A stretch of 64,000 bases of DNA from Mobula hypostoma. Taxonomy: Eukaryota. This document shows, piece by piece, positions 1 through 64,000 of the stretch. The position numbers and the translations under genes were made by a program. Below the pieces are notes generated by a model. That model was not told the origin of the DNA and searched no databases. It saw only the letters and a list, made by a program, of their open reading frames with translations. The stretch is from assembly GCF_963921235.1 (NCBI RefSeq), contig NC_086108.1, positions 79,052,001 through 79,116,000 of the forward strand, written 5' to 3'. Numbering within the stretch: the stretch's first letter is position 1; each line of letters opens with the position of its first letter.

Positions 1-837
1 CGTACTTCACCCCAGACTACACTAAAGTGTACCCCTGCCTAATAGGGGTCAAAAATAATGACAGTGTTGCTCGCTGCACTGTTTGCAACAGTGACTTTTC
101 TATTGCCCGTGGTGGGTTAGGACTGTAAAAAACATGTTGAGGTGAGTTTAACGGGTGTCATTCGTTCATTAGCATAGCTAACGTTATTTAAACTAGCTGG
201 CTAGCTGCTAAGGAGCTACCCTATTGATGTCCTACGTGATGAGGCCAAACTCCCTGTAGATGTGCTTAAAGTTGTAATAGAATTAATATAAATGACTCCA
301 TGATAATATACAAGTACATACTGTATTTTAATGTCACATTTTCTGCATATACCCAGTTTACAGATTACAGACTGGTTTGCAGATTAGACAAAATCACTAA
401 ACAAAGTACTACATAAGACAATATAATAAGGATACACCTTACGCTTTTATTTCTTTTAGGGACCACAACATATTAGGGAGACTAATCGCAGGGAAGGCTG
501 CTCAAGTATTTCACAGTTCTTTTCAGCAGAGCCACATCACAGTACAAGGAAAGTTTGCAAAAGAAATAGAAAAGGTATTTGCATTAGCATTGAGATTGCC
601 AACAAAATACTCAACAAGTAGAGTGTGTGTGTGTGTGTGTGTGTTTGTGTGTGTAAATAGTTTCAATATGTGTAAAATAAATTGTGTTCTTTCATAATCA
701 AATGCCCCATATACATGCACCCTTGGAGGTCGACCAGTGGGGGGGCGGGATATGGGGTTGCGGGGGGCGGGGGTGCTGCCTCCCTGAAATGGTGGTGCTA
801 TCTCCCTGAAATGAGTTTTTGCAGGGTGCGATGTCTG
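1..837 (+). mobile_element. Right part of a decayed hAT-like DNA transposon with a spliced zinc-finger transposase N-terminus
   Basis: Bases 3-141 read YFTPDYTKVYPCLIGVKNNDSVARCTVCNSDFSIARGGL/DCKKHVE (one frameshift). GTGAGT donor at 142, tttag acceptor at 459, then GPQHIRETNRREGCSSISQFFS: CxxC...HxxxxxH finger followed by an SISQFF-type motif. Probable terminus ...gatgtctg at 837. Confidence 0.6.
623..654. repeat. (GT)n microsatellite
   Basis: Direct reading. Confidence 0.95.
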
Positions 838-864
838 TGTATAGCAATAAAATTGCCTCTCGGC

Positions 865-1465
865 TCTTAAACTCAATCCCACAGTTGATATGCCTTCTTA
901 AGTGGATATGCACACTGTCAACCTGTGTAGCAGCTTTGAGTGTCCTATGAACATGGACTCCAAGATCTTTCTGATCCTCCATACTGCCAAGAGTCTTACA
1001 ATTAATATTATATTCTGTCTTCAAACTTGACCAACTGAAATGACCCACTTCACACTTATCTGGGTTGAACTCCATCTGCCACTTCTTAGACCAGTTCTGA
1101 ATCCAATCAATGTCCCGCTGTAACCTTTGACAACTTTCCAGACTATCCACAACACCCCCAACTTCTGTATCATCAGCAAACTTACTAACCCACCCTTCTA
1201 CTTCCTCACCCAGGTCATTTATAAAAATCACAAAGAGGAGGGGTCCCAGAACACATCCCTATGGAACACCATTGGTCACCGTCCTCCATGCAGAATACCA
1301 ATCATCCACAACCACCCTTTGCCTTTTGTGGTCAAGCCAATACTGGATCCACAAAGTAAGGTTACCTTGGATCCCATGCCTTGTTACTTCCTGAATGAGC
1401 CTCGCCTGGGGAACCTTATCAAGAGCCTTACTGAAATCCATATACACCACATTCACTGCTTTACC
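865..1465 (-). mobile_element. CR1 LINE ORF2 (RT) fragment
   Basis: ORF track: YMDFSKALDKVP, SKFADDTEVGG, WQMEFNPDKCEV. Confidence 0.92.
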
Positions 1466-1789
1466 TTCACTGCTCTACTTTTCCTAGAAATAGTACTGTT
1501 TTTATCCTAATGGTCTTCAGAGCCACCATTGATCCAATGAGAAGATGGATAGACAAATGTCTCCAGTATTTTGCTCAGAATCTGGTGCTAAAAATGCATT
1601 CAGCCTGAGCCTATAAGTAATTACACACTCATGCTCCCCATGAAAAGTCCCATTTGCACTTGTCTGTTTGGAAAGATTATTAAGACCCTGATATACAGCA
1701 AGGTTTAGAAGGAGCTAGCTATGGAAGTGGTTGATTTCCTGGTTTCCATCTTCCACACAAGCACAGATTTTAGAATGGTTACTGTAGAT

Positions 1790-2470
1790 TTGAATATAAC
1801 CGCATAAATTAAGGAAGATGATTGAAAACGGGAAACCATAGACCCATTGACCTGACATCAGTATGAGGAAATTGCTGAAATCACTTGCCAAGGAAATAAT
1901 AATAGAACACTTATAAAACAGGAATAGAATTATTGGGCGTCTACGTGGAAAAGTCCAAGTGAAATATGGTTTGATAAATTTGTTGGAGATTTTTGAGGCT
2001 GTAACTAGTAAAATAGATAAGAGATTATGGTGTATTTGGACATTCAGAAAGCCCTTGATAAGGTGGCGTGCAAAAATAATTAAATAACTGTGGATCACCC
2101 TGGATCTGGGGGAGTTAATATACTGTTTTGGATTGAAGATTAGTTGATGAACAGAAACAGAGAGAGAGAGAAATAAATTAGTCATTTTTGGATTGGGTGG
2201 CTGTAATCAGTGGGGTGCTGAAAGCAGCTGTATCAATAATTTGGATGAGATAGACTGGAACAATATGCCCAAGTTTGCAAGTGATAATAATTTGGGTGGC
2301 AGCATGGGTTGTGAGAAAGATGCAGAGAGGTTTCAGACAGCTACCAACAGGCCAACTACGTTGGTTAGTGGATACTGCAGATGGAAGATGATAAATCAGC
2401 CATGATGGAATGATGGAGAAGACTCAAATGGCCACAGGGCCATGGCCTCATTCTGCTCCCATATCTTGTG
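1790..2470 (+). mobile_element. Degraded CR1 fragment
   Basis: Remnants of NLLEIFEAVT and KFASDNNLGG, plus a CR1 3' end (gatggaatgatggagaagactc). Confidence 0.7.
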
Positions 2471-2477
2471 GACACTA

Positions 2478-2898
2478 TTACTAATCAAAAACTTACAAAC
2501 CTCCAGCTTTAATTATCCAATAGCTTGGCTTCTACAGCTGTCTGTGGCAAAGAATTCCACATATTCACCAGGTTTTGCTTAAGAAATTCCTTCTCATCTC
2601 TGTTCTAAAGGGACATTTATCTACTCTGAGGCTGTGTCCTCTGTTCTCAGACTCCCTACTTTAAGAAACATCCTCTCTAAATCCGCTCTATCTAGGCCTT
2701 CCAATATCCAATAGTTTTCAATGAGATTCCCCCTCACTCTTCTAAACTCAACTGCAAATAGGCCCAGAGCCTTCACATCCTTCTCAAGCATTCTCGTGAA
2801 CTTCCTCTGGGATCTTCTACAATGCCATCACATGCTTTTTCAGATAAGGGACCCAAAACTTTTCATAATACTACAAGTGCAGTCTGATCAATGCATTA
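2478..2898 (-). mobile_element. CR1 3' fragment
   Basis: Resembles the CR1 3' regions at 12405-12840 and 31135-31530. Confidence 0.75.
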
Positions 2899-3600
2899 TA
2901 ACGCCTCACCTTTATAACCTTGCATGCACAGACAACAGATCAATGTGCATGAACAGACAGCATATCAATACGCGATGTTAAGAGGGGGAGAGGTCATTTC
3001 GCTAAAATAAATAGATCTATACATTACACTTCCTCCCCCTTCATATTAATGCACCATAAAACTGTTTATGTACAAAACATACAATTTCCCTTTTATAAAC
3101 CCATATTCCAAATAAACATGCTTTCACAATAACAGTCCATAACAACTTCACAGTTCTAAAAGTTCAGATTTACGTGGTGCTCTGTTTCTTTCAGGATAGC
3201 GCCTCTGGACCTGTGGAGTGGCATCAAGTTTGGCAGGTGTCTTGTCAAACATAATGTTCTTGTTCTGTCTTTGGACTTGTGGAGTGGCAACAAGTTGGTA
3301 GGTATCTTGTCTAAGACAATGTTCTCTGTTTCCGATGTCACGTTGCTGTCAATGACATCATCACTGAGAAGCAGGTCTGGTGACTGTAAGATATCTGTCT
3401 TGTTGGACGTAGTTGACTCAGGTGTGTTCTTTGGTTAAGCATCGAGTATCTGTTCACATGACATCTCCATGTCTGATCTCCAACATCTAATGTGTACATC
3501 AGTGGTTCAGTTCTTGTAGCTATCCTACCGGGTGTCCACTTGTCTTCTCAGTAATCATGCCTGAGATTTCCTGTCCAATCCCAAAGCTCCTTGCTCTTAG
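2899..3600 (-). mobile_element. Gypsy LTR retrotransposon 3' remnant (integrase tail, PPT, partial LTR)
   Basis: Minus strand aagggggaggaag-TGtaatg (PPT then LTR start near 3028), preceded by a Pro/Ser-rich tail ending ...RYPERNR..LNF-like. Confidence 0.55.
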
Positions 3601-3990
3601 GTGTTGCTCCTCCAATCTGAGATTGGCCTCATCATGTCAATAGAGGCGGCCATGGACTGACATGTCGCAATGCGAATGGACACTGTTATTACAATGGTTG
3701 GCCCTTGTCAGTCCTGCTTGTTGCAGAGAGCAGAGGTGCTCGACAAAATGGTCCCCCAAATCTATGCCGGGTTTCACCGATGTCAGGGAGGCTGCATCAG
3801 GAGCACCGGATATAGTACATGACCCCAACAAACTTGCAGGTGAAGTGTTGCCTCACCTTGAAGAACTGCTTGGGGCCTTGAACGTTGGTGAGGGAGGAGG
3901 TGTAGCACTTCTTCCTCATGCAGGGATAAATGCCTGGTGGGAGATCAGTGGGAAGGAATAAAAGGACAAGGGAATCTCAGAGAGTGTGAT
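3601..3990 (-). mobile_element. Penelope-like element GIY-YIG fragment
   Basis: LGDHFVEHL motif; homologous to 21720-22100. Confidence 0.8.
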
Positions 3991-4547
3991 CTCTATTATT
4001 TCCTCAAAGTATTCCATCAGATCTGTCAGGCTCCTGTCTTTGGTTTCCCTCCCTTCTCAAAGAGTGGAGTGACATTTGCAATTTTCCACTCATCCAGAAC
4101 AATTCCATAATCAAGTGATTCTTGAAAGAAAATCACAAAATCTTGGTCATTATGTAATTCAGTACAGAAATGAAGAAATGTTTTGAATATCAAAAGGTAT
4201 CAAGGAGTATAGGATTATTTCAGGAAACTGTGGCTGAGTGAATGATCAGCCCTGACATTACTGAACGGTGGAGCAGGCACGAGGGCCTGTATAATCTGTT
4301 TCCTCTTCTATATCATATGGTCTTTTTCAAATATATCAAACGTTTTTTTATCAAACATATCATCTGCACATCAGGGGTCCCAATACACTCGACCACTGTT
4401 ACACTATTAGGAATGCCTACTGTTCCATAGCTAGACTGCATTTCAGGAAGTCTGATCATCTGGCAGTCCTCCTCCTACCTGCATATAGGCAGAGACTAAG
4501 AGCAAGACTCAAGAGGTAAGGATAAAAAAAAGAGAGGCAGGAGGCAG

Positions 4548-5730
4548 AGGAAAATTGATGAAGGCAAGGCAGTGGATGCTGTCTGCATGGACTTCAGCAA
4601 GGCCTTTGACAAGGTTCCACATTGGAAGTCGATTGAGAAGGTTCAGTTACTCAGCATTCAAGATGAGGTAGTAAATTGCATTAGACACTGGCTTTGTGGG
4701 AGAAGACAGAAAGTGGTAGTAGATGGTTGCCTCTCTGACTGGAGGCCTTTAACTGGTGGTATGCCACAGGGATCGGTGCTGGGTCAGTGCTGTTTGCCAT
4801 CTATGTCAATGATCTGGTTGATAACGTAGTAAACTGATGTGGACAATGAGGAAGGCTATCAAAGCTTGCAGTGAAATCTAGACCTGCTGGAAAAAAGAGC
4901 TGAAAAATGGTAGTTAGAAGTTAATGCAGCCAACTGTGAGGTGTTGCACTTTGTGAGGACAAACCAGAGTAGGATTTACATGGTGACTGGTAGAACACTT
5001 GGGAGTGTGATAGAATTGAGGGACCTGGGAATACAGATCCATAATTCCTTGAAAGTGGTGCCACAGGTAGATAGGGTCCTAAAGAAAGCTTTTGGCACTT
5101 CGGGCTTCATAAATTGAAACATTGTGTACAGGAGATGGGATGTTCTTTTGAAATTGTAAAAGACATTGATGTGGCCTGTTTTAGAGCATTGTGTGTGGAT
5201 TTGGTTGCCTACCTACAGGAAAGATGTAAATAAGAATGAAAAAGTGCAGAGAAAATTTAGAAGGATTTTGCCAGAACTTGAGGACATGAATTTTATGGAA
5301 AGGTTGAATAGATTAGGAATTTATTCCACTGGAGTGTAGAAGATTCCCCTGGAGGGGAGATTTGATAGATATACACAAATTTATGATGACTGTAGATAAG
5401 GTAAATGCAGGCAAGGTTTTTCCACTGAGGTTGGGTGAGACTAGAACTAGGGGTCATGGGTTAAGGGTGAAAAGTGAAAAGTTTAAGGGGAACATGAGGG
5501 GGAATGTCTTCACTCAAAGGGTGGTGAGCATGTGGAATGAGCTGTCTGTAGAAGTGGTGAATGTGAGTTCAATTTCAACAGTTAAGAGATATTTGGATAG
5601 GTACATGGATGGGAGGGGTATGGACAGCTGATCCAGGTGCAGGTCAATGGAACAAGGCAGAATAATAGTTTGGCATGCACTAGATGGGCCAAAGAGCCTA
5701 CTTCTGAGCTGTAATGTTCTGTGACTCTAT
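4548..5730 (+). mobile_element. 5'-truncated CR1 LINE (RT to 3' tail)
   Basis: MDFSKAFDKVPH, GMPQGSVLG, TRTRGHGLRVK, FTQRVVSMWNEL; ends in tgtgactctatg. Confidence 0.92.
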
Positions 5731-6101
5731 GAGTGGCTATGAGATTGCTATGATTTGGTGGACTGGGCCATGTTCAAGAACTCACGGGATCTGAATGAAT
5801 ATTCCATGGTTGTCATGGACTTTATAAAGTCAGTTATGTCCCCACAAAGTCATTCAGTCTACCCAACCAGAAGCCTTGGATAAACCAAGAGATTCATAAT
5901 CTGCTGAGGGCCAGATGGATGGCATTCAGGTGAGCCAGCGAAGTAAAATATAAGAGGTGCAGGTATGACCTCCAGAAAGCCATCTCACATGTGAACTGGC
6001 AATTCCAGACCAAATGAACCACAGAAGGATGTTCAACAGCTGTGGAAGGGCTTGAATGTCGTCACCTCCTACAAAGTAAAACCAAGTGACATATGTGACG
6101 T

Positions 6102-6484
6102 AACACACATAAAAATTGCTGGTGAACGCAGCAGGCCAGGCAGCATCTATAGGAAGAGGTACAGTCGACGTTTCAGGCTGAGACCCTTCGTCAGGACTAA
6201 CTGAAGGAAGAGCTAGTAAGAGATTTGAAAGTGGAAGGAGGAGGGGGCGATCCGAAATGATAGGAGAAGACAGGAGGGGGAGGGATGGAGCCAAGAGCTG
6301 GACAGTTGATTGGCAAAAGGGATATGAGTGGATCATGGGACAGGAGGCTCAGGGAGAAGGAAAGGGGGAGGGGGGAAGACCAGACGATGGGCAAGGAGTG
6401 TAGTGAGAGGGACAGAGGGAGAAAAAGAAGAGAGAGATTTATTTATTTTTTTTATTATTAATTTTCTTTCTCTCTCTCCTTTTT
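6102..6484 (-). mobile_element. Penelope 3' terminal (pLTR) fragment inserted in the Rex1 element, with a short inverted 5' junction
   Basis: Nearly identical to 21249-21590; gaaaaagaagagagaga...tctctctccttttt inversion at 6420-6484. Confidence 0.88.
6163..6198 (-). ncRNA. Minimal type I hammerhead ribozyme in a Penelope terminus
   Basis: AGUC-CUGACGA-AGG(GUCUCAG)CCU-GAAAC-GUC/GACU: intact core, stems I and II, palindromic ACGU stem III. Confidence 0.8.
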
Positions 6485-8344
6485 GCTGATCAACTGACTT
6501 AACCTCTTGCTTCAGCAGTTTATGGTACCCATCTGCTTCAAGCAGCCTTCAATTGTACTGGTGCCCAAGAAAAACATGGTAACCTGCCTCAATACCCATC
6601 ATCCAGTAGCACTTACATCCACGGTTATGAACTGTTTGAGAGGATGGTGATGAAACGTGTCAACTCCTGCCCGAGGAACAACTTGGATCCATTCCAGTTT
6701 GCCTATCGGCACTACAGGTCAACAGCAGATCCCATTTCATTGGCTCTTCGTGCAACGCTGGAACATCTGGGCAGTGAAGATGCGTACATCAGGATGCTCT
6801 TCATTGACTACAGCTCTTCATTCAACACTAATCATACCCTCAATACTAATCAAGAAGACCTTGACCTCAATACCTCCATGTGTAACTGGATCCTCAATTT
6901 CCCCACTTGAAGGCCGCAGTCATTTCTGATTTGCAAGAACATCTCCTCCACAATCACGATCAACACAAGTGCACCATAAGGCTGGGTGCTTAGCCCCCCC
7001 TGTTCTCCTTGCTTTATATTTATGATTGTTAGCACAGCTCCAATACCATTTTTAAGTTTGCTGATGACACCACTGTCCTTGGCTGAAATAAAGGTGGTGA
7101 CAAATCAGCATATTGGAGGGAGACTGATAGTCAGGCTGAATGGTGACAGAAAAATCCAACCTCACACTTTAATGACAGCAAAATCAAAGAGCTGATTATT
7201 GACAAAAGAAGGAGGAAACAGGTCTTTGAGCCAATCCTCACCAGGGGATCAGAGCTGCAGAGGGCGAGTAACTTTAAATTCCTTGGTATTACTTGTTTAG
7301 AGGATCTGCCCTGGGTCCAGATGTAACCATTACAAAGTCACTGCAGGTTCTCTACTTTCTTAGAACTTTGCAAAGATTCAGCATGCCACTTTAAACTTTG
7401 ATAAACTTCTATTGATGTGCGGTGGAGAGTATACTGACTGGTTGCATCACAGCCTAGTATGGAAATACCAATACTGTACCCTTGAACAGAAACAAAACTA
7501 CAAAAAGTAGATGATACAATCAGTTCATCACGGGAAAAGCCCTCCCCACCACATAACATGTCTAAAGGGAGCCCTGTTGCAGGAAAGCAGCGTCCATCAT
7601 CAAGGATCGCCACCTCCAGGCCTTTCTCTCTTATTGCTGCTGCCTTCATGAAGAAGGTACAGGAGTCTCAGGTCCCACACCACCCGTTTCAGGAGCAGTT
7701 CTTTCCCCTCAACAACCAGAGAGGATGACTTCACTCACCCCATCACTGAACCATTCCCACAACCTATGAACTTATTTTCAAGGACTCTACAACTCATTTT
7801 CTCGATATTTATTTCTTAGTTATTTATTATTATTGTGTATTTTTTCCCTCTTTTACATTTGCATAGTTTGTTGTCTTTTGCACATGGGTTGTTGTGTGCG
7901 TTTCTTCATTGACTCTATTGTGTTTCTTTGTAGTTACTGTGAACGCCCGTATTCTCCAGGTAGTTTATGGTGACGTATATGTACTTTGATAATAAACTTA
8001 TTTTGAAATGTCCAAGATTGAGAACTTTAATGAAAATAAATTAGAGCAAGGCTTGTCAGCTGAATGCGGTTAATCAAGGTCATCTAAAAACTACAATGAA
8101 TAAAGTGCTTCGGGAAGTGAGACGAGTTCTGACCATCTCCTAAGCTTGTCTGAAATAAATAAACACACACAAACAGATCAAGCAAGCAGACCTTTCCTTA
8201 TTGAGCATCGTTGGGTTGATGAAGGGGTCAGCAAATAAACAAAGTTATTTTAGCAAACTGACAGACAAATTTTTCATTTGAAGCTGGAAGCCGGTTAAAC
8301 CACGCATTCTTCTTGTTATTTCCTTGAATACAAGTTAAATTTAG

Positions 8345-8725
8345 AATCAGAATCAGTGGCACATGACATGAAATTTGTTAATTTAGCACCAGCAATTCAG
8401 TGGAATACATAATCTAGCAGAGGGAGAAAAATAATAATAAATAAAACATAATAACTAAACCAGTAAATCAATTATGTATATTGAACAGAGTTTTTAAAAT
8501 GTGCAAAAAACAGAAATACTGTATATTAAAAAAAAGTGAGGTAGTGTCCAAAGCTTCAATTTCCATTTAGGGATCAGGTAGCAGAGGGGAAGAAGCTGTT
8601 CCTGAATCGCTGAGTGTGTGCCTTCAGGCTTCTGTATCTCCTACCTGATGGTAACAGTGAGAAAGGGGCACGCCTTGGGTGCTGGACGTCCTTAATAATC
8701 AATGCTGCCTTTCTGAGACATGGCT
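8345..8725 (-). mobile_element. Rex1-type 3' end or derived retroposon
   Basis: (gaatca)n tail and aagaagctgttcctgaa motif shared with 26365-26795 and 58890-59185. Confidence 0.65.
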
Positions 8726-9294
8726 CAGAATGTGATACTTGTTTATGATTTGAAACTCCAAAACTTAAAAACTAATTGGAAGGAAAGCGAAAGTTGAGAG
8801 TAAAGTCGTGTACTTCAGGTTTCCTTCAAGCGAGGCGCGCATGTATCACATAGTGGTGTCATGCTGTAAGCAATTCATTTACCTTTATATTTAACCCATA
8901 ATGAATTATTTAAATGAACAAAAATATATATACACACACACACAAAATATTACTGAAATACTCCTGAAATGCAACCCCCTGCTTAGCTATAAACTCTAAC
9001 TCAAAAGAGAATGCAACTCAACTTATATACACAGAATACTATATAATACAACTACTATATAGACATCCACGGCATAGTAAATTTTAAATTATGCCATTCA
9101 GGCCTAAAGGTTTAATCCGCTGTGGAGGATTTCTTACTCTTGTGGGATAACATCTTTGCTAACAAAGAAGGTCACTGTGCTTAGCAGGTGTGACTTGTGG
9201 CTGTGAAATCAATCTCAGGTTCCGCAGTTGTAAGAGTTGGCTTTGAGACTTCAGGAAGTGGTTCTGATGGCTTAGGACACCTTTCCTCTCCTTC

Positions 9295-9880
9295 CTTTCT
9301 CTTCTTCTAATTTGTGCATCTTGATTTTGGGAAGGTGCATTAGTTCACAGGAGTATTCCCTTATTAATCCTTCTATTGCTCCATTTACGATCTGATCTGG
9401 CCCTTTGATTTCCTCATTCACAGCATCATCTGATGAATCTTCTGTTTTCTGTCTCCTTTCTTTTTGTTCTACCATTCATCCAGCTGGGCTTTGGTCTCTG
9501 CATCTATTTTACAAGCAGCTTTGTGTCTCCCACTTGAAGTTCATGCAATAACCTTAATGGACACGCAGTATTTTCTGGTTCTTTATACTCACAAAAACCG
9601 AATGCTTACAACTTTCTTTAAGCTCCTTGAAATCTCTTCCAGCTTAAAACCAAGCTACAGTTTGCAATTAACTGCCTGATTAACATATTAGCTTTCTCGA
9701 ATATGTTGCCCAGAAAACCTGTCGTAGTTGGACCACTGCTTTCGTCCCTTTCTCAATTCCTCTGAGCAGTATGGTCCTTCATTGGTCCAATATGCTTTCT
9801 AACCAGAGGCACAGAGGTTGGCACCAACAACTGCTTGTCTTATGTTGGGCAATGGTTCATGGTGTACGGCATGGAGGCAG
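9295..9880 (-). pseudogene. RBM25: Intronless decayed copy of the RBM25 5' coding region (RRM) inside the LTR element
   Basis: Reading across stops and frameshifts: LVPTSVPLVRKHIGPMKDH...ESSGPTTTGFLGNIFEKA-NMLIRQLIANCSLVLSWKRFQGA*RKL*AFGFCEYKEPE...LRLLHELQVGDTKLLVKIDAETKAQLDEW...EEIKGPDQIVNGAIEGLIREYSCEL. This is collinear with recalled RBM25 (GPTTTVFVGNISEKASDMLIRQLLAKCGLVLSWKRVQGASGKLQAFGFCEYKEPE...KTKAQLDEWK...GAIEVLIREYSSEL). Confidence 0.9.
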
Positions 9881-10774
9881 TTGTGGCATCATCCTGCACC
9901 TTTTTAAATTTGCTGTCAGTTGACTCCATTGCAGGGGATGTAGCATGTACGTGGTGAATGGATCTCCAACCAAGTTGTAAGTTTTCAACTAACCACAGCT
10001 CCCACAATGCTGGCTCTCTTTTTTATACCACATACAAGCCCAGTGTGGCTTGTTGCTTGTTGTATTTCACTGTTACAAATGTCATTCTCATAGGAGTTAG
10101 CTTTTCTCCAGTACAAATTCTTCAGTGGATTTCTGCAGGCTTCAATTTAGTGTATTTGAAATGTCGTTCAAGCACATTTTGTGGAATAACTGAAATAGCC
10201 GAGCCAGTGACTAATTCCATTTTAATTAATTTATCGCTCACTTCTAGTATAAGCCACTTTGCTTGTCTATTGTTAGTTTCCACATTGTAAATCTCAAGGC
10301 AACACAGTCCTGTGCCACTTTCATCATTATCAGATTGTTCAACAACAGTATGCAGATTAATGCTCTTTTTAAAACTGCAACTTTTAAAATTTTTTCTCTT
10401 CATTGTGCTGTCCATTTACTTCTGTTTTCTCTTTGTACGTGTTCTGCTTTGTTGCACCTTCAGCAAGTTTCACCTTTTAAAGTGCATTTGTTTGGTGTTT
10501 GTGAGCCCCTGCAACAAAAGTAACACAATTTATTCAGCCAGGCTGGTTTCAGTTTAGACATTGCAATTTTGTATAAGCTCACTTTCATTCTTGACTGCAA
10601 GTCAATGGCATCTCTCCCGTTTCCACTGATACAGGTGTTTCAACTGTTCTTTTAAATGTAATTTGGGCTTCAGTTAGGAGAACAAAATGATCTCCCGTGC
10701 ATCATTAAGCATTATTGAGCTGACAATGCTCAGATATTCTCTTCAATTCAACCACATGTGCTGAAGTGGACTCC

Positions 10775-10974
10775 ATAAGAATATACAACAGAGGAGCAGA
10801 ATTAGGCCATTTGGCCCATCGAGTCTGCTCCGCCATTCAATCATGGCCTGACACTCTTATTCTCACCAGTAGCTTACTCCCAACAATAGCCATCCTGACA
10901 ATGTCCGCCCCGCTTGTCCCTTCTGTATTTTTATTTGTGCTCTGCTCCCGCTGCTGATTGGGTCTCTGGAATTG
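10775..10974 (-). mobile_element. About 200-bp retroposon: CR1 3' end fused to an unrelated non-coding 5' segment
   Basis: Flanked by ggactcc repeats (10768-10774, 10975-10981). 10775-10848 matches the CR1 3' end at 31595-31655. Confidence 0.7.
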
Positions 10975-11145
10975 GGACTCCCCTTCCTTTTGATTCCATT
11001 TATGAAACCTAAAGGATTCTGCGATCAACAATGGTTTCGGTTCTAAACATTCCTGCATTAATTTTTTGATATCAGCAAAGCTCATTCCAGTTGGTTTGGT
11101 TGGAATAGTCAAACTTCGAAGCAAACTATATGCCTTTAAATCCAA

Positions 11146-11363
11146 ACAACAGGAATTCTGCAGATGCTGGAAATTCAAGCAACACACATCAAAGTTGCTG
11201 GTGAACGCAGCAGGCCAAGCAGCATCTGTAGGAAGCGGTGCAGTCGACGTTTCAGGCCGAGACCCTTCATCAGGACGAAGGGTCTCGGCCTGAAACGTCG
11301 CCTGCACCTCTTCCTACAGATGCTGCTTGGCCTGCTGCGTTCACCAGCAACTTTGATGTGTGT
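11146..11363 (-). mobile_element. Penelope-terminus fold-back mini-element with 15-bp TSD
   Basis: TSD tgcctttaaatccaa (11131-11145, 11364-11378). 90-bp inverted arms at 11179-11268 and 11277-11366. Confidence 0.92.
11242..11276 (-). ncRNA. Minimal hammerhead ribozyme core
   Basis: GUC-CUGAUGA-AGG(GUCUCGG)CCU-GAAAC-GUC/GACU. Confidence 0.7.
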
Positions 11364-12269
11364 TGCCTTTAAATCCAATGCACTCGGCAAAACTGATACT
11401 TGTTTCTCATTGCCTTTAAAATACTGCTTAATCCATTCAGTGTACAAAATCCTGTTATCTGTTGTGTAATCTAACGCGTCAATCTTCCCGATGTAGTCAG
11501 CCATTTTGTAGTCAGCTCTTTTTATTTATGACTATTATCATCAGGTATCCACTGTTTAAGAGCCAGTGAATTCTTCCGTTTTCTACCTTTTATTTAACTC
11601 AACTGTCTCTACATGTGCTGCACTGCATTTTTAAAAAATTCGAATATCTCTCTGTACTTCTTCAGGTAGGTAGTCATCTCAGATTTGTTTTAAAAATACC
11701 TCATCACCACTGATGTGGTTTATAAATCTAAAACAATAAAACAAATTGAAAGCAAAACAATGATCTGAGAGATTGAAGTCTCACTTTGTTCTTTACTTTC
11801 AGTGAGACACATACGTAACACATGGTACCAACATGACATATGCAATTCATGTATTTTTACATTTAACCCATAATTAGTTACTTAAACAAACAGGAATGCT
11901 TAATCAAACAATATATTTACCATATTACCCAGATACTATTGAAATATTAAAATCACAACAGTACTAGAGAACAAAAACAAAAATATGCCAAGCATCAGCT
12001 GTGCCTCCAGATTGGAAGATATTTTCCATTGGATATGGTGAGAATTGCTCTCAGAAACCTAGTTTTTAACTCAATTAATCCAATTAAATCTTCTAAAAGA
12101 AGCCAAAAATAATGCTTGACTTTAAAATATATTCTTCTGGCTTCTTCCCACTTCCATTCTAATCCTGAAGAAACATCTCCTCCTGAAACAATGACTCTTT
12201 ATTCCTTTTCATGGATGTTGCCTGACTCCTGAGATCCTCCAGCATATTATGTGCATGACTAAAGAGTTA

Positions 12270-13430
12270 GACAATAAGACCATAAGATTTCGGAGCAGAA
12301 TTAGGCCATTTGACCCATCAAGTCTGCTCCATGATTTCATCATAGCTGATCCATTTTCCCTCTCAGTTGCAATCTCATGCCTGCTTCCCATATCCCTTCA
12401 TGCCCTAACTAATCAAGAACCTATCAACCTTTGCCTTAAATGTATCCAATGACTTGGCCTCCACAGCCACCTGTGGGAAAGAATTCCATAGATTCACCAC
12501 TCCGTAGCTAAAGAAATTCTTCCTCATCTTTGTTCTAAATGAACATCTCTCTATTCTGAGCCTGTGCTCGCTGGTCTTAGATAACCCCACCACAGGAAAC
12601 ACCCTCTCCACATCCACCCAAATGAGGCCTTTCAACGTTTGATAGATTTCAATGAGATCTGCCCTCATTCTTGTGGTTTCCACTGGGTGTAGGCCCAGAG
12701 CCATCAAATGCTCCATATCTGATAAGACTTGCAAACCCGGAATAATTTTCATGAATATCCTTTGAAACCTCTCCAATGTCACACATCCTTTCTTAGATAA
12801 GAAGCCCAAAACAGATCACAATACTCAAAGTGGGGCCTTACCAGTGCTTTATAAAGCCTCAACATTACATCCTTGCTTTATATTCCAGTCTTTCTGAAAT
12901 TAATGCTAACATTGCATTTGCCTTCCTCACGACCAACTCAATCTGCAAATTAACAGCAAGTGAATCTGCATGAAGACTCCCAAGTTCCTTTTCACCTCAG
13001 ATTTTTAAACTTTCTCTCCATTTAGAAAATAGTTTACACTTTTATTTCTTCTACCAAAGTGCATGACCATACACTTCCCAACACTGTATTCTACCTGTCA
13101 CTTCTTTGTCCATTTGCCAAATATGTCTAAGTCCTTCTGAAGCCTCTCTGCTTCCTGAAAACTACCTGTACCTCCACATAGCTTCACATTATCTGCAAAC
13201 TTGGCCACAAAGCCATCAATTCCATCATCCAAATCATTGATTATATAATGCAAAAATAATTGGTCCCGACACAGATCCCTGTGGAACACTGCTAGTCACT
13301 GGCAGACAACCAGAAAAGGCTCCCTTTATTCCCACTCTTTGTCTCATACCAATCAGCCAATGTTTGATCCTTGCTATTATCTGTCCTGTAACACCAGGAG
13401 CTCTTAACTTGTTCAGCAGCCTCATGTGTG
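12270..13430 (-). mobile_element. 5'-truncated CR1 LINE
   Basis: VTSSVPQGSVSGP, INDLDDGIDGFVAKFADNVKL; 3' tail (tcttatgg) near 12275. Confidence 0.92.
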
Positions 13431-13511
13431 ACACATTAGAGTCAGAAAAATACAGCACAGAAACAGGCCCCTTCGCCTTTAGTCCATGCCAAAACCATTT
13501 AAACTGCCTAT

Positions 13512-13920
13512 TGTATTCACTAGAATTCAGAAGAATGAGGGGTGACCTCATTGAAACCTATTGAATGGTGAAAGTCCTTGATTTAGAATGTATGTGGAGA
13601 GGATGTTTCCTATGGTGGAAGTGTTTAAGACCAAAGGACACAGACTCAGAATAGAGGGCATCCTTTTAGAATGGAGATGAGGAGGAATTTCTTTAGCCAG
13701 AGAGTGGTGATTCTGGGGAATTCTTTGCCATAGGCAGCCGTGGAGGTCGTCTTTATGTATATTTAGGGCAGAGGTGGATAGATTCTTGATTGGTCAGGGC
13801 ATGAAGGGATACGGGAAGAAGGCAGGAGATTGGGGCTGAGAGGAAAATCGGATCAGCCATGATGAAATGACAGAGCAGACTCGATGGGCCAAATGGACTA
13901 ATTCTGTACCTATATCCTAT
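13512..13920 (+). mobile_element. Nested CR1 3' fragment
   Basis: LEFRRMRGDLIETY and a CR1 3' UTR in opposite orientation to the host CR1. Confidence 0.88.
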
Positions 13921-14292
13921 AGTTTACTCCCATCAACATGCACCAGGACCAGAGGCCTCCAAATTTCTACCATCCATGTACCTATCCAAACTTCTCTTAA
14001 ATTTTGAAATCGAAGTCACATGCACCACTTGTGTTGGCAGCTCATTCCGCACTCTCAAGACCCAGTGAGTGAAGAAGTTTCCCTTCATGTTTCCCTTAAA
14101 GTTTTTACCTTTCACCCTTAACCCATGACCTCTGGTTGTAGTCCCACCGAACCATAGTGGAAAAGGCCTACTTGCCTTAACCCTATCTATATCCCTCATA
14201 ATTTTGCATATCTCTATCAAATCTCCTCTCAGTCTTCTATGTTCAAAAGAATACAGTCTAACCTGCTTAAACTTTCCTTATAATTCAGATCT

Positions 14293-15524
14293 TGTTATGC
14301 TGGGAGCGAACCCAAATGCAAGACAGAGACACTGCAGTTCTAGGCACAGGATTGGATTTGGCAAGAAAGCAAGGGGAGTCAGGAAGAGACGATGCTGGAC
14401 ATTGACACAGGCCCTGGATGAGACTAAGATTCAGGGCCTGGGCTAGGACTTGGGCTAGCAGCACGGGACCTGGACGTGGAATGAGGAACAAGGAGCCTGG
14501 ACTAGGAACTCGGAACTCCAGAACCAGAGTCTGGAGAAGGATCCGGAACCTGGGTCTTGACTCGGAACCGGAACCGGAACCCGGGTCTAGGCTAGGACTC
14601 GGGACTAGGATCTTGGCAAGGACAGAATGTGGCTACAGGACAGGACGTGGGACTCCTGCGCAGGACGAGGCACATGGACAGGACGAGAACACAAAGCCTT
14701 GGCTTGGACAGGACGAGGTTCTTGGATGTGGCTTGTTCAGGACGAGAGACTCCTGGACAAGACAAGGGAACTCCAGCACCGAGCTGGGCGAGGAATCTCC
14801 AGCACAGGATGTGGCTCTTGAACTAGATTTGGCTCGGCTCTTGGACTCAGCTTGGTTAGGCCCTTGGGTACGGAGCTGGGATTCCTCCAAGAAGCACAGG
14901 GCCGGGACCCTTTCTAGGACACAGGGCCGGGATGACTGCCGAGGATTCGAATGGGGATGATCCAGCACAGGATGAGGAATCTCCAGCACCGGGCTGGGCG
15001 AGGTACTCGGACTGGAAGAGTATATGAAGCTCAGACTTGGACAGGGCTGGAACACAGCACCTGGACTTGGTCTTGGAACACAGGAACACAGAGCCTTGGA
15101 CTTGAGCACAGGAACAGGGAACACAGAGTCAGGATCCCTCTTTGGGAACAGGACGTAGGGCCGGGACTCGTACACAAAAAACGGAACACTGAACACGGGG
15201 ACACAAAGAGACAGTTCCAAACTCAATGATAGATAGTTCCTTCTCTTGGCATGGCAAGGCTCTGGTCTCACTCCGGCAGTTGAACTTGACAAGGTTGCTG
15301 ACGAGGTTTCAGGAGAAGGTTTCAGAAGGAAGGGAGAGGGAAGGGAACAGTCCAGCAAACAATTCCTGGTTTGCAGAGGTATTTATGTGCCAGACCAAAA
15401 TGAGAATCAGGTGCCTCAATTAAGGCACCCAACAGAACAAGGGAGAAAACAGGAAAGCCCGGAACAAGGATCGATGGACTGGACCGTGAACCAGAATGTG
15501 GACTTCACGGTCCGGACCATGACA
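14293..15524. mobile_element. 1232-bp TG...CA element (solo LTR-like) with internal degenerate tandem repeats
   Basis: Ends tgttatg...catgaca; 5-bp TSD gatct (14288-14292, 15525-15529); the host CR1 resumes after it. Confidence 0.82.
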
Positions 15525-18500
15525 GATCTCTTCAGGCCCGGCAACATCCTTGTAAGTTTTCTCTGTACTCTTTCAAACTTGTTTACATTTTTCCTGTAGA
15601 TAGGTGACCCAAACTGCAGACAATATTCCAAATTAGGCCTCACCAATGTCTTATACAACTTCTCTATAACATCCCATCTCCTGTACTCAATACTTTGATT
15701 TATGAAGGCCAAGGTTCAAAAGCTTTCTTTACAACCCTATCTACATACGAATTACGGACTTGTATTCTCAGATCCCTTTGTTCTACTGCACTCCTCAGTG
15801 CCCTACCATTCACTGTCCTGTTCTTTCTGGTCCTACCAAAGTGGAAAACCTCTCACTTGTCTGCACTCAATTCCATCTGCCATTTTTCAGCCCATTTGTT
15901 CAGCTGGTCCTGTTCCTTTTGCCAGCCACTACACTCCCAATTCTGGTGTCATTCACAAATTTGCTGATCCATTTGACCACATTATGATCCAGACCATTGA
16001 TATAGATGACAAACATCAAAGGACCCAGCAGAGATCCCTGTGGCACACTACTAGTCACAGGCTTCCAGTCAGAGAGGCAACCATCTACTACCACTCTCTG
16101 GCTTCTCCCACAAAGCCAATGTCTAATTCAATTTACTACCTCTTCTTGAATGCCAAGCAACTGAACTTTTTTGACTAACTTGCCTTGCTAAATTTCATGT
16201 AGACATCATACACTGCCTTGCCTTCATCTTCATCCACTTTCCTGATAACTTCCTCAAAAAACTCTACAAGGTTGGTTAGGCATGATCTACCACACACAAA
16301 GCTATGCTGACTATTGCTTATCAGTCCAAGTCCATCTAAATACTTATATACCTGGTCCCTTAGAGTATTTTCCAATAACTTTCCCACTACTGATGGCAGG
16401 CTCACCAGCCTATAATTTCCTGGTTTATGTTTCCTGGTATATTTTTCACACAGTGGAACAACATTGGCTAGCCTCCAATCCTGTTACCTCTCCTGTCATG
16501 AAGGATGACTTAAGTATCTCTGCTAGGGCCCTGGCCATTTATGCATTTGCTTCCTGTAGGGTCCAACTGAACACTTTGTTAGACCCTAGGGATTTATCCA
16601 CCCTGATTTGCGTCAGAATAGCAAATACCTCCTGCTGTAATCTGTACAGGGTTCATGAAGTTGATGCCGCTTTGCCTCACTTCTCTAGTCTCTGTGTCCG
16701 TCTCCTGAGTAAATGCAGATGCAAAGACAAAGGAAGCATTGAGGATCTCCGCCATCTGTTTTGGCTCCACATATGGATTACCATTCTAATCTTCCAGAGA
16801 ACAAGTTTTGTCCTTTACAATCCTTTTGCTCTTAACATATCTGTAGAATCCCTTGGAGTCTCTTCACCATGTCTGCTAGAGCAACCTCACTCCTGCTTTT
16901 AGCCCATCTGATTTCTTTCTTATGTGTTCTCTTGCATTTCTTATACCCCTCAAGTATCTCATTTGTTCCTACCTGCCCATACCTGCAATGTACCTCCTTT
17001 ATTATTTCAACCAGGGCCTCAATATCTTTTGAAAACCAAGGTTCCCTATACTTGTTATAGGGAATTTATTCTGATAAGCTCATAAAACTCTGTACTCTCA
17101 AAATTTCACTTTTGAAGGCCTCCCACTTACCAAGTACACCTTTGCCAGAAAACCTGTTCCAATCCACACTTGACAGATTATTTCTAATACCATCAATATT
17201 AACTTTACTCCAATTTTGAATCTCAACTTGTGGACCAGACCAATCTTTTTGCATATTTACTTTGAAACTATTGGCATTATGGCCACAAAATGCAAAGTGT
17301 TCCAGACCTTCTGAAAGGCTTTCTGAAAATTCTAGTACACAGCATCCATCGATTCTCCTTTGTCTATCCTGCTTGTTATTTCTTCAAGATTGACAGGTTA
17401 CAGAATAACTTAAAATTTGTTGAAAGGTGTTTGTTAAAATCCACTTTGTTTTCATTTAGGACCTTAACAATGTTCCCTGTGGAATTAAGTTTTATTTTAT
17501 TGTTAACATTATGACGATATTGCTAACCAGACTAAATTTGATTGGTCATCCCCAACTGTTCTAGAACTGAGGAGCTTACTTGGAATTTCCAAAGCCAATT
17601 AAGAGTGGTGTGTCTGAGAATCACATACAGGCCAGATAAGGTTGTATGATTTCCTTCTTCAAAGTATATAAACCAGATAATTTTTATGACAGTCTGATGG
17701 TTTTTAATAGATATTTCAAATTATTATTATTATTTACTTGTACTTAAATTGCAGTTACCAGAGATTCAAAATCATATCTCCAAATCAATAAACTAAGTCA
17801 CTACACTAAACCAGTAATTTAAGTTAACTACTTCCAGAGTACTTGAATAAGTAGGTACATATATGAATTTAATACAGGGACTTGGGATTTGTTAAGGAGC
17901 GGATGATGACTAGCATCAATACAGTGGACCAAACAGCCTGTTTCTATGCTGTACAATTTTGTGACTCTACTATTTAACTAGCCAAACATATTATGGCATA
18001 AGAAATAATAGAAAATACCAAGGATATGCAAGGATGTCCTCAGTTCCAAGACAAAAAAATCAAGGAAAACTTCAGATATCATAAAATATTCAATCTTTAC
18101 CAGTTATATTTCTTGATATGACACTTCAATGTACTCAAAGTCTCAGGAAGGATGTTTCATACCATGATCCTTTGTGTCTATCATCTTGTTCATGATCAGA
18201 TATTCATCTAATTATTTCAAAAATACATTGATCAACTTTGTGTTAACAGTAGAGCTGGACTGAACTGGATATTGAATCTTTTCTTGTCACTTTAGGTTGT
18301 CTGAGACTAATTTCATCTGTGCTCTTTTCCCTCATGTTCTGCACTTAACATTAATCAGTAGAGACAGGAAAACCATATATAATTTTTCTTAAAGCTGCAT
18401 GATGGATTTATTTGACAGCAATTCTAAATACCAATAAATAATGTAACAATACAGAGCAAAAAAAAATCATCCCACAGAGTATGCTGAAAAAAAATGTGCT

Positions 18501-18924
18501 ATTGAAGAAATTAATAATGGCAATACTGTTCAAGTGAACTGCATACATTTTCCGTGTAGACATATAGTCAAAGAATTTACTGAATTTGCAAAATTTTTGC
18601 AGTATTTTAATGCTTTAGTAAATCACACAACTACTTGATTATTGAGCCAAAATGTTGATTATAAAATTGTTGGAATGCATAGAATTGTTTTATAATTTAT
18701 TTAGGTCTTCAGCCATTCCAAACATTTTCAGTGGAAGTGAACAAATGAATAAAATTTGCTAAATTGGTATATATTGACCTTGATTAAGAAAGCATGTTGA
18801 ATCAGGACTGTGCAAGGTGCCAAGCCCAATATGTTAGTTATCATTGAAGAAATTGATGCAATGGCCATTCCGTGACTTGCTCCAAGTGCGTATGCAAAGC
18901 CATTATGACCATGCATTAGGGAAC

Positions 18925-19530
18925 TATATGACTATGAAGACACATGGTCCTCTTTTATTGTCATTTAGTAATGCATGCATTAAGAAATGATACTTTATTT
19001 CCTCCGGTGTGATATCACAAAACACAGGACAATGTACCAAGACTGAAAAAACTGACAAAACCACATAATTATAACATATAGTTACAAACAGTGTAATGAT
19101 ACCATAACTTGATGAAGAAGTCCGTGAGTACAGTAAAGTTCAAAGTTTCTCAATGTCCCACATCTCATACAGACGGGAGAAGGAAGAAAAACTCTCCCTG
19201 CCATGCTGACCACAATCCGACTCAGAGTCATCCGAAAACTTTGAGCTCTGATCAGCTCTCCGACACCGAGTACTGAGGGGCATCTCTGTCCGAACGGTCC
19301 GAACGATTTGACCTCCTTCTCAGTCGCCAAAAGCAGGCAAGGCCGGGGATTTTGAGGCCTACCCTCCGAAAGATTCCCGACCACACAGTAACGACAGCAG
19401 CAAACGGGCGTTTCAGAAATTTCTCCAGATGTTCCTCTGTGCTTTCACGTCCGTCTCCATCAAATCAAAATTGTCCACGGCCCCTATTGAACAGATATGA
19501 TATCATTTTTCACCAGAGGGCGGCGCACAG
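18925..19530 (-). mobile_element. Non-coding interspersed repeat, probable non-autonomous retroposon
   Basis: CpG-rich 600-bp block in AT-rich DNA; minus strand ends aataaaa followed by catagt-like repeats. Family not determined. Confidence 0.45.
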
Positions 19531-20199
19531 TTTGAGATGCCCAGCCTGTTTAATATTTGAGTTCAATCCTGCGACCCTCTGTACATGCGCACATTTCTGA
19601 GAGTAACCCAATTTTTGTTTTCAATTTGTGAAACATACACAAAGGATCCAATCACATTTAGCAATTAGACTGCAAATAAAATTGTATCAAAAGGGATATA
19701 AAACATGATGCTCTGCAAAAGAATCTCTGACTTATCTTCTTCATATCCATTTAGTCTTCTTTTCGACTATCCTGCCACATTTTATTTCCAGAGCCTTCCA
19801 TTACTAAGTATCTTGCTCCCTATCTCCTGTTTAGGCAATTTTATCCATAGTGCAAGAGCTTAAAGACTATCATGTAACTTCATTTGTTGTTGGAACATGA
19901 TTAAATTTTACCCACATGGTATGGTGTCTTCAATTGTGTGCTGATTAACACTGGACTATAATTTCAAGTTTTGGGTAATTTCTTCAAATAATTGGATTTA
20001 ATTCCTATCATACCATCTAAGGAAATTAAATTCAAGTATTTAAATAAATCAGAAATTCCTTTTTAATTAATTTCAGTAATGGTAAAATGTTGTAATCCTA
20101 GAAATGCTTCAAGAATATTTTTGGTGAATTCAATTGCTTCAGGAAAGGAAATGTTGCCACCCTTTCATAGCCTGGATGTGATTCAGATCCACCACTAAT

Positions 20200-20389
20200 T
20201 AGGACCAAAGAAATGGCAGATGCTGGAATCTGGAGAAATACTCAAAACACTGGAGGAACACAACAGGTCAAGCAGCATCTATGGAGGGAAATAGACCATT
20301 GATGGGACCCAACCTAAATGTCACCTGTCAATTTCCCTCCATAGACAATGTCTAACCTACTACGTTCCTGCAGTACTTTTTGTGTTGCA
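20200..20389. mobile_element. Older Penelope-terminus fold-back mini-element
   Basis: Arms include tctatggagggaaat / atttccctccataga; flanked by ccaccactaat / ccatcactaat. Confidence 0.72.
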
Positions 20390-21248
20390 CCATCACTAAT
20401 GTGTTTGACACTTAATAGCTTTTTTTAGTTCAGAAGCAAGGAGGGATAGAAAATAATTGCTGGTACAGTATTACCAGTGACATCTAGATGCTGTGAAAAG
20501 GAACTGTTTTCATTGCAAAGATCCACTGGATTAAGTTTTAATACACTGCAATTTTCAGTTCATTTAATAAAATAATATTTAACATTCTGAATAATTGTAG
20601 AATTAGCTGTTGCAACACAGAAGCGTCTTTGAGTACACCATAAACTTTTCTCACCATGTCCTTTTTTCAGAGTTACACTAAAATATCTCAAACCGCTTGT
20701 TTTGTGTGTTTCAGTGGCCTAGACCCATAACTTATTTCAGAATTAATTTAATCATGGTATGTAAACTTTTCAACTAACTTTCTTTCTTGACTTCCTGAAT
20801 ACAAAATAAAATCAGTCCCTTGGTACTCAAATCCTTCCTTTGGATCATCATTCTTGTCTAGGTGGAAATACTAATGATATGGCACATGGAAGACCTTATC
20901 CCAATGTTACTGCAGTTGTATGAAGGATGCTTCCTTTGAGACCAATAATTCTCCAGCAGAGAATTTATGAAGTGTGTTTTAATTGCTATGCAATAATTAT
21001 AAATTAGCATGCTACTGATTGGAAAGTTTACTGTTGCGCATTGTTTGAAGCAAAACAAAAACCACAGTTGTCTGAAAATGAATTTTGGCCATGCATGTTT
21101 GCAATATTAATACATCAGTAGGACTAAAACAAAATGTCAATTGCCAGAGATGTGTAATTATTTTCATTTGGTTTCCTATTTTGGAGGAAGTGGCATTACT
21201 ATTTCATAACTTACAATTTTAAAGAGGATAAGCAACATGGATTACTTC

Positions 21249-22530
21249 AAACACATCAAAGTTGCTGGTGAATGCAGCAGGCCAGGCAGCATCTCTAGGA
21301 AGAGGCACAGTCGACGTTTCAGGCCGAGACCCTTCGTCAGGACTAACTGAAGGAAAAGCTAGTAAGAGATTTGAAAGTGGGAGGGGGAGGAGGAGATCCA
21401 AAATGATAGGAGAAGACAGGAGGGGGAGGGATGGAGCCAAGAGCTGGACAGGTGATTGGCAAAAGGGATATGAGAGGATCATGGGACAGGAGGCCCAGGG
21501 AGAAGGAAAAGAGGGAGGGGGGGAAACCCAGAGGATGGGCAAGGGGTATAGTCAGAGGGATAGAGGGAGAAAAAGGAGAGAGAGAGAAAGAATGTGTGTA
21601 TATAAATAAATAACAGATGGGGTACGAGGGGGAGGTGGGGCATTAGCAGGTTAGAGAAGTCGATGTTCATGCCATCAGGTTGGAGGCTACCCAGACAGAA
21701 TATAAGGTATTGTTCCTCCAACCTGAGTGTGGCTTCATCTTTACAGTAGAGGAGGCCGTGGATAGACATATAAGAATGGGAATGGGATGTGGAATTAAAA
21801 TGTGTGGCCACTGGGAGATCCTGCTTTCTCTGGTGGACAGAGCGTAGGTGTTCAGCAAAATGATCTCCCAGTCTGCGTCGGGTCTCGCCAATATATAGAA
21901 GGCCACATCGGGAGCACTGGACGCAGTATATCACCCCAACCAGCTCACAGGTGAAGTGTCGCCTCACCTGGAAGGACTGTCTGGGGTCCTGAATGGAGGT
22001 AAGGGAGGAAGTGTAAGGGCATGTGTAGCACTTGTTCCGCTTACAAGGATAAGTGCCAGGAGGGAGATCAGTGGGGAGGGGTGGGGGGGGGATGAATGGA
22101 CAAGGGAGTCGCGTAGGGAGCAATCCCTGCGGAAAGAAGGGGGGGGGGAGGGAAAGATGTGCTTAGTGGTGGGATCCTGTTGGAGGTGACGGAAGTTACG
22201 GAGAATAATATGTTGGACCCGGAGGCTGGTGGGGTGGTAGGTGAGGACCAGGGGAACCCTATTCCTAGTGGGGTGATGGGAGGATGGAGTGAGAGCAGAT
22301 GTGCGTGAAATGGGGGAGATGCGTTTGAGAGCAGAGTTGATGGTGGAGGAAGGGAAGCCCCTTTCTTTAAAAAAGGAGGACATCTCCCTCGTCCTGGAAT
22401 GAAAAGCCTCATCCTGAGAGCAGATTTGGCGGAGACGGAGGAATTGCGAGAAGGGGATGGCATTTTTGCAAGAGACAGGGTGAGAAGAGGAATAGTCAGC
22501 TGTGAGAGTCAGTAGGTTTATAGTAGACAT
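21249..22530 (-). mobile_element. Young 5'-truncated Neptune-type Penelope element (RT C-terminus, Cys linker, GIY-YIG, pLTR)
   Basis: DYSSSHPVSCKNAIPFSQFLRLRQICS; GTYPCKRNKCYTC; VIYCVQCSRCGLLYIGETRRRLGDHFAEH; LQPDGMNIDF. Confidence 0.93.
21309..21344 (-). ncRNA. Minimal type I hammerhead ribozyme in a Penelope terminus
   Basis: AGUC-CUGACGA-AGG(GUCUCGG)CCU-GAAAC-GUC/GACU. Confidence 0.82.
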
Positions 22531-22635
22531 GTGAGAGTCAGTATTTCAAATCCTATTTGGCTCCATTAATGACCATTGCATCCAGTGAAGCAATCTTGTA
22601 GCATGTTGCTGGAATCCACTGCAGCATTTATGCTA

Positions 22636-22754
22636 ACAACAGGAATTCTGCAGATGCTGGAAATTCAAGCAACTCACATAAAAGTTGCTGGTGAACACAG
22701 CAGGCCAGTCAGCATCTCTAGGAAGAGGTGCAGTCGACGTTTCAGGCCGAGTGT
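22636..22754 (-). mobile_element. Very short Penelope 3' end insertion with 16-bp TSD
   Basis: TSD tgcagcatttatgcta (22620-22635, 22755-22770); same terminus acaacaggaattctg as 11146. Confidence 0.9.
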
Positions 22755-22873
22755 TGCAGCATTTATGCTACATGTATAGAATCTCTCATTTGGAAGATAG
22801 GTTAAAACTGATTATCAGATACTCCTGAAAATTTATTATAGATTATGTTCAATACATATTTTTTATTGCTTAC

Positions 22874-23030
22874 AAGATGTGGACATCTCTGGAAAGACAA
22901 GATTGTTGTTATTGGTCTTAGTGCTATATCATCCTTCAACTCCATGATGGATTTCTCCAAATGTGACTTCTTACTCAACCTGGATTTTATTTTATTTTTT
23001 GCTTTTCCACTGTCAGATGTTTTTAGTTGC
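22874..23030 (-). other. Candidate exon of an unidentified divergent transcript
   Basis: tttatatttag acceptor, GTAAGC donor, 157 nt open frame QLKTSDSGK...MELKDDIALRPITTILSFQRCPHL. No homology recognised. Confidence 0.3.
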
Positions 23031-23919
23031 CTAAATATAAACTCTGGAATTTCTACCATATACCACAATACATTTAACTCTCTTCCTTTAAGGAAAATAT
23101 TTAATCAATTTTTTAGTTAACTTATTTATTTCATCATGGTTGAATGCTATTTTTTTAAAAAAAAGGTCAAAATGTTTCACAAGAAAGAGCATTAGCCAAA
23201 AAAAAAGACATAAAGCTACATTAGCCTATTTTGAGTAGATGGCGAAATAGATAAGTCAAAGTAAATGGGTTCTGAGTGCATTTTCAAACAGACATAAAGG
23301 GAGGAAAAAATCAGAGGAATTGTTGCTGAGCTTAGGCCATTGGAGAATAAGTTTTAGGAGTACTGGGAAATAAGGAGGAGGGGTACTGGACTGCCAGGAT
23401 TTCTCCTCTGGGAGCTCACATGGTCCAGAAAAAAGTTTTCTTCTATGTCATAATAATTAAGAGGTCAAAAACCAATCCCAGACAGCCCAGCTATGTGGCT
23501 GACTCTTGATTCCTCTTTAAAATGGCCTAGCAAGCAACAGAGTTGCAACATATTCTCTATGTTATAATAGAAAAAGAACCCATATATGGTAAAGTCACTC
23601 CTGGCCCAATAGGCTTCTCAAAAATACCTGAAGATGAGTGGAGAGTTGTTCTCTACCATAGTCAAGAGATGGTCTAAAATAGTCAAAGACATGGAAACAT
23701 ACCTTATGAATAACATGACAGAGTCCTCCATCACAATCACTGTTCTGCCCTATCCCACTATACAGGAGGGAGGATTATTTGCAAAAGTCCGCAACATTGA
23801 TTTTCAAAACAATGAGAACACATGAAATCATATTCAACATGGGCAAAAAAACCTCCCCCTGATTATCACCTCAGATGATGAATCAGTGATCCTCAATGTT
23901 GAACATCATTTTGAAGGGA

Positions 23920-23953
23920 TGTGTGTGTGTGTGTGTGTGTGGTGGTGGTGGTG
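23920..23953. repeat. (TG)n(TGG)n microsatellite
   Basis: Direct reading. Confidence 0.9.
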
Positions 23954-24929
23954 GGCTGGGGTATTTGGAAGGGGGTGAACTTCAATGCCCATTAACAAGA
24001 ATGGCTTGTCAGCACCACCAGTTTGACTGAGATACCCAAGTCTTGGAAGATTTAACTACCAGAATACATCTGCAGCATGCAGTCAGCAAACTGGAGGCTT
24101 CAATCTACTTGACTTCATCCTCAGGAATCAAGTTGTTCCTGTTGCATCTCCCACGTGGCATTGTATGTAGTCACCACTGCACTGCCCTTGCAGAGCCACT
24201 AAGGACACCTCCTGTACCATGTTGCTCATCTTTGCACATTCTGTTGGTACTGTGAAGCATCAGAAGTGGTAGAATTGTGTTCCACGGGCACCCCGTGGCC
24301 CAGCAAACCCTTTCATCTACTGTTGAAATAGGTCGAGGTACAACTTAGGATCAATAGAGTACAGAAGGTTACGCCAGGACCAGCACTAACATACCCAAAA
24401 CCCCTAAACTGGCGAAGATACAAAACAGTATTACAAGTGCGTGAAGCAGCAAAAGTGCACGAAATAAAAACGTTAGCAATCCCACCTCCACAAGATTAAA
24501 TCAAAGTCGTATAGCCCTGCTATATTTATATATGAATGGTGGACATCGCTGAGACTCTCAAAGTCAACATCCTTTGACCAGGAACTCAAGTGAACTAGCA
24601 ATTAAAATATAGTCGCTACAAGAGGCCATCCGACGTCGCTGGACGCCCCGCATCACCTCCTGACATCGCCATCTCTTGCCACCATCTACAGTTGCCAGAG
24701 AGACTAATTAATGTAAAACAGAACTGCCAAGGTCACAGCACCAATCCCTGCGTTTCACCACTGTCCAGGCCGCAAAAATAACTACTGTCCATCACCCTCT
24801 GCCTCCTAGCTTCTGGACAATAAGCCCAACTCCCTCACAAAAAAATATGATCAGCGATAGGAAGATACAGTAATTTTTGAAGGCAGTTAATCAAGTAAAA
24901 CGACATTCAAGGACCGTTGGAATTGTGCA

Positions 24930-25430
24930 AGGTAGGCGGCGCCAAAAATAATTATTCGAAATTATTTTGTAACTTTTATATTCGAACATCACATTTCACC
25001 TTGGATGATCTTTGATCGAAGTGAAACGGTTAACTCTCGCTCGGAAGGAAAAGTTCCTCCGTGAAGTGGATTGGCGGTAGCATCTGTTGCTTTCTGACAC
25101 ATGCGCAGCACGGGGGAAGCAGACGCCTGGTCCCGTCAGAGTATCGCAGCGTTCCGCCCGGCTCGCCCAGCGTCTGCCTTCAGGCAACTTAACTCTGGGG
25201 GGACTCAAGGAGCATTCGGCGTCTGGCGAGGTGAGTGTGGCTGGGCCACGGTAGACCGGACCTCACGTAGACAACTTTATCGCTATTGAAGTCGTAGCTG
25301 CCTTTTGTTCTTCCCCGAGGCGTGGCATCGCCCAGTCGTCATTGATTGCACCGCATGTTGAATACTGTGCTGAAAAAGCTCTTTTAAATCAGCTTTAGTG
25401 CACCTTTTATGGCGGCCGCAAACACGTGGA
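24930..25430. promoter_or_regulatory. CpG-rich non-repeat region, probable (possibly bidirectional) promoter
   Basis: High CpG density outside recognisable repeats; NRF1-like catgcgca at 25100; inverted CCAAT (attgg) at 25070; GC-box-like ccgccc at 25154; outward-facing splice donors. Confidence 0.65.
25110..25230 (+). other. elovl8: Probable first exon of the elongase gene (start approximate)
   Basis: Strong donor GAG|GTGAGT at 25230/25231 in the CpG island. The ATG-containing exon at 54732 has an acceptor, so an upstream exon is needed. Confidence 0.5.
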
Positions 25431-26364
25431 GAGCATTTCTTTTGGAAAAGTCTGTGGAACCAAGTTTTGCTTTGGGGATATTTAGATTGGGGCCGCTTTC
25501 CAGGGGTGGGGTGGAGAAGTGCCAATTCTTAAGATTTTCTTGAAGTTCAAGGATAATCGGTTTAACTGTGAATCCAGTCTTTGGTACAAGTTAATTATAT
25601 TTTTGGAACAAGTACTGGCTGTGTTGAGATGGTTGCAGGCCTATCGATGGCTAGTTTCCTGTTGGTGGGATGTTGGCACTAACAGCACACCAACCGGCAC
25701 CGCCTTGCCCTGGTCTCACATTGCTCGCTGCGATTAATCTTCCACCAGAGCATATTAGTACTGTACTCACGAAAGAGAGAACCGTTATATGTCGTTTTTC
25801 GGGATCGTGGGATGTTTTACAAGCATGTCCCAGCTGTACACGTTTATAGAAGTGCAGTTGTTGTGCACTATAGAGAAACGAGAAGTGCGACAAAGACAGG
25901 TCACTGCAACGTGATAATGTAATGTGTCTTCAATTACGGTGGTCGAGGATGGGCATCGCTGTGTCGAAGCCTCACATTGTTAAGTTCGTCTCTAGTTTGA
26001 GCTTTTTGACTCGAAAGAACACTGCCACAGCAGTTGGCAACATCTAAAAGAAATAGTTAACTTTTGCTCAGTGTACTCAATTGAAGTACATACACTCGGA
26101 TCGATGAAGAGACCAAACCATAGAATATGGACTTTGGTAGCTGAGATTATTAACTAACGTCATGTGAAACTTAAAGCTTGACAAGGAGGCTGGGAGGCCT
26201 GTTTATTGTGGGTGTTTATATTCCACACATGGCTTTGCCAGCTCTAATTGTTTGATGATGACTGCCCAGAATAACTTGATTTTTGCTCTTGACCACACCT
26301 ACCCTCTCCTCCCCCCCCCACCCCAGCAACCCTTAAGCGTTACCTGTTTCAAGCACAGCACATG

Positions 26365-26795
26365 GAATCAGAATCAGATTTATTTTCACTGACATATGCC
26401 CTGCAATCTGTTGTTTTGCAGAAGTAGTACAGCACAATACTGCAAAACTACAATAAACTACAGTAAGAATATATACGTTAATGAATAGAGCAAAATAGTG
26501 AAGGAGTGTTCATGGGCCATTCAGAAATGAGGTTTCAGAGGGGAAGCAGCTGTTCCTAAAATGCTGAGCATGCGTCCTCATACTCCTGTACCTCCTCCCT
26601 GATGGTAGAGTTGATGTGGGTTCTTCATAACAGATGCTGTCTCTTGAGGTAGCATCTTTTAAAGATGTCATTAATGGTGGGGAGGCTAGTGTCCATGATG
26701 GAGCTGGCTGAGTTTACAATCCTCTGCCTCTTTTTCCAATTCTGTGCATTGGCACCCCCATACCAGCCAGTGATGTAACTGGAGCGTTCGCCATG
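26365..26795 (-). mobile_element. Rex1-type 3' end
   Basis: (gaatca)n tail; similar to 8345-8725 and the reverse complement of 7490-7710. Confidence 0.7.
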
Positions 26796-28414
26796 GTAGT
26801 GAGTTCTACATTTTAACTGCTGTTTGTAAAGAAGTTCCTCTTAAATTATTTAATTTTTAGTGACTGCTCTTTAAGCTATTCAAGTTTAAGATCTTGAACA
26901 AAGAGGTTTAAATGCACTTTTTAAAAATTTGTTTCCCCTCTTTTAAGTCATAACTGTCTTGCCAACTTCTCTTCCTGTAGTTCTGAACATTGTATTGGTT
27001 GCTGATATCACTCAGGATGAAATCACAGACACTGTAATTTCAGGCATTTGTCCATGGGCCACTTTTCTGACCCTTTTAGCCAAGGTGGATCTATCCTTTT
27101 CTCTTTCAAGCTCCGTGGTGGAACACAGCATACATTTGGAATCAGGCAGAGGAGAGCGAGTGAAGGGCGAAGATAACGAAGGTTGGGCATATGATAGTAA
27201 CTTCGGTGATGGTATGAAATTCAGATGAAGAAGCTGCATGGGCAGATTTGTCAGAAAGAAGGGGGAAAGTATTGATTGAGAGTTACGGGATGCATCACAG
27301 AATGTGGATCAGCTGCAAGTGCTTTCCCTGTCACTTGTTATTTTCTGCTTGGTGTGAAGGGAACCAGTGTGCAGAAGAAATGCAGGACCTCAAGCAGATG
27401 AAGTGATTAAATGAGAAGGAGTAACTTTGAAAAGAGAAAGTTTACTCACGGAAGCATTGAATCATGAGCAATGCTGTGGGGGATGTTCTTTGTAAGCTGA
27501 AGCTATTCGTTTGCTTCTCTGAGCACACACATTCTTTGTCTCAGTTTGTCTTAGTGATCAGTGTAATATATGGAAATTTTACTGGTTTGATAGACAAGTA
27601 CTTATATAAAATTGATAGCTTGCTGGAATTGCTTGTCTAGCTCTGGGCTTGCCTTGTGAAAAAGTAATTAGTGTTCTATTGTTATGAGCCCTGTCAATAA
27701 AGCAATCTTAATGATTGCTTAATATGTGTATTTTCTTATCTAACTTGGAGTTTAGAAGTTGAATTGATAAATCTTGAATGGCGAATTTGAAACAGCATAA
27801 AGGAAGCCGTCCTTGAATGCTGTATGGGGACAGAAACATTTGGTATATGCTTGGGTAATGGTATTTGGCAATAAAACAATGTGGAAGAAGACCAAAATAT
27901 TAGTAGGATGACTGTAAGTTTGTTTTTCAGTTGTTAATATTGCTCTGCCTTATATATAATAATGGTATAATTATGTTTTGAATAGAATTAAAAATTACCT
28001 AGGCAGATAAATGACTTAAGAAATGACTTAAGGCCTATTGAGCCTGTTCTGCCATTCAGCAAGATCGTGATAAATCTTTTTACCTCGTACCATTTTCCTA
28101 CCCTTTCCCATCTTTTTGTTGATGCTTTTAATGTCCATCAGGTGCTTGACAAAGGGAATATTAACTGCAATCAACTTTACAACAAAATGATAAAAATGTT
28201 TCAGAAGAAAGCCTTTAACTATTTAGCTTTCCTATGTATACTGATTCTTGGTGCATTTCCAATAGACCAGAATCCTGTAGGCTGACTTTGTGCAACTTGC
28301 AAAAATCTTTTTCTCTGCCCATGCCATTAAGCAATTATTTGAATTCTGACTATTTTTGGAATCAAACAGCTTGGACTAAACTCTTCAGTCTTTATTTGGT
28401 ATTTCTAAATAATT

Positions 28415-28935
28415 GGAGACAAGATTGCAGATGCTGAAGTCTGGAGCAACACACAAAAAGCTGGAAGAACTCAAAAGGTCGAGTAGTATCAATGTAGAGG
28501 AACGGACACACAGTGTTTCGGGTCAAGACCCTTTATCTGCACTGAAAGATCGAGGGAAGATCGCCAGTACAGAAAGATGGAGGAAAAGGATGGATCAGGT
28601 GATAGATGGAGCCATGTGAAGCGGGAATGGAGTGATCGGCACATGGGGAAGTGGGATTAGTGGGAATGGCATCAGAAGCTTGGAGGTCATAGGTGGAAGT
28701 GACAAATGGCCGAGGAAAATAGAATCTGATAGGAGAGGAAAGTGGAGCATGGAATGAAGGGACTGCAGTGGGGAGGAAAACTAATTAGTGGAGAGTGTGG
28801 GTGACGGGCAAATAGAATGGATGAAGAGAAAGAGATATGGTGATAGGGCCCATGTGAATCAAGAGGAGTGAACAAAGAGGGGATAAAGGGACAGGGACAA
28901 GCACTTAACAAAAAATGGAGAATTTAATATTCATG
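28415..28935 (-). mobile_element. Old Penelope pLTR fragment
   Basis: tgcagatgctg...gcaacacacaaaaagctggaagaactca, decayed hammerhead, purine-rich tract. Confidence 0.75.
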
Positions 28936-29229
28936 GCTTCATTTTCACTCCCAGTCGTCTACTGCATCTCCAAGCCTGAATGCTTGAAACTGCAGTGAAT
29001 AGCTCTGAATTGCCTTACTGCTTATTTCTTGACAACTATCAATGACAAGTACATGCAATTGGTGCTATTTAGAACTGTTCACTAAAAGTAGTATCTACCG
29101 GCCACATGAGTGCATGTGACTGACTCTAGTTAGAAACTGGCAATATTCTCCTGTCCCAATTAAACAGCACAGTGTGCCAAATAAACAAAAGTAACCCTGG
29201 TTATTTTCTCAGTTAGTTTTTGTTCTGTA

Positions 29230-29602
29230 AGTTTGTTCATTATGTGTGCAGTGTCGTACGACAAAGGGGATCATGACTATGATTGTTCCTGGCAAATTTT
29301 TCAACAGAAGGTGGTTTGCCATTGCTGCCTTCTGTCCCGCGTCTTTACAAAACGGGTAATCCCAGCCATTAGAGATTGTCCGCTTGGCATCAGTGGTCAC
29401 ATAACCAGGACTTGTGATATGTACCCGGTGCTCATACGCCCATCCACCACCTACTCCATGGCTTCAAGTGACCCTGATCGGGGGTGGGGGGTTGGGGGGG
29501 GCAGGTGCTAAGCAGGTGCCACGCCCTGCCCAAGGGTGACCTGCAGACTAGCGGAGGGAAGGAGCGCCTAACCCCTCCTTTGGTAGAAATGTATCTGCAC
29601 CC
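29230..29602 (-). mobile_element. SINE-like retroposon, probably RTE-related
   Basis: gtggtttgccattgc motif and a cccttgggca SINE-type box on the minus strand; non-coding. Confidence 0.45.
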
Positions 29603-29609
29603 TGTTCTT

Positions 29610-29676
29610 TATAAGTTGTCCCAAGTAAGTGGCTGTTCTGATGAACCAATGGCCAAATTAACTGGAATCCACTGTA
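29610..29676. mobile_element. pogo/Tigger-like MITE end (second copy at about 31960-32021)
   Basis: Shared ttgtcccaa...aattaactggaatccactgta ending in CTG-TA. Confidence 0.55.
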
Positions 29677-30014
29677 TCAATAACAGCAATTGGTCTTAAT
29701 AATCTTGTGAGAACTTTTTAAAGCTTTCTCATCTTTGAGATTCATAAATGCTTTTTAGAATACTAGATTGCTAGGGAGAATGATAATTTAGCATGGACTA
29801 GATGGACCAAAGAGCCTTTTCTGTGTTGTAATATTCTGTGACACTAATAATGCTCCAAAAATGATTTTGCAGTTTAGAACTACACAAAATCACACGTCTG
29901 TGAGAAACACCAGTCAATGCTGATAAATGAAAGAAAGAAATGATATTAGGTATCTATCCTGAGCATCATCCAACTTGAAAGTAAATTTTATCAGAAGTAG
30001 TTTTCTTGAGGCCC

Positions 30015-30580
30015 TCCACTGACGGGGTCAGCCATGGATGCTGTATTCCAGCTGTCTACATGATTCGCAAGCCAGGGCAGTACAATATGGAGAGCAAGCT
30101 GTTGCCCATGATGCAAGCTCCCCCTCCCTCCCCACGAAGCTGATGAATCCAAAGGGACGGCTGAGGTTAATACAGTTTGGCACCAGTGGTATCACAGGAG
30201 TTGGCAGTCAGCATTAAACTGAACGTAGGACAGCCTTAGGGACTCCTACTCTGGATTTTTTCTTACGGTTACTCTTGAAACCTTCTCCATGAATGGGTAC
30301 AGTCCCAAGGCAGCGGAGGTTTGAAATTAGACTTTTCTTTCTCCTAGGTGAGCTGCCAACCACGGATGCCAAGCCCCATTTGCTCAAAGCGACTGGTTTT
30401 AAGGCACCAGTAACCTGGCTTTGCCCCTTCTCCCATCAGTAGAAATAGTTCCCCTGCACGTAAGTCCAGGAGCTGGACTTCGTTGTCAGAGCCTATTTGA
30501 GGTGCATGACATTGGGGGCATTTAATTGGTAGCGGGAGCTTGTCCCCACTATTGTCCCCAGATATAGCAACCTTAAGGAA
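30015..30580 (-). mobile_element. RTE-type 5' UTR-derived non-coding repeat
   Basis: Minus strand ggcagctcacctaggagaaagaaaagtctaatttcaaacc, resembling the RTE 5' region motif (recall). Confidence 0.55.
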
Positions 30581-30679
30581 ACAAAAGTATGTACATGTCA
30601 GCATATACTACTCTGATATTCATTTCCTTGCAGGCATTCATAGTAGAACAAAGAAATCCAATAGAATCAATGAAAAGTG

Positions 30680-31665
30680 ATTTATCAATGTATATAAAAG
30701 ATTTAGATGATGGAATAGGTGGCTTTGTTACCAAGTTTGCAGATGATACGAAGATTGATGGAGGGGCAGGTAGTGTTGAGGAAATAGGTAGGATGCAGAA
30801 AGACTTAGACAGATTAGGAGAATGGGCAATAAAGTGGCAACTGAAATACAATGTTGGAAAATGCATGGTTATGCGCTTTGGTGGTAGAAATAAATGTACA
30901 GACTATTTTCTAAACGGGAGAAAATCCAAAAATCTGGGTTGCAAAGGGACCTGGGAGCCCTTGTGTAGAACACCCTAAAGGTTAACTTGCAAGTTGAGTC
31001 GGTGGTGAGAAGACAAATGTAATGTTAGCATTCATTTCAAGAGGTCTAGAATACAAGAGCAAGGATGTGATGCTGAATCTTTATGAGGCACTGGTGAGGC
31101 CTCACCTTGAGTATTGTGAACAGTTTTGAGCCCCTCATCTTAGAAAAGATGTACTGGCATTGGAGTGGGCCAAGAGGAGGTTCACAAGGATGATTCCTGG
31201 ATTGAAAGGGTTATCATACGAGGAATGTTTGATGGTGCTGGATCTGTGCTTGCTTGAATTCTGAAGGATGAGAGGGGATCTCATTGAAACCTTTCGAATA
31301 TTGAAAGGCCTAGACAGAGTAGATGTGCAAAGGATGTTTCCCATGGTGGGAGAGTCCAGGACAAGAGGGTACAGCCTCAGGATAGAGGGGTGCCTTTTCA
31401 AAATGGAGATTTAGAGAAATTTCTTCAGCCAAAGGGTGGTGAATTTGTAGAATTTGCTGCCATGTGCAGCTTTGGAGGCCAGGTTGTTGGGTGTATTTAA
31501 GGCAGAGATTGATAGGTTCTTGATTGAACATGGCATCAAAGGTTACGGGGAGAAGGCTGGGAACTGGGGTTGAGGAGGAGAGAAAAAAAAATCAACCATG
31601 ATTGAATGGCGGAGCAGACTCGATGGGCCATATGGCCTAATTCTGCTCCTATGTCTTATGGTCTA
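30680..31665 (+). mobile_element. 5'-truncated CR1 LINE
   Basis: YIKDLDDGIGGFVTKFADDTKI...WQLKYNVGKC; tail atgtcttatggtct. Confidence 0.93.
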
Positions 31666-32389
31666 AAAACTACACATAAAGACTGACAAGCAACCAATAT
31701 GCCAAAGAAGACAAACTGTACCAATACAATAAAATAGTAATGATAAATAAGTAAATAAATAAAACTAAGAAGCTGACTTATAGTCCTTGAAGGTGAGTCT
31801 ATGGATTGTAGAATCAGTTCATTGTTGAGGAGAGTGAAGATATGCACACCGGTGCAGGAATTTAATGGCTGAAGAGCATTAACTGTTCCTGAACCTGGTG
31901 GTGTGGGATGTAAGTCTCCTGTACCAACGACGGTATATCTATCAATTCTATTTTGTTCTTTAAGAATTGTCCCAAATAAGTATATGATAACTGATGGGCA
32001 AATTAACTGGAATCCACTGTATTTCTATGCTTAGTTATGCTGATCCAATGTAATAAAGTCCAACTTAAATGAGGGTAACATTTAACTTTATAATTATTCT
32101 TAATATACTGTGTATTTTTGGCTTTCTTCTTCACGGGTAGCTTGTGATCAAGTCTGAGTGCATTCACTGTGGTTTTGTGGTGTCTGAATTAATGATTAAA
32201 TATTGATAATCAATATGGGAGCTAAAAACTCTTTCACAGATGCATCAGTTGGTGCCGATGTAATGGTGAGGTGGTTTATAATGTTTCAAAAGCTATTTGA
32301 GCAAGTTACTGTGACCTGCTTGTCATATCTGAAAGAGAACATTTTGATTCAACATTTTCCATTGTGCCAGAATTCATAACTTAATGGGG

Positions 32390-34930
32390 AGCAAGAATTG
32401 GAGGAACAAATTTGTAAGGAGATACCAGATATTTGTAGTAAGCACAAGGTTGTGATTGTGGGAGATTTTAATTTTCTCCACGTAGACTGGGAAACCCATT
32501 CTGTAAAAGGGCTGGATGGTTTGGAGTTTGTAAAATGTGTGCAAGATAGTTCTTTTGCAGCAATACATAGAGGTACCAACTAGAGAAGGGGCAGTGTTGG
32601 ATCTCCTGTTAGGGAATGAGATAGGTCAGGTGACAGAGGTATGTGTTGGGGAGCACTTCGGGTCCAGTGATCACAATGCCATTAGTTTCAATATAATTAT
32701 GGAGAAGGATAGGACTGGAGCCAGGGTTGAGATTTTTGATTAGAGAAAGGCTGACTTCGAGGAGATGCGAAAGGATTTAGAATGATTGGATTGGGACAAT
32801 TTGTTTTATGGGAAGGATGTAATAGAGAAATGGAGGTCATTTGAAGGTGAAATTTTGAGAGTACAGAATCTTTATGTTCCTGTTAAGTTGAAAGGAAAGG
32901 TTAAAAGTTTGAGAGAGCCATGGTTTTCAAGGGATGTTGGAAACTTGGTACGGAAAAAGAGAGAGATCTTCAATAAATATAGGCAGCTTGGAGTAAATGA
33001 GGTGCTCGAGGAATGTAAAGAATGTAAAAAGAATCTTAAGAAAGAAATTAGAAAAGCTAGAAGATGATATGAGGTTGCTTTGGCAAGTAAGGTGAAAATA
33101 AATCCAAAGGGTTTCTACAGTTATATTAATAGCAAAAGGATAGTGAGGAGTAAAATTGGTCCCTTAGAGAATCAGAGTGGACGGCTATGTGCGGAGCCAA
33201 AAGAGATGGGGGAGATTTTGAACAATTTCTTTTCTTCAGTATTCACTAAGGAGAAGGATATTGAATTGTGGAAGGTAAGGGAAACAAGTAGGGTAGTTAT
33301 GGAAATTGTGATGATTAAAGAAGAGGAAGTACTGGTGCTTTAAAGGAATATAAAAGTGGATAAGTCTCCGGGTCCTGACAGGATATTCCCTAGGACCTTG
33401 AGGGAAGTTAGTGTGGAAATAGCAGGGGCTCTGACAGAAATATTTTAAATGTCATTAGAAACGGGGATGGTGCCGGAGGATTGGCGTATTGCTCATGTTG
33501 TTCCATTGTTTAAAAAGGGTTTTAAGAGTAAACCTAGCAATTATCAGCCTGTGAGTTTGACGTCAGTGGTGGGTAAATTGATGGAAAGTATTCTTAGAGA
33601 TGGTATATATAATTATCTGAAGAGACATGGTCTGATTAGGAACAGTGTACATGGATTTGTGCGTGGAAGGTCGTGTTTGACAAATCTTATTGAATTTTTT
33701 GAAGAGGTTACTAGGAAAGTTGATGAGGGTAAAGCGGTGGATGTTATCTATATGGACTTCAGTAAGGCCTTTGACAAGGCCCCACTTGGAAGGTTAGTTA
33801 GGAAGGTTCAATCATTAGGTATTAATATTGAAGTAGTAAAATGGATTCAGCAGTGGCTAGATGGGAGACGCCAGAGAGTAGTGGTGGATAACTGTGTGTC
33901 AGATTGGAGGTCGGTGACTAGTGGTGTGCCTCAGGGGTCTGTACTGGGTCCAGTGTTGTTTGTCGTATATATTAATGAACTGGATGATGGGGTGGTAAAT
34001 TGGATTAATAAGTACGCAGATGATACTAAGATAGGTGGAGTTGTGGATAATGAAGTAGGTTTTCAAAGCTTGCAGAGACATTTAGGCCAGTTAGAAGAGT
34101 GGGCTTAAAGATGGCAGATGGAGTTTAATGCTGATAAATGTGAGGTGCTACATTTTGGTAGGACTGATCAAAATAGGACATACATGGTAAATGGTAGGGC
34201 ATTGAAGAATGCAGTAAAACAGAGGGATCTAGGAATAATGGTGCATAGTTCCCTGAAGATGGAATCTCATGTGGATAGGGTGGTGAAGAAAGCTCTTGGT
34301 ATGCTGGCTTTAATAAATCAGAGCATTGAGTATAGGAGTTGGGATGTAATGTTGAAATTGTACAAAGCATTGGTAAGGCCAAATTTGGAGTATTTTGTAC
34401 AGTTCTGGTCACCAAATTATAGGAAAGATGTCAACAAAATTGAGAGAGTACAGAGAAGATTTACTAGAATGTTAACCTGGGTTTCATCTCCTAAGTTACA
34501 GAGAAGGGTTATACAAGTTAGGTCTTTATTCTTTGGAGCATAGAGGTTGAGGGGGGACTTGATAAAGGTATTTAAAATTATGAGGGGGATTGATAGAGTT
34601 GACATGGATAGGCTTTTTCCATTGAGAGTGGGGGAGATTCAAACAAGAGGACATGAATTGAGAGTTAAAGGGCAAAAGTTTAGGGGTAACATGAGGGGGA
34701 ACTTCTTTACTCAAAGTGGTGGCTGTGTGGAATGAGCTTCCAGCAGAAGTGGTTGAGACAGGTTCGATGTTGTCATTTAAAGTTAAATTGGATAGCTATA
34801 TGGACAGGAAAGGAATGGAGGGTTATGGGCTGAGTGCAGGTCCGTGGGACTCGGTGAGAGTAAGAGTTCGGCATGGACTAGGAGGGCCAAGATGGCCTGT
34901 TTCCGTGCTGTAATTGTTATATGGTTATAA
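32390..34930 (+). mobile_element. Relatively young CR1 ORF2 (endonuclease C-half and RT) with several stops
   Basis: VGDFNF, LDLLLGNE, GSSDHNAISF, VPEDWRIAHVVPLFKKG, YMDFSKAFDK, GVPQGSVLGP, KYADDTKIGG. Confidence 0.96.
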
Positions 34931-35236
34931 TATCTGTAGAAGGAATGGTGAAATGTCAGTTCCTAAACTTGCTTTACTGTGTGATGGCCAAATGTATGAC
35001 CTTTAGCATGTAGGGCTTTTCACATTAACATTATAAGTAAGCTTCATCTGCAGTTTGGCCATACATTAAAAAAATTGCTGAAGCAAACGTTTTTCTCTGA
35101 TCTCAGTCCCAAATTATAAGTTTGATGACACCTCCAGCACCAAGTGTTTCTGCTTCACGGAAATTTCCTTTCTCCCTGCAGCAGTTAACTTCATCAGTAT
35201 ATTTATATATTTCATCAGTCCTGTTCCATCATCACT

Positions 35237-35693
35237 AGTGTGTGTCACTATTAGGCCACTGTCAGGTTGGAGGAGCAACACCTCGTATTCAGTCTGGATA
35301 GCCTCCTCTTGCATCTTCTCTTCTCCTCACATACCTGTCACGTCCCCCTGTTGCCCCTCCTCATTCCCTTTCTCCCATAGTCTTCTTTCCTCTCCTGTCA
35401 GATTCCTTCTTCAGCCCTTTATCTTTTCCACCTATCACCTCCCAGCTTCCCACTTCATTCCTTCTCTTCTCCTCCCCCCACCAAAAACCTGACTTCACCT
35501 ATCACCTTGTAGCTTGTACATATTCCCCTCCCACCTTATTGTGGCCTCTTCCCCTTTCTAGTCCTGATGAAGTGTCTTGTACCAAAACGTTATCTGCCTA
35601 CTCTTTTCCACGGATGCTGTCTGACCTGAGTTCCTCCGGCATTCTGTGTGTGAGACTCTGGATTTCCAACATCTGCAGAATTTCTTGTGTTTA
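35237..35693 (+). mobile_element. Penelope 3' fragment with decayed hammerhead
   Basis: RLEEQHLVF remnant, pyrimidine tract, ctgatgaag...aaaacgtt at about 35564-35592. Confidence 0.78.
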
Positions 35694-35694
35694 A

Positions 35695-36232
35695 AAGTTG
35701 GGAGGTTATGCTCCAACTTCAAAAAGCACAGTTAGGTTACACTTGGAGTATTGCACGCAGTGCTGGAAGGATGTGGTTATATTGGAGAAAGTGTAGAAGA
35801 GGTTCACCAGCGTGTTGCTGTAATTAGATGACTTCAGTTATTTGGAGAGATTGGATAGGCTGGACTTGTTTTCCCCGGAGGGACGGAATCTAAGGGGTGA
35901 CAAAGGTGTATCAAATTAGAAGAAATATGGATAGGGTAGGTTTTTCCCATGGTATATTTAAAAAAAAGGCATGAGTTTTAGGTGAGAGGAAAGTATTCTG
36001 TAAAATTTGAAGGGGAAAGTTTGGCGCAGAATATTTGATATCACCAGACGTGGTGGTGAAATCAGGTTCAAACATGTTTAAGAGACATTTCGACAGGCAA
36101 TTGACTAGGTGAGTCATTGAAGAATGCAAACCTAATTACATTAGTAGGCAGGGAGTTAGTCAGGATGGTTAAAAGATGGCATGGATGTGATGGATTGGGA
36201 GGCTCATATCTGTGCTGTATGACTATGACTCT
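35695..36232 (+). mobile_element. Old CR1 3' fragment
   Basis: LEYCTQCW and RRFTSVL remnants; (atgact)n tail. Confidence 0.7.
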
Positions 36233-36848
36233 CTTGTCGAATAAATGCTTGTTTATGATGTGATCATTCTGCCTTCCAGAGGAGCTGAGACACTGATAAA
36301 TGATAGTTTTTTATGGGTTTTGTTGTATGCATTCTGTGTTCGACTTTTTGTTCAAATCTTGGGGTGTGAATTATCTGTACAAAAGAATATGCAAACACAT
36401 ATCTATGAAAGGATTTTATGACTTTACACCTTGTCTAATGATTTTGCATTATTTCTCTTGTAGATGATCAAAGCTATTGATCACCTTGTATCAGGGAGAC
36501 ACATCTATATTACTCGTGGTATGAAAGTTACTTTAATTTTCTTCTTTTCTCTTTTTTTCTTCTGGCAGATTGGGTGACCCTTCTACAAATCTCCATTTCT
36601 TGAAAACCACCTCCCACGCTGAGATTCCATAATGTAAGCATTCTCCACGACCTCCCACTTGCTTCATCTTTCGTCCTCCTTACAAATAAATATAATTGCA
36701 CACTTTTAAAATATGTTGTTAATGTAATAATATACTTTAAGGCTGCATAAGTCTATTCTTGTGTGGTATACAGGACTACATGCTTGTCCTTTTATTCTGA
36801 ATGGAGGCTCAGGAAAAGGGGAATTATTACATCGAGTTTGGGTCTTCT

Positions 36849-37376
36849 TGTAACCGGGTGACCGTCGGATCTTATTCAGTATCGTTAAAAGTGTACTTAA
36901 GCATCCATCCGGGTAATGCTGGAATAGTTGGCTGTGCCTTTAAGGGAGACGGTGATGTCATTACGCACACGCGGGATAGTGGGGAGACCATTTTGCTTTC
37001 TGCTGAAGACGTGGTTAAGGTATTGGAAGTGGATTCTTCCCAGAGTATGCTGGGCATGGTGAGGAAAGATTTCCACGAGTGAAGAAATCAATGCTGGGTA
37101 GCGTGGCTTATACCAAGTTCCTCACCATCCAAGATTGCCACCACCGTATTTGTACCCTATTACTTCTGGTAATTTTATACTGCATACGCAATTCTGTCCG
37201 TACACAAGGGTGTGAATCGGAAGTTAAACTGAGATTGTAACGGCAAGAACTGGTTGTAAATTCGTTCGTTTTGTTTTGCGACCTTCTTCTGGCACTTAAA
37301 CATTGAAAACCGTTAAAGGAATTAAAACCCGAAGAAGTCTTTGTGGTCCTGAGCGTGTACTTTTCCTCAGGCTACA
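36849..37376 (+). repeat. 5' LTR
   Basis: Direct repeat of 41704-42236, roughly 90-93% identical by eye. Confidence 0.96.
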
Positions 37377-37914
37377 AAATCTGGTACCAGGAGTGGGGCT
37401 AATTCCAAGCCAGTTTAGAGGGTCTCTGATTGCTGTATGCAGTATATTATACAGTACCTAATACAGTAGTGGTGAAGACAGGACTGTGTTCCCATCGGGT
37501 GGAAGGAGACAGCGCAGTAGAGCCTTGTGGAAAGCGCGCAGGAACCTCGGGAACGGGCCGGGACGTCAGCGACTGACGTCAGGATGCAGAGCGGTGACGT
37601 GGACCTCGGGGACTGCGGGCCGTGAAGCCATCGCATCTGCAGCAAAGGACAGCAGCAGCTCCTTTCTGCAGGCTTGTTGTGTGAACTTTAAAGGCTTGAG
37701 GTTTTACTATGTCATGCTCAGAGGATATACCAGTTGAACTTGATCTGAATGAACAAATTAGTGAATTGTGTAGTAGGTACGATGAAGCCATGGCAACCAT
37801 AGATAAATTAAGCAGAAGGTCCTATGTATATGTCCCAAGGGAAAGGCACATTGTTCCATTTACGGGGGATGTTGAGAAAGATGGGAGGTCTGTTGATGAC
37901 TTTATTGAAGAAAT

Positions 37915-38487
37915 TGGTTGGTTGGTTGTTCGTCCATCGTTGACGTCGATGAGGACCTCGACACCATTATGATGGTGTCGAGACTAGCGCGTGATTTGGA
38001 TTTAAGTGAGGGAGAGTTGCGCAGCGTCAGCCTCACTCTCTGTTCCCAATTCCCATCTGGATCCAGTGGCAAGACAGAGTCTAGACGGCTGGAGATGGGA
38101 CTAGGCGCAGTGGATGACCAGGACGTCTTCTGTGTCTTGTCCTGCTCTACACGTTCCACGACGCTTGCAGAGACCGCCTTCTCAACCGTTGGACCTTCCA
38201 TTGGTCTCGTCCACTCAATCCGCCGGAGTCTGTCTTCACATGCTGGGATAGACAACTTCCTATCACACCGAGGGTTTGAGACCCATCGGCTACCCTCCCC
38301 TGGTTTAGCCGGCTTGTCGAAGCCGTTGCCCGGGGTGTGGCTGCTGTTGCATGCAAACATCTACGAGGAGCCACAGGTGAGAGCTGAGTGCCAGGTGGGG
38401 ACCAAAGGTGGACTAACCGCCCTGAAAAGGACGCGACATGTTCCCCCACCAGAGGTGCTACCCCTCCCTGACACCCCATACACCCCA
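37915..38487 (-). mobile_element. 573-bp non-coding retroposon (RTE-like 5' region, (CAAC)n tail)
   Basis: 11-bp TSD attgaagaaat (37904-37914, 38488-38498); minus strand ends ggacgaacaaccaaccaacca; removing it restores the gag frame. Confidence 0.9.
38295..38486 (-). ncRNA. HDV-like self-cleaving ribozyme at the 5' end of the retroposon
   Basis: P1 GGGGUGU/ACACCCC; P2 CUCACCUGU/ACCAGGGGAG; P3 GGC/GCC; L3 begins UCCUCG; GG-GCAA-C; P4 GGCUU(CGAC)AAGCC; J4/2 GGCUAA with catalytic C at 38308. Confidence 0.82.
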
Positions 38488-39339
38488 ATTGAAGAAATAC
38501 AACGTGCACTTCATACTAGAAATCAGTCTGACCAGGATCAGTATGACTTTGTTATGTCCCTACTCGGGTGCAGCCTTAGAAGAAGCACGTATGCGCAGTG
38601 ATGCTGGGGAAGACCATGCTGATGACTTGTTCACCTATCTCAGGGAAGCTTTTAGAGTCAAATGTAGTGCACCCCAGCTGTGGCATGGCTTCTACAGTCG
38701 CAAGCAGCTTGAGGGTGAAGATGTACGAGAGTTTTCCCATGTCCTAGCTCAAGCTCTTAACTTGATACTGAAGCACTCCCCTGATGCCATGACTGATAAG
38801 CGGCGGTGCTAAGAGACCAATTTATAGAGGGGATCAGGGATCTTTCCCTCAGAAGGGAGCTCTACAGATTCGTGTGGAACCACCCTGAATCCTCAATGAT
38901 AGAAGTGAGGGAGGAGGCTCGTCTGTGGCTTGTAGAAGAGCCCCTGGGAAATACAAGGTCTGGAAAGTCAAAGTGTAGCAGTGGCCAGGCACAGTGCTCG
39001 ATTCTTAAAGCTCCGGAATCTGAGTCAGTCACACTAGATGACATCCTTAAAGTAGTCGCAGAGCAGGGCAAAGCCCTTTGTGAATTGACTCAAGCAGTGA
39101 AAGATCTCACTGTACAGAGGGATTTTACACGCGCTACTAGGGGCAGACGTAATTTACGGCCTAGGTTCACAGAAGATGGGCAGCCAATATGTTTCAAGTG
39201 TCAGGTGGGAGGACATTTGGCCAGGAATTGCCCACGGAAGCGGGGTGCAAGGGAAATGGAGTCTGCATCCTCCTGCCCTCGAGGTTGGGAGTCGGGCAAT
39301 TCGGCGGAACCTCACAGATAATGTACAGCTACCCTGTGA

Positions 39340-39690
39340 CCAGTTGCTGCAATGCGCTATAGGGACATGTCCAGTTGTGGAGCATGAAGTATCAGGTGTC
39401 GTTGTCCGTTGGACACAGGTAGTCAGGTAAGCACCCTGACCGAACAGTTCTTTCGAGAACACTTGAATGGAGAGGATGAGGAAATGTTGTCCATTGATGG
39501 CTGGCTTAGGCTAGCAGCTGCAGACAGTCTTGATATTCCTTACTTTGGGTATCTAGAGCTAGAGGTTCAAGCAATGGGCATGAAGATACCAAATTGTGGC
39601 TTTCTAGTAGTCAGGGATCCTGTTAGCACCGAACCACCTATCCCATGTATTGTGGGCATGAACATTATCAGCCATGTAAGCAACTTGTCT
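39340..39690 (+). pseudogene. Retroviral-type aspartic protease of the Gypsy element
   Basis: DTGSQVST...LAAADSLDIPYFGYLELEV...CIVGMNII. Confidence 0.88.
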
Positions 39691-40393
39691 ATGCAGTGTT
39701 TGACTTCGATGTCCAGTATCGTTCGGGTCGGAACGATACCGTGGCTGATGCACTCTCTAGGCAGCCATTTGCGGGGGAGCCTGAGCCTGTCTCAGAGGAT
39801 GCAGAGTTTGATGGGGCTGTGGCGATTGGTAGTTTGGTCAATCACGGCACTGCCCTTGACCTGGCACTGGTTACTGCTGGTCTTAACGGCTGTAGGGTTA
39901 AGCAGATTCGAGCCTGGGAAGCTGGTACTAGCGATGTAAGTGGTCCGACCCAAGGGAACACTCCAACCCTCCCAGGTTATTCTAATGGGGACTTGCGTAC
40001 TTTTCAGCAGCAAGACCCTGCGTTAACTGTCCTAAGAGACTTATGGGATCAGAAAAGGAAGCTGAGTGGCCAGGAGCGAAAAACTCTGCCTAAACCTGTT
40101 TTGTCTCTGTTAAGACACTGGGACAGTATCAGGGAGCGTAAAGGGTTACTGTATAGGGTAGTTGAGGATGAGAAGCTTGGGGAGTGTTACCAGCTTCTGG
40201 TACCTATCAGCTTGAGGAGCAAAGTGTTAGAGTATGTACATGATTCTATGGGTCATCAAGGCATAGAACGTACTCTGCAGTTGTTGTTTTTGGGTGGGCA
40301 TACACGAGGATGTGGCACGGTGGGTCAAAAATTGTCCATGTTGTGTACTAACTAAGATGCCACAGCCTAGGATCCACCCCCCCCCCCCACCCC

Positions 40394-41563
40394 ATGAAGT
40401 CATTTCTGGCTTCTAGGCCGCTTGAAGTTGTAGCTGTAGATTTCACTGTGTTGGAGCCGGCAACTGATGGGCGTGTGACTGTCTTAGTGGTCACGGACGT
40501 TTTCACTAAATTTACCCAAGCATTTCCGACTCGGGATCAAAAGGCGGATACCACAGCAAGGGTGCTCTTGAGGGAATGGTTCATGAAGTATGGTGTTCCT
40601 GAGAGATTGCATTCTGACCAGGGCCATAACTTCGAAAGTGAGGTCATAGTGGAGCTTTGCAAACTATACGGGGTAAAGAAGAGCCGTATCACACCTCATC
40701 ATCCTACTGGAAATGCGCAGTGCGAGCGTTTCAACAGGACGATGCACGATCTGTTGCGTACGTTGCCTCTAGAAAAGAAGCGCAGACGGCCAGAACATCT
40801 ACCGGAGTTGGTGTATGCATATAATGCGACACCTCACGCCACCACCAGGTATTCACCTTGCTATCTGTTGCTTGGGGTGGATCCCCACTTGCCCGTGGAT
40901 GCTCTGCTGGGGCAAGAACAGACTGTGGACTGGAAACATGACTGGCTAGCTGTACACCAGAGCCGGCTGAGGGATGTGCATGCCAGAGCAAAAGAATACT
41001 CTGAGCAGAAGGCGGCAGAATGCATTGCCTGGCAGGAGGACAAAGTGTACTGTCCCAAAGTTGATGTGGATGCACTGGTTTACTTGAGGAACAGACCGTT
41101 AGGTCGTAATAAGATCCAGGATGCTTGGAACTCAGCCGTCTACAGGGTAGTAGAGGTACTGGGCAGCACCTACACTGTGGAACCTTGGGAGGGTGGGCCT
41201 AGCAAAAGGGTGAACAGGGTAGACATAAGGCCCTGTGAGAACCATCCCACTCCAGCTACCCGAAGGAGACTGCAAACTCCAGTAACTCAGGCCGGCTCGC
41301 CCCTGGGGCATGAATCAGATTCTGAGGATTCAGAAAATGGTGTGATATTGGTAGAAGATGTGTCAGAACAGGGTGCACAGACTCTTGACCCTAGCCTAGA
41401 CAGCATATCTTCTGAAAATATGACACCTTCTGGAACTGAGACAGGGGAGCCGATGACGGCTAATGCAGGGGCAGAGGTTGGTAGCCCTCCTGTGGCAGCA
41501 CCCCGCAGGAGTAAACGAGTAGATGCTGGACAGCACCCTAACCCACGTTGCGAACCAAGATGA
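40394..41563 (+). CDS. Gypsy integrase core and C-terminus (open 389-aa frame; upstream HHCC part frameshifted)
   Basis: PLEVVAVDF...VTDVFTKF...LHSDQGHNFES...GNAQCERFNRT: DDE triad present. Confidence 0.88.
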   Translation: MKSFLASRPLEVVAVDFTVLEPATDGRVTVLVVTDVFTKFTQAFPTRDQKADTTARVLLREWFMKYGVPERLHSDQGHNFESEVIVELCKLYGVKKSRITPHHPTGNAQCERFNRTMHDLLRTLPLEKKRRRPEHLPELVYAYNATPHATTRYSPCYLLLGVDPHLPVDALLGQEQTVDWKHDWLAVHQSRLRDVHARAKEYSEQKAAECIAWQEDKVYCPKVDVDALVYLRNRPLGRNKIQDAWNSAVYRVVEVLGSTYTVEPWEGGPSKRVNRVDIRPCENHPTPATRRRLQTPVTQAGSPLGHESDSEDSENGVILVEDVSEQGAQTLDPSLDSISSENMTPSGTETGEPMTANAGAEVGSPPVAAPRRSKRVDAGQHPNPRCEPR

Positions 41564-41703
41564 GGTCTCCATAAGTCCGGCAGCAGTGTCTGAGATACTG
41601 GCTAGTCTCAGTTCAGTTCTCTTTAGAGAAGCAGTTAAGGAAGTTAAAAGTACCCTTGTAGTGAGCGAGTAATCGAGGACGATTACTTGAATACAGAGGA
41701 GAA

Positions 41704-42236
41704 TGTAACTGGATGACCGTTGGATCTTATTCAGTATCGTTAAAAGTGTACTTTGGAATCCATCTGGGTAATGCTAGAATAGTTGGCTGTGCCTTTAAGG
41801 GAGACGGCGATGTCATTACGCACGCGCGGGATAGTGGGGAGACCATTTTGCTTTCTGCTGAAGACGTGGTAAGGTGTTGTAAGTGGGTTCTTCCCAGAGT
41901 ATGCTGGGCATGGTGAGGAAAGATTTCCATGAGTGTAGAAATCAACACTGGGTAGTGTAGCTTATACCAAGTTCCTCACCATCCAAGATTGCCACTACCG
42001 TATTTGTACCGTATTAGATCTGGTGTTTTTTTTTATATACTGCATACGCAATTTTGTCCATACACAAGGGTGTGAATCGGAAGTTAAACTGAAATTGTAA
42101 TGGCACGAACTGGTTGTAAATTCATTCGTTTTGTTTCACAACCCTCTTCTGGCACTTAAACATCGAAAACCGACAAAGGAATTAAAACCCGAAAAAGTCT
42201 TTGTTGTCCTGAGCGTGTACTTTTCACCAGGCTACA
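41704..42236 (+). repeat. 3' LTR
   Basis: Direct repeat of 36849-37376. Confidence 0.96.
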
Positions 42237-42589
42237 TTCTTATGCAAGACTTTACTTGATCGTAACATGATGTGTCAAGTAGATTAATTTTTCAGAGCTG
42301 AATCTTAAGTTTGTCTTTGATATACTGGATCATAATCAAGAGGCTCCACAATCCAGTCTACACCTATTTCTTGTCTCTCTGTGCAATTTATTTTGATAAT
42401 GTTTTTAGTTCATGACATTATTCCAGTTAACCTGTGAATTCATAACCAAATTTGGAAATGTAATCTTTAATAGTTCAAGTAACTAGATTATAAAACTGAC
42501 TTGCATTGATCTGGTGCTTTCTTCATGAGAGTACAAGTAGGTCAGATCTTACGACTAATAAGCTGCTGAAGCTTGCTGGTCCTACACCA

Positions 42590-43785
42590 ATGGTGACAAC
42601 TCTGTCCTTCTTGTACTGTCTCTAAGCTTTCTCTATTTGTGAGCCAACCGCCCTTTCCTCTGTCTCTTCAGTTTGGTTCCCGCCCTCCGGCAGTTCTAGT
42701 TTAAACTCTCCCTAATAGCCTTAGCAAACCTCCCTGCCAGGATATTGGTCCCCTGGGATTCAAGTGCAATGCCTGCCCCAGAAGAGGCTCCAGTGATCCA
42801 GAAAACTGAATCCCTGCCTCCTGCTCCAATACCTCAGCCATGCATTTATCCTCCATCTCACTCTATTCCTATACTCACTGTCGCGGGGCATAGGCAGTAA
42901 TCTCAAGATTACTGCCTTTGAGGTCCTGCTTCTCAACTTCCTTCCTAACTCCCTGTAGTCTGTTTTCAGAACCTCCTCCCTTTTCCTACCTATGTCGTTG
43001 GTACCAATATGTATCATGACCTCTCGCTGTTCACCTTCCCACTTCAGGATATCGTGAACGCGATTGGAAACATCCCGGACCTTGGCACCTGGGAGGCAAA
43101 CTACCATCTGCTTTTCTTTCCTGCATCCAGAGAATCGTCTGTCTGACCCCCTAACTATAGAGTCCCCTATTACTGCTGCTTTCTTCCTTTCCCTGCCCTT
43201 CTGAGCCACAGGGCCAGACTCTGTGCCAGAGGCACGGCCACTGTTGCTTCCCCCAGGTAGGTCTTTTCCCCCCGAACAGTACTTAAACAGGAGTATTTAT
43301 TTGGACAGCCACAGGGGTATTCTCTAGTATCTGACTCTTGCCCCTCCCACCTCCTGACTGTTACCCACTTATCTGTCTCCCGAGTCCCTGGTGTGACTAC
43401 CTGCCTGTAGCTCCTCTCTATCATCTCCTCACTTTTCCTGACCAGACGAAGGTCAAGCTGCAGCTCCAGGTCCCTAAGCTCGATGCACCTGGTGCAGATG
43501 TGGCCTTCTGGGAGGCTGGGAGGCTGAGAGTCTCCTGGACATCGCACATCTGACACCCAGTACAGAACACCGGCCTCACAGACATACTTGTTATTCCTCA
43601 CAAGAAGCTTACCTAGCCTCGACCTGTTATCGCTGAAGCCCTGTTGAACCAAAGTGCTCCTACTCTGTCTCTCTCTCTACTCCGTCGAGTGCTCCTCTGG
43701 CGCCCACTCTATAAAGCTGTCTCCTTTTAAACTCTTCAAGCTGGTCTAACTCGCTGACGTCCATGCGCTTGCGCAGTCGTCCATC
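42590..43785 (-). mobile_element. CR1 5' UTR and ORF1 (zinc finger plus SGNH esterase-like domain)
   Basis: HICTRC; VIGDSIVRG...CLPGAKVRDV...IHIGTNDIG. Confidence 0.88.
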
Positions 43786-45049
43786 TACCTTGTCAAGTCT
43801 TTCAAACTCTTGTTACTGTATGTTTTGCTAGGATGATCTCCCATTCTGTTAAACATCAAAGCCTCCAAGTTCAACCTTGCACCATCTTTACTAAGACTAT
43901 TCCTTTACCTTTATCAACCCGATTTATCCATAAATAAGACTTTGGTGCTGTGCTGCAGGTCTTTCTGTAAGCCCTGTACAGTTGCATCAGGACTTGGCTA
44001 CTTCTCCACTCTGTTCTACAAGACACATGTTCCATTGTCTGCCTAATTGCTTAATCTGTCTAACTTCCTTAATTTCACATAAGAATACCCAGATCACACT
44101 TCACTGTAGCATTCTTCAGCCTCTCTCTCCATTTCAACAAGATTCTGGTTCTCAGTTTTTACCCATCACCCTTCCCTTCAATATGCCCATCTGCCAATAT
44201 TTTTAACCTATTCAAAATGTTTTCAAATCCTTTGTAGAATGGGACACCTCTGCGCTACTTGCCCTCTCATTTCTCTTTGTATTGTCAACTAATTTGGCTA
44301 AAATACTTTTGGTATTTTTATTTAAGGCATTTAATATCGATAATTGAGATTCCTGCATTAAACCCTATGGCATTTCACTAGTAAAACTTGCCATCCTGAA
44401 AATAATCAGTTTGTTCCGATTCTGCTTCTGTTAATTAGCTAATTCATTCTCCATATATTGCATCTAATTTCAGTAATTGTTATATATCATAATAACATTG
44501 TGTAGCTGCTCATCTCATGCCTTCTGTAAATCCAAATCTGCCTGGTTCCATTTTATGCTCTCTGCTCGTTACATCTTCTTAGGTGTTCTAATTAATTCGT
44601 CCCTTTAATAAAAACATGTCAATGGTAAGTGACTGTGCTAAGAATTTCTTAGTTTCCCTGAGTGGATTCTAGCATTTTCCCTGCAATGCTGGCAATTCTC
44701 ACAGGTTAATGTGTCCAGAAGTCCAAACAGCCTTCAGTATCATTAACACAGTACATTTTCTCTTGTAACTGTTCTAACTTAATTTTTCTGCAGATTTTCT
44801 AATATTATTTGTATGTGCTTATTGTCATCTTCTGTAAAGACATATGCAAAATACATGTTAAAAATTTTATCATTTTTTATTTTCACACTATTTATTCACC
44901 AGTCTCATCTCCGGAAGCAACAAACACTTTGATGCCATTACTGCCGGTTGTTACTTTTTTTTGTTTTGATCTAATTTTTTTTCTTTCCCAATCTACTGGC
45001 TTATGACTAATCTTCATAATGTTACGTGTTGCATTTAATGCTATTTCTG

Positions 45050-45870
45050 AATTTCAAAGGTACATTAATGTCAGAGAAATGTATGCAATATACATCCTGA
45101 AATGCTTTTTCTGTGCAACCATCCACGAAAACAGAGTGCTCCAAAGAATAAATGACAGTTAAATGTTAGAATCCCAAAGCCCCCCCTCAGCTCCCCCCTC
45201 CCATGCGTGAGCAGCAGCAAAGCAACAACCTCCCCCACCAGCAAAAAAGCATTGGCGCCCCCCCACTGAGCACTCAAGCGTGCAGCAAAGCATCAATAAG
45301 GACAGAGACTCTTAGTACCCCAAAGACTACTCATTCAACTGGTAATTTGACATACCACAGGCTCTCTCTCTCCCTATTGAAGGAGAAAGAGATGTCTCCG
45401 TTTCACAGTGAGATGGGAGACATAGCAAACAACTCGCTAATTTACGATGTTAAAGGTCCATTGCATTGCTTTTTCCGAGCTCTGTGCCCAAAGAACTCGG
45501 GTCTCTGGGCACACAGCTAGTAGCCAGCTGGCTGCTTTTGATCTTCTGTTTCCCACGACACACCAATTTCCTGCAGAGGCACCGACCTTGAGTCCACCTG
45601 CCTCCAGAGCCAGGAAATCCCGGAACTCTGAAGGTGAGCTAACCTTCTAGGCCACATCCTTGGTATATTGACTTACAGCCAGTTGTGAGACCCTGAGAGC
45701 GGGTCCCATTCCCGCAAAGAACCGAGTCAGTGTGTAACTCTAGGTCTTCAAAAGCACCCTGAAAGGGAAAAATAGAGACATTAACGATAGAAATAGAGCT
45801 GTTTCCAAAGATGAAAGGAAAGGAGTCACCATTAGGTGCCATTAGCTCCTTAGCTCCACCTATCTCAGCC
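45050..45870 (-). mobile_element. Non-coding interspersed repeat with a Rex1-like 3' end
   Basis: Minus strand ends tgacattaatgtacctttgaaa; GC-richer block with no coding signature. Confidence 0.5.
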
Positions 45871-46192
45871 ATTGGTGGGTCATACTTGGTCTTTATTTCT
45901 GTTTGATATTGTAATGTAAATTTATGAAGTAACTTTTTAAATATCTGCCACTACTCTGACTTGACTGGCAATCTATCTTCCCAGTCTTAGTTCTCACTTT
46001 CTTTATTTACATTTTTAAGTTAGTTGCTGCAGAATTGTATTTTTCACCTTTTCAACTGAATTTGAAACTGTATCATGTCAATTAAGATCATGCTTCCCCT
46101 GAGGATACTTTGCTGTCAGCCCATTAACTAATCCTGTCTCAATTTTTGTGGCCAGATTTGAAGTAGGCTAGGTACTGGTTGGTTGCATAGTG

Positions 46193-47371
46193 CAGTGGTC
46201 CCCAACTGCCGCGGACCGGTACCGGGCCGCGAGGAAACGATATGATTTGGCGATATGAGTCAGCTGCACCTTTCCTCATTCCCTGTCACGCCCACTGTTG
46301 AGCTTGAACACACGCGAGGTCATTACCCGCGCGTCATCCATGTCAACGCGGGAAGGAGATCAGCTCCTCGAGCTTGCAAATGACGGTGGGTTGAAAAGTG
46401 TGTTTGACATAACACCTCTGCCGGCATTCTGGATCAAAGTCAAGGCTAGATATCCTGAGATAGCCACGAAAGCACTGAAAACGTTGCTTCCATTTCCAAC
46501 CTATCTCTGCAGTGAATGCAACGAAAACTAAATTGCAGAATAGACTGGACATAAGGAACCCCCTTCGAGTATTGCTGCCTCCCATCACCCCTCGATGGCA
46601 CCGTCTTGTTGCAGGGAAACAAGCCCAGGGCTCCCACTGATTCAGCGATATTGGTGTGTTGCAATGATTTTATATGTTCATATGGGGAAAATATGTGCTG
46701 TGTGTTTAATATCCAAAGGTTACTTAAAATATTATGATGCTATTGACTTATAAGTGACTTATATAACCATATAACAATTACAGCATGGAAACAGGCCATC
46801 CCTTCTAGTCCGTGCTGAACGCTACTCTCACCTAGTCCCACCGACCTGCACTCAGCCCATAACCCTCCATTCCTCTCCTGTCCATATACCTATCCAATTT
46901 TTCTTTAAATGATAATATCGAACTTGCCTCTACCACTTCTACTGGAAGTTCGTTCAACACTTAGTTCAAGCTCCCCTGTCCTCCCCTGATAATTGACTTA
47001 TCAGTATATTCATGCGAGGAAAATATGTGCAGTGTGTCTAATATTAAATTCGTTAGATAAACCCTTTTAGAAACGAAATTGAGTGTATTAGCCACTTATC
47101 ACCTATATTCCGTCGTGATTAACACCCCCCCCGAACAGAATCGCCAAAAACGATTTGAGGAGAAAAATCGGCACGTACACGCATGCGCACTGGTGCCCGT
47201 GCAAGGCTTCATGGCCATGGTAGTCTTTCTCGGGGTAACACAATGACACAATGTATTTGACTGCTACTCTTGTCAGTTGGCAACCCCCCCCCTCCCCCGG
47301 GTCGGCTGGTCCGCAAGAATATTGTCAATAATAAACCGGTTCGCGTTGCAAAGAGTGGTTGGGGACCCCTG
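46193..47371 (+). mobile_element. Internally deleted hAT (Charlie/Buster-type) transposon
   Basis: TIRs cagtggtccccaac / gttggggacccctg; 8-bp TSD gcatagtg; C-terminal FWIKVKARYPEIATKALKTLLPFPT.YLC...QAQGSH*; carries a CR1 3' end at about 46763-46950. Confidence 0.94.
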
Positions 47372-47609
47372 GCATAGTGCATGTGATTAAAAATACATTG
47401 CTGATATAATCTAAGTTTGTCCTCGAGTTCTCCTTTGGTAACTTGCCCAATCAATAAAGTTGACTATGTTTAAACAATAATGTTTCTGCAAGCATGAATT
47501 GTTCGATGATTTGTACCCCCTATCCTACATTAGGAATTGTTAAGCGATCTGTGGCCTAACCCTGCCTTCCTCATACAATTTTGCACCTCTACCCAAATTT
47601 GATTCTGCA

Positions 47610-48350
47610 TCTGACCAGGGCTCTGTCATCAGATTTGCAGATGACACAACCGTGGTTGGCCTTATCACGAACGGTGATGAAATGGTGTATAGAGAGGAAA
47701 TGGAGCGGTTGGTGGATTGTTTGAGAAGAACAACCTAATCCTGAATGTGGGGAAGACAAAGGAAATCATTGTGGACTTTAGGAAGGAGCAGACAAACCAT
47801 TCCCCTTTCCGAATACATGGCTCCACCATCAAGAGAGTTAAATGCACCAAGTTCCTGGGAGTTCACGTCATGGGTGACCTACCTTGTCCCTTAATATCAC
47901 CTTCATGAATGAGGCGGCACAGCAGCACCTCCACTTCCTGAGATTGAGGAAAGCAAGGCCCCCCCGCCCTCCCTTAACTGTGTTTTACAGGGGCGCCATT
48001 GAGAGTGTCCTGACTAGTTGTGTCGCCATCTGATATGGGAGAAGTTGAGCATCAGCCTGAAGTCCCTACAAATGACTGTGAGAACAGCTGCATGGATCAT
48101 AGGGGTCTCCCTACCATCCATCAGGGACATTTTTCAGGAGTGCTGTGTACGCAGGGCCATTAGTATTATTAAGGATCCCACCTATTCATCCAGCATCCTC
48201 TTTGACTTTCTACCATCAGGCAGGAGTCTACAATGCATAAAAATAAGAACGGTCAAGATGAGAAATAGTTTTGTACCTCAGGCTATTAGCCTCCCGGACT
48301 CCTTGCTGCTTCGTATTTGAAGTGTCACTGGTTAATCTGTTCCGTACCTT
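47610..48350 (+). mobile_element. Rex1/Babar RT 3' fragment
   Basis: RFADDTTVVG, NNLILNVGKTKEIIVDFRK, LPSGRS, NSFVPQAI. Confidence 0.88.
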
Positions 48351-48354
48351 ATAA

Positions 48355-48898
48355 TCTATATACTACTAAAACTCTCATGCTCTGTTTGTCTGTTTGTGAC
48401 CTCCATTTAGCGCAAATGGTGCATTACAGCGGCACTTTTTCTGGCTAAATCGAATTAAAATGCGCTAATTTACAGAATGCAGGCAAAGTTCAGGGTTATA
48501 TATTCATATAAAATTGCTCATTCACCAAAAATCAACAGTCTGGCTTTCACCCGAGACCCGATCAGCCATCATGGAAATCGGGATGCGACAGCCGGACGCA
48601 TGCGCACGGCCAGCCTCAGCAGTGACACCTACTGAAGCAAAAGAGCAAGGCAGCTCTATTTCGAGGGGTCACATTCTGCTAATCACCATCAGCATGTGCA
48701 GAATTGGGATAGATCTAACTGCCACCCATCAATAACAGATAATTAAATCTTATTATAATGACGTACTTTGAGACACCCATAAAACCCTTTGCTGCAGTCA
48801 AAGGACAGCGGTGACTATATCACATCCATTTAGGAGAGCACCAACCACATCATCAAGAATAATCAGCATCCTTTGGTGTTAGTGCTTCGTATCTTCTA
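48355..48898 (+). mobile_element. Probable Helitron 5' portion
   Basis: A|TCtatatactactaaaa start typical of Helitron 5' termini. Confidence 0.5.
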
Positions 48899-48904
48899 TC
48901 CAGC

Positions 48905-49430
48905 ATTAGGGTTACCCCACTATGGGAAGAATGTTGAGCCTTTGGAGAGGGTGCAGAAGAGGTTTACCAGGATACTGCCTGGTTTAGAGGGCATGTGCTA
49001 TCATGAGAGGCTGGATAAACTTGGATTGTTTCCTCTGGAGAGTTGGAGGCTGAGGGGAGATCTGACAGAAGTTTATAAAATTATGAAAGGCATATTGTAG
49101 ATACAGTAGACAGGGAGTATCTGTTTCACAGTATTGAAATGTCTAATACCAAAGGGGATGCAAGGGATAGATTCAAAGGAGATGTGAGAGGCAAGTTTTT
49201 TCACTCAAAGAGTCGTGGATGCCTGGAATGCACTGTTTGGTATGGTGGTAGAGGCAAAGACATTAAAGGCTTTGAAGAGACATTTCTATAGGCACATGGA
49301 TGTAAGAGAAGGATGTGGACATTGTGTAGGTTTGTGGGATTAGTGTTTGGGTATTTTTGATTTGCTTTTTAGTTGGTTCGGTGCAACATTGTGGGCCAAA
49401 TAGTCTGTTTCATGCTGTACTCTTTGTTCT
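48905..49430 (+). mobile_element. CR1 3' fragment
   Basis: LERVQKRFTRILPGL...RLRGDLTEVYKIMKG. Confidence 0.88.
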
Positions 49431-49531
49431 AGAAAGTTGTGTAAAAAAACGATCTCTTTGGAATAATGAAGTGAGAGTAGGGGAGGGAAAGACGAGTCCA
49501 GTGGCTGGTGGGGCAGAACCTTATACTTGTA

Positions 49532-49932
49532 CTAGACAACGGGGTGACCCGTTGGGGCACCCTTTGAGAGAAGGGTAGTGCAGTCTGATGTGACCAGAAT
49601 GAACATTAAATTTTCCTGAATGCTATTGGTTTCGCTTTGCTTTGGAAACTGAAGTAGAAAACCTCAGTTTATTAAAGAAGAACGACGTGTAGCAAAGCAA
49701 ATATAACTGCTCCTCGTTTAACGAAGGACACTTTTGATGGCATCATTTCTGGTTTATCTGCCACCCTTGTGCCTCTCGTTGTCATTCTGGAGATGTGCAG
49801 TCCTTTCATCCCCCGCCTCTTCATCTCTTCTGCGTTTGTTGTTTGTCTCTGATCCTGGAGACGTGCATGCCTCTCCTCCTCTGTCTCTTCTTCTCTCATC
49901 TTTTTTTGTCTTGACTCTTTGACCCTGGAGTC
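49532..49932 (-). mobile_element. Probable Helitron 3' portion
   Basis: Minus strand EETEEERHARLQDQR repeat-type peptide, subterminal hairpin gggtgccccaacgggtcaccc, CTAG|T end. Confidence 0.6.
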
Positions 49933-50125
49933 GTGGAGTTTACAAAGAATGGTGCCAAAAATAAAAGGAAATCCAACGAGTGGCTGTTCCATGAGCGAAA
50001 ACGTCGTGTTAAATCCACTCACTGGATCTTTTTTGTTTTTTGGCACCACTCTTTGTGAACCCTAGAGTCTGTTGTGCGTAAAAATCCCAGGAGATCAGCA
50101 GTTTCTGAGAGACTCAAATCACCCT
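49933..50125. mobile_element. Fold-back of a Tc1-like transposase fragment
   Basis: gtttacaaagaatggtgccaaaaa...atcca inverted against tggatc...tttttggcaccactctttgtgaac; VYKEWCQK-type peptide. Confidence 0.55.
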
Positions 50126-50189
50126 GGGCATCACCTAATTAATTAGCTTGTTTATTTCGGCTTTTTTCTTACAGAGGCGCCGGACGAGT

Positions 50190-52040
50190 TCCAGAGCGCT
50201 CTGGCTATGACTGCACCCCTGTTTGTCAAGTTCATCAACTTTGCCTACAACCTCCACCCTGCCCTTAAATTCACTTGGTCCATTTCTAACACCTCCGTCT
50301 CCTTTCTTGCTCTTTTTCCATCTCTGGATACAAACTGTTGACCGACATCTTTTATTAACGTACCAATTCCCGTGACTGTCTTGACTGTACCTCTTCCCAC
50401 TGTCTCCTGTAAAAATATTATTCCTTTTTCTTAGTTCCTTTGTCTCCACCACATAGGTTCCCGGAATGAGAATTTCCTTTCTAGGACAACAGAGATGTTC
50501 TCCTTCAAAGAGCAGGTTTTCCCTTCCTCCATCATTGTCGCTGCCCTCAACCACATCTCCTCCATTTCCTGGACATCGGCACTCACCCTAACTTCCTGCG
50601 GCCTTAACCAGGAAAGAGTTCCACTTGTCTTACCATACCATGAGCCTCTGCATCCAACACATCATTCTCTGTGACTTCTGCCAGCTTCAATTGCATCTTA
50701 CCACCAAACACATTTTTGACCTCCCCTCCCCCCCCCCACTCTGCACTTTCCTCGGGGATCGCTCCCTCTGTGGTTCCTTTGTCCATTCATCCCTCCTCTC
50801 TAATCTCCTGTCACTTATCCCTGTAAGTGGCCAAAGTGCTACACCTGTCCATTAACCTCCTCCCTCACCTCCATTCAGGGCCCAAAGCAGTCTTTCCAGG
50901 TGAGGTAACATTATTATATTCGCTGCCTCCGAAGTGGCCTCGACATTGGTGAGGCCTGCTGTAAATTGGGGGACCGCTTTGTTGAGCTCCACCGGTCCAT
51001 CCATCAAAGCAGAATTTCCTGGTGGCCAAACATTTTCATATTCATAGTCATAGTCATACTTTATTGATCCTGGGGGAAATTGGTTTTCATTGCAGTTGCA
51101 CCATAAATAATAAATAGTAATAGAACAATAAATAGTTAAATAGTAATATGTAAATTATGCCAATAAATTATGAAATAAGTCCAGGACCAACCTATTGGCT
51201 CAGGGTGTCTGACCCTCCAAGGGAGGAGTTGTAAAGTTTGATGGCCACAGGCAGGAATGACTTCCTATGACATTCTGTGCTGCATCTCAGTGGAATGAGT
51301 CTCTGGCTGAATGTAATCCTGTGCCTACCCAGTACATTATGTAGTGGATGGGAGACATTGACCAAGATGGCATGCAATTTAGACAGCATCCTCTTTTCAG
51401 ACACCACCGTCAGAGAGTCCAGTTCCATCCCTACAACATCACTGGCCTTACGAATCAGTTTGTTGATTCTGTTGGTGTCCGCTACCCTCAGCCTGCTGCC
51501 CCAGCACACAACAGCAAACATGATAGCACTGGCCACCACAGACTCGTAGAACATCCTCAGCATCTTGTATCCATTCCAGTTCCAACATGTCGGTCAATGG
51601 CCTCCTCTTGTGCCACAATGAGGCCACTCTCGGGGTGCAGGAGCAACACCTTATATTCCATATAGGTGGCTTTCAGTCTGATTGCATGAACATTGATTTC
51701 TCCTTCCAGTGAAGTTTTTTTTTCCATTCCCCCATCCCTCTCCTAATCTCCACTCCAGCCTCTCGTCTCCTCTCACTTGCCTATCACCTCCCTCTGCTGC
51801 CCCTCTTCCCTTTCTCACATGGTTCACTCTCATCAGATTCCTTCCTCTCCAGCCCTTGAACTATCCCACCCACCTGGCTTCACTTATCACCTAGCTATCC
51901 TGCTTCCCCTCCCCGACCTTTTTATTCTGGCATCTTTCCCCCTTCCTTTCCAGTCTCAGTCCGAAACGTCGACTGTTTATTCATTTCCATAGATGCTTCC
52001 TGACCTGCTGAGTTCCTCCAGCATTTTGTGTGTGTTGCTC
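50190..52040 (+). mobile_element. Older Penelope element (RT C-part, GIY-YIG remnants, pLTR), interrupted at 51037-51563
   Basis: FINFAYNLHPALKFTWSIS; homologous to 21249-22530; hammerhead partly deleted (ccgaaacgtcgact at 51961). Confidence 0.85.
51037..51563 (-). mobile_element. Young Rex1/Babar 3' fragment
   Basis: MFYESVVASAIMFAVVCWG...SHPLH...RKSFLPVAIKLYN; aataaa plus (atgact)n tail. Confidence 0.9.
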
Positions 52041-52883
52041 ACCCACCTTTTCTTTTCTCCTATTCTTCTGAAGAATGTAAAGCAACCAGAATATTTAGCC
52101 CCCACTTTTCATTACTTGCTTGTATAAAGCCATCAGATTAAACATATTTATTCATTTATTTGTATTTTATTATCCTAAATATGCCTCAAAATGTCTTTAC
52201 AATTTTTCTCCAATACAATGCACGCTATAGTTATTTATGATCCCAGGGCATGCCCAGTCTCAAGGGATTGCATAATCTCCAATGAAAGTACTATTGTTAC
52301 GGCTGCATTTATGAGCCTGGTACTCGAAGGAGCTAAATTCATGGAATTAACCATTGTGAACCCTTTTTGTTAGATACCAGTTGATTTTGATTCTGATAGT
52401 TGAATTAGCCATTATGTGTAACAAAACTGTTTTGTACCACTGTGTTGCAGTCATGAAAATTTGGAAAGGACTGTCACTTTGAATGTTGACGTTTGATGTA
52501 AGCAATTGTGAGCTGTTTTATGTAGTTTCCATGTAAATATGTGCATTTGAAGTAGTAAGCTTATTTACAAAATGATTCCATGGTCAAATATATTTAGTTA
52601 ATTTCCAATTGTAGTTACTCAAAAGATGTCCAGTTAAAAAGTGCAAATTGATGAAAAGCAAGTCAGAACTTGAATAAAGGTAGAGGAGACTCGATTTTGC
52701 TTGTTCTGTTGGTACCAAAGTTTGTTCCTCGTGTACAGGAATGGGTAATTACTACAAGGTAGAAGTGAAAAATGGGAGTATAGTGGCACAATTCAAATTA
52801 TAGAAAACTCCAGTAAGATTTAAGAGGATATCATTAAAGTCTACACAGTGAGCATGTAAATGGGAATTGAAATTCAATATGGG

Positions 52884-53521
52884 TGTAACGCTCAGCTATA
52901 TTGGCTGGTATATATTCAGGGAAAATCCCGTCCGGCGCCTGCCTGAACACTTCTAGTTGTCTCGGTTGCTGTACCACTGCCACCAAAATCAGTTTCAAAC
53001 ATCAATTATCAGCCAGCACACCCAGTACGTTTTACCAAGTACACTTTATAGATATCACTAAGTCTATGAAATTAATATAAATTCAATACAGAAAAAGGGA
53101 ATGGAAAAGGCACCAGACTTATCAAAGTTCAAGTTCTTCGTGCACACGTTGGAGCTCAGGAATTCCTTTGGGACCACCCTGACCCTGTCGACTCGCGGCT
53201 CGGGACCACCTGGAGTGGCCGACCGGCGCCTTCCCGCGCGTCCGTCGTCCTCCTGGTGTCTCCTCCGACTCCCCGCCAAAAGCCCCTGGTTCCCAGTCAT
53301 ATGAGGCAGCATTATCACCCCAAGAAAGAATAACATGGACACCCATTGTCTAATAGTACCTCTGCTATCTGTATTAACCCAAGCAAATTTCTAGCTGGAG
53401 ACTTTCTCAGCATTTAACATAACATAGAAGCCATTTTAATCCACATACGCAGCAGTATAAAAGATTAATATAACAAAGAAGCCATTTTAAGCTTAACATA
53501 ACAAAGAAGAAACCCTGTACA
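52884..53521. mobile_element. Solo LTR (638 bp)
   Basis: tgtaac...gtaca ends with 4-bp TSD tggg (52880-52883, 53522-53525), inserted in an old CR1 remnant. Confidence 0.8.
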
Positions 53522-54760
53522 TGGGTAAATGTAATTTGTGTATTTTGGTATTAGTAATTGAAGGAGTGAGTCTCCGTGCAGTGGAGCAACTAAAAGATCT
53601 CTGACTGCAAGTATATTGTATAATCGACCAGAAGTTGCACCACTGCTAAGTGAGGCCATTTGTAGTGTGGGAGGTGAGAAAACAAGTCAAGCTTTGGGGT
53701 ATATTTCTAGGGAGACTGCTTTGAAAATTAGGACAATTATTCAGAATCTTTATTGCACCTTGGTTATGTAATTGTTGCTATCACAAAAGTTGCCTGACTA
53801 GCTGAGTTCCTCCCAGCAGATTTTATCTTTTTTCTCCAGATTCCTGCGCCTCTTGTGTTTGCCTTCATATAAAATGTAATGAGGTACTGAAGAGGATGCA
53901 GAGAAGATTTACAAGGATAATTCCAGAGATACAGGAGTATATCTATCAGGAAAGGATGAACAGACTTTTGTTTTCTCATTCTGACCTAATAGAGATCTTT
54001 ATAATGATCAATATAGGATGGCCACATAGAATCAGAGGATTCAAAGGAAATCTCTATCATTAAGAATGGTTTGGATGTAGAATTTGCTGACATGAGGTGA
54101 ATAGAATAGATGAATTTAGGAATAAATGAATAAACAGATTGGACTGAAAGGAATGGAGGGTTATACTGAAGAGATTAGGGAGGATGTGTGAGTGAGGTAC
54201 AAGTGTCAATGCAGACATGCTGAACTGAATGGATTGTTTCTGTGCAACTTGTAGATAACAAATGCTTTTTTTTCATCCCAATTTGAAAGCAGACTTGTGT
54301 GGGCAGAGGGTAACTTGTTTACATTTTGTCTCCTGAGCAACATAACTTTCATCAGACCCTGAAAATGTTCAACTGATCATAATGTCTCCAAGCAATCTTA
54401 GATGTTCGCATTATCTAAACTATTTTACTCAGGTGCTGTGGGCGATAGATTATCTACCTCAGAATGTTGGGCCTTAAATATGCTGCTCCAGAATAAAAAG
54501 GCATAGGTTTTGTCATTTTTCTAACTTGTCATCTTGCTTGTGCAGTACCCTAATAATGAGGGATTATAAAAAAGGCTTGCGGAGCTCCTAATGGCCAATT
54601 TTGGAACATTTAAATTGTTTTGTCTGTATTGTCTTCTAAAAGGAATTAATTACAAAATAGAAAATAAAAATAGTCCGGCACTTGACTGTTAAGTCAATTT
54701 TAGTGTCATATTTTAATGTTTTGTTTTCCAGAACTTCTGAATAAGGCTTTTGTGATATCC

Positions 54761-54818
54761 ATGGCTTCCACCTGGGAGAAGATAAGAGATTTTTATGACT
54801 GGGCTGTAGAAAATGGAG
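54761..54818 (+). CDS. elovl8: Elovl8-like fatty acid elongase, first coding exon (exon begins 54732)
   Basis: ttccag acceptor; MASTWEKIRDFYDWAVENG; G|GTAAGT phase 1. Confidence 0.88.
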
Positions 54819-55363
54819 GTAAGTATAACAGCATAGCAACGTGATCTTGAGAATCTAATTTGTTCTAGTTTTTAAAAGGTACAAGTTGGAGTGGTTTACA
54901 GAATAATTCGGGGATAAAAATGGGTTGTTGATTTTACAGTTTGTGTACTTTTTCGGCATCAGCAATGGTTCCAGTCTTAGCAGATGGACCTGGGTTATTT
55001 TTGTTCCAAGGAGTGGTTCAGAAGAAAGGTCACTGATACTCTTAAGGGAAAATTGCTGAAATATTTCAAATGGGAGCTTAGAGAGAGAGGCTGAAGGAGT
55101 TTTAATTTCAATTCTTGCAAATATTTATCCTATTTGCAGAAAGGTTCACTTTCACCTTACCGACTTGAAATTCTCATTGGGCTCATGCCAGGCTCAAGGA
55201 CGTCCTGGAGTAGGTACAGAGCATTATTAAAGTGGAGGGCAATCCATATTTTTTGTGTATGCTAGTTGAGGATAAATGAGTTTCAATATTTTGAAGTTTT
55301 AAAATCTGTTTGTGAATTGAATTATTTTTATCTCTAATTATCTATCTTTAAAATCCATTTCAG

Positions 55364-55551
55364 ATAAGAGGACTGACCCTTGGTTTCTGGTTTATTCACC
55401 CATTCCTGTTTTTGTGACCTTCATTATCTACCTTCTAATCTGCAAGTATGGACCAAAGTACATGCTGAATCGAGAACCATTCAATCTGAAATATGTTCTC
55501 ATCGTTTACAATTTTGCTCTTGTCGCGATTTCAGCTTACATTTTCTGGGAG
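55364..55551 (+). CDS. elovl8: Elovl8-like coding exon 2 (188 nt)
   Basis: DKRTDPWFLVYSPIPV...GPKYMLNREPFNLKYVLIVYNFALVAISAYIFWE; AG/GT ends, phases match. Confidence 0.93.
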
Positions 55552-56440
55552 GTATACATGTTTCTTTTGAACTATAATAAACCATGTTTTGCTTTTTATT
55601 TGAGCTATATGCTTGCTCAGTTCTATTGATTTAAATAGTTTTGTGGGCAAATCAGGCTGGTCCACTATCATTATCTCTGGAATGTGGGCTTCATTCTGAC
55701 TGAAGGAATAAAGTCAAAGTTCTGTCTCTGATTGCATAAAAGAGCTTCCACAACAAAAAAAACTACCTGTTTAATGAGAGTATCAATGAAAAATGATAAA
55801 AATGGTGGTGTTTGCTCTTCCCTATTTTGTTGCAGGAATGTTGTACACAACACTAATTTTTTTTTAAGTAAAATAATTGTCTTAATCTCATGATATATTA
55901 AATATCCTTTACACTCTCACATGAGATATGACTACTTACTGACCGGACCAGTACATATTGCCTTCAGGAAGATCTGCCTCTGTAGTCCTCATGCTAAAGA
56001 TATCTGTGATATAGTTTGGTGGTGAGTCCCAGAACTTTGATCCAGTGATAATGAAGAACAATGAAATATACTTCCATATTTGATATGCAGGCAGTGGTAT
56101 TCCCATGTGCTTGCTGTTTTTATTCTTGCTATTGACGCCGATGTTCCAAATATGAATGTGTAGTATATCTACTGCAACAGATGATCAAAGGCAATTTTCT
56201 GAACCCTAAGTAGCCAGAAATCCCATTCCGAGCCATCAGTATCTGTATGTAAAATACAAGGAAGTTACTTTCCCTGCTCCTGTTCATCATTAGGATGACA
56301 TTCTCTTCAAGATTTTTGACTAATGTGAACTGTATCTCTTTATGTCAACTACTTTGTCATTTGATTCTATTTCACTACTTTCTGTGTACAATTGTACCAA
56401 TTATGTACCTTGGTAATCTGGAAAAAAATCTGCATTCTAG

Positions 56441-56521
56441 TTTCTAGTGACATCCATTCGTGCAAACTACAGCTATCTTTGTGAACCTGTGGATTACAGC
56501 AACAGTGAACTTGGATTACGG
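56441..56521 (+). CDS. elovl8: Elovl8-like coding exon 3 (81 nt)
   Basis: FLVTSIRANYSYLCEPVDYSNSELGLR; ttctag / GTAAG. Confidence 0.94.
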
Positions 56522-56685
56522 GTAAGAAGCAAAACCCAAATGGGTGGGTTGTTATGTAGCATTAAATTTTGACTTGTGGGTTAGGGAAGTACTTTTCATT
56601 TATTCCATAGCATATCTATGAGTCTGTTTCTGAAAAGAAATGAGAACTCTTTGGCGTTCTGATTTGTTCTCTCTAGTTAATTTCA

Positions 56686-57362
56686 TTGCTGATTAAAAGT
56701 TTACAGGTTGAGTTGGTGGTGAGGAAGGCAAATGCAATGTTAGTATTCATTCTGAGAGGATTAGGATATAAAAGCAAGGATGTAATGTTGAGGCTTTATA
56801 AGGCGCCGGTGATGCCTCACTTGGGGTATTGTGAGCAGTTTTGGGCTCCTTACCTGAGAAGAAATGTGCTAACATTGGAGACAATTCAAAGGAGGTTCAC
56901 AAAAATGACTCTGGGATTGAAAGACTTATCATATGAGGAGCATTTGATGGCTGTCAGGACCTGTACTCACTGGAGTTCAGAAGAATGGGGGAGGGGGCTG
57001 GAATCTCATTGAAACCTGTCAAGTGTTGAAAGTCCTCAATTGAGTAGGTGTTTCCTACGATGAGGGAGTCGAGGACCAGAGGACTCAGTCTCAGAGTAGA
57101 GGAGCATCTATTTAGAAAGGAGATGGGGAATTTCTTCAGTCGGAGACTAGTGGAAATCATTGCCTCAGGCGGCTGTGGAGGCTAAATCATTGGGTAAATT
57201 TAAGGCAGAGGTTGATAGATTCTTGATTTGTCCAGGCATGAAGGGATACGGGGACAAGGCAGGAGATTGGGGCTGAGGGGGAAATGGATCAGCCATGATG
57301 AACTGGCGGAGCAGACTCCATGAGCCAAATGGCCTAATTCTGCTCCTATATCTTACGGTCTT
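56686..57362 (+). mobile_element. CR1 3' fragment (intronic)
   Basis: KANAMLVFI...YCEQFWAPYL; CR1 tail. Confidence 0.9.
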
Positions 57363-58059
57363 ATTTAAAAAGAATCCTTTCCATTTCAAAGTTTAAAATG
57401 GGAAGAAAAGTGAGTAAGACCAAAAATTGTGGTGACAATATTTCCATTTGCAAACTCGGCTACGGATTTGGATCTCTAACAGGAGATTTATTTTGCAATA
57501 TAGTAGTGTAATTGGCTTCTATAACATTTGCAGTTGGGACCAGATGTACTTGAACCTTCTGAATGTTTGTTTTGTTAACAGTAAATAAATAAAAACCTGG
57601 GTTGGATCTAATTGTTTTATTTCATGACATAAAATACGTGGAGAAATAAGGATGATTGTGATTGCTCAGTTCAAAAATACTTAGTGTAATTTTGCATATA
57701 AAGTGCAGACAATGCTAGTTACACTTTGGCAGGTTGTGCTTCTTGGGCAGAATGACCTCTACGTTCATGTTCTTTTTCCCTTGGACAAGCCCACAGTTGT
57801 TTCAGTCCTCTTGCACCACTTTGTAATCACTTTTGGCTTTGATTCACTGACCTTCATTTGAAAATTCCCTCTAACTCTATTGCAAAATCTGGCCTCTCTT
57901 GCTTTTCCATTCATGGGTTGATAAATTGGACATCCCAACATAAGGTCATGTATCAGTGTATACATATCTACTGTTTGCATAATGCCTTAACATTATTTTT
58001 CACTTCAACATTAATATTCAGTGTTGTTTAAAATTCCTGGGTGCTGTTTATTTAGAAGT

Positions 58060-58270
58060 TCGGCACAGCCATGACCCTTCCGGCCCCACAGCCCCATGCC
58101 ACCCAGTTACACCCATGTGAGCATTTAAGTACTGACCCGCGTGTCTTTGGAATGTGGGAGAAAACCAAAGCACTGAGAGGAAAAGCATGCCGTCATGGGG
58201 AGAATGTACAAACTTATTACAGGCAGCAGCGGAATTGAACCCGGCTGTCTGGTGCTGTTAGCTGCTACAC
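58060..58270 (-). mobile_element. tRNA-derived SINE (V-SINE/HE1-like)
   Basis: Minus strand B-box ggttcaattcc followed by tgtacattctccccatgac...tcccacattccaaagac. Confidence 0.7.
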
Positions 58271-59184
58271 TTCCATGTTGCTGTGGACATGATATTGTAG
58301 CTGGACCTAGCTGAATCAATCTAAACATTTGCTACGTAATTCTAAAACATAAATATTTGAATTGTATTGATGTAAGGTTGTCCATGGATACAGGGTATAT
58401 TAGCATTGGCATTGAAGAAGTTGGGTGCTTCGCCAGCAGAAGAGTCTGCAGACCAGTGTTTGAAGTTCTGCATTAGCGTCCATTGTAAATATGCCATTTT
58501 CTGTACCCTCCTGTGCTGCATGAGTGACCTTCCCTTTTTGTTCCAGCTAAACTCGGCCTTTAACTAGATGTCATTGTTGCTTGTGTGTTCATGTTGGGGA
58601 GTTTTGCATTTGAGGAACTTTTCTTTTGCAATCAATTTTAATAGCATTACTGGAACCTTCCAAGACAAATTTTGTTAATTTTAATGTATTATTGCCTGGT
58701 GTCCAAGATGCCCTTGATTTGAAAGCCTAGACAATATATGGAACTGTAACACTGAAAGTCTGATCAATGCATTCTTATTTGAAAATTATATGCACAGTAT
58801 ACGTTAAAAAGGGTCATAACATTATAGGTAGCATTTTGTCCAACATTGTAACTGCAGTTTGAGAGCTATCTTAAGACAAAACTAGTTCAGAGCTCAAAGT
58901 AAAATTCATTATCTAAGTATATATATGTCACCACATATAACCCTGAGATTCTTTTTCCTGGGAGCATACTCAGCAAATCTTTTGAACAGTAACTCTAAAC
59001 AATGAACAATAAACTCTGCAAATGCAGATATAAATAAATAGCAATAAATAACAAGTATGAAATAACAAGATAAGAGTCCTTAAATGAGTGTAGCTATCCC
59101 ATTTTGTTCAAGAGCCTGATAGTTCAGGGGTAGTATCTGCTCTTGAACTTGATGGTGTGAGTCCTGAGGCACTTGTGCCCTCTA

Positions 59185-59820
59185 CCACAGTGCTGGGCTC
59201 GCAACTGTTCATGAAATATACACTTAATGATTTGGAAGAGGGGACTGAGTGTGGCTTATCTTGCTGATGACTCTTAAATTGAATGGAAAAGCAAATTGTG
59301 CGGATGATATGGAGAGCCTGCAGAGAGATATAGATTGATTTAATGAGTGGACAGGCGTCCAGCAGATAGGATATAATGCTGGTAAGTGCAAGGTCATCGA
59401 ATTCGGAAGGAGTAAATGGAAGATCAGATTATTATTTAAATAGTGAAAGATTACACCCTGCATTTGTCTGGAGAGACTTTGTAGCACGTGTGGATGCAAA
59501 AGGTTGGTTTGTAGGTGCAACAGGTAATCAAGCAAACATATGGAATGTTGGACTTCACTGGGGAAATAGACTTAGGATGGAGATGAAGAGCAACTATTTT
59601 TCCCAGAGAGTAGTGAATCTATGGCGATCTCTGCCCAGGAAGCAGTAGATGCTACTGCATTGAATACATTTAAGGCAGAGATATTTGCAAAACACTGCAA
59701 TGAAGTGTTTTGGAGAAAAAGCAGGTAGGTGGAACAGAGTCCACGACCAGATCAGGCATCATCTTATTGAATGGTGGAACAGGCTCAACAGGCCAAATGG
59801 CCGACTCCTGCTCCAATTTC
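59185..59820 (+). mobile_element. Degraded, internally deleted CR1
   Basis: SVLGSQLF, LADDSKL, FSQRVVNLW remnants and 3' UTR. Confidence 0.75.
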
Positions 59821-60387
59821 TTTTTTTTCAGTTATGCTTCTTACGAAGAATCCACTGAAACTTCCACTTTTACTGAAATTTCAAAATAGACTATGTTAGA
59901 TTAGATTTTGCAGAAATGTCAGCATGTATGTGAAACAAACCCAGACATCCCAAATTTGTCGGAGGCTGATCGATGGAAATCCCACCTGATGAAGAAGATT
60001 GTGTATTGTTGGCATATTGATGATTTAGAAGTTTGATTGTTTTGGAAACTAAATAAGGTACAGTAAGGATTTCGTAATTTTTTTGATTTTAAAAACAAAG
60101 GAAGATTGAAATTAAATTATGTTGGACAACGTATGCAGCTAAGCCGAACAATTGTGAATGAAGCTTAATGTTACTAATAAAATTGCACTAAGCTCTGAAG
60201 AAGAAATGTATAATGTATTTTGCAAATGCAATCAATCAGGTGATAAATCAATGTTTTAGGCAGTTCCATCAGATTTATTGGACTCTGCGTCAACCTTTTG
60301 TTTTCCACCAATTCCAGTGAAGATGCTTTACAATTTGTTTTTGTTTTGCTTTAAAGTTTGTAGCTTTTTTATTCTCTCTCCTAATAG

Positions 60388-60444
60388 ATGGCAAAAGTGT
60401 GCTGGTGGTTTTTCTTCTCCAAAGTCATTGAATTGATGGATACA
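60388..60444 (+). CDS. elovl8: Elovl8-like coding exon 4 (57 nt)
   Basis: MAKVCWWFFFSKVIELMDT (KxxExxDT motif); taatag / GTAAGT. Confidence 0.94.
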
Positions 60445-62163
60445 GTAAGTAAATATCTTCATTTTAGAAGGTAATTTCAGTTATGTTAGTAGTGTTGGAG
60501 GATTATAAGGGCAACATTGACTCATTCTCGGTATGAGATTTTCAACAAAAAAATGTATCAATTGTTTTCAATGAGCTTCTTTAGTGTTAACTTTTTTTTT
60601 GGAAATAACCTCCTAAACTTTAAGTGGTAGTGGTTGCAAGTCTGATGTAACAGGAAGTGAAAATAAAGCCATGTGCAAATTTGTGTTCTTAAATGTATGA
60701 TGAAGATTTGAATATTGTTCATTAGAATAATAACATTCCAATCCTGGAATAAATTTCCTTCTAAGTGCATTAGAGGAGGGGACTATTTTTAGCTTTCAAC
60801 TCTGACCAACACTGACTAACTTCTGACTAGGGTCTGTTTGGTAAATTCTAGACTGAAAGTCAGAAAATTCCAGAAGTTTTATTTTCATTTTATAAGCTCA
60901 TGTGCCACTTAGAGGTAAAGTCCATCCCCATTTCCTTGATGGATTGGAAATAAATGGAAACAACAGAAATTCTCTGTATCCTGGTCAATATTCTTCCTTA
61001 AAAGAATACCACAAGAGGTTGATGAGCCAGTCATTGAACTGATTAATGTTTGTGGAGATTGTGTGCAAAGAAAATCTTTCAATTACATGACTCTGCTCTG
61101 AGATATTGCTGAAGGAAGTGATGAGCTACCGTTTTAGTACAGGTTTTATTATCCCTTTGATGTAGAATAGAGGGTGATCATTTCAAGTATAGTTGTTGAA
61201 TATGCTCCAAAAATAATTACTTTATTTCTAACTTTTGTTGAAATTGAAAAAACGAAACAATGAAACTCTAGATGAGTATCATGTACATTGAATATTGTTA
61301 TGGCTTGGATAATTGCCAATTTGGGATTAGATTACTAAATCGGGTTAGTATCAATTAGTTAGAATATCTGTTCAAAATAGTGATGAATTATTAGCATTTG
61401 AACTATGGTACTTGGCTATTGAACAGGAGAACAAATGAGTAGCTTTCTACTTAGTAGCTTTTTATGGGGATCCTTATAAAAATTGAAGCATCTCAATATG
61501 TGTTTGCATGCTCATTTTCTAGAGTCTAACATCATGTTATTCAAATTCATCTTTCTGCATCGGCTTATCCATAGAATTAAATGAGCGTTGCAAGCATAAT
61601 TTTCAGTGGCCTTGCTGCTAAGTTATTTTGACGTTCATCTCCATGGAATCCCACACAAGATGAGACTAAATGCAATCCTATTAGAAATTTAATCTCCCAG
61701 TGAGAAACATAATTTTCATGGCTTCAAAATGGGATTCAAATGAAAATTGGTACTAATATCAGAGATTTTGCACTTTCATCCAGGCCAGTATTCTTAGTGG
61801 CACTCAGTAATAGACAAGTCTGCTGATATCAGAGATAACTAGAGTATTGTATTTTGTGTATGTCAAATATAATGAACATCATAGCTACAGAGATTAACCA
61901 AGCTGATATATGCACCAGAACAGAGCTTTGTTCCAATTAAGATGAAAGTGAACAATCCAAATTTTATAAAGTAGTCTCCTGCTCTGAATTCTCAGCCTTT
62001 TTGATTACTGCCAGATGACAAGAGATGAGATTCACATAGTCTTGGTCACTGAGACATATTTCTGTTTTTTATTTAATTTGATAAGATTTCCACGTGGCAC
62101 ATGCAAATCGTGATTTTTTGTTTTGTTCCTGTCTGCTAACTTCATCTTGTTTCATTTTGGCAG

Positions 62164-62278
62164 GTATTTTTTATTCTGAGGAAAAAGCACAATCAAGTTA
62201 CATTTCTTCACATCTACCACCACGGCACGATGATTTTCAATTGGTGGGCAGGAGTGAAATACGTACCAGGGGGACAGT
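62164..62278 (+). CDS. elovl8: Elovl8-like coding exon 5 (115 nt), contains the histidine box
   Basis: [38 protein letters not shown]; ggcag / GTAAGT; gene continues beyond the window. Confidence 0.95.
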
Positions 62279-62599
62279 GTAAGTATTCAGATAGTGGAGA
62301 AAAATGCAAACTTTGCGTGAAATAATCAGTCATTGATATGTAATGTCAAACCTTAGAAGGCAGGTTGCAGTTCGTCAATTAGCAAATGATTGGTAAGTAA
62401 ACTATTTTGGTTTTCTTTAAGGTGGGTAATATTCTGGTCTGTAAAATTGTGATCATACTGTTGCTGCTTTATAAATGCCCATCTATTACATCATCCACTA
62501 TGTGGAATTTATTTTGATCAACTCTCTGGAAAAGTGGAACCTTGCAGTGCAGAAAGGGCCATTTGCCCATTGTTCTGTGTTGGCTCTTTAAGATAGATA

Positions 62600-64000
62600 T
62601 GCAGGGGGGTAAGAAAGGTTAAAATTGGAGGAATATTAGTTGGGAATAGTAACATTAATTTTGTCTATATATATATATAATTTTTTTTTGTTGTGGGGGA
62701 GCTGGAAGAAGCACTGACCAATTGCTACGCTATTCATGTGTGCAAGCGTGGCTTTAGCCACGACCCGTAAAATGGAGGGGGGTAGTGTTGTGTATCTTTT
62801 CATTCACAACATTAGTGGGGGGGTATTTTGTTTTTTCTTTTTTTGTATCCTTTCTATCTTTTTTTTTTCTTTTTGCCTGGAGGGTTGGGGGGGAAACACA
62901 TAGCAACATGGTGAAGTTCAAAGAGATTCCCCAAGGAACTATGAGAGTTGAGAAGATACTTAATGTTTTAGATTGGAGTAACTTTGTTAAGAATAATGAC
63001 TAATTTATAGAATTTTTTGAGTTTTAATGTTAACGGGCTTAATGGACAAGTGAAAAGAAAAAGAATCTTAACACATATTAAAAAAATGAAGATAGATTTA
63101 GCTTTTTTACAGGAAACGCACCTAACAGAAGCAGAACATCAGAAACTAAAGAGAGATTGGGTGGGTAGTGTTGTTGCGGCTTCATTTAATTCAAAAGCGA
63201 GGGGAGTAGCAATTTTGAATAATAAAACGTTACCAATTAGAATACAAAATGTAATAACTGATTCTGTGGGGAGATATGTGATTATACATTGTCAACTTTT
63301 CTCTGAACTATGGACTTTTATGAATATTTATGCACCAAACGAAAATGATGCAAAATTCATACAAGAAGCTTTTTTGAATTTGGCGGATGCACATGAAAAA
63401 ATATTAATTGGAGGAGACTTTAATTTTTGCTTAGACCCAGTCTTAGATAGATCAACCAAGGCTGTTATAAAATCGAAGGTAGTAAATCTAACTTCATCAT
63501 TGATGAAAGATTTAAATTTGATTGATATATGGAGAAGAATCAATCCTAAAGAAAGAGACTATTCGTTCTATTCTCATAGACATAAAACTTATTCAAGGAT
63601 AGATTTTTTCCTATTATCAATGCATATTCAACACAGAGTGAAAAATATGGAATATAAAGCAAGAATATTATCAGATCATTCTCCCTTATTAATGACAATA
63701 ATAATGGCTGATAAGGAAGAAGTGGCTTATAGATGGCAATTTAATTCAACATTATTAAAACGTCAAGATTTTTGTGATTTTATGAAAAAGCAGATTCAAT
63801 TTTTTTTGGATACAAATTTTCATTCAGTGGATGATAAATTTATATTATGGGATGCGATGAAAGCATATCTTAGGGGCCAGATAATAAGTTATACGTCTAA
63901 AATTAAGAAAGAATATATGGCAGAACTAGATCAATTGGAAAAAGAGATTACAAAATTAGAAAAAGAATCTCAAAGATATATGTCAGAAGAAAAACGAAGG
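62600..64000 (+). mobile_element. L1-clade LINE: inter-ORF spacer and ORF2 endonuclease (runs off the window)
   Basis: ATG at 62996, stop at 63008-63010, then open: SFNVNGLN, AFLQETHL, NIYAPN, IGGDFN, YSRIDFF, LSDHSPL, LWDAMKAYLRGQIISY. Confidence 0.94.

What the first reader, a model, noticed from the sequence alone, without database searches (positions are those of the whole stretch)
8740..11960. LTR retrotransposon carrying a spliced host RBM25 cDNA in place of its RT-RNaseH-integrase core
Seen in sequence (minus strand): LTR, PBS, gag, protease, linker (SPAMESTDSKFKKVQDDAT), then an abrupt switch at about 9880 to ~585 bp encoding the RBM25 Pro-rich N-terminus, RRM (RNP2 GFLGNI, RNP1 AFGFCEY) and following helix. 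At about 9285-9300 it returns through a purine-rich stretch to the integrase tail (CPKPSEPLPEVS), PPT and LTR. The insert is in the element's sense orientation, with no poly(A) or TSD of its own and no introns. From recall, this region of vertebrate RBM25 spans several exons. Inference: a co-packaged host mRNA was captured by double template switching during reverse transcription, as in retroviral gene transduction, rather than by LINE-mediated retroposition. The copy is now decayed, but the original chimera could have encoded a Gag-PR-RRM fusion and may have amplified as a family.
Basis: partly seen in the sequence, partly recalled or inferred. Interest (0 to 1): 0.9.

Follow-up and report, generated by a model that had tools for sequence, protein, structure and literature searches.

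The report
Retrotransposon family carrying captured RBM25 mRNA
This is one dead copy of a jumping-gene family in a cartilaginous fish that swapped its own copying enzymes for a spliced piece of the host splicing-factor gene RBM25 and then spread that piece, apparently as cargo, to well over a thousand places in the genome.

Summary
Confirmed and extended. Window 11960-8740 (minus strand) is a decayed Gypsy-type LTR element whose RT-RNaseH-integrase region is replaced by spliced RBM25 cDNA (9888-9282, 86% identical to the host gene found in this genome). The cDNA crosses five exon junctions and includes a 48-nt cassette exon whose peptide also occurs in a shark RBM25. Both junctions lie on words shared by host mRNA and pol-bearing sister elements (7 and 9 nt). 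The 5' junction is in frame. There is no poly(A) or inner TSD. It is a family: 913 genome-wide matches to the chimeric junction (control 0) against 1,953 for the pol-type junction, implying roughly 2,000-3,000 copies. Longer sisters show that about 1.07 kb (exon 3 end to exon 10 start) was captured and later trimmed by nested deletions. Copies form a star-like tree about 9.5% deep and decay neutrally. I found no sign that the Gag-PR-RRM fusion was selected, but power within the RRM is low. The mechanism is known (LTR-mediated retroposition, Tan 2016); the scale is unusual. The scan found this family before on other DNA of this genome (e1-7790852), plus similar captures of other genes.

The parts
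11961..11965 (-). 5' copy of the 5-bp target-site duplication (AGTAC)
   Evidence: partner at 8735-8739 matches 4 of 5
11711..11960 (-). 5' LTR (TG...CA)
   Evidence: 65% identical to the 3' LTR over 231 columns; matches LTRs of sister copies at about 70-84%
11699..11709 (-). primer-binding site, CpG-decayed, complementary to the 3' end of tRNA-Ser(GCT)
   Evidence: 17 tRNA-like matches in the genome, 1 of them checked and called tRNA-Ser(gct) by ARAGORN
10415..11504 (-). decayed gag (approximate end), with a degenerate zinc-knuckle region near 10510-10420 and two later insertions
   Evidence: translation; homology to sisters; motif in sisters but no Pfam hit
11146..11363 (.). later insertion in gag: two head-to-head Penelope-like repeat ends with a 15-bp target duplication
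   Evidence: inverted repeat I10 and family D1; duplication at 11378-11364 and 11145-11131; the related repeat at 21207-22751 flanks a frame with a weak GIY-YIG hit, E 0.007
10775..10974 (-). later insertion in gag: 3' fragment of a LINE-like repeat with a 7-bp target duplication
   Evidence: family D18; duplication at 10981-10975 and 10774-10768; absent from sisters; LINE label recalled
9889..10414 (-). decayed protease and the protease-RT linker
   Evidence: DTG motif in sisters; the same DNA continues into RT in 13 of 20 sampled sisters
9882..9888 (-). 5' junction: TGCCACA shared by the parent element (D-D-A-T-A-V-F) and RBM25 exon 3 (P-A-T-T); same reading frame on both sides
9831..9878 (-). 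RBM25 48-nt in-frame cassette exon (host C1:99832633-99832586)
   Evidence: 41/48 identical; canonical splice sites; 14 of its residues identical in shark protein P0151, the only one of 253 stored proteins with it
9450..9830 (-). RBM25 exons 4, 5, 6 spliced (the RRM), with stops and frameshifts
9313..9449 (-). RBM25 exon 7, most of it
9282..9312 (-). purine-rich remnant of RBM25 exons 7/9/10 left by internal deletion; ends in the 3' junction word (9290-9282) shared with the integrase tail
   Evidence: longer sisters L013, L024, L026 and L091 keep exon 8 and more; junction word GAGAAGAAA in host exon 10 and pol-type copies
8985..9281 (-). C-terminal tail of integrase and 3' untranslated region
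   Evidence: 75% identical over 296 columns to the end of pol-type copy L077, which has RNaseH and integrase Pfam hits upstream
8975..8984 (-). polypurine tract
   Evidence: longer form in sisters
8740..8974 (-). 3' LTR
8735..8739 (-). 3' copy of the target-site duplication (AGTAT)

Best explanation
A spliced RBM25 mRNA, of the isoform with the cassette exon, was packaged with the RNA of a Gypsy-type LTR retrotransposon. During reverse transcription the enzyme jumped from the element's integrase tail to RBM25 exon 10 at a 9-nt shared word. It copied about 1.07 kb of mRNA and jumped back to the element's protease-RT linker at a 7-nt shared word in exon 3. The product kept both LTRs, PBS, PPT, gag and protease but lost RT, RNaseH and most of integrase, so it could move only with enzymes from intact relatives. 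It then amplified in a burst to roughly 2,000-3,000 copies. Over repeated rounds it lost the repetitive Arg/Glu-rich part of the cargo by deletions between short direct repeats. The RBM25 piece rode along mainly as cargo, and each copy has decayed neutrally since insertion. Shown: splicing, junction words, frame, replacement of pol, junction counts, deletion series, neutral decay. Inferred: co-packaging, template switching, trans-mobilisation, total copy number, lack of function.
For: Five exon junctions are crossed in this copy and eight in the longest forms. All 29 other loci carry element sequence upstream of the insert. The 5' junction is recognisably the same in all 30 copies apart from small deletions in a few. 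Junction 25-mer within 2 mismatches: 913 places, control 0; the pol-type 25-mer, 5 letters different: 1,953, control 0. Of 20 protease hits sampled, 6 continue into RBM25, 13 into pol and 1 is interrupted. 11 of 30 copies lie within 2 mismatches of the junction word, so 913 scales to about 2,500; the DNA search had 2,897 first-look candidates. Random junctions share 7 or more letters with P 6.7e-4 and 9 or more with P 9.5e-5. Whole elements have their own target duplications in 4 of 8 copies with both LTRs (3-5 of 5 letters). Non-synonymous, synonymous and stop rates are about equal inside and outside the RRM. Tree of 43 inserts: mean terminal branch 0.095, internal branches sum to 0.29 against 4.06. 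Changes that arose among the replicating lineages, at cassette codons 56, 57, 66 and exon-7 codons 246, 247, all alter the protein. This matches the model in Tan et al. 2016 (PMC5131818, passages read).
Against: Majority differences from today's host gene are 20-21 synonymous against 0-1 non-synonymous at non-CpG sites. This exceeds the per-copy synonymous decay: 10.2 expected, P 0.002, in the 30 best hits; 13.0 expected, P 0.043, in 16 of 20 less biased copies. It could mean the cargo frame was kept intact for a time before the burst, although host-lineage change alone can explain it. The commonest deletion keeps the frame of the undeleted form (18 of 31 measurable copies in frame), but repeats with codon periodicity favour this anyway. 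The microhomology null used a host model without exon 10, and the 3' word is low-complexity, so its P value is too small.
Confidence: 0.8

Rival explanations
1. Same capture, but the in-frame Gag-PR-RRM fusion was useful to the element, for example as an extra RNA-binding module aiding packaging of its own RNA, and this explains its success.
For: The 5' junction is in frame. In the coordinates of one real copy, the frame segments from gag through protease and RBM25 show no stop shared by most copies, except one triplet in a poorly aligned stretch. The RRM is present in all deletion classes seen. There is an excess of synonymous majority differences. Shared variants in gag-protease are enriched at third positions (Fisher P 0.027).
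Against: An in-frame junction has a 1 in 3 chance. All lineage-marking changes found in the cargo are non-synonymous. The third-position enrichment is absent in the RBM25 part (P 0.53). The 30 best copies were selected for a full-length insert, so RRM retention is partly built in. No lineage-marking variant of any kind exists inside the RRM, so there is no positive signal. No intact chimeric protein appeared among the 31 hits (7 read, the rest judged from their matched ranges).
Confidence: 0.12
2. The chimera formed at DNA level: an RBM25 cDNA or processed pseudogene recombined with an element copy by microhomology-mediated repair, or an element inside the RBM25 gene was fused to exon 3 and spliced by read-through, with one later switch at the 3' end.
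For: Microhomology alone does not tell reverse-transcriptase jumps from end-joining. Two solo LTRs of this family lie 38 and 68 kb upstream of exon 3.
Against: Both solo LTRs face opposite to the gene. The 5' junction lies inside a 50-nt exon rather than at a splice site or in the multi-kb introns. The cargo is in sense orientation and replaces pol.
Confidence: 0.06
3. A LINE-made RBM25 retrocopy inserted into the element and pol was deleted separately.
For: LINE-like repeats are abundant in the window and two later insertions sit in gag.
Against: No poly(A) and no inner TSD. The piece is internal mRNA lacking the 3' end. Both ends fall on words shared with the pol-type parent.
Confidence: 0.02

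Closest known systems
LTR-mediated retrocopies of animals (Tan et al. 2016, PMC5131818; passages read; supplements not seen)
   Same: Partial spliced mRNA replacing part of the internal ORFs, microsimilarity at both fusion points (median 6 bp there; 7 and 9 nt here), both LTRs kept, further mobilisation as non-autonomous elements.
   Different: In the passages read, the examples are young and have one or a few insertion sites. Here there are 913 counted junctions (about 2,000-3,000 copies inferred), close to a third of the family's junction count, old, with a nested deletion series and an in-frame fusion to gag-protease.
Crocodilian ERV captures of KIT-ligand (CrocERV29) and nectin3 (CrocERV31) (PMC4299795; passages read)
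   Same: Host mRNA captured by an LTR retroelement in a vertebrate germ line and then multiplied.
   Different: Those are retroviruses, with nine and six copies, near-complete host ORFs and reported purifying selection. This is a Gypsy element with an internal fragment, hundreds of times more copies and neutral decay.
Maize Bs1 (review PMC13317346, passages read) and HERV-K/FAM8A1 (as cited in PMC5131818)
   Same: LTR element carrying host coding fragments.
   Different: Bs1 holds pieces of three genes forming a new chimeric gene. FAM8A1 is described as a single case. Here one gene's cDNA was amplified massively, with no sign of domestication.
Acutely transforming retroviruses with gag-onc fusions (recalled, no call)
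   Same: Defective, helper-dependent element with host coding sequence fused in frame behind gag.
   Different: No env gene seen, no infectious stage, no evidence that the cargo was selected.

Membership tests
Ty3/Gypsy LTR retrotransposon (parent family) | TG...CA LTRs, PBS, PPT, short TSD | tested here: met
   TSD clear in 4 of 8 copies with both LTRs, a 4-bp match in 1, unclear in 3
Ty3/Gypsy LTR retrotransposon (parent family) | domain order protease-RT-RNaseH-integrase | tested here: met
   pol-type sisters: RVT_1 2e-06 in L078; RT_RNaseH 5e-09, then Integrase_H2C2 1e-13 and rve_3 in L077; several hits are below Pfam cut-offs because the copies are broken
Ty3/Gypsy LTR retrotransposon (parent family) | gag and aspartic protease recognisable by profile | tested here: inconclusive
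   no Pfam hit in the window or 4 sisters and no homologue; CX2CX4HX4C and DTG motifs visible in sisters
Mag clade of Gypsy | RT phylogeny with reference elements | not tested
   resemblance recalled only; literature search gave no usable reference
LTR-mediated retrocopy (Tan et al. 2016) | intronless host mRNA crossing exon junctions | tested here: met
LTR-mediated retrocopy (Tan et al. 2016) | replaces part of the element's ORFs rather than interrupting it | tested here: met
   about 2.5 kb of pol in L077 lies between the two junction words
LTR-mediated retrocopy (Tan et al. 2016) | microsimilarity at both fusion points; no poly(A) or inner TSD | tested here: met
LTR-mediated retrocopy (Tan et al. 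2016) | further rounds of retroposition as a non-autonomous element | tested here: met
   913 junction matches on many contigs; separate TSDs; shared deletions
LTR-mediated retrocopy (Tan et al. 2016) | co-transcription with the LTR | not tested
LINE-mediated processed pseudogene | 3' end of mRNA with poly(A) and its own TSD | tested here: not met
Domesticated retrogene | intact frame under purifying selection after insertion | tested here: not met
   window copy: 3 frameshifts, 5 stops; dN about equal to dS in 49 copies; the 150 best protein matches reach at most 77% identity to gecko RBM25; a single domesticated copy among thousands is not excluded

The most novel reading that the evidence does not exclude
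A host RNA-recognition motif was fused in frame to Gag-protease and used by a helper-dependent retrotransposon for its own spread, making it about a third of its family. It would be one of several host-mRNA-carrying Gypsy lineages that amplified in this fish genome, an animal counterpart of gene-carrying plant transposons on a scale not seen in the papers read.
Probability: 0.12. Interest if true: 0.85.

Novelty: new variant of a known kind. Interest (0 to 1): 0.55.

Why it matters
It is a clear vertebrate fossil of mRNA capture by a non-retroviral LTR element, with donor gene, parent element, both crossover words and later deletion steps all recoverable in one genome. The scale matters. A VGP preprint reports that non-mammalian lineages have lower retrocopy counts, using filters that drop repeat-masked candidates (PMC13320880, passages read; its per-species table not seen). 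One gene here has thousands of partial retrocopies that such filters might miss (my inference). The copies also preserve an old RBM25 splice form containing a cartilaginous-fish cassette exon. At 82-90% identity to an essential splicing-factor mRNA, they could confuse gene annotation and raise the untested question of small-RNA cross-talk with the host gene.

Tried and rejected
Pfam and PDB searches with the window frames gave no meaningful hit. The protein search with the protease region found none of 108 candidates significant. The search of 1.84 billion representatives with a junction-spanning frame gave 31 hits, none chimeric as far as checked; two long ones were repeat artefacts. Reading the cassette exon as a poison exon was rejected: it is 48 nt, in frame, without a stop, and conserved in a shark protein. 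Treating the window's 3' end as the original capture point was rejected because longer sisters extend to exon 10. Codon 245 first looked like an element-lineage change, but the shark protein has the copies' residue, so it was dropped. Run search on the host gene: no RNA holder listed. Laying 4 of 22 runs (four coded relatives) showed exon 6-5 and 5-4 joints in 4 of 4 and the cassette joint in 2 of 4. The runs also cover introns and are only guessed to be RNA, so they cannot separate host mRNA from family copies, and only one informative exon site was shown. Literature: no paper linking RBM25 to an LTR capture among the 6 listed; some searches were seen as listings; a manta-ray genome preprint has 0 occurrences of RBM25 or retrocopies (10.64898/2026.10.27.761883, passages). 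A sequence look-up in earlier findings returned nothing. Rows left out: 1 of the first 21 non-self protease hits was skipped because it adjoins an RBM25 hit; 4 of 20 copies with under 400 aligned nt were dropped; 7 of 50 short copies were left out of the tree; L017 was dropped as a near-duplicate of L027; 19 of 50 copies lacked an anchor.
Full report
Observation. On the minus strand, window 11960-8740 is an LTR element. It has LTRs at 11960-11711 and about 8974-8740, 65% identical over 231 columns, a 5-bp target duplication at 4 of 5, a PBS complementary to tRNA-Ser(GCT) and a PPT. Gag is interrupted by two younger insertions with their own target duplications. The frame at 9881-9504 matches RBM25 at E 1e-38. 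The genome has 3.48 Gb in 200 contigs. The best protein match to a sister copy is a shark RBM25 at 81%, so the host is a cartilaginous fish; earlier AI notes call it a ray (not checked).

Donor gene. The host RBM25 was located on C1 through its C-terminal exons and the 5' exons were mapped. The window insert consists of the last 10 nt of exon 3, a 48-nt cassette exon, exons 4, 5, 6 and most of exon 7, at 86.4% identity over 565 nt. About 18.6 kb of introns are missing. The cassette exon has canonical splice sites and keeps the frame. Its peptide is found in 1 of 253 stored proteins, the shark isoform P0151. The captured RNA was therefore a specific splice form of cartilaginous fishes. The Pro-rich N-terminus was not captured.

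Family. A DNA search with the insert gave 2,897 first-look candidates; all 40 scored matched nearly full length, the other loci at 81-84%. All 29 other loci fetched have element sequence upstream and nearly all have the integrase tail and LTR downstream. The chimeric junction word occurs at 913 places within 2 mismatches (control 0); the pol-type word occurs at 1,953. Among 20 protease hits, 6 continue into RBM25, 13 into pol and 1 is interrupted. Since 11 of 30 copies fall within 2 mismatches, I infer roughly 2,000-3,000 copies. Some 'pol-type' copies are themselves deleted further on (L079), so 1,953 is not a count of autonomous elements.

Junctions. Pol-type sisters carry RT, RNaseH and integrase in Gypsy order. 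At the 5' junction, parent and host share TGCCACA in the same reading frame. At the 3' junction they share GAGAAGAAA, in host exon 10 and just before the integrase tail; there the cargo frame runs on out of register with integrase and ends some 60 codons later. Random junctions rarely share words this long (P 6.7e-4 and 9.5e-5; the 3' value is optimistic because the word is low-complexity). L013 and L026 extend through exons 8 and 9 to the start of exon 10, L024 keeps exon 8 and part of exon 9, and L091 keeps exon 8. The original cargo was therefore about 1.07 kb replacing about 2.5 kb of pol. The distance from an exon-7 anchor to the tail falls into nested classes (53-73, 120, about 170, 200 and 381 nt, against 522 undeleted). 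The window copy belongs to the commonest short class. No poly(A) lies at the junction in 30 of 30 copies.

Age and selection. LTR pairs of 8 copies are 65-81% identical including gaps. A tree of 43 inserts is star-like with mean terminal branch 0.095. Four coded relatives differ from this genome by roughly 4-10% in RBM25 introns and show spliced joints, but those runs cannot separate mRNA from family copies. I give no absolute date. After insertion, non-synonymous, synonymous and nonsense rates are about equal in and outside the RRM; the window copy has 3 frameshifts and 5 stops. Differences from the present host gene carried by most copies are 20-21 synonymous against 0-1 non-synonymous at non-CpG sites and are shared by the long forms. 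The founder therefore carried an essentially unaltered RBM25 peptide. That number exceeds per-copy decay (P 0.002 in the best hits; P 0.043 in 16 less biased copies), which is the one result that leans towards a period of selection before the burst. Against that, the five changes that mark replicating lineages are all non-synonymous and lie outside the RRM, and shared variants are enriched at third positions in gag-protease (P 0.027) but not in the cargo (P 0.53). Inside the RRM there are no lineage-marking variants, so the test has no power there.

Mechanism. Best reading (0.8): double template switch onto a co-packaged mRNA, then helper-dependent amplification with stepwise loss of the repetitive part, the cargo being passive. 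A useful Gag-PR-RRM fusion (0.12), DNA-level recombination or read-through (0.06; two solo LTRs upstream of the gene face the wrong way) and LINE retroposition (0.02) are the rivals.

Comparison. The structure meets the features of LTR-mediated retrocopies of Tan et al. 2016 (passages). The crocodilian ERV captures have nine and six copies (passages); Bs1 is the plant precedent (passages of a review). My searches (passages) found no report of this family. Supplements of Tan et al. and of the VGP preprint were not seen, and repeat libraries such as Repbase could not be searched, so it may be catalogued there as an unnamed internal sequence. The scan itself noted the same family on another piece of this genome and similar captures of SUDS3, RNF213, MYH16 and USP35; I reached my reading before that look-up and did not test the other captures.

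Verdict. Real, a new variant of a known kind: known mechanism, unusual scale and unusually complete anatomy, no demonstrated function. Interest 0.55.

Noticed in passing
window 36849-42236 (+): A second, younger Gypsy-type element: LTRs of about 530 nt at 91-94% identity, a zf-CCHC hit at 38800-39321 and an rve hit at 40352-41560. The protease frame seems to run almost directly into the end of RNaseH, so RT appears deleted.
   Followed up: partly
window 21207-22751 and 6061-6437: Penelope-like repeats (weak GIY-YIG hit, E 0.007) related to the palindromic insertion inside this element's gag.
   Followed up: partly
G000:C1:99832633-99832586 (L037): A 48-nt in-frame RBM25 cassette exon between exons 3 and 4, with 14 residues identical in a hexanchiform shark protein and not detected in the other 252 stored proteins.
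   Followed up: yes
L017 (G000:C96:22421546-22425160) and L027: L017 holds two tandem partial copies of the protease-RBM25 segment and is a close relative of L027, 1.2 Mb away on the same contig (branch support 1.0), suggesting a later segmental duplication.
   Followed up: no
L026 2430-3100 (oriented): The integrase tail of this long-form copy has expanded into a tandem array of an approximately 43-nt unit.
   Followed up: no
G000:C1:99876650-99876890 and 99906403-99906635: Two solo LTRs of the same family upstream of RBM25 exon 3, both opposite to the gene.
   Followed up: partly
L089 (G000:C18:83912011-83912710): A copy that keeps the host-like end of exon 7 and has the present host letter at two otherwise family-wide differences; an early branch or chance back-mutation.
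   Followed up: no

Follow-up and report, generated by a model that had tools for sequence, protein, structure and literature searches.

Bipartite derivatives of RTE LINEs form an established class (PMC5786205, PMC7245038, as far as the accessible text of both goes), and the examples lacking an ORF that are named in the available part of Kojima 2018 (PMC5786205) are RTE-N2_Lch, RTESINE1/2, WALLSI3, MAR4_MD, and Bov-A. The same part states that it is not known what gives rise to bipartite elements, and it cites a predicted RTE ribozyme without giving a fold, which is given here. Short derivatives headed by a ribozyme have been proven for R2 (PMC3414825) and in trypanosomes (PMC4035085), according to the excerpts of these papers that are available: the R2 SIDEs and the R2/R1 hybrid SIDEs join a 5′ HDV-like ribozyme to a 3′ UTR and are mobilised in trans (PMC3414825), and NARTc, RIME, and the SIDERs carrying the Pr77 ribozyme are short, dispersed, and retain the ribozyme at their 5′ end (PMC4035085). 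Ribozymes of RTE elements have been reported as well (PMC6765202, in its accessible sections); those of Ruminski et al. 2011, as presented in the available portions of PMC6765202 and PMC5786205, have the same HDV-type 5′ fold in elements without a promoter of their own.

The element considered here lies at 37915..38487 on the minus strand of a 64,000-nt stretch of the Mobula hypostoma genome (the window) and is a whole non-autonomous bipartite RTE element of 573 bp. Like the bipartite RTE LINEs, so far as the accessible descriptions of these go, it combines an extreme 5′ end with a short 3′ end and has neither an ORF nor a small-RNA head. With the R2 SIDEs it has in common the 5′ HDV-like head, the 3′ UTR, and the proposed mobilisation in trans. 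However, the R2 SIDEs of the available account derive from R2, sit only in 28S rDNA, and are rare, whereas the present element is RTE-derived, dispersed, and present in more than 1,000 copies; its dispersed sites and RTE-type parent exclude it from the R2 SIDEs, although the two would work alike. NARTc, RIME, and the SIDERs differ, in the same partial sources, by belonging to the Ingi/L1Tc clade and by a compact 77-nt ribozyme doubling as a promoter, whereas the head of the present element is 192 nt long, with a long J1/2 and a hairpin in L3. The class of bipartite or ribozyme-headed short elements (R2 SIDEs, NARTc, RTE-N) is thus known; what is new, judged by the titles, abstracts, and passages searched, is that the junction forms the loop of a helix in which the 5′ UTR pairs with the sequence following the stop codon. 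We consider it probable that the element is a non-autonomous RTE that arose from an ORF-deleted, ribozyme-headed LINE, is freed by read-through transcription and predicted self-cleavage, and is mobilised in trans.

At the locus, the 573-bp minus-strand insertion that had been proposed by an earlier sequence-only reading is borne out. It has an exact 11-bp TSD, one copy of which lies on the element's 5′ side (38488..38498), the other on its 3′ side (37904..37914). The empty site is represented by one contig of run X19, which joins 37905 to 38490. The predicted cut before G 38486 is one base away from the TSD, as had been remarked, the base between them being a T at 38487 that lies outside the TSD and is probably non-templated. 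Downstream of the head follow the rest of the RTE 5′ UTR (37971..38294) and the RTE 3′ end (37915..37969), which starts at approximately the ORF stop codon and comprises a terminal hairpin and an (AACC)n tail, all on the minus strand. The claimed lack of coding capacity holds for the sense strand, because the ATG at 38360 that opens a 152-aa frame there depends on an A private to this copy (1/94 copies); on the plus strand, a 230-aa frame spans the element. Likewise, the absence of a tRNA head stands: ARAGORN finds 0 tRNAs in the element, A and B box motifs are absent, and the head is LINE UTR, so that a tRNA-derived SINE (SINE2) is ruled out. The element is inserted antisense within the gag-like region of a decayed Gypsy-like LTR element on the plus strand (36849..42236, outside the element proper), which has direct repeats of ~530 bp, a zinc knuckle, and an integrase. 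The ~530-bp terminal repeats of this host (36849-42236) are 91-94% alike, and the stretch that they enclose showed no RT frame.

The head (38295..38486) looks like a predicted HDV-like self-cleaving RNA of unusual shape, in which the helices P1, P1.1, P2, P3, and P4 are present in the order of the nested double pseudoknot. HDV-like ribozymes open a P1 of 6-7 bp with a purine at +1, and so does this copy, whose first pair is G-C. The 5′ strand of P1 (38480..38486) is followed by a 98-nt J1/2 (38382..38479), whose long predicted stem (MFE −45.8 kcal/mol, z −2.3) absorbs a second, identical GGGGUGU (38477-38471) that is a candidate for an alternative P1 strand. After the 5′ strand of P2 (38373..38381) comes the P3 unit (38339..38372), with P3 itself formed by 38372-38370 and 38341-38339 and enclosing a 28-nt L3; the latter holds the U-C-C that includes the C-C strand of P1.1 (38368-38367), as well as an inserted hairpin of 6 bp (38361-38356 paired to 38348-38343). 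The 3′ strand of P1 (38338-38332) and the GG of P1.1 (38331-38330) occupy 38330..38338, the P4 hairpin 38310..38325, and J4/2 together with the 3′ strand of P2 38295..38309, where the putative catalytic C at 38308 is followed by N-A-A and where P2 has a bulged C (38303) and a mismatch (38298).

The HDV-like helices that the sequence-only reading had named (P1, P3, P4), the CC/GG pairing of P1.1, and the G-G-C-U-A-A segment with C 38308 were all found. The L3 of HDV-like ribozymes typically measures 7-8 nt. The close match to the genomic HDV core that had been claimed therefore breaks down at L3, which is 28 nt long with a 6-bp hairpin, and the head is a variant HDV-like fold rather than a canonical member; for comparison, P1.1, P3, and L3 together take 15 nt in the accessible part of PMC3774820, implying a short L3. 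The start of L3 as UCCUCG is correct for this copy but not for the family, in which 85 of 93 copies have C instead of U at 38366. Both strands of P2 exist as proposed, but their pairing is not intact here, the mismatch at 38298 being private (G in 1/96 copies, T in 94), and this copy does not pass when a strict P2 of 6 bp is required. In folding models, the isolated core of this copy misfolds and that of copy L002 forms P2 and P3. HDV-like ribozymes are known to be faster with a large, structured J1/2 (PMC4908430, in the part available).

A descriptor search recovers the core only when a long L3 is permitted, giving one core in the 64-kb window versus 5 cores in 162 random 64-kb windows. Rfam, run on the window and on the element, returned no match to the head at either threshold. 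Single-strand folding of the 198-nt head, by a method blind to pseudoknots, gave z −0.96.

The fold is conserved beyond this genome. A gapped motif scan of metagenome contigs yielded 36 matches, 15 of which we read as homologues, several continuing into an RTE-type UTR or ORF start; viral contigs yielded 1 match. The covariation alignment comprises 10 of the 15 homologues (four truncated ones and one duplicate were left out), the window copy, and two copies of LINE family F1, its 13 rows amounting to ~7-8 lineages. Pairing is found in 90.7% of 334 cells, compared with 28-44% in slid-partner controls, and 13 of the 26 pairs change on both sides, a result reached in 1 of 500 shuffles. The proposed HDV-like fold does covary: both sides have changed in 4/9 pairs of P2 (92% of cells paired), 5/6 of the L3 hairpin, and 4/6 of P4 (82% of cells paired). 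P1, counted apart in 11 sequences, has 74 of 77 cells paired and three both-side changes, with the 5′ strands of the homologues having been chosen by complementarity; its first pair is G-C, G.U, or A-U across homologues. The invariance of P3 and P1.1 in the metagenome rows is set by the search pattern and has no evidential value, the catalytic C being likewise fixed by the pattern in these rows. J1/2 folds better than its shuffles at z < −2 in 7 of 11 sequences. The strict descriptor is passed by 5 of the 15 homologues (8/15 when one P1 mismatch is allowed), by 0 of the other 21 matches, and by 36 of 61 family copies, and a relaxed one by 3 of 30 copies of family H, an older bipartite family described below.

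It is conceivable that the fold is kept for another job, such as protein binding, translation of uncapped LINE RNA, or RNA stability, the L3 hairpin having abolished cleavage. The insertion makes L3 four times as long as usual at a place adjoining the active site, Rfam has no match, the modelled minimum-energy form of this copy is a misfold with an extended P3, and family H lacks the GCAAC linker. However, the putative catalytic C 38308 is kept in 92 of 95 family copies, the homologues conserve P2 and not the extended P3, and the head is retained in short families that translate nothing, such that we regard a non-cleaving fold as improbable. The preferred reading remains that the head cleaves before G 38486.

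A core 26-mer occurs exactly 1,123 times in the 3.48-Gb genome, and the family thus has at least 1,123 copies; identity to the element is 95-100% among the best 40 of 4,618 candidates. Two samples of 30 loci each, taken in genome order by a core pattern and by a tail pattern, were inspected. Copies start at position 1-2 (G1 or one base before) in 21/30 core-pattern and 14/30 tail-pattern loci and reach position 5 in 25/30 and 17/30, the remainder being ordinary 5′ truncations. The anticipated clustering of 5′ ends at G1 is thus seen, and upstream of −1 nothing is common to 61 copies, in which columns −2 to −12 are mixed; contigs of two other runs (79 and 10) break at 38487 without a common flank. 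All 30 tail-pattern loci have the short form, and the family comprises many copies with one junction and no ORF. Exact TSDs of 7-14 bp flank 49 of 56 copies versus 109 of 3,080 mismatched flank pairs, and their length peaks at 11-12 bp when the 7-bp search floor is left aside; TSDs of 7-15 bp, mostly 10-12, are given in the available text of PMC6007223. In L040, L055, L133, and L200, 5′ parts are inverted or deleted in a manner resembling twin priming.

Identical 5′ ends would also result if Pol II started at the same base from a promoter inside the UTR; the fold may then cleave as well, and the element would not be promoter-independent. There is a precedent in L1Tc/NARTc, whose Pr77 combines promoter and ribozyme in the same 77 nt (PMC3383444, accessible part), and Kojima 2018 (PMC5786205), in the portion available, anticipates that bipartite LINEs are transcribed by Pol II. 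Moreover, 42 of 60 copies with an intact G1 carry a T at −1, −2 being unbiased, and this T could mark a start site. We nevertheless find a promoter unlikely to set the end, which coincides with the first pair of the covarying P1 in every family examined, while −1 varies between families and a T is also found ahead of junctions at G2-G4 and of deeper ones. By analogy with R2, the T at −1 is probably an untemplated dA on the cDNA, variable non-templated bases being described at R2 5′ junctions in the accessible part of PMC3774820. Among truncated junctions, 22/39 have the T, a share that differs neither from that of full-length copies (p 0.20) nor from background (p 0.26). The frequent T and the two identical P1 strands raise the further question of whether cleavage occurs elsewhere, either before the U at −1, which would then form a U.G wobble, or ahead of the other GGGGUGU at 38477, especially as single copies begin at 9 and 11 and F1 starts differ by whole repeats. 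With −1 being A, C, G, or T in the homologues and hence not conserved, the second repeat sequestered in the modelled J1/2 stem, and starts at 9-11 making up 1/30 of the core-pattern sample, we give a shifted cut site very little credence.

The 30 core-pattern loci include one LINE (L085, extended as L318; family P). Positions 49-517 of the element are 94% identical to L318:314-782, this LINE copy being 5′-truncated; after the matched part, L318 continues with more UTR and an endonuclease-RT frame, so that the RT motif sits between the two matching ends, and then matches positions 520-563 with 91% identity (L318:3685-3728), the 3′ end and microsatellite tail being common to both. Because these identities flank the ORF of L318, the element is, judged by sequence comparison, the 5′ UTR of a family P LINE (1-517) joined to its last ~55 bases, with the ORF deleted. 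The UTR of family P is present in at least 40 further copies. The idea of a separately built SINE-like family thus gives way to an internally deleted RTE LINE whose ribozyme was inherited from the parent, and the dependence on RTE that had been postulated is supported, since both ends match an RTE-type LINE of the same genome. The clade label rests on the RT motif of family P, which we take to be of the RTE type, on the single-ORF layout, and on likeness by eye to RTE-derived sequences. Searches for the parent by way of the 3′ tail gave LINEs in 0/30 and 0/30 loci; of 2,521 sites with the RT motif, the 40 inspected yielded relatives and 3′ fragments only. A related family, E, had been considered as the mobiliser and was dropped once the family P parent was found; Pfam detects endonuclease and RT domains in the relatives E and F1.

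In the mechanism that we propose, copies would be transcribed by read-through from host promoters, and the ribozyme would cut before G 38486 to release a unit-length RNA. The RTE protein of family P would bind the 3′ tail in trans and reverse transcribe to the cut end, often adding the untemplated dA that is read as T at −1.

The same ribozyme head is found in intact LINEs of this genome and in RTE 5′ UTRs of metagenome contigs. LINEs of family F1 open with it (69-70% identity to the element, from positions 2 and 10); in F1, the seventh pair of P1 is a C.A mismatch, and the starts are ragged, spreading over 1-3 tandem 9-mers. In L257-L286, the 5′ strand of P1 is this tandem 9-mer, present one to three times, and a spare strand could rescue copies from which a few bases are lost at the 5′ end. 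A separate bipartite deletion of F1 is represented by L261, and L260, L265, and L284 pass from the UTR into the ORF. Family E has the body and tail in common, but its head is GC-rich and lacks the ribozyme; at 28 of 30 loci the 5′ ends spread over 260-809 nt, and the remaining two loci belong to a single larger duplication. Since L226, a metagenome relative of family E, carries the ribozyme head, family E may have exchanged this head for host-gene sequence. Some family E heads (L202, L207, L218, L197) begin with a coding fragment resembling methylmalonyl-CoA epimerase, with an E value of 1.6e-19 to a PDB chain and a Pfam match to Glyoxalase_4, and tandem GC-rich monomers of ~40 nt precede a family E copy at L188:130-330. 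Family H (L288-L317) is an older bipartite family of ~500 nt, with copies about 72-75% alike and 357 exact motif matches. At 11 of 30 loci its copies begin 114-117 nt upstream of the motif, which is the same start as in the element; the linker after P1.1 is altered, and the 5-bp hairpin at its presumed junction matches the outer arm in LINE L178.

The deletion junction of the element lies inside the 4-nt loop (37971-37968) of an 11-bp hairpin (37957..37982, minus strand), between a 5′-UTR arm (37982-37972) and a 3′-UTR arm (37967-37957); the modelled fold of the 3′ 81 nt has z −3.3. Both arms are present in the parent LINE, 2.9 kb apart, the 3′-side arm lying behind the stop codon. In four LINE families, whose sequences differ at these two places, the same complementarity exists, with 12, 13, 10, and 11 pairs when one mismatch is allowed and one copy is taken per family. 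As controls, cross-family pairs give 5-10, and 0-38 of 272-412 body windows are as good. Without a mismatch the helix of family E has only 7 bp, and the arms of F1 and of family G cross-pair partly (10 and 7). The helix segments of family E are near-fixed (28/29 and 8/8 copies). By duplex energy, the UTR arm is the best partner in just one of five LINE copies, and 0-51 of 111-137 body windows equal it. The marsupial WALLSI1/1A junctions in the available part of the Kojima 2018 supplement form a similar hairpin by eye, and these elements also resemble ours, by eye, in the 3′ body and tail type. The position of the junction suggests pairing between the two ends of these retrotransposon RNAs, and pairing of the 5′ UTR with the post-stop bases may explain the formation of bipartite elements by RTEs. 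More tentatively than the steps above, such pairing in the parent RNA might loop out the ORF, and an RT that skips it would generate the element.

The UTR arm is also a site of fusion. In 14 of 60 sampled heads (4/30 P-type, 10/30 F1-type), the UTR is fused within or at the end of the arm to a tRNA-like SINE, called by A and B box-like motifs by eye, without support from Rfam and ARAGORN; Rfam returned nothing relevant on two compound loci. The tail of the fused SINE is that of the same LINE family in 4/4 P and 9/10 F1 cases, with one interrupted. The 3′ join does not vary, the one on the 5′ side shifts by several bases, and TSDs enclose the whole compound unit in the readable copies L079, L263, L268, and L274. 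The P-type join pattern (≤2 mismatches) occurs at 32 more sites, a few of them expected by chance, and the SINE head motif has 485 occurrences. Free SINEs with a P or F1 tail were not found in 999,560 bases, and three free SINE copies carry other tails. The flanks of L164, L187, and L022 contain free copies of the head and body of the tRNA-like SINE, joined to at least three other tails. Recurrent template switching fits the compound copies best, the alternative being a few compound masters. In the accessible argument of Kojima 2018, a ribozyme would remove a SINE head, whereas here the SINEs lie downstream of the ribozyme-bearing UTR.

A wider scheme, to which we give distinctly less than even weight, would join these observations: a clasp of 10-13 bp between the UTR and the post-stop bases would circularise the cut, uncapped RNA and act as a recurrent hot spot of template switching that makes bipartite elements; tail-only tRNA SINEs would pair with the arm in trans, such that the RT jumps from SINE to LINE UTR and yields ribozyme-UTR-SINE fusions; and the ribozyme, with its L3 hairpin, would belong to an HDV subtype that is widespread and escapes current models. 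Neither the L3 hairpin nor the end-to-end helix was found in the titles, abstracts, and text passages searched.

The covarying L3 hairpin would widen the HDV fold and point to many genomic ribozymes that are skipped by searches with a short L3. The end-to-end helix offers a testable answer to the question, posed by Kojima 2018, of why few LINE clades, RTE first among them, make bipartite elements. A rule of UTR-UTR pairing would also be of practical use, because the UTRs of RTE-1_MD serve as templates for RNA-only gene insertion (PMC13708176, in its available part).
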